A stretch of 60,680 nt of DNA, the filler included, from Dugesia japonica (taxonomy: Eukaryota): the NCBI GenBank assembly GCA_001938525.1. It is 6 parts of 6 records of this genome, joined end to end, with 100 filler letters (N's around TTAATTAATTAA, not from the genome) between each part and the next. Parts side by side here need not be neighbours in the genome. Positions count along the whole stretch, not along the records: positions 9,895 to 21,175 come from MQRL01607154.1; 5 more parts are not named here. One strand, given 5' to 3'. Below, one piece after another: positions 1 to 60,680 of this stretch. The notes below the pieces were generated by a model. The model searched no databases, was not told where the DNA came from, and saw only the letters and a program-made list of their open reading frames with translations. Position 1 is the stretch's first letter, and each line of letters starts with the position of its first letter. The position numbers were made by a program, and so were the translations under genes.

Positions 1-13059: not shown

Positions 13060-13626
13060 AATTTAATGATTAAATAATTTTTTTAATCTTTAAAATGAAG
13101 TTGAGTGTAGTGCATAAGCTAGTTTCTTGTTTTCTACAAAGACATGTTTTCAAGTTATGTATTTTATTTTCAGGTAGGTTTATATTTTATAAAATACGTT
13201 CAAACGAGAACGTTATATTAATAATAATTATTATTATTCATGTTATTATCCATGAAATCTCAAATGGTGACTTGGCCATTAATTGATTGGATTGATATTG
13301 TGCAACAGCTGAAATGACTCATTAAATTTTCAATTTCAATAACGATAAATGTTGAAAATCATTTCATTTACTCCATTGTTTTACGAGATGATTTGTAATT
13401 AAAATTTCAGATTGACATTAATCATAATATTTCTAGCAAAAAACCCTTTAAATTGTAAGTTTTATTTCACTATTTAATATAATCAAGTTTTATTTGCTGC
13501 AGATAGTCGATAGTTTTTATTTGTTTATTGATGTCAAGTCAACCGATTTCATCAACAATTAAAGAAAATTGTAAAGTTTCAACATCAATTCCAACTGCGA
13601 TTTGTCCAAAGGTTATTCCAAGTTCA
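13060..13626 (+). repeat. ~570-bp direct repeat, copy 1 (copy 2 at 17355-17923)
   Basis: Near-identical sequence from TTAATGATTAAATAA...GTAGTGCATAAGCTAG to CCAAAGGTTATTCC. Confidence 0.9.
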
Positions 13627-14438
13627 ATAGAAATTAAACCATTTAATGTTAAAACTTCTCAACAACGTGAATCTGGAAATAGACAGCCATCATCTGCTAA
13701 TATTTCTTCAGCTCTTGCTGGCATTAATTTCTATGAAGATTGAATTTTGAGATCTATCGAAAAATTGAAAGAAATTGCGACAAGATGCAGATAGAATGCT
13801 AAAATTGATGAAACTATATTACAATATTCATCTTGAATATACAGTAAAAATACACACATATTCGCATCTGATTGGATATTTGTTAAAAACATTGATAAAA
13901 TGTAATTATTCTTTATAATTTTCAAATTATTTTCAAAAACCAGTGAATTAATGAGAGCAAAAAAGTAAATTTATTATTTGTTTTATTTATTAATTTTTTT
14001 CTTTTAGAATAAAATGATAGAAATTAATGGTTAAATTATAAGATACCATTAAAAACAATTATATCATATTTCGAAAATTAAAAATATTAAAAAACTTATT
14101 AATGGAAATTTACAAGACATTACTGTCCCATTATATGAATTAGATTCCAAAAGCTTGGATACCTACAATACAAAATCATAAAAAACAGTATTTAAACAAA
14201 AAAATCAATTTATTGTAAACTGACAGTTGTTGTTAAATAGAAAATGTTCCTCAATGGAAAATTTGTGCCATTCACGGTTCACAACGACCAGTGTACATAA
14301 GATAGCGGCAGACGTCTCACAGTGATCTTTATTAATCATCCAGGCTAAGAAAAGTTCAAAACCGAGTCCATTACCTCCATGAGGACATGAACCAAACCTT
14401 ATACCAGAGTCAAAATAAAATGAAAATAATTATTTAGG

Positions 14439-14980
14439 ATTATGTTGTGCACAAATTAGTATTTTATGAAAACTTTTTCAAAATAAAAGGAAGCAAATAT
14501 TGGAAGACAAAAATGAAGAGATTATTCAGTAGAGATCATGTTCAATTTTTATTTTATTAGTTAATTATATATGTTAACTGCACAAATTGAACAAGCAATT
14601 TTTGGCAAAATCGTCATTTCAATTCTAAACCAGTCTTAACCAATTTGATAAAAAGTATATTGTTCTTAGTAGTAATTTAGATTAATATATTGATCATAGG
14701 ATATTAAAATATATTCATAAATATGAACTGGAAAACAGTTGTATATTATTTAATATTGATAGAAGGAAAGAAAAAATAAAAAATGAATTGGGAGACTTCT
14801 TTTAAAAATTACTAAAATATTCCTTTTATGGAAAGACTTTGGAAAATATTAGAAATAGACGTAATGTAACGATTTGAAATAGATATGAAAAGTTTCAAAA
14901 AGAAGCTGGTAAAATTACGTACAAATTTATTATAATATTTTCAGAAGATGAAGCAGCTTTACATATGAAAAAACCCAAAT
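14439..14980 (+). pseudogene. Third, more divergent Polinton-type pPolB fragment
   Basis: Manual translation gives DYVVH after an acceptor TTATTTAG, and KLLKYSFYGKTLENIRNRRNV (motif B) at ~14805-14875. Confidence 0.7.
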
Positions 14981-15410
14981 TACTCTTTATTTATAGAATC
15001 CAATCATGATAATACTAAAATGAGTTGCGAACAATTACATGATAAAGTTAAACACTAAAGATGAATTACAAAATTCTACAATTTCTAGCTTACGTTGCTT
15101 ACAATCATATGCATTTACTTTTATTGACAAATCAAAGGATTTGTTATCAACTGTAAAACATAAATTGTCTCAATGAATAATATAAAGATTAATGATTTTA
15201 TAAATACATTAAATAATAATACCAAAGTTTATGGATGAAATTATAGTATAAAATCTAATACTCATTTATTGACTAATGTTAAATTGCTTACGATGACTTT
15301 AAGGAAAAATTAAAAAATATTAGAAAATGATATTAAAATATCTCAATAGAAATTGTTGAAATTAAGTTAAATATTTTTTTTAGTTTCTATTTCAGAAAAG
15401 TTAATATTTC

Positions 15411-15450
15411 AGTAGGTAGATGTTAACGCACTGGAACAGGTCACCCCCTA
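15411..15450 (+). mobile_element. Putative Polinton-like terminal motif
   Basis: AGTAGGTAGATGTTAACGCACTGGAACAGG followed by a C-run, matching five other copies. Confidence 0.55.
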
Positions 15451-16469
15451 GAGAAAACTGATAACCTGTATTACTATCTGTTCTACGGGTTATCGTAAAT
15501 TTATTGACTGTTGATCTGATTGATTAATAATATCTGATGTGATTATTTTAAAATTTTGATCTGATTAGATTTAAAAAAATTAAATTTTCAATTCACAAGT
15601 ACACTTCCTAGTCAACACATTAAATTATAATCGTTCACACTAAAATTACAAAGAAGTTATGAAAATGATCATAAATTAAATATAAATTAATAAAAAGATC
15701 CATAAATTATATAAAGTTAATAAAATTTCTAATCAACAAGTTAAACTTATAATCCATCACAATAAACTTTAGTTCATCACAGAAATTTTTAAGTCAAAAC
15801 TTGAAAAATTATAAAAAACTTGTACTAAAATTACATTTCATCACACAAAGTTCTTAGATAACAAATATTTTAAGCAAAGTACCTCTGACAATTATTTATT
15901 ATTATTAAATAATTTTGTTTCAGCATAATCATTAAATATGACTGATATGGAATGTGTGCATTGATTGCATATATAAGCAAGATGCACATATTATTTCATC
16001 ATTTTAATAATATAAAGTAAGATTTTTATTTGATTTGATAAATTATTAATTTTATATTAAATCATTTATGAAATCTTATTATGAATTATGTTAGATATAA
16101 TATAAAACTTATTATGAATTAGGAAAATAAGGAAAGATTTATTTTGTATTTAAATGCTTTTTAATTAAACAGTAATGGTTTTCCATGATTATAATAACTA
16201 TCAATTACTTCTTTTAATTATTATAATAAACATAATAATAATAATCAGTAACAACGAAAGTAATAATAATAATTCTAGAAATTCAAGATACGATTATCAT
16301 AATAACTCTCCTGCAATTATCTTAAGATAATAATATTATTATTTCTGCTCTATTATCTACAAAAAATAATTATATTTTACTTTTACAATATAAATTATAG
16401 TAATGATACCTAAATATTATATAACATTTCAAATTTATGATATTAATTAATTCTACTTTTTTAGGATAG

Positions 16470-16648
16470 TTTTGGTTATAATGGATACTTTACAACATTA
16501 TATATTGCATATATTACACATCAAAACCAATTAGAAACCTTTGTCGAGTTATTAAAACAATCACATAATACAGAATAATGCTTGGTCCAAGACGGGCACT
16601 TGTAACACTTTAATCGTAATTGACATTAATTTAAATATGTGAAATAAA
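16470..16648 (+). pseudogene. Degenerate homologue of mini-ORF 3
   Basis: Acceptor, ATG at 16481, QLETFVELLK versus QVKTFATIIK at ~30045, and AATAAA at 16643. Confidence 0.35.
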
Positions 16649-16719
16649 GTTTGTATCTTATCCTGATTGTCTTAATTTACACTTTTATAAGACGAATTAT
16701 TGATTTATATTTCTTTCAG

Positions 16720-17032
16720 TGCATACTTATCAATTACCAGCCTACATGGTTCGATGCTATCGTTTATTGCAAGGATTTCAATTAGAACGCCGTTACCCTA
16801 AGCATCGTTATTTCGGTATATTCAACAAAAAATCAATTGTATACGTCAATTAGATGCCACGTGCAAACGACAATTATTCATTGCCAATTCCATAAAATGC
16901 TTGCTGCACAAAGTTGAATTCTTCAATCAATATCTAGCATGTCCACAGTAGGCAACGCAAAAAATCCACCAGCGGTTGAACCATGTATTAGTGCCGATAA
17001 TGTCGTTTTCCCTGATGATGGTTTGCAATAAA
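16720..17032 (+). pseudogene. Degenerate homologue of mini-ORF 4
   Basis: TTCTTTCAG|TG-CAT. RCYRLLQGFQLER versus RCHRILRRLLIER, LLHKVEFFNQYLA versus LLRKIDFLKQYIA, NPP versus NPT. AATAAA at 17027. Confidence 0.65.
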
Positions 17033-17354
17033 GTGTGTTTCTTGATAAATTCGCAAAAATATTGAAGTTTATCAACTCTGAAATTTTCTTTAGCAAATAT
17101 AATTTTTTTATCTTATATGAAAAATGTAATTAGAGTCCAAATAGATAATGAACTCTAAATTTTGATTGCATTCACACATGAGCGCTAAAGTAAATATATT
17201 TAATAAATAATTTTAAAAATTTATTAAATGAAATAATTTTATTGTAAGAAATTTTATTAATGAATATAATAAATCTAAAAAATAGTTAAATAAAATAATT
17301 TTAATAAATGTATTAAATTAAACTAATCTAAATAATTAAATTAATCTAAGAAAA

Positions 17355-17923
17355 ATTTAATGATTAAATAAATTTTTAATTCTTTAAAATGAATTTGGGT
17401 GTAGTGCATAAGCTAGTTTCTTGTTTTCTACAAAGACATGTTTTCAAGTTATGTATTTTATTTTAAGGTAGGTTTATATTTTAAAAAATACGTTCAAACG
17501 AGAACGTTATATTAATAATAATTATTATTCATGATATCATCTATGAAATCTCAAATGGTGACTTGGCCATTAATTGATTGGATTGATATTGTGCAACAGC
17601 TGAAATGAATCATTAAATTTTTAATTTCAAAAACGAAAAATGTTGAAAATCATTTCATTTACTCCATTGTTTTACCAGATGATTTGCATTTATAATTTCA
17701 GATTTACATTCATCATAATATNTCTAGTAAAAAACCTTTTAAATTGTAAGTTTATTGTTTAATTTCAATATTTAATATAATCGAATTTTATTTGCTGCAG
17801 ATAGTCAATAGTTTTTATTTGTTTATTGATGTCAAGTCAACCGATTTCATCAACAATTAAAGAAAATTGTAACATTTCAACATCAATTCCAACTATAATT
17901 TGTCCAAAGGTTATTCCGAGTTC
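17355..17923 (+). repeat. ~570-bp direct repeat, copy 2
   Basis: Matches 13060-13626. Confidence 0.9.
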
Positions 17924-18079
17924 TGATTTACAAATGAAGCTAAAACTAGTTATAGAATTTTTGCAAATACAAACTTAAGCATTGCAACTAAATTTTGCTA
18001 TTATGCCGATAAAAGAATTTTGAGAAAATATTCAACAAAATTATTCATTTTCTCAATTAAAACCATATCAATCAATATA

Positions 18080-18507
18080 TTAGGTTGTAACATGAAATAT
18101 CCGATTATAGAACTCGTTTTTTAAACTTATATATTTTTATGTAATATTTAACATTTAGAACTTATTTATATATCATTTTTAAGGTGGAATTTTTGATAAT
18201 CATTTTATAATATTTGTTTTAAAAATCTTTTTATTTAAATTATTTTTAGACAGTATTTATATTTGATAATTTTGATAATTTTTTGGTTAAAAAAATAATT
18301 GCTGATCGGGAGGGTGTCAAAATTGCCATATCCGGATACATAGACTCCAGAGAAAAAAATTATTTTGCTAATGGTTTTTTGAAACTAGTTTCTAGATGGC
18401 AAAAAGGTGCAGAATCCGATGGGGACTATTTTACTTAAATAATATTTGATTTTATTGGACTTTTATTGTCTATTACGTAATGGGACATTTCATATGTGAC
18501 AACCTAA
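18080..18507. mobile_element. Mariner-like non-autonomous element (MITE)
   Basis: Imperfect TIRs TTAGGTTGTAACAT.. / ..ATGTGACAACCTAA, flanked by TA on both sides. Confidence 0.65.
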
Positions 18508-18539
18508 TATTTCTTCTAAAAACATTTACTATTAGTTTA

Positions 18540-19697
18540 GCTCCATTTACATAGAAAGCGTTAGAAACGCTAATGGTGTTGATAGTGACTTATAGCGGTT
18601 AAAATCAAAGAATACCTTATAATACAAGTGACACCGAATTGACAAGAACCAATGATTTTTCTCCGCTTTCCAGAGTATAATGGCAAAGCTGATTAAGAAT
18701 TATGATAATCAGAAACAAAAAATATCTCGAGTATAATGTTAAAATGAAAAAGTATATTGGCATTTGAAATGAAAGAATTTATTGAATGCAATGCTAATTT
18801 ATTATATCTATGAAAATAACAAAAACTCTTACGAAAGAGATTAAATGCATCAACAAACATAACATAGAATGCTAAGAGAAAACATCAAATTCACTGATGA
18901 AAGGTCATAGCAATTAAGATGTAACCGGTGCTAATGACATTAGACTAGCAAGATGAACCACACATTACAATATCAAGTAATAATTTACTAAATTCCACTT
19001 CTAAAGATGAAGCAGATAATAAAGATTTTGAAAAGAACTTTTATGTTCAACAAGCTCGACGTTACCGAACTGATATAGAAAATGAGAATGTAGAAATATC
19101 TCTAATCTATACATTTAAACTTGAATAAGGTAGAGAAAATAGATCAGTCATACAACATAAATGTAATTAAGGCTACGTCGCGTTACCCGAAAATAATACA
19201 AAAGGTAGCTTATGTGGTAACTAAATTATCTACAACCAAAGTTTGTGTAGAAAGTTAATTTTCTGCGTTTCTAATTATTGTTTGAGCCTGCAATCATCGA
19301 TGAAGGGTGATTCGACTGAAACTAAATTGTTCATTTTGATTTTTGATAGTAAATTGTTATTAATAAATTATATCAATGTTTTTACCCATTAAAATTTCTT
19401 AATATTGTTATTTGTATTTCGTTTTCATGTCTTGAACTAATATCTGGAGATTTTGTTTTAATAATAATTTTTGTTATATTATATANAAATATGAATTACT
19501 TAATTTTTATAAATTTACATTCTAACATTTGTTATTTTGCTTAAAGCTTTTTATGAAACAAGTAAAAAAGCCTAAAATTTAATCCTTGTTAATTTGGTTC
19601 AAATAAAGGTGTCGAAGCCAAAGCTATTCACTTTAAAATTAACTCTGGAATCGGGGTCGGAGCTAATCCAATATTGCTCTGGCTCCCCAGCTTTGCT
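18540..19697 (+). mobile_element. Decayed hAT element: C-terminal transposase remnant and 3' end
   Basis: TTKVCVES*FSA (~19232-19268) resembles the hAT dimerisation motif PTTQ..ERLFS. The GGAATCGGGGTCGGAGC subterminal words resemble the 3' end of the 53666-54901 element. Confidence 0.5.
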
Positions 19698-20927
19698 GAC
19701 ATAGTAAAGTGTTATTACAAAAAAATTTTGTAAATGAATAAATTTATATTTTTGCAAGAGGTAGATAACAGAAGAGCGGTTAGCGACTCTGATCAATAAA
19801 GAGCTTCTATCTCTTAATTTAAAACTGAATGAAATAGATACGCACCTACCTACACTTCCGTGAAGAGTTATCNAATCCGCTGAGAAGCGGTTTCAGGACG
19901 GCAGGGTAAATCATGGACGATTATGGTCAGATACACATAGGCAGTACACTAATCAACACAATGTAGATTAAATTAACTACTCATACCCAAACATTAATAT
20001 TTGTGCCAATTTTAAATTATTATAACAAATATATATATCTTGGCACTTCTTAGTTAATATTTAATACATCAAGGCTTCTGTAATAAAACATGTTAAAAAT
20101 ATGGCATTTGTCCAAATATGGGCATTAATGTATTCACTTTCCTACAAAAATGTTTTGAAAATTGTAATTTATGCAAAACAAGCACGTGCTAAAAAAAGTA
20201 TAAAAGCTACAAAAAAATTTGTAAAATTAGTTTATCGATATTATAACAAATCGAGAAAACAAGAAATGATTTAAACACTTTAAATAGTTTTTGGAAATAA
20301 TCATTATCGTAACAAGATATTTTCAAATAATAATGTTTATTATGCTAGTTAATCATATTCGCTAACATTTAAATAAAACGCCACGGAAGATTCTTTTGTA
20401 TGAAATACTCAATAAAACAAATTACTGATGTATTAAAGTGATCAATGATGAAAAGATTCCTTGTCAAAAGATAAACGATGGAACAAAACCTGGTTTATTA
20501 AAATGATATACGATATGGAAGATCTTTCTATAGGAGTAAAATAGAATAAATGTTGATTTATTAAAAACGAATATATCAGTTAAAATAAATAAAATATGGT
20601 CAACATAAAACAGGCATACCAAATTGAGTAAACACCAAGGGCCATATGTGTTACGTTTGTATTGCTTGAGGGTAGCATAAATTCATTTTATTTTGTATTT
20701 ATGCTTCTTCTGGTGTGTAAAAAGCTAGTTGAAAAGGACATAAATCGTTTTTAAACAAAAAAATTTTAAATGATAAAATTATGTCATTTATCATTTTATG
20801 TCATGTTTGTTAAAACTCTAAAAATCACAGTTTTGGAGGTTAAATTATCAAAATCTAGAATTCTTTGAGTGTCCCGCGTGTTTGACATAACTGACATACA
20901 GTATTTAAGGAGTCACAGAATAATAAT

Positions 20928-21028
20928 GGTGAAAATGAAATTAAAATTGAAATAGAAATTGAAAATGAAATTAAAAAATGAAATTGAAAATGATATTCAA
21001 AATGAAATTCAAAATGAAATTTCAAAAT
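20928..21028 (+). repeat. 12-nt tandem repeat (TGAAATTGAAAA-like)
   Basis: Seen directly. Confidence 0.75.
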
Positions 21029-22097
21029 GCTGAGAATATTTTCTGAATTTTTTAGAAAAAATGCCCTGATGCAAATATTGAGATAAGGTGATTAGTAGTA
21101 TTTTTTTATTGATCTGTAAATAAATGAGAAAAGACGACAACAGATTTAATATAAAATGTTTGATATCCAAAAACGNNNNNNNNNNNNNNNNNNNNNNNNN
21201 NNNNNNNNNNNNNNNNNNNTTAATTAATTAANNNNNNNNNNNNNNNNNNNNNNNNNNNNNNNNNNNNNNNNNNNNTAAGAATTAAAATTAACCAATTAAA
21301 ATTTAATAAAAATACATTATTTCAAAAATTATTACTATTATAAACATAAATCTTGAAATAAAACGATCAATGGTTATGTCCAAAAATTATTCTCGTAATA
21401 ATTGCAATTGTACAAAAATTAATTAAATTATCAATAAAAAATTAAAATCACATTTTTTTGCATTCTTTTTATTAACCAGACTAATGTGAGACTTTGGTGA
21501 AAAATGACGGGCGAAAATTCGAGTTTTTACTGAATATCAATTTTGTTTTGTCTTTATTATGTTTTACAATGTTCGTCATCATTAGTAGCCATTTATTATC
21601 AAATTATTATCTAATTCAAAATGATTTTTATTTGATATTATTTTTGATAAATAAATGAGGAATGTTTACAAATCAGTATTATTTAAGCTTCATAATATTA
21701 ATCAATGCCAGCCGGTTGATTGATATCATTTGAGTTTTTAATTAATAAAGTTACAAGAATAGGTTTAGGGATTCACTGTATATGAGTTGTGAACCCAATT
21801 TAGAAATGATAATAATACTAAATTAAGTACAAATATGAAATTAAGTACAATTTATAAAAAGTATATTAATTTGCATAAAAAGCATTTTATAATATTTTCC
21901 AGATTTTGGTGTGCTAGACTTACAAATATTACTGATTACCCATAATTTGATATCTTTGACTCACTGAGAAATATGTATCTTTTTAAAGATTTTTTTGGAA
22001 AAGGCATTGTTTGTGTGTGACTAGCTAATTGTCTCATCGTAATAATAAATATTATTTCCTCTTTTTATGTACTCCTTATCCTCCTCTACCATTGCGT

Positions 22098-22470
22098 TTA
22101 CATATCTATTGCCGTCTCTTTTCCTGAATCCATTATTGGCTGATATCCTTCCACTTTGTTTTGGGAATCTGTAATTATCGTCATATGTTCAGTTTGTTTC
22201 CTCTCATCGGCTGTATAGTGCTGCTTTGTTTCTTTGTTCGTTATTCTGCTGCCCTCTCTCATTAGTCTGCACACTTCTTTTCTCCAACTTAATATAACAT
22301 TGTTCTCTTTGATGTCCATTTTTTCCACATATTGAACATCTAATTTCGTCACAATTTCTTCTTATATGATTCTTTGATCCGCATGAGTAACACGTTCTTT
22401 TCATTTATATTTTCTGTTTCTTCCAGGTCCTCCTTTAGTCCATCATTTGTTTTTATTGTCTATTTAGTGA
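22098..22470 (-). mobile_element. gag: Gypsy-type gag fragment with two CCHC zinc knuckles
   Basis: CYSCGSKNHIRRNC and CSICGKNGHQREQC (ORF 22204-22404). Confidence 0.8.
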
Positions 22471-22531
22471 CTAAATANTTAAGCCTCATAAGGTTGCTCA
22501 TAAACTTAAGTAAATAAAATTTAGGTTTGAA

Positions 22532-25500
22532 AGTAGGTAAACANTAGTGCATATCCCCCTATCAATTTTATCCCCAATCGAACCCCCACCCACGAGCGAA
22601 AAAGTAGGGATAAATTTTTAAAATAAATTAAAAAACGGGATAAATTTTTTAAAATATACAAAGATAGAACAGAAAATACTTTAAAACAATAATTCGAAAA
22701 ATAAATTAAAAGTGGTGTTTAGTTGGGAAAATTTTTAATTAAAATTTAATTTAAATTGGTGATTGATTTTAAAAAATTTAACTAAATAAAATATACAAAG
22801 ATAGAACCGAAAATACTTTAAGACTAAAATTTTTATCCCCTGCGCCACAACTTTGATAATAGTCCCAGTAGGTTAAATAATTTGATGATTAACTCGAATA
22901 GAACAATTGTAAGACATATTGAGAAACATTACAATAAGTAAATAAAAAATATAACAGAAAATATCTTAAAACTAAAATTTATTAATAAAATATGATATTG
23001 TTTGGTCTGATAAAAAACATTTGGATTGAATGAGCTGAAATAATAAATAATAATTTAATTCAAATCTAGATAAATCATTACCAGGAAATTGATTGTATGC
23101 ATAAAAGTGTTGTTAATCAAAGGTGTGATATAGATATTTCACAATGACCGTATGGTATACTTTTATTCTTTTCTACCCATACTCTTTTGTCATCTGTATT
23201 ACTTAATGCTATTTTAGAATTATCAAAACTAAATAATTGATGTTTACGCGTACCAATCCTGAACTGATTAATTGAGACTGCTTGATTGTTTGTATAACAA
23301 TCTTGATAAGATTGATGAGCTAAGAGAGTGCCTTTCAATGTAATACCCTTAGCTTTCATACTCTCTTTATCACTAAGAAGACTGTAACACTTAGATCTCA
23401 AGAATATCCATTCACTGTACTTATTTTCCTTATTTTCATCCTTGAATCTACCTACAACATAATTCAAATCTTGGTTATAAAGAGGATGTGTTTTGCAATA
23501 GTTTGACGTGTCAAGCAGCTTATCTGTTACCATCNNNNNNNNNNNNNNNNNNNNNNNNNNNNNNNNNNNNNNNNNNNNNNNNNNATTTCAATAATTTATC
23601 TAATCTTATGTCAATAATCTCAAGGAAGAAGCTATCGATAACACCAGTAACAATATTGATCGTACATTTCAAATCACACCTATATTTCTGAAGTTCAATG
23701 TACTTTAATCGGTCCATCCTTAATTTAGAAAGATCAAGAATCATTTGATCAATGTAACTTAGCCTATCCAAACAAATCGATTCTTTGTTTAATAAAACAG
23801 CAATGAAACCATCATCTATCTTAATAGACTCCCTAAACCCTGCTTTCGATGTATAAGTTAAAGGTTTTTAGAGGAATTACAAAGTCCGAGATTCATTCTC
23901 TTTTTCAGATTCTCCCATAAAGACTAAAATAATTTTTATACAGATCAGAATTACTTTGTGCTCTTAATTATGTATTATCATCAATATATTTCTTAAAGAT
24001 GTAGTCTTGATAAAACTTAACAGCTCTATGAACTTTGTTAATTTTAACACCTAATTGCAAGTACATTTGTAACAATCGCGAATGCACAACATAATTATTC
24101 TTATTGTTATGTGTTAGTAACAGTTTTTTCACTTTAGATCCAGGAGGACATTGGTATTCAGTAGCAACCGGAAGATCAGACAAATGATTATGTAAATCAA
24201 TAGAAATTTTGACACCAACCTCAAAAGTATATCCATAAGATAACGAATCCATGTCAAAAATGAAACAATCATTCAATAAATCATCAAAACCAGAATAAAC
24301 CCATTCAAAATCCTTATACGGAAGTTTTTCGCTTAAAGCCCAACCATGCAAATTATTGATGTCAATGTATAGGAGCTCAGTTGTTTCATTGGCCTCAACA
24401 AAATGCTTGTTAACAAAGGTAAGACCTCCTCTAATACCACCTTCAAAGAAAGTGTACAAGTCATTATCAGTCAATAACTGAATTGGATCAGTTAAAGTCA
24501 TCAAGGCAGAAGCCCATGACGTTTCAGGAATTCCAAAGAAAGTGCGGGGTTCAAGACCATTATGAGCTATAGATTTTTGTCTAAATTATTGGAGGAAATC
24601 AGCAAAAAGAAAAACATCACGTTTTAGATAGATCATCATATAGTCAAGTAAGTTATCACATTCGGTAATTTCCAACATTTCGAGAGCGTTATTAAAAGAG
24701 TCATCTGTAATACCATTCCATTTAGGAGGCATTTCAAATGTTTCGTCTAATATCTGTAAACTAGAAGCAAATTCATNTGGGAAAATCCCTTTTGATTTAA
24801 CAATTCTATCGTCATTAAATTCAATAGAAGTTAAAGGTGTAGAATTTATGGTCTTAACAGCAGCATCAAGAAATGAGTTAATGAATTGATAACTATCAAT
24901 GAACTTAATTACAACATTTCCTGCATGAGCAATAAGACAAAAGAATTTCTGATGTTGTAGGAATACATGAAATATTCTATTCAGTAAAACGATTCAAACC
25001 ATATTTGAGAATATGATGGAGATCATATAGTCGCAAATTATGAAAAACAACAATCTTAGAATCTTCCTACTCAAGTTACACTTATTGGAAGCAGGACCTA
25101 AATATTTACGAGAAAAATTATCATGATCACGAACCGGGTCATTTAAATTATTTTTACATAGATAACAAGTTTTAGAAGCTTTAAATTGAATTACTTCTGA
25201 TGGTGTAATCACAATTTTCTTATTTCCATTCTCTTCATAATAATTAGCAACAGTCTTACTTATTTCCTCAACCGCTTTCAAAAATTCGAATACACAATTC
25301 AAACCTATAAACTGTTTATAATTGAATTCATTAGTGAAGTTATTAACTTGCAGAAATAGGTGAGTGTTTATGAAGATATTTTTCATGTTTTTTTAGAATA
25401 GACTCAAAATCAGAGTAAATAAAAAAAGCTGGTGTTAAAGTTTTCAAAAAATCTTTAAACACTAAAGCATGATCATAAGGCATTGTATATAGAGTAGTAC

Positions 25501-25790
25501 CTATTTGAATTCTACTACAAAGTGGAATATGAGTGTCTAAAGATGATTGATCNCTAAAGCCATTCAAACAATTTTCACACCTGATAGAGCGAATTCTCGT
25601 ACTTTTACCTTGTGTATCCCAATCCATAAGCCGATTCAAACTCATTACCGTGATGTAATGATATTTTCCACCTTCCTCCAGTAATAAAAGATTACTTTTT
25701 CTAGCTGCTTGAACATTACTCCTATGAATAATATCTAGATTAGAATGTTTCATGATTACATAGTCATCATCAATATCATCAGTATTAACA
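22532..25790 (-). mobile_element. Polinton/Maverick fragment: terminus plus pPolB transcribed toward it
   Basis: AGTAGGTAAACA.TAGTGCA followed by C-rich words at 22532, ~585 bp beyond the pPolB stop. Confidence 0.7.
23117..25790 (-). pseudogene. Polinton-type pPolB with N-terminal zinc finger and endonuclease-VII-like module (frameshifted)
   Basis: HY...SLNRL...CENCLNGF...LDTHIPLC; YSDFES (Exo I); CYLC...VRDHDNFS..Y.G....CNL; KGIFP; GIRGGL; LYIDINNLHGWA; KAKGI; DDKRVW. Confidence 0.92.
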
Positions 25791-25799
25791 ATTTTTAAT

Positions 25800-26580
25800 A
25801 AATAAAAATAGAAGCAATAAGAACATTTGGCAAACCTAACTGTGTCAAGAAGCTGCGAAGTATTTTAGGAATTTATAATTATTACAGGAAATTTATAGAA
25901 AACTACGCAAGAAAATCAAGAATCTTAGAACAGTTGTGTAGCAGATCAAGCAACAAGAAATTAGAATGAATAGATGAAATAAACGATACTTTTGAGGGTC
26001 TGGAAAAATCTCTAATGACTGCACCAATATTTTTTTTTCCAGACATAAACAGAGAATTTATATTAGATACAGATGCCAGTTTTGATACAATTGGAGCAGT
26101 ATTGTTACAGAGAGATAAAGAAGGAAGAAAAAGAGTTGTTGCCTATGGATCACACTCAATGACGAGTCATGAAAAGGGATATTGCATTACACTAAAGAAG
26201 TTATTGGCTGTTTATTATTTCTGTATGCATTTCAAACATTACTTGTACGGTAGAAGATTTACTCTTANNNNNNNNNNNNNNNNNNNNNNNNNNNNNNNNN
26301 NNNNNNNNNNNNNNNNNCACAATTCCAGACATGGATTAATTATCTGAGTAGTTTAGATATGGTTTTGGAATATAGAAAAGGAATTCAACATATTAATGCA
26401 GATATGTTATTTAGACCAAGATGCACGATGTCAAATGTCACATGAAGATACCAAGAAAGGGAAGATTAAAACAAGAATACTGAACATAATTTAAAAGGAA
26501 AAAGAAGATCATTTAAACATTTCTGAGGAAACAAATTTAAGCAAGAAAATGGAAATTCCGGATGACAAAATACATGAGAC
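25800..26580 (+). mobile_element. pol: Gypsy pol fragment (RT thumb/RNase H)
   Basis: LRSILGIYNYYRKFI; FILDTDASFDTIGAVLLQ; HFKHYLYGRRFTL; YRKG..H.NADML. Confidence 0.88.
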
Positions 26581-38494: not shown

Positions 38495-41134
38495 GTTATA
38501 AGAAACAGTAGAATAAAAGATTGAAGATTTCGAAACAAGATGTAGAGAAGCATTTTCAGAGCCTGTAGACCTTGGTAAAGATTTAATTAATGCCTTAAAA
38601 TATCATAGAATAAATGAATCCGCAATTTAATTTTTTTTAAAAGTTGAAAATTTAGCAGATAATATTCTACGTCACCAGTTAACAAAGGAAAAACTCGTCA
38701 AATTCCTTTTACAATATTTCATGGACAATAAAGAAGTTAAAAAGGAAATTAAAATGCGAGATATAGAAGATGTTGAAAAAATGAAAGAATTTGTAATTAA
38801 AATTGATTGATTGAAAAAAGAAATGGCACCAGAATATGGAATCTCAGCGTTGAAGAAAAGGTTATATATGCAACAGCAGCGCATGAAATTCCAAATTTAA
38901 ATAATCGATTTAGTAAACCAAGATTTAATGGAAATTTAAATCAAAGTAAAAATTATGAGCAGAAATATGGTTCCAAGATATATCGAAGAAATACCGGAAA
39001 TTTTACGAGAGGAAATTATGAACCCAATGTTCAGACTTTCAGTGAGAAAATGTTGGGCATGCAGAGGAGAAGGTCACATACGCTCACAATGTCCTAATAT
39101 TAAATGTTCGTATTGTAAGAATTCCGGACATCTCGGATTTCAATGCCATTAAATTATTGAGAGCAGAAAGAAGACAAATGTACAACAAGCCACGAAGATT
39201 TCAAATGAATGCCTATGATAATGGTGATAATGATGATGCCTGTCCCAGTGATTGAGTAGATCAAGGAGATTATTCAGAAAATGCCAAAGCTCTGATGAAG
39301 GAGGATGCAATTGGAGCTATAAATCTAGATCAACGTAAACAAAGTTTTGAAGCTTAAAAACGAGAATTAAATAAAGTTCCTATACTTATTTATCCAGATT
39401 AATCCGACGAATTCACACTAGATATAGATGCTAGTTTTGACACAATTGGTGGAGTACTATCACAGTTAGATGGACAAGGCAATGAAAGAGTTATAGCTTA
39501 TGGATAAAAAGCAATGAGTAAACATGAATTAGGTTATTGTATAACCATAAAGGAGCTTCTAGCAATATATTATTTTACGGAACATTAAAAACACTATTTA
39601 TACGGAAAAGATTTAAACTTCGAACTGATCACAAAGCCATAACTTTTATGATTAATACAAAAAAACCAATTACTCCAATTATTTAAGTAGTTTGGATATG
39701 ATTATGTAATACAGAAAAGAATAATGTCATTTAAACGCTGACGCAATGTCGAGAAATAATTGCGACACGTGCATTCAATGTCAAATGAATCATGAAAATG
39801 CGAAAAAAGGGAAAATTAAAACAAAAATATTAGCAATTGAGCTTAAAACAAATGGTAATAAATGACAAGAAAACTCTGAATATTATAAAAGGTAACTTAA
39901 AAATGGTGAAATGAATTCAAACTTTAAGTTTTCAAATGGTATAATGACAAATAATAATAAAATTTGGATTCCTTTAGAATGGAGACAATTGTTTATAAGA
40001 AAGGAACACGGATTATTATGCCATATAGAATCTCGAAAAATGGCAGCTCATATAAGAGAAAATTACAATATGAAAGGTCTAGAAGAAATGGTAAAAGAGG
40101 TTACAAAGTTGTGAAAATTGTCAATTAAGAAAAACACAGACAACTAAAACAAAACGAAAAAATTATTAGTATTCCAGCTGATGACATCTTAAGTTATAGA
40201 TTTTGTAGTCCGTTTAAGAAACCATTATATGGAAAACAATACATTTTAGCTATAATTGATAAATTCAGTAGATTTATATCTCTTAATGCAGTTTCACATC
40301 AAGATATAAATATCACTGTTAAGATATTAAAAAATAATTGGATTTTGAAATATTGTGCACCGAGAATAATACATACAAATTGTTGAAAGTCATTCGAATC
40401 AAATCTATTCCAACAAGTAGCTAAGGAATTTAATTGTGAAATCCAATACTCTAGTTCATATAATCATAGTAGTAATGGAATAATTTAAAGACAATTTTGA
40501 ACTATAAGAGATACAACTCATATTAAATTACAAGATAAGAAAAGCAGGACTAGGCTGAAATTTTAACAGAAATGGAATTTATATTGAACACCACAATTCA
40601 GTTTTTGGAAAGATTTACGCAAAGAATGGATTGTTAGGAATGATAAAAACAATGTAAATGAAAAAAATCTAAAGCTTAAAAAAATAATAAACAATTTAAA
40701 TAACTATGAAGATTTCAAAAATTTTAAAAAGAATAATACAGTTAGAAAATTTAATATTGGTGACGAAGTTTTAATTAAAAGAGAAAGTCCAAATAAAAAT
40801 GAAAACATATATGAAGGACCAGCAATAACTATAGAGAAAATACACGATATGAGTTTTAAATTAGAACTTACTAATGGTAAAAAATAATAAGAAAATCTGA
40901 ATAGTTAAAACATTTTAAAAGGGGGAAATGTGAGATATGACTAATAATTTAATATATCATATTGACCCATATATACGTAAATCGACATATGTATGTGATA
41001 GTAGGTGAATGCGTGATTGACTGTTTGAATGTGTGCATGCATAACTGATTCCTCAAAAGCTATATATATTTGTTACAGTGTCATTTTGTTATAAGAATAT
41101 ATATTTTATGCTTAACTCTATTTTCAAATCTAAC

Positions 41135-41135
<1 letters not shown>
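38495..41135 (+). mobile_element. Decayed, internally deleted Gypsy element (gag CCHC, RNase H, integrase, PPT, 3' LTR 40929-41135)
   Basis: CWACRGEGHIRSQC and CSYCKNSGHLGFQC; LDIDASFDTIGGVLSQ; TDHKA; H.LLCH; IDKFSRF; YEGP; AAAAGGGGGAAA|TG...CA followed by (ATA)n. Confidence 0.88.
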
Positions 41136-41198
<63 letters not shown>

Positions 41199-42359
41199 NN
41201 NNNNNNNNNNNNNNNNNNNNNNNNNNNNNNNNNNNNNNNNNNTTAATTAATTAANNNNNNNNNNNNNNNNNNNNNNNNNNNNNNNNNNNNNNNNNNNNTA
41301 CAACTCAAGTGTTAATTTTTATGGAACCAAATAACAAAATAGAAGATTCTGAGGAAACTACTTACAATCCTAGACAAAATATTTTTTAATTAACATAAAT
41401 TTGATTTAACGTTAATTTTTAACTTTATATTTATTAGGTAGTGGGCATACAGACCCATTATACAAAACAAAATCGTTTTCAGCTAATATTTATTGAAAAT
41501 TATAACAATGAATACAAATATAATTTGGGCAAAATATAAAAATCTTCAGTAATGATTAGGTAACAATTCAATAAAATGATATAAAATAAACTTGACATAA
41601 TCCAAACTGAAAGTATTCCATATTTTTACCAAATTAATTTAGAATTTTCACCAATAATTTCCAGTTGGTAATTAAATCAATTCTTCCAAGAATAATTCTC
41701 CATAATCAATTAATTCAGATATCCAACAAAAATCTTCAATAATCAAATGATATTATCTTCGAATGAAAATATCCAATAATCAATTAACTCCAATATCCAA
41801 CAAAAATTTTATAGAAAGGGGCTTGAAATAATAAATATTGTGTAACTTGCTGCAAATTTCTTACTAACTCCTTAAACTTAATATTCAAACTAACTAGTTT
41901 TACTAAACAATATCCAATTTCAATAAAAAAATAAAGATAATTAAAACTATTTGTGAGTGTGTTTTAAAAAGCGAGTGGAAATTTTTGTGTGATTAGTGAT
42001 AATTTTTATTTAAAAAATCTTTGTTTTCAAAAAAGAATTAAATTATAGATTAAAAAATTTAATAACGAATATTTGAACTAATATTTTGAAAAATAAATTA
42101 AAATAAAATTTATTTTCAATTGCATAGATCAAAACGATGTTTTTCTATTTTCATAGATTGTTCAATATTTTGGCTCTGCCTTCTTCAGGAACTATTGCTC
42201 AATTCATTTTGGTTATAAATGTTTAAATAGAAACAACACAATAGAAACACAATAAAAATACATTGCACTATTTTACCGAAATTATGTTCAATAAATTTGA
42301 AATTTAATGTTATGATTGGTGATCAATGAAAATTAATTTTAATCGGATTTATTTAACAA

Positions 42360-43786
42360 GATGAAAGCATACCAGTGTTAGTTAATACAGATTTCTTAAC
42401 AGAAGTGAACAATACCAGCATAGCACAGGTAGTTATCCGAACTATAATTGAGGTGAACTTCAATGACGTTGTGGCATTTGTCACAGATAATGCAGTTTAT
42501 ATGAAAAAATGTTTTCAGCACCATTTGCGAGGAATATTGCCAAATGCCGTTCAGATAACATGTTTGGAGCATATTTTGTCATTAGTTAGAGAAGAGTTTC
42601 GTGAATCACTTGAACTTTCTGATAAGCTCGCTGCTTCTGTCAAGGCCATCTTCTGCAAAGCACCAGAACGCCGTGCTAGATATCTTCATGATCTGCGACA
42701 AATGAATGTCGAAAAGGCAATCATGCCGACGACTCCAGAAATCACAAGATTGAACTCTTGGTTCGAGGCCGAGAAATATCACGCTGAATATCTTGACCTT
42801 TATATATCATTCGTTGCTGCTGAAATCGAACACAGTGGAGCTACAATAACGTTAAATAAGCTTTCAGCGTTGCTGCAAAGCACTGATACATTGAACGAGC
42901 TAAGAGCTGAACTTTAAATTGTATGTGTTCACTGCCAGCCAATTATGAGCTATTTGACTTCTTTTGAGACAAAGTCATTCATGGCTGTCGATGTCTTCAA
43001 TAAAGTGTCTGACTTATTGTCTTTTCTGAAATCCCCCAAATTTTCCCTTGCAACGAGCAGCTGTGAAGATGCAATGCGTAATGCTGGAACTAAACTTACA
43101 GAATATGTGTATGGAACCAAAAAGCCAGCAATAACTTTATTTAGATTTGTCAGAATATTTGAACCAGGACAACTACCACTCTTATCAAAGAATTTTACAG
43201 AATATGTACAATTAGTTCTGGCAATGAGAGATGTAGCGGATGAATGCCAAGCTTATTTAGACATAGAATCTCGTGAAGTAATCCATGCTAATATCAATGA
43301 TTTTTGGCGTGCTTTAGAGAACAGATTGCCTCACTTAGCAAATACATAGCGTTGCCGATCTCTTCTGTTGATTTTGAACGTTCATTCTTGAAATATGGAT
43401 CGGTAATGTCGCCACTAAGGTATTCTCTGTCACAGCAAAACCTAAGAGCCTACAATGCCATTTACTTTATTGATAAATAATTATTGCAATTTTTTTAATT
43501 TAAATTGATTTGAGTTCTTTAGCTTTTATATTTCACTGTGAAATTATTATTAGTAATTTATTGCGTAATCTAGAACATTACGTCATCTCCAGTGTGCCGC
43601 GGTACGCCGCGGTGTGCCGCGGAATATAATAAAATTTTAGCCGCGATAAATCGTGGGCCCTAATGATCAGTGATCACTAAATTTATTACACATATTACAT
43701 AATTTAAAGGTTGAATTACACAATTTCGCTGCGCGCTTGTGAAATCAGCGAATTCCGCGGCGTGCCGCCGTAAATCGTGGGCCCTA
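42360..43786 (+). mobile_element. hAT element 3' half: transposase remnant (DUF659/CGGBP-like) and two GC-rich right ends
   Basis: FVTDNAVYMKK, ITCLEHILSLV (CxxH), TRLNSW, FW...LP.LA, P.SSVDFERSF. Ends AAATCGTGGGCCCTA at ~43662 and ~43786. Confidence 0.85.
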
Positions 43787-43794
43787 CTTATTAC

Positions 43795-46700
43795 AGTTAA
43801 AAGACTTGAACTTTCCATAAGTATTTATTAAAATAAAAACTATTTATTAATAATGAATTATTTAAACAAATAATATCATTTAATATTAACAAATTTAAAT
43901 CTTAATATCATTTTATAAATGATGTTTAACTGCTCTCTCTCTCTCTTTAATTTTGATTTTCAATTTTCTTTAGCAATTCAAGTCTTCTTGGTTTAAACTG
44001 TCCTGCATAATCTAGAAGCACCTGATGTGGGCTTATACATTTACTAATTTTGTTAGGACCCTCATACCTGAAACCTTCTTTATTTAATTTGGGTGGTTCT
44101 ACTTTCAATAATACTTTTTCCCCTTCTTCAAAATGTCTGGACGAACGTTTGTCACATTGGTATTTGCTTAAGTTTTGAGCTGCTTTCTGTAAATTTTCAT
44201 CTGTCAGTTTTTTTCATTTCTTTGTGTTTCGGATTTCTTTCTTGTGGTAATCCGTGTAAGACTTTCCTTCTTCCAAAAATAATTTCAAAATGAGAGAGAC
44301 CCGTCAATTTTTGTTGTGTTGCATTTATTACAAACTGAATTCGTGGAAGTAATTTATTCCAACTTGATTCCGTGCAGCCGTTTTTTATCGTTGTTACCAT
44401 CATATCTCGAAGTGTTATAATATTTCTTTCTGCTAAATCATTTGATTGAAGTTGATATGGGGACGAAAAAACTTGTTGAATCTCAAATTTCTCTGCAAGT
44501 GACCGCATTAACCTTCCTTCAAATATTTTTGCTCTCTCAGTCAAAAATGATTTTGGCTTACCAAAATGATATATCCAGTTTTCCTTTATTGCCTCAATTA
44601 CCAAAGTTTCATCCTGTTTACTTAACGCTACGAATGAAACTAACTTACTATATCCGTCAACCCTGACGAGAATAAATTTTGTTTGGTTTTCACTTCTGGG
44701 AAGTAAGCGATATCCATGATAACCTGTTCTAGTAGTCCAAATTCTGTTCTTGGAATAAGAAATTCCTTTGTTCTCTCAGTGTATGTTTTATGCATGTTAC
44801 ATATCATACATTTTTTAGTTGATGTTCTACGTTTCTTTGCATATTTGGCCAAAAATAACTTACACTCAAATACTCAGTCAGTTTTTGGCCTCCCACATTA
44901 CATAACTCATCTTGTATAAAATCTATAAGGTCATGTATCGATTTCCCTGCCATTACAATTCTTTTCTTGTCTCCTTCATTGATAATCAGTATCTCATCAT
45001 CCAAATCAAACTTTTCCAGTTTGGAAAAATATTTACTTTTGGTGACCATTGTGCTGAGCTTATTATTTATCATTCCACTTTTCATATATTCAATGATTTC
45101 AATTGTATCATTTCTCTATACTTCTTTAATATGGCTTCTATCAAAGTTTGTTTTGTCTAAATTGTTGATTCTTTGAACTCCAGATCGTTCTGCTTTGGCA
45201 TCTTGATATATAGTCTGACATTGCAAACAAAGACTCTCTCCTATCCCTGAAAGTCCATCGGCATTTCCACGAGCTGCTCTTTTTCGGAATTTTAGTTCAA
45301 AATTAAATTCTGCTAGATTCGTTATCCATGTTCGAAACTGAGAACTAATTGGCTTACTAGTCTTCGTCATAAAAGTCAATGCTTTATGATCAGTTCTTGC
45401 TCTAACTTTCTTGCCATACAAATAGTGTTTAAAATACATCATAAACTCATGTAAAGCTAACAATTCCTTGCGAGTAACGCAATATCATTTTCGTGACTGT
45501 TTAAAGTTCGAGAACCATATGTTATGACCAGATCTAATACATTATCCGTTATTTAACTCAAAACCCCCCAATTGCTCCAAAACTAGCATCCGTATATAAT
45601 ATCATTTCGCCTCTAATATTTGGGAAAGTCAAAATCGGAGAACTACACAATTTTATCTTCAAAGATTGAAAACTATCCTCGCATTCATTTGTCCATTCAA
45701 TGTTCTTTTCTTATCCTATCATCGCTACATACAATGGTGTTGCAAGTAAAGCATAATCTTTACGTCTGTAATAATTTGTTAATCCTAAGAACGGTCGTAT
45801 TTGCGTGGCACATTTTGGCATTACGGTTTCATTATATCAATAACTCTGATAAATTTTGGACAAATATTTTTAACAATTACTACTTTTTTCTCTTTTTACT
45901 TCCCATTCCATTGTAATTTCAGTTTAGTTTTCCCGATACATATTTCTCTTTTTTCAGAAAACACTCCTGCTAGAACAATGTGTGACGACGATAGATCAGG
46001 TGATCTAATTCTTCTCAACACATCCGCACTCATGACTGATGCTGCTGCTCCTGAATCCTACAACTTCTCAATGTCATATCCATTGGAACGCATTAAACTC
46101 TATTTTCTTCCATCTCTCTTCTGAAACCTCTTTACATCATCGAAGATCAATTTTTCATTTCGGAGTATTTTCTCTGTTATTGCAACCTCACTGAGGAGAT
46201 GGATGGAGTAGTTTGTTGATCGTTTTTTTATCATCATCGTCTAAAAAAACATCGTGAATATACTCAATTTGTTCACCACTGTAAGATAACATATCATCTT
46301 CTTCTGTAATACATAATATCTTCGGAAATTAAGAATTTCTCATTCGGATAATTGGACAATCTCGAAAATTATGACCTTCTTTTCTACAAATTAAACATTT
46401 GTCTTTTAATGGGCAATTCATTCCTCTACGTATCTCCACTGCAGAAATATGCTACCAGTGCTAAAACGTCTTCGCGCGGAGGATTCTTTCTTTTGGTTTT
46501 ACAATAAATTTATTTGGCTATATACTTCATCGAGTATTGAGAAAAACTATTGTTTTGGGCCCGTTTTTGGGTCTGAATTTTATTTGCACAATACTGATTC
46601 TCTTTGAAAACAATTGGTCGACTTCTTATACTTGGATCGTTTTGAGTATTCATTCTTGAATAAGTTTTGAAAACGTTGACTGATACTCATCTTTCTTCGC

Positions 46701-47454
46701 TGTATCTACATAGCTGCTTTTTTTTACCACATTAACAGAATATGCCGGTATCAATTTATCCAAATTGTTAGCTAATTCTTGTCTTTGCATATCAGTAAGT
46801 TTTGGTTGAAGAACAAAAGATTCCTTAAATTTTTCGCTTCTTACATCATTAATTACAAATATTGATGCAATTTCATCTAGAGTTTTTTAAAAAAGCAAAA
46901 ACTTCATTTACTATTTTTCTTACTCTTAACTCAAAATTACAATATTTTTCAGTCGGAATTTGTTTGATCTTCGACAAGTGTTATTTTATTCATTAGAGTC
47001 TCTGAAATCACAAATAATTCACGAAACCATTTTTCGCAGACTTCATTCGTCAAAATTACATCTTCTTTGCATTTTCACCCATAATTCTTTCGCATCTCGT
47101 CTCATTAAAATATCAAACGCGAATGATAGCTCCATTTGATTACAAGCAGCAAATTATTTGGTCGTTTGAATCTATTCATCAGTCGCTTCAGATAAACCCT
47201 TGACAAAACTTGGTTTTGGGATAAGTAATTTTTGTGTTAAAAATGGCCGATTTGCAAAAATTTCTTGGCGATCATCTTTTTCTTTTTTCGTCAGTACGCT
47301 TATTTTGGCATGGTCAGCAGTTAAAAGACTTGAACTTTCATAAGTATTTATTAAAACAAACACTATTTATTAATAATGAATTATTTAAACAAATAATATA
47401 ATTTAATATTTATAAATTTAAATCTTAATATCATTTTATAAATGATATATAACT
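43795..47454 (-). mobile_element. Gypsy LTR retrotransposon with both LTRs (43795-43931, 47319-47454), 5-bp TSD ATTAC, internally deleted and decayed
   Basis: LTRs run AGTTA...TAACT, with ATTAC at 43790-43794 and 47455-47459. A polypurine (GA)n PPT abuts the 3' LTR. ORF pieces show RNase H (TDHKAL, NADGLS), integrase (SSPY..QSN..AER) and CCHC. Confidence 0.93.
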
Positions 47455-47519
47455 ATTACTATCCTAATGTTAGAAATCTAACTATTGGAAAGATAGTTTT
47501 ACATAACATGTTTAAATTA

Positions 47520-47800
47520 TATAAAATAAAAATTGCTTAACTTAATATCTGACACAATATATTATAAGAGCCAACAAGTGTCGACAGGAATTAATGAATA
47601 AATAAGTTAAGAAACGTTTCCTCGCAATTGCATTCATTGATTTAGTAGAGACAATTAGTAGAATACTAATTATTATGTACTTATTTAATATCTTTATTTT
47701 ATGTCAGAAACGTATTCTTGCAATTGTATTCATTGATTTAATAGATACAGGTGGTAGGATATTAATTTCGCTAACCCGGATAGTATGTATTTATTTCATA
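47520..47800 (+). repeat. Repeat also present at 49235-49440
   Basis: Both share TTATAAGAGCCAACAAGTGTCGACAGGAATTAATGAATA...CTCGCAATTGCATTCATT. Confidence 0.8.
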
Positions 47801-48612
47801 TCTTTAGGTTGATAAATATCATTTTTTTTACTATTACAACTTTTGCGAGAATAATAATTGATTTTGTTTGAGATTTCATTAAATTAAAAGCATCGATCGT
47901 ATAAGTGTGTTTTGAAAAGCGGATTGAAATTTATGTGTTTTGGTTGAAAATCTTTTTCTTAAAATCTTTTTTAAAAATTAAAATATTGAAATTGGTAAGA
48001 AATTAAGTCGTTAAAAACATGAAAAAGGAATTTTGGGCAAAAATTAGAAATCAGTTTAAATATTTTTATAAATAATTTATTGTACACTTTTTTTAAATGA
48101 CTGATAAATTAAAATATTTTATTTTAACATTTTAGGAATATTTAGATTCAATATTTTTTTGAAAAATTTATTCGTAATAATTGAAAAATTTAATAATAAA
48201 ATAAATATTTTATTTTAAGTTTTAATAAATTAAAAAGATTGAGATTTCCAAGCAGTATTTTAATTTGTTTGAATAAACTAATAATGACGGTCATTGTTTT
48301 TGTACAGTGAATACATCTTTAATGGAATCACTTTGTGAATTCAATTCTTCGACGAGTACTCAAAACTCATTTAATTTATTTATTTTTAATACTTTAATAA
48401 TTTTTTAGTTGTTAGTAATCCGAATTTTTTACTTTTGTCTTCTTTAAGAAATAACTTTATTCGAATTTTTTTGTCTTTTCAGAAATTAACTTTTAATTTT
48501 CTAATATCTATTTCCTAAAAATATATTTTTGATCAATGAAACTTTTGACAATTGATTCAATATACTATTTGTGTCAGAAACGCAAAAAATATCCAACTCC
48601 ATATTAATACTA

Positions 48613-49790
48613 CCGTCTTTTCGAGTGTACAACGCGCGTGCGTTATTTATAAAAAATTTGTCCTAAATTAAAAATATTTTATTAAAAAATAAAATTCTCA
48701 TAATTAAAATAACACAGAAATTAATTGTATTGAATTTATTAATTAATTGTTTTAATGTTATATTGGGTTTACATTTTGAATTATAAGTTTTTTCGGCTAA
48801 TGGTAAAAAGAAAAATGTACACTATTCAGGAAAAGTTAAATATTATCATCATTGTGGAAACTTCTGGTAAAAGTTTAAGATCGTTATCAAAATAACCGGG
48901 TATTAGTGAATCAACAATAGGAGGATTGGTTTCTGAACAAATGAAGTTACAATCCATGATCACTTATGAATCTATTAAAATTAGAGAACGACATCATATT
49001 GGAGAAACACTAATCTTTGTGAATTGGAAAATCAACTTTATCTTTGGGTTAATGAACGCAATGAAAAATAGCTAACCGTCACATATAAATATATAATTAT
49101 TTATGCACTAATGATAAGAGATTAAGTGACTAGATAAAATGATGAATTAATTAGTAATGCAAATGATTAAAAGGAAATTTGTATTGACAAATCAAATTAT
49201 GAACTGAAACTATTTGAAGGATAAAATAAAAATTGATTAATTTAATATCTGGAACAATATGTTATAAGAGCCAACAAGTGTCGACAGGAATTAATGAATA
49301 ATTAAATTTAGAAACGTTTTCTCGCAATTGCATTCATTTATTTAGTAGAGACAGGTAGTAGAATAATAATTTCCCTAACACGGATATTATGTATTAATTT
49401 AATATCTGTAATAATTTTAAAAAAACGTTTTCATTCAAACTACTGTTAGAATACTTTGAGAAAATTACAAGCAAATTGCTGTGGAAATCTTTTTTTAGAA
49501 TTTTCTGAGTTAATCAAACGATTAGGAATCAAGGATGAGAATATTTTGGATAATTTGAACAAGAACCTGGAACTAAAGTTACAATAAAAGGGGCAAGAAA
49601 TGTTTTCTTGAGTAAAGCATTCAACAGCCTCTAAAAATAGATATAAACACCTACCATTTCGGTTAACGGAAAATTCATCCAACACCACCTCCTTTTCTCC
49701 GGACTAAAAAATAAACCAGTAGTCGTAGCCGGGTTTTATGTTGATGTTAATAAAACTTGGATGAAGTCTTAAAGCCTAAAAGTGAAACCT
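48613..49790 (+). mobile_element. pogo/Tc2-like DNA transposon remnant (CENP-B-type HTHs plus start of DDE_1), interrupted by an insertion at ~49200-49440
   Basis: TA|CCGTCTTTTCGAGTGTA end; MVKRKMYTIQEKLNII; ELENQLYLWVNERNEK; KVTIKGARNVFL..TASKNR...ISVNGKF...LLFSGLKNKP. Confidence 0.65.
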
Positions 49791-51581
49791 GAATTTTATA
49801 GAAAACGTCTCGATTAGTTGACTAATAATCTCACTAGTTATTCTTAATTGAAATCATTTCTGCTATTAACGGAAAAAACTTTTAAAAAAGTAATAAATAA
49901 TTTTTAAAAATAAGAACAAAATTAAAATCCAAAAAAATTTCATACAAATTAATGCTAAAATATGAAATTTATATTCACAAAATAAGATTAAATTAGAATA
50001 TGCATGGTTTACTGCATTTTCAATACAAAAATACGTCTCTAAATACATTGAAAATTATATGAGAAAAGGTTTTTTTTAAATTTCGAACAAGCTTGACTCT
50101 TTTGTGTGTGTGTGTGTATGATTTGTGATGAAAGTTAATTTGTCATCAATTTCTATCGGTTATCACGAACAACCGATTTTGCATGTGTGAAAAATACTAT
50201 CTAAATAAATTTACATTATTTTACGTTTTGCATAATTTTGCCGAAGATAATAGTTGTATTATTTATTCGATTTATTGATGCGTCTGAACCGTAAATTAGA
50301 CATGTTTTTTCTGAAAACTTTGACTCAGGCTTTACAATTATTTTTTTTATTTTTTAAAATTTTTTTCCCTATTCAATATATGATTTTAAATTTTTCTTGT
50401 TCTTCTTCGTCTAAAATTCATGATTTTTCATTTTTCAGTTATTATTTCGATAATTTTCTATTTTCCATTATCTTTTCTTTATTTTATTATTGTTTCTTTT
50501 TTATATTTATAATTAAAATATTCCATTAATTTAGAAATGATTTATCACAAAAAAAACTGATTAAGAATTAAATTAATCTGGAAATTTTATTATTGAAACA
50601 CTTTATTATTGCGCATTAAATGAATTTCATTTCAAGGAATAAATTCGACTCAAATGCGTAACAAGATGTACAGTAATGAACTGGGAGAATGATAGAAGTC
50701 CTTTCAATCTCTTCCGGCTTGAAAAATGACTATGGAAAATAAAGCTAAAGTAAGACAGGAAAAGAACAATTTAACAGAAATTGAAGAATTGTATAAAACA
50801 TGGAAAGAATTAGCTAATAGCAGAGTTCTTTAATTTTAATTTAGAAATATAATATGCAAGATAGTTTGATGTTTAAATATTTTACCATGTGTAATTTGGT
50901 AATAATGAGATCAATAGAATCACAAACAATAAAACAAGTATGTTTACATATAAAATATTCCTAGATAAACACGCAGCGCATGAACAATCGCATTTCAAAC
51001 TCGACCAAGGTTAATGGAGAAGAATTTTTAAATTCAGATCAATATCAACTACCAAAATATCTTAGTGCTGTAGGAGTTTTACAATTGATTGTGGCAATAA
51101 TTCATTATTAATAATTTTCGTTTATGAATATTTGGCAATTCCATTTCTTTTGTGACTAATTATTCTTGTTTCAATAACCACTCATTTGGCAACATATTGA
51201 AATTTTATTGAGTATTAAATTTCTTAAATTATAAAGTAGGAAAAATGAAATTATATATTTAATTGAAATTATAGTAAAAAACTTTCCAATTAAAATGAAA
51301 TTTAATATGAAATTATTTTTTTATTTTAATCAGTGTTTTCAAATTCTATCTAAACTTAAATTTTAGTAAAGTATTTATTTGAACATTCGATTAAGAGACA
51401 GATTATTGTGAGAATGAGATTTCAAATTAGAAAGTAGATAAAGTTTGGAAGCTAATGACAACGATTAACTTGTTGTAAATTTTAATGGAAAATTGTGTTA
51501 AATAAAAATGATCTGATCAAAATTATTTAAATCCCAAAAATCTTAGAAAAAAAACTAGCCCGAAAATTCTCATCAGTTGTC

Positions 51582-51606
51582 AGTAGGTAGATAGTGGCGC
51601 ACTGGN
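51582..51606 (+). mobile_element. Putative Polinton-like terminal motif at contig end
   Basis: AGTAGGTAGATAGTGGCGCACTGG. Confidence 0.55.
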
Positions 51607-51705
51607 NNNNNNNNNNNNNNNNNNNNNNNNNNNNNNNNNNNNNNNNNNNTTAATTAATTAANNNNNNNNNNNNNNNNNNNNNNNNNNNNNNNNNNNNNNN
51701 NNNNN

Positions 51706-52807
51706 ATTTTTGGAAGTAAACCAATTCTTTGTTTCCTTAGATACATGAATAGAAGCGTTATCTTGCTGGAAGACAAAGGTATTCTCAGNAATCTTTAATA
51801 AATATGGTAACAAATTGTTTTTTAATACATCAATGTAATTAGAACTGTTCATTTTTGAAGAAACGAACTCAATAGCAACCGTACCATTTGCATTAAAAGC
51901 AGCCCAAACCACTTGAGAACCGCCACCAAAATTGCGTTTTGAAAAAATAAGTGGTTCTTTCCTTAAATCTTGCCAATATCCGTTGAAACCGCCCGGACCA
52001 CCAAGAACAAACTTCTTTTCATCAGAAAATATTACCTGTAACAAAAAATTTTGAAATAAAAAAATTATAACACAAAAATTTNNNNNNNNNNNNNNNNNNN
52101 NNNNNNNNNNNNNNNNNNNNNNNNNNNNNNNNNNNNNNNNNNNNNNNNNNNNNNNNNNNNNNNNNNNNNNNNNNNNNNNNNNNNNNNNNNNNNNNNNNNN
52201 NNNNNNNNNNNNNNNNNNNNNNNNNNNNNNNNNNNCCAAACTGTTGTTCTACTTGCATCAAGGTTCAACTGCCCCTTAATTAGTTCGACACTTTTTGTGC
52301 TGTTTGATGCTTCATTTACAATTTTTCGTTTTGTACGAGGGGACAAAATGTTTTTACGTCCACAATTCATGTATTTGGTACCATATGCAATATTATTTTG
52401 CAAAAAATTTGATACAACACCTCAACATCGGCCAATTTTTCAAGAAATTGAATGAATTGACTCACCGACCTCATGAAATACTGAAATCTTTCCTTTTTCG
52501 GTTTCCGTTAACTTTTTTCCTCTTCCCATACCAATGAATTTGTTAAAAATATATTAATATGCAAATAAAATATTAAAATTGAATTTTTGGCAAGCATAAA
52601 ACCANNNNNNNNNNNNNNNNNNNNNNNNNNNNNNNNNNNNNNNNNNNNNNNNNNNNNNNNNNNNATTTTTCTAAATTTTTTGAGTAAATACGAATTAATT
52701 TATTTTTAATATAATAGTAATGACTGAAACCTTTTAGCTTTAGTAATAATAATAATATTACTTAAGTAAAGAAAAATATGGTGGTCATATCATTTTGAAA
52801 CAGAGTT
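51706..52807 (-). mobile_element. Tc3-like (Tc1/mariner) transposon, 5' part with intron-containing transposase
   Basis: MGRGKKLTETEKGKI...GRKNILSPRTKRKIVNEASNS...LNLDASRTTVW; VIFSDEKKF...YWQDLRKEP.IFSKRNFGGGS..VWAAF; FQQDNASIH. TIR-like ACTCTGTTTCAAAATGATATGACC at 52807. Confidence 0.9.
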
Positions 52808-53075
52808 TATACGTATAATGTCTTTTAATACTAAATAAAGGAAATTAGTATTTTCAAATAACATTCTTTACAGGTGTTTTTATGTTGATTAAATATATAA
52901 AACAAATCTTTAACAGTTTAATCCTTTGGATGCGTAAATTGACTATAGTCCATCTAAAGGATTAAACTGTTAAAGATTTGTTTTATCTATTTAATCAACA
53001 TAAAAACACCTGTAAAGTATGTTATTTGAAAATACTAATTTCCTTTATTTAGTATTAAAAGACATTATACGTATA
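52808..53075. repeat. Near-perfect long inverted repeat (foldback MITE-like), ~125-bp arms, ~18-nt spacer
   Basis: The arms are reverse complements with a few mismatches and TA ends. Confidence 0.92.
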
Positions 53076-53665
53076 TGTTAATTGACTTTTTTTCGAAAAA
53101 TCTTTTTTTCCAAAAGTCAAGTCATGACGAAGACAGTCAAAATATCGAATTGTTATCAAATATCAATAAAAAAAACTCTACCTTTCAAGATATTGATTTT
53201 AAAAAATTAAATGGAATTTTAAAGAATACTTAATTTTTTTATTAAAAATTTGCATTTTTCAGATCTAATTTTATTTTTCGTTTAACGCGTTCAAAAGGTT
53301 AAATATGTGGGCTGAATTAACAATTTTTCCAAGAAGTGTGGGTATGTTTTATTTTTTTCAAATCATTACCGATGGTCTGCCCCATAACCGCGTTTATAAT
53401 TGCAATACAACTGGTATGAACTATATAACTAAACAACATACTTTTTATCTGACAACTCTCAGGATAAATTATGTCCGTTAAAGAAATTTAATTTGAAAAT
53501 ATCATAGAAACTGTAGAGTTTGTTATAAAAAAGGCTCATGGAACGTATTTTTGAGTCTCTTGTGGTAGAATATTGCGAATCTATTTGTTAAATTTAAATT
53601 TCAAAAAAGATTATTATTCTTCAATCATATAACTAAATAACTTATGAGTACAGCACAGTTATTAC

Positions 53666-54901
53666 CAGGGCTTTGGAGCGGAATCCGGAGCTGGAGTGTG
53701 GAGCATCGGAGCACAAGGTTTTGTCCGGAGCTGGAGCTGAGATCGTAGCACAATAATTTTGATTTCTCCACTGCTCCAGTTTATTAAAAAAATACATTAC
53801 GTAATAGATTTACTAAATGTACTAAAGTAGATATACTAAACTAGTACATACATACATTGCGTACATATCTAAAAATCTATTCCATTTTTTGCTTTGATCT
53901 TATTTTGTTTCATTTAATTTTGAGTGTTTATGGATTTTAAGGTTATAGTATATTTTTTGTCGGAAAAAAGCCGAAAATGAAAATTTTGACAACTTACTTA
54001 TTCATTTAAATTTCTTTATTAAATTATTTAAATAAATTTATGCAAGAAAGTACGAGTCTAATTTGCATTTGAATTGTATCTTCCATGCGAAAACGCGAAG
54101 AGAATCTTTTTAAAAATACGCATTTTTGCTGTAGTTTATGTCGATCCACGCTATAGGATTTTACTAAGTTCATTGCAAAAATTGAAAGCTAAAGAAGGAC
54201 TCTTAGATATCGCTCAACGGCTTGAGAAACAAAATATTCTTCGAAGTTTCAATAAATTGCAACCGAGTTAAGAACTACAATTAGTAACGGTCGAATCCGA
54301 TAGACAAGGAAATAATTCTGCCACTGCCGTAGGCATAAATTCTTCAGAAGATTATGATTTTGAAACAGAGCTAGATAAGCAGGAAAAACGACGAAAAATC
54401 TCAGAAATAAATAATTTCATTGAAGAAGAGTTTGAATCATTTATTTGAAAATTGTTAAATCATGGAGGGCATGGGTAGACTCAAAGTTAAGTCAGTCTTC
54501 GAAGCAATTTATAATTATCCGTCACGAATTCAAGATGCATGTTGAGTGGCATCCAGTATGCCCACTACTCAAGCAAATATCGAGAGACTATTTTCAGCTC
54601 GAAAATTAATATTAAAAGAAAATTAATAATGAAAGAAGGCTTAATCTCAGCAGTTTTATTTTATAGAATAAATAACGAAAATTGATATCGTTTGTATGTA
54701 GTTAGTACATAATATGTACATATATGTAACAACTTGAAATAAAGTTTATTTAGTTAATTTACCGTTAAAAAATTCTTTTTCTTTCAACTTTTCTGGATGT
54801 GTAATTTTTTATAAATTGTCTTTGGAGTATGGAGTGGAGTCGGAGCCGGGTTGTAATGAAGGAGCGGAACACCATAAAAAATTGACTACTTCAAAGCCCT
54901 G
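53666..54901 (+). mobile_element. Internally deleted hAT element with TIRs and 8-bp TSD
   Basis: TIRs CAGGGCTTTGGAG / CTTCAAAGCCCTG, TSD GTTATTAC / GTTATTAA, GGAGC subterminal repeats, YVDPRYR and PTTQANIERLFS motifs. Confidence 0.9.
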
Positions 54902-55159
54902 GTTATTAAATATATTGTTGTTTCTATTTATTATTTAAATAATATTTTCTTGGAATATTTACCTTGTTTGCTAACACTCAATTTTGACCCTCTAAATAAT
55001 ATTTGACAAACTTTATTAATTGAAACATGCAAAATGTATATTTTAGGAAAATATGTGGAAATAAAACAAATTTATCCACAAAAATAAAATTAAAATTAAA
55101 ATATTATCTTTATGATAATTATAATGTAACAAGTCTAATATGAGATATTTCAATTTCAA

Positions 55160-55347
55160 TTTGATAAATCTAATTTTATGCTCAGCAATATTACAATCAC
55201 CGCCAAAACGATTATGCTCTTGAACCCTTGTACAGAGATGACGGCAGTCTCTCCAAGGTATGTAGCAGCACACCCATTACATTAAAATTGATAAACAAGG
55301 TTAAAACACAAACCAATTGGTGTATTGGATTTATTAACAAAGTTATT
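55160..55347 (-). mobile_element. Second Penelope GIY-YIG fragment
   Basis: Close nucleotide match to 34825-35000 (RHLCTRVQEHNRFGG..NIAEHK). Confidence 0.85.
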
Positions 55348-55429
55348 AACAATCTTATGTGAAGTAGAAAAAATATTTTAAAAACTACAAGGAGTTGAAA
55401 AATTTTTCAAATTTCAAGCACAAGCACAG

Positions 55430-55467
55430 AGGTGGGTACTGTATCAGTGCTGCACTATCTACCTACA
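55430..55467 (-). mobile_element. Putative Polinton-like terminal motif
   Basis: Minus strand TGTAGGTAGATAGTGCAGCACTGATACAGTACCC. Confidence 0.5.
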
Positions 55468-55563
55468 TGCATCATATATATATATATAAAAATAAAATTT
55501 TATTTTAAATGACGGTATTTATTTTTTGTAAATAACTATTATTATTTTTTATTTATTTTAAAG

Positions 55564-55689
55564 ATTATCTGCTGTGATTCTGAATCAGGAGAATTAATAC
55601 AAGCCGTTAATTTTATTCATCCAGAAAGCAGAGAAAGTGAAGTCTTTCAAGTGAAATTCAATCATTACATTATCCGGCTTGAAACATAT
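55564..55689 (+). CDS. Probable host-gene internal exon (42 codons, phase 0/0)
   Basis: TTTTAAG|IICCDSESGELIQAVNFIHPESRESEVFQVKFNHYIIRLETY|GTACGA, with an open frame. Confidence 0.5.
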
Positions 55690-57298
55690 GTACGATTTTA
55701 TTTGAATTATGATAGTAATAATTTAAATATGAAATTAATAAAATGAATGACGTAAATTCTATATTTCAACTTATTTTAATGGAAAAAAACATTTTAAATT
55801 ATATATTTTCTATCCTGAAACCTAAAAATAAATGGAAAATGCGAACTTTTTAAACATTTATTGATAATCGAGCGAAATTTCATAACAAAATTAAAAAAAT
55901 TTTGTATTTATAATTTTTTTTCGTACTTCAGTTTTAATTCACAGCAAAAAAATTATTAGCATTATTTATTTACTTTATCTATACTGTTATATCCGGTTTT
56001 AATAATAAAACATGCTTCTCTTTGTTTGATTCTGACCACTACAGTACTGGTCAACGTTTTAAAAAGTCGATATGTATGTTAATTTTTATAATAAAAAATA
56101 TTTGTTCAATTTGGTATCATAAATGTTTGGTAATTTTCATTTGATTGCGGTGAATTAAAATATCAATACTTTTGTTTAAAAATTTCTTTGGTGGTGAATT
56201 AAAATTGAAGCACCATTTTTTTATTATTTTCTCATTTCTGATATGAATGTAACTTAGTTGTGTAATAATAATATATAATAAACACTGAAAAAAGTATGCT
56301 CTTTGCAAGTTTTTGTAGCTCAATTAAAATTTTTAAAGATCAACGAAAAATTCTAAATTTTACTCCTATTTCGTTGAATTTTTTGCACGCAAAAAATAAA
56401 GTCTTTTTTCTTTTGCCCCTTCAGGAAATCAAATTCATGAATTTTGTTTTTTTATTTAATAAATTTAATAATAAATCCTAATAAAAATTAAAAACTTTAA
56501 AAAAAATTGGATTTTTTTAATATTAGATATAATAATAAAATTAAATTCAGATTCATGTTATATCGAGAACTTGTGGCTCAACAGCATTTTTAAAATTTCA
56601 AAAACGGCTCCCCATACATAAATCTCTGAGCACCCCTGATATATAACTTTAATGTTTTTAAAACTGTAATATTTGATCAGAACCTATTTTGAATTTAATA
56701 AGAAATTTATAAAAAAAATTAATAATTAATAAATTAGCAATTAAACTTGTTTTAAATTAGTTTGAAGTTCATTTTATTAATTAAATTGCTAAATAACAAA
56801 TTATAGTTTTATCATATTTACCGTTTGTAACAAGACGAATTAATTAAATTAAGATTGAAATAATTGTCAACTTTACTTTGTGTTTGTTTTTGATTGACCC
56901 AAACTCATGCTTGTGGTTTCGGTTATGTAGGTTTCTTTGATATCAGTTATTTTTTAAAGAATGCATTAACGTTGAGATTTGAGACAATTTAGATTGATAT
57001 GAGACATTTCAGTCAAATTTTTCTAACGAGAAACCGTATGAATGATGCATAGTTCCCAACATTTAGTGACTTTTTGATATTTGTTTTTAAGTTATTAATC
57101 TCAAAATCTTAATTAATTATTAATTAATTTAACAATTGATCTCATTTTTAATTAAAATGAAAAATTATTTCTTAAAATATTTAATTTTTTTAAACTTGTT
57201 TACAAATTTTTGACATAATTTTTAAATAAATAACAGCAGCCGTTTACAAATGTCCACATAAATTATTTGATACGGATTAGAACTACAAGAAAATTATA

Positions 57299-57710
57299 CA
57301 CTAATACCTCGCTTAACGGCCTAGATATGTTCCGAGAAAGTTGGCCGTAAATCGAAAAGCCGTATAACGAATCAATTATTTTGATACAAACCTATATAAA
57401 TTCAATATTATACGTTCAAAATTTTTCTAAAACAACTTACTTTTTTGTTTAAAATGCACATTTTTTCTTTTTATTTCATTTTAAAAAGCGGCCATATAGC
57501 TTGATATGAGTGTATTTGTTATGGGTTTGTTGTTATTTGACACTTGATATCTATTGCGATATTACATAAACAACAATAACAATTTATATGTAGACATTCA
57601 CGAATACAGCTAACCCTCTTATAACACGCAGTGAAAGCCTGCTATGATAAAATTTTAATTTTTTGTTGAATTTTTTGAATTATTATTGTTACTTAAAAGT
57701 GAATATTTTA

Positions 57711-57747
<37 letters not shown>

Positions 57748-57929
57748 TAGTTTTGTTACAAGACCATTTTTTATAATAAACAAAAAATATATACCCCAAA
57801 AAGGTGTGTTTTTTCATTTTTAGAACTGAACTCCGGTTTTTGTACGGAGCTAGTGTTTCCTACACCGTAATTTCTTACAACGCTGTGTTTTCTGCGAACA
57901 TATATATCGCGTTAAAGTAGGATTACCTG
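57299..57929. mobile_element. Tigger/pogo-like non-autonomous element
   Basis: TA|CACTAATACCTCGCTTAACG ... CGTTAAAGTAGGATTACCTG|TA. The ends are related but diverged. Confidence 0.5.
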
Positions 57930-59342
57930 TAAATAAATGCTTCTTCTGCCCAGTGTAGTGTTCATTAGCATTACTTATTTTATTATTAAAAAATTTCATT
58001 AATTCTAATAATCTTAACTTTCATTAAATTATTTTTTGGTGGTACCTAATTTTATAAAAATTATTGAAATTTTGTAAAAAAAANNNNNNNNNNNNNNNNN
58101 NNNNNNNNNNNNNNNNNNNNNNNNNNNNNNNNNNNNNNNNNNNNNNNNNNNNNNNNNNNNNNNNNNNNNNNNNNNNNNNNNNNNNNNNNNATTGATTTGT
58201 TTAATTAATAAAGAAAATCAATTTCAAATCAAAGCCCTATATGAACTGTATAGATTAATTACAATGGAAATATATAATAATTTCATAAATTTTAAATGGA
58301 TGAAAATTCCGGAAAATGAATCGTATTCGCTATTGTGTGATATATGTGTTTAAACTCGAATCAGATTTTACTGAGAAATTCTCAATGTCCGCAATTTCTA
58401 AAAATGGTTCGACAAGTTTCGTTCTGGTAAGTAATAGACCGTATAACAAGCCGACAGGACATAGACAATTTATAGTAGATTATAGTGATTATAGTGTTGA
58501 AGGCTATTGTCGAAAGTGACCCAAAACAAACATTAAAAGAATCACCTGTTCTGCTACAATATAGTACCAGCAGTATCTGGAATAACATGAAACAGGTCGG
58601 AAAACCAACAGATGTGTTGTTTGGGTTTCTCTTAATTTAAGCCCAAAAGAGAAGTTAATTTAAGTCGAGATATGTTAATCATTAGTCATTTTGCATAAGA
58701 AAGACCAATGGTTATCTCCAGATTAANNNNNNNNNNNNNNNNNNNNNNNNNNNNNNNNNNNNNNNNNNNNNNNNNNNNNNNNNNNNNNNTCCTTTCAAAT
58801 TGCTGAAAATAGATCAAACATAAAATTCAAAGATCTACTGTAAAATTTTAATAATTTGAGAACGACACTAATTGTTACCAGGTATGCTTAGATCAATAGA
58901 AATAAAATAATTTCCCTTTCATGATGATGCAAGAGTGACCCATCAAAAACTAAAAGTTTTTTAGTGGGAAGTATTGCTTCAGTCCTCATATAGCTCAGAA
59001 GTTGCATCTTGGATTACTATTTCATTCGGGACAAAATTTTTGACACAATGACAGATATTGAATCTGCCCTGATTCGGGTTTTCAATGCAAAGTTTCTATT
59101 CTGGCATAGATATGATATCGAAAGTTTGATCAAATGTTGGGAAGATTTTGTTGATAAAAATTGCGAATATATATTTGATTGACTTCTTTTAGATATTTGT
59201 ATAAATAAATTTGAATTTTCATAAAAAAAAGATGAACTTTCCATTTGAAAAACCAAATATCATTATATTTTTTTAATCCTTTTATAATTATATTTTTAAT
59301 ATTAAATATTATACTTAAATTATATGTACTTTTAAATTGCAG

Positions 59343-59640
59343 CTTCATGGAGCTCCATATCCGTATTTATCTGAACCTTTAGTAGTTCAACCGGAAATAG
59401 GTCCAGAACCTCCAACAATTCAAATTAAATTATTGAATATTAATGATAGAATAGAAACATTAAATAAGCTAAGAAACTGTATAAATGAAGAAGATGCAAT
59501 TATGAGATGTATTCACTATTGGGGAAGTCAAAATCGTCACACAGCAGANGAAAAGAGTCTTTTCCTTAAAGCTTCATCTTTATTTCCAATAATCCAGGAA
59601 AATATTGACAGCTATCTATATCAAATTTCCCGAAATGAAG
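59343..59640 (+). CDS. Probable host-gene exon (298 nt, phase 0/1), product not recognised
   Basis: TTGCAG|LHGAPYPYLSEP...QISRNE-G|GTATGC. Phase-compatible with exon 55564-55689. Confidence 0.55.
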
Positions 59641-60680
59641 GTATGCAAGTTATTTTTATGTATTTGCTTCTTCAGTATTAATTATTATTTTTTTTAAATT
59701 AAAATTAATAGTATTAAATATTTAAATTTAATAATATATCAAAATTATCAAAAATTTTAAAATTTTATTTAGAGAAAAATTAAAATTCAGTTCGTTACTC
59801 TAAATAGAATTGTCCATTCTTCAGAATTAATTGAGATTGTATCAATTTTCTGAGTTTTGAATATTATGATTATACCCGAAATACGTGATAATTTCTTTAT
59901 TTTACCTATAATAATTTAGTTCTTATTAGTAAGTAAAAAAAGGCTCCTAATAAATAAAATTTAATGACATAGCAGCGTTTCTGTAATCTATGGCTCAATA
60001 TTTAAATAGATAAAAGCATTATTATTAATGCTTATAAATTTTTTTTCGAGCTAATGTCATAAAATTGGACTATTGTAAAATAAATATTGAACATTTTTGT
60101 TCTAAATTAATCCAGAAAACTTCAAAATTTGATTTCATTATGTTGTATCATTAATCAATTTTTATAGTGTTTCTTCTCGAAAAATCCTTCTCGAGAAAAT
60201 AGATAAAATTATAAAGTTTTAATTCTCGAGAGAAATTTGCCAAAAATAAAAATATAATTGTGCATTATTTGATAAGATTTTGTTATTTTAGAAAATTCTT
60301 AAAGCTTCAATAATTTGGTTTTCTATGTTCTGTTTTCATATTCATNNNNNNNNNNNNNNNNNNNNNNNNNNNNNNNNNNNNNNNNNNNNNNNNNNNNNNN
60401 NNNNNNNNNNNNNNNNNNNNNNNNNNNNNNNNNNNNNNNNNNNNNNNNNNNNNNNNNNNNNNNNNNNNNNNNNNNNNNNNNNNNNNNNNNNNNNNNNNNN
60501 NNNNNNNNNNNNNNNNNNNNNNNNAATTATTTATAAAAGCTTTATTAAATTCAATTAAATGTACAAGGTTTCATAAATATAATAAGAAATTTTACAGATA
60601 AAATTTACAATTTAATTATATTGAAACAATTTCAATGCACTTAAAAAAATTAACAATTACAAAAAATTACAAGATTATAA

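Follow-up and report, generated by a model that had tools for sequence, protein, structure and literature searches.

A decayed reading frame at 16720–17031 (+ strand) of the 60,680-nt stretch of Dugesia japonica DNA analysed here (the window) matches ORF4, a small gene of an LTR that lies on the next contig. The preliminary description of this locus had offered two readings, either that accessory genes are shared between an LTR retroelement and a Polinton-like DNA element, or that an old LTR fragment is nested here. The second of these fits the data better, and Polinton sharing was not supported. Our preferred explanation, in which our confidence is about even, is that the relic is a stranded fragment from a distant branch of the micro-gene LTR family, nested among Polinton debris.

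Results

Six contigs make up the window, separated by N-TTAATTAATTAA-N spacers at 9795, 21176, 32411, 41199 and 51606. It is AT-rich and crowded with decayed mobile elements. These include an element with 277-nt inverted ends that are 100% complementary (35712–38194), inside which are tandem arrays and, at 36924, an end of the TGTAGGTAGAT type, a DUF659 remnant (42357–43349, +), which we take to be hAT-associated, a Gypsy integrase and RNase H remnant (44197–45484, −) and a Tc1-like frame recognized by eye (51790–52420, −). The locus under study, 15411–17032, sits on the contig at 9895–21175.

The LTR used for comparison, on the next contig, is 4.3 kb long (26733–31043, +) and is preceded by an RNase H piece of Gypsy type (PF17919, E 1e-27). 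We infer that it is an LTR, with no paired LTR or primer site visible: it starts at a purine tract followed by TG, has CCAAT at 27166 and TATA at 27239 (module 27166–27245), and holds a row of acceptor-ORF-AATAAA units. A diverged second copy on the first contig (1–2530, −; score 112, shuffle maximum 44) has its own CCAAT/TATA module and open frames at 92–358 and 1582–1884, neither of which significantly matches ORF A, ORF3 or ORF4. An A-ending donor-like site occurs at the corresponding position in both copies. ORF3 (29828–30141, +) has one internal stop in this copy and ORF4 (30402–30784, +) is open over 127 codons; each has an AG|TG start, with the TG right at the acceptor, and ends before an AATAAA. 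At 30235–30385, about 50 nt are repeated either side of an N gap in the assembly, and the contig joint there skips 100 nt. Behind 31029 the loose ends of 41 contigs run into an AAT microsatellite. Summed depth in DNA run X2 is extreme in a short segment near the LTR 3′ end (30962–31030), whose last bin reached 187,035 and vastly exceeded the remainder of the LTR; this segment may be common to many families or a separate repeat. Within ~100 nt of a long broken pPolB (23117–25864, −) come the Gypsy RNase H piece and the LTR; we read this junction as a case in which the micro-gene LTR family is nested at what remains of a Polinton.

The relic is the best non-self match of ORF4 in the window; its TG start directly follows an acceptor and it ends at an AATAAA at 17027. 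A frameshift-tolerant scan of both strands with ORF4 as the query gave a score of 72 at 16939, the next non-self place scoring 46. That score was reached in one of 701 whole-window scans with shuffled ORF4 and in none of 600 local shuffles, and the reversed ORF4 scored at most 48 in the window. With an X placed at the break to join the frames, the relic scored 66 against ORF4 (0/5000 shuffles). The match, with an identity of about 30%, is collinear and runs in two frames from the acceptor onward, the frame of the relic changing near 16826–16833 and then near 16940–16950. Likeness was also detected in the DNA of the first 81 nt (0/3000 shuffles) and of the zipper end (1/3000), both segments having been picked after the protein match was known, and there was none between the relic locus and the LTR in the ORF4 tail or the spacers. 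The match escaped plain tBLASTx between the locus and the window and was recovered by short-word tBLASTn at E 0.002. The ORF4 match asserted in the preliminary description is thus upheld by both sets of shuffles and by the AG|TG acceptor that the two frames have in common, and the peptides it quoted were located on the + strand in three different frames (QLETFVELL at 16528, RCYRLL at 16752 and LLHKVEF at 16901).

In base composition the relic (38% GC, within surroundings of 16–21%) is closer to the LTR ORFs (44–51%) than to the pPolB frames (22–32%). A contig of run X2 spans 16092–17428 with one other letter and no gap; therefore, the frame breaks are present in the DNA of the X2 sample, which may be the source sample.

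The predicted acceptor of the relic is a pyrimidine-rich AG|TG site (16705–16721, +) in the same register as those of LTR ORF3 and ORF4. TG directly follows 33 of the 502 acceptor-like sites in the window, and it does so in both ORF4s. An ORF3-like stretch (16465–16648, +) is composed of an acceptor, a short broken frame with QLETFVELLK and an AATAAA at 16643. The acceptor/AATAAA layout was said to be the same as in the LTR; both ORF4s are started by AG|TG, and the AATAAA-to-acceptor distance is 77 nt at the relic locus versus ~87 nt in the LTR, the 100-nt assembly duplication discounted. The weak ORF3 match claimed for QLETFVELLK was not significant: 32/600 and 41/400 shuffles were equally good at the expected place, ORF3 fell below the window background and was not among the top whole-window matches, and tighter hand-picked pairings (43/5000 and 6/2000 shuffles) were borderline at best. 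ORF A has no counterpart at the relic locus. A high-copy fold-back (15924–16022, +; z −2.3), with an acceptor-like site before it and, at 16017, an A|GTAAG donor at its end, is, on its sequence, a candidate leader exon; A precedes GTAAG at 31 of the 70 GTAAG sites in the window.

A single-sequence model of LTR ORF4 predicted helices at 8–36 and 40–92 (mean pLDDT 79, pTM 0.39), the first of them basic and the second with heptad columns, and an acidic tail that is disordered in the model. Among the features of the bZIP class, the long helix with a heptad repeat is present in the model, whereas Pfam gave no bZIP match up to E 5, nor any other Pfam relative, and the N-x7-R basic motif, checked by eye, is out of register. 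HBZ and Meq are viral bZIP proteins in which, as in the ORF4 model, a basic helix is followed by a heptad zipper; ORF4 differs in its lack of the Pfam match and in the register of the motif. Most plausibly, ORF4 would be a basic-zipper or zipper-only regulator. No relatives of ORF4 were found in a set of 5.8 billion proteins (10 candidates; 2 candidates in a second search, for which ORF4 and the relic were aligned), among 1.84 billion representatives, or in viral or metagenome contigs. Residues 39–127 gave nothing above chance in the Atlas, one Atlas cluster (17% bZIP_2) had a score of 0.80, which is chance level, and 0/10 matches to viral folds were found at E 0.001.

The genomic abundance of the arm and of the ORFs was read from one DNA run (X2), in which relatives are seen at a likeness of at least 85% for the locus and 82% for the LTR; summed depth should not be taken as copy number and can be inflated in AT-rich sequence. 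At 85%, depth was 1069–2152 in five bins of the arm (15652–16121) and 9–20 in eight bins of the ORF stretch (16310–17061), compared with 14–15 in the unique flank, placing the arm about 100 times deeper and the ORF stretch at the unique level. Variants common to 10–24 contigs at 16032–16132 indicate that the arm relatives are real, and they fade gradually, from 2430 at 16041 to 472 at 16060, 120 at 16146 and ~20 at 16199. The depth pattern of the LTR is the opposite, its ORFs being the deepest-covered genes: at 82%, the ORF3–ORF4 bins had depths of 1975–4216 (437 over the N gap) versus 78–227 in the non-coding 27280–28874. The sharing reading carried its own test, namely that other copies of the arm should have the ORFs, and these were not found at a likeness of at least 85% in this one run. 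A rare gene-carrying arm subfamily is possible, because relatives below 85% are invisible and there was one DNA run. The relic is nevertheless unlike a conserved passenger gene, since it has been kept less well than the non-coding arm.

In about a quarter of each of two oligo-dT RNA runs, X16 and X19, there was no depth at 16780–17061 and no splice joint, and depth at 16404–16779 was at most 0.9, in X16. Runs X16, X19 and X15 had no reads on LTR ORF4, a depth of at most 1.2 on ORF3, and no joint; as LTR ORF4 is silent there too, these runs are uninformative on the splice model. With two frame breaks and no RNA reads on most of its length the relic is a dead copy, and it probably does nothing today.

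The locus opens with a repeat end, AGTAGGTAGA at 15411, within the motif AGTAGGTAGAT-N6-GCACTG (15411–15445, +). The window has three exact matches to this motif and one with two mismatches, 0.01 being expected by chance. The upstream flanks of the four ends are unrelated and only about 35 nt are common to them; two of the four begin TGTAGG and the rest AGTAGG. The motif was absent from metagenome contigs, and the end regions, for which Helitron and hAT origins were also considered, folded no better than shuffles. At 51582 an AGTAGG end directly abuts an inverted piece of the arm of the 36924 end (84% over 69 nt, 51498–51605), which suggests that AGTAGG-ended elements insert into each other. 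The arm itself includes an AT-rich array of loose tandem units (15560–15920, +) that is high-copy in the genome.

Two pPolB remnants had been reported for this contig and three pieces were found, all left of 15411: one at the start of the contig (9945–11212, +), a short piece (12745–12955, +) and a heavily decayed remnant of a third lineage (14650–14982, +) ~430 nt left of the AGTAGG end. The last of these, at unique depth, was detected with P0005 (E 7e-7; 0/100 shuffles), and its extension by eye to ~15350 was not significant (119–123/200 in shuffle tests). The pPolB relatives carry PF03175. Between the remnants is an asparaginyl-tRNA synthetase-like fragment of cytoplasmic type (14208–14429, −; C-terminal motif, E 9e-7). 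To the right of the end, no pPolB was found in 15411–21175 (three of nine relatives in frameshift-tolerant searches, all nine by tblastn), and the first 24 nt had no inverted partner with up to 7 mismatches in 15435–21175; the element may be truncated. Pfam searches of six frames in 17927–20271 detected neither integrase nor ATPase, protease or capsid, at a sensitivity lowered by decay. The arm thus has neither the paired terminal inverted repeats nor the internal pPolB of the Polinton class. A candidate AGTAGG element would be at most 1.9 kb long, because a 90% copy of 13004–13625, whose source is outside the AGTAGG end, begins at 17286 (17286–17923, +) and forms its right bound. More broadly, 13004–13743 and 17286–17978 form a direct repeat of 640 nt in low copy number; its exon-like frames resemble each other at the start but not further on, and may be parts of a host gene family.

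On the next contig, the variant AGTAGGTA at 22532, 0.6 kb past the 3′ end of the long pPolB and facing inwards, hints at a Polinton end, with the 8-mer being near chance (3 seen versus 0.97 expected; 5/100 shuffles). Vertebrate Mavericks have the end motif (AG)3 or (AGT)2 in the available part of the source (PMC8097293), compared with AGTAGG/TGTAGG at the arm ends, and flatworm ends may differ.

Discussion

The reading of the relic as an LTR fragment fits its ORF4 homology, its splice register, the depth pattern and the GC content, as well as the lack of an inverted partner and of pPolB right of 15411 and the resumption of the outside repeat at 17286. Neighbourhoods of LTR and Polinton sequence need no gene sharing, since the LTR family abuts pPolB on the next contig too, and this junction together with the AGTAGG end at 51582, abutting an inverted piece of a sister arm, indicates that nesting is routine here. 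Against the LTR fragment, the locus has no CCAAT/TATA module (as had been stated for 15411–17032), LTR 3′ end or neighbouring gag-pol; compared as DNA with either LTR copy the whole locus scored 43 and 50, below shuffle maxima of 54 and 57. The insignificant ORF3, the missing ORF A and the dissimilar spacers and ORF4 tail also count against it. In addition, the arm relatives fade without a sharp insertion edge, and the A|GT donor of the arm would complete the ORF4 start.

Under our preferred reading, splicing in the ancestor would have joined the AG|TG acceptor to a leader exon with A as its last base, creating an ATG. The gene, which would have had a poly(A) signal of its own, would have encoded a protein with a basic helix and a zipper-like part. 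A nested insertion would have put the LTR piece beside the AGTAGG repeat end and the pPolB remnants, after which the promoter and the LTR 3′ end were presumably lost and the remaining sequence became richer in AT by drift. The upstream spacers are 8–9 points lower in GC than their LTR counterparts. That the piece stops at the poly(A) signal is indicated by the stretch after the last AATAAA, which lacks likeness to the LTR 3′ end (1837/3000 shuffles as good; 18% versus 41% GC). This boundary may have arisen through a deletion or, speculatively, through copying from the 3′ end of the element RNA.

Of the other explanations, the one that deserves most attention, though we think it rather unlikely, is that a DNA element had captured the gene from the LTR family and carried it as a passenger. 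The relic would be either the gene of a rare AGTAGG subfamily, with the leader exon 15924–16016 spliced to AG|TG, or part of an old Polinton, represented by the pPolB at 14650–14982 and later split by the arm. The absent LTR promoter and 3′ end would then need no explaining, the gradual fading of the arm family would be natural, and the end, array, donor and acceptors are on the same strand and in order. The pPolB at 14650–14982 is likewise on the + strand, decayed and at unique depth, and the variant at 22532 faces the long pPolB. However, the ORF stretch has no second copy at 85% even though the arm is abundant, there is no partner end and no pPolB in 15411–21175, and the 8-mer at 22532 is near its chance frequency. 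Moreover, the vertebrate Maverick motif (PMC8097293, as far as its available part goes) is found at none of the four ends, two of which start with TGTAGG, A before GTAAG is common, and no spliced read was found. More doubtful still is a broader version, in which one and the same spliced micro-gene module belongs to a Polinton-like element and to a giant Gypsy LTR, the relic being the fossil on the Polinton side. In such a module alternative last exons would each receive the A of their start codon from a leader exon, and one of them would encode a bZIP-like regulator of no known family, and the module would have crossed between RNA-replicating and DNA-replicating elements in the same host.

Two further possibilities seem improbable to us. 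The AGTAGG/TGTAGG end could be the 5′ end of another LTR family, so that 15411–17285 would be one truncated LTR with no Polinton involved; half of the four ends do begin with TG, and the array, leader-like exon and acceptor-ORF-AATAAA units come in LTR order. What precedes 15411, however, is pPolB debris and not a purine tract or pol, the CCAAT/TATA module and the LTR 3′ end are missing, and the other arm copies lack the ORF stretch. There is a similarly slim chance that the ORF4 likeness is a coincidence between helical, zipper-like frames, or that the relic is a dead host exon, given an identity of ~30% over short pieces, shuffles that do not keep heptad periodicity, and host debris as near as the synthetase piece at 14208–14429. 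A collinear two-frame match starting at the acceptor, reached by 1/701 shuffles and not approached by the reversed ORF4 (48), argues otherwise, as do the likeness in DNA and the lack of a relative in protein libraries.

The available parts of the published sources allow a comparison with several known systems. Burro/GYPSM1 are giant Gypsy-like planarian LTR retrotransposons with accessory ORFs and domains in the internal region, of which decayed fragments have been described from a related species (PMC6431247). They resemble the family considered here in that both are Gypsy-type, have long LTRs as well as accessory ORFs and occur in AT-rich genomes of animals, and differ, in a comparison by description only, in that their accessory ORFs are internal whereas the micro-genes here are in the LTR (PMC6431247). 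The start codon completed by splicing has a parallel in a Gypsy-type element, the env of Drosophila errantiviruses of the springer subclade, whose leader gives AU, whereas here A alone is predicted to do so, for a small LTR ORF (bioRxiv 10.1101/2023.08.03.551782). Most genomic copies of Polintons/Mavericks are degraded, and accessory regions exist in them (PMC6431247, PMC8097293). The arm is Polinton-like in its nearby pPolB remnants and AG-starting end, but has no paired TIR; with one end present it shows no target duplication, and no core gene was found inside the end in the frames scanned. Adintoviruses are animal elements of the Polinton class with small accessory genes that move between lineages; in the part of that account available, the exchange is among adintovirus lineages, with likeness to venom proteins, and not with LTR retroelements (PMC8502044). 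In animals with a piRNA-pathway knockdown, both LTR elements and Polintons become de-repressed (PMC8532177). In the article texts consulted we found no case of gene traffic between an LTR retroelement and a virus-like DNA element and no description of LTR micro-genes; planarian Polinton ends may be given in supplements or repeat libraries.

If the relic is a stranded piece, the ORF4 family would be old and diverse, with ~30% identity between members that keep the same split-start layout. The relic is then useful for a profile of ORF4, a protein without a database relative, and is otherwise ordinary transposon debris. Were the gene to turn up inside Polinton copies, accessory genes would clearly have moved between LTR retroelements and virus-like DNA elements.

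Elsewhere in the window, two pieces at 34630–35040 and 55043–55346 (−) are 91% alike and have no Pfam match. Judging by a sequence motif, we presume that they resemble Penelope-type endonuclease ends. One of the two starts ~110 nt after a TGTAGG end.
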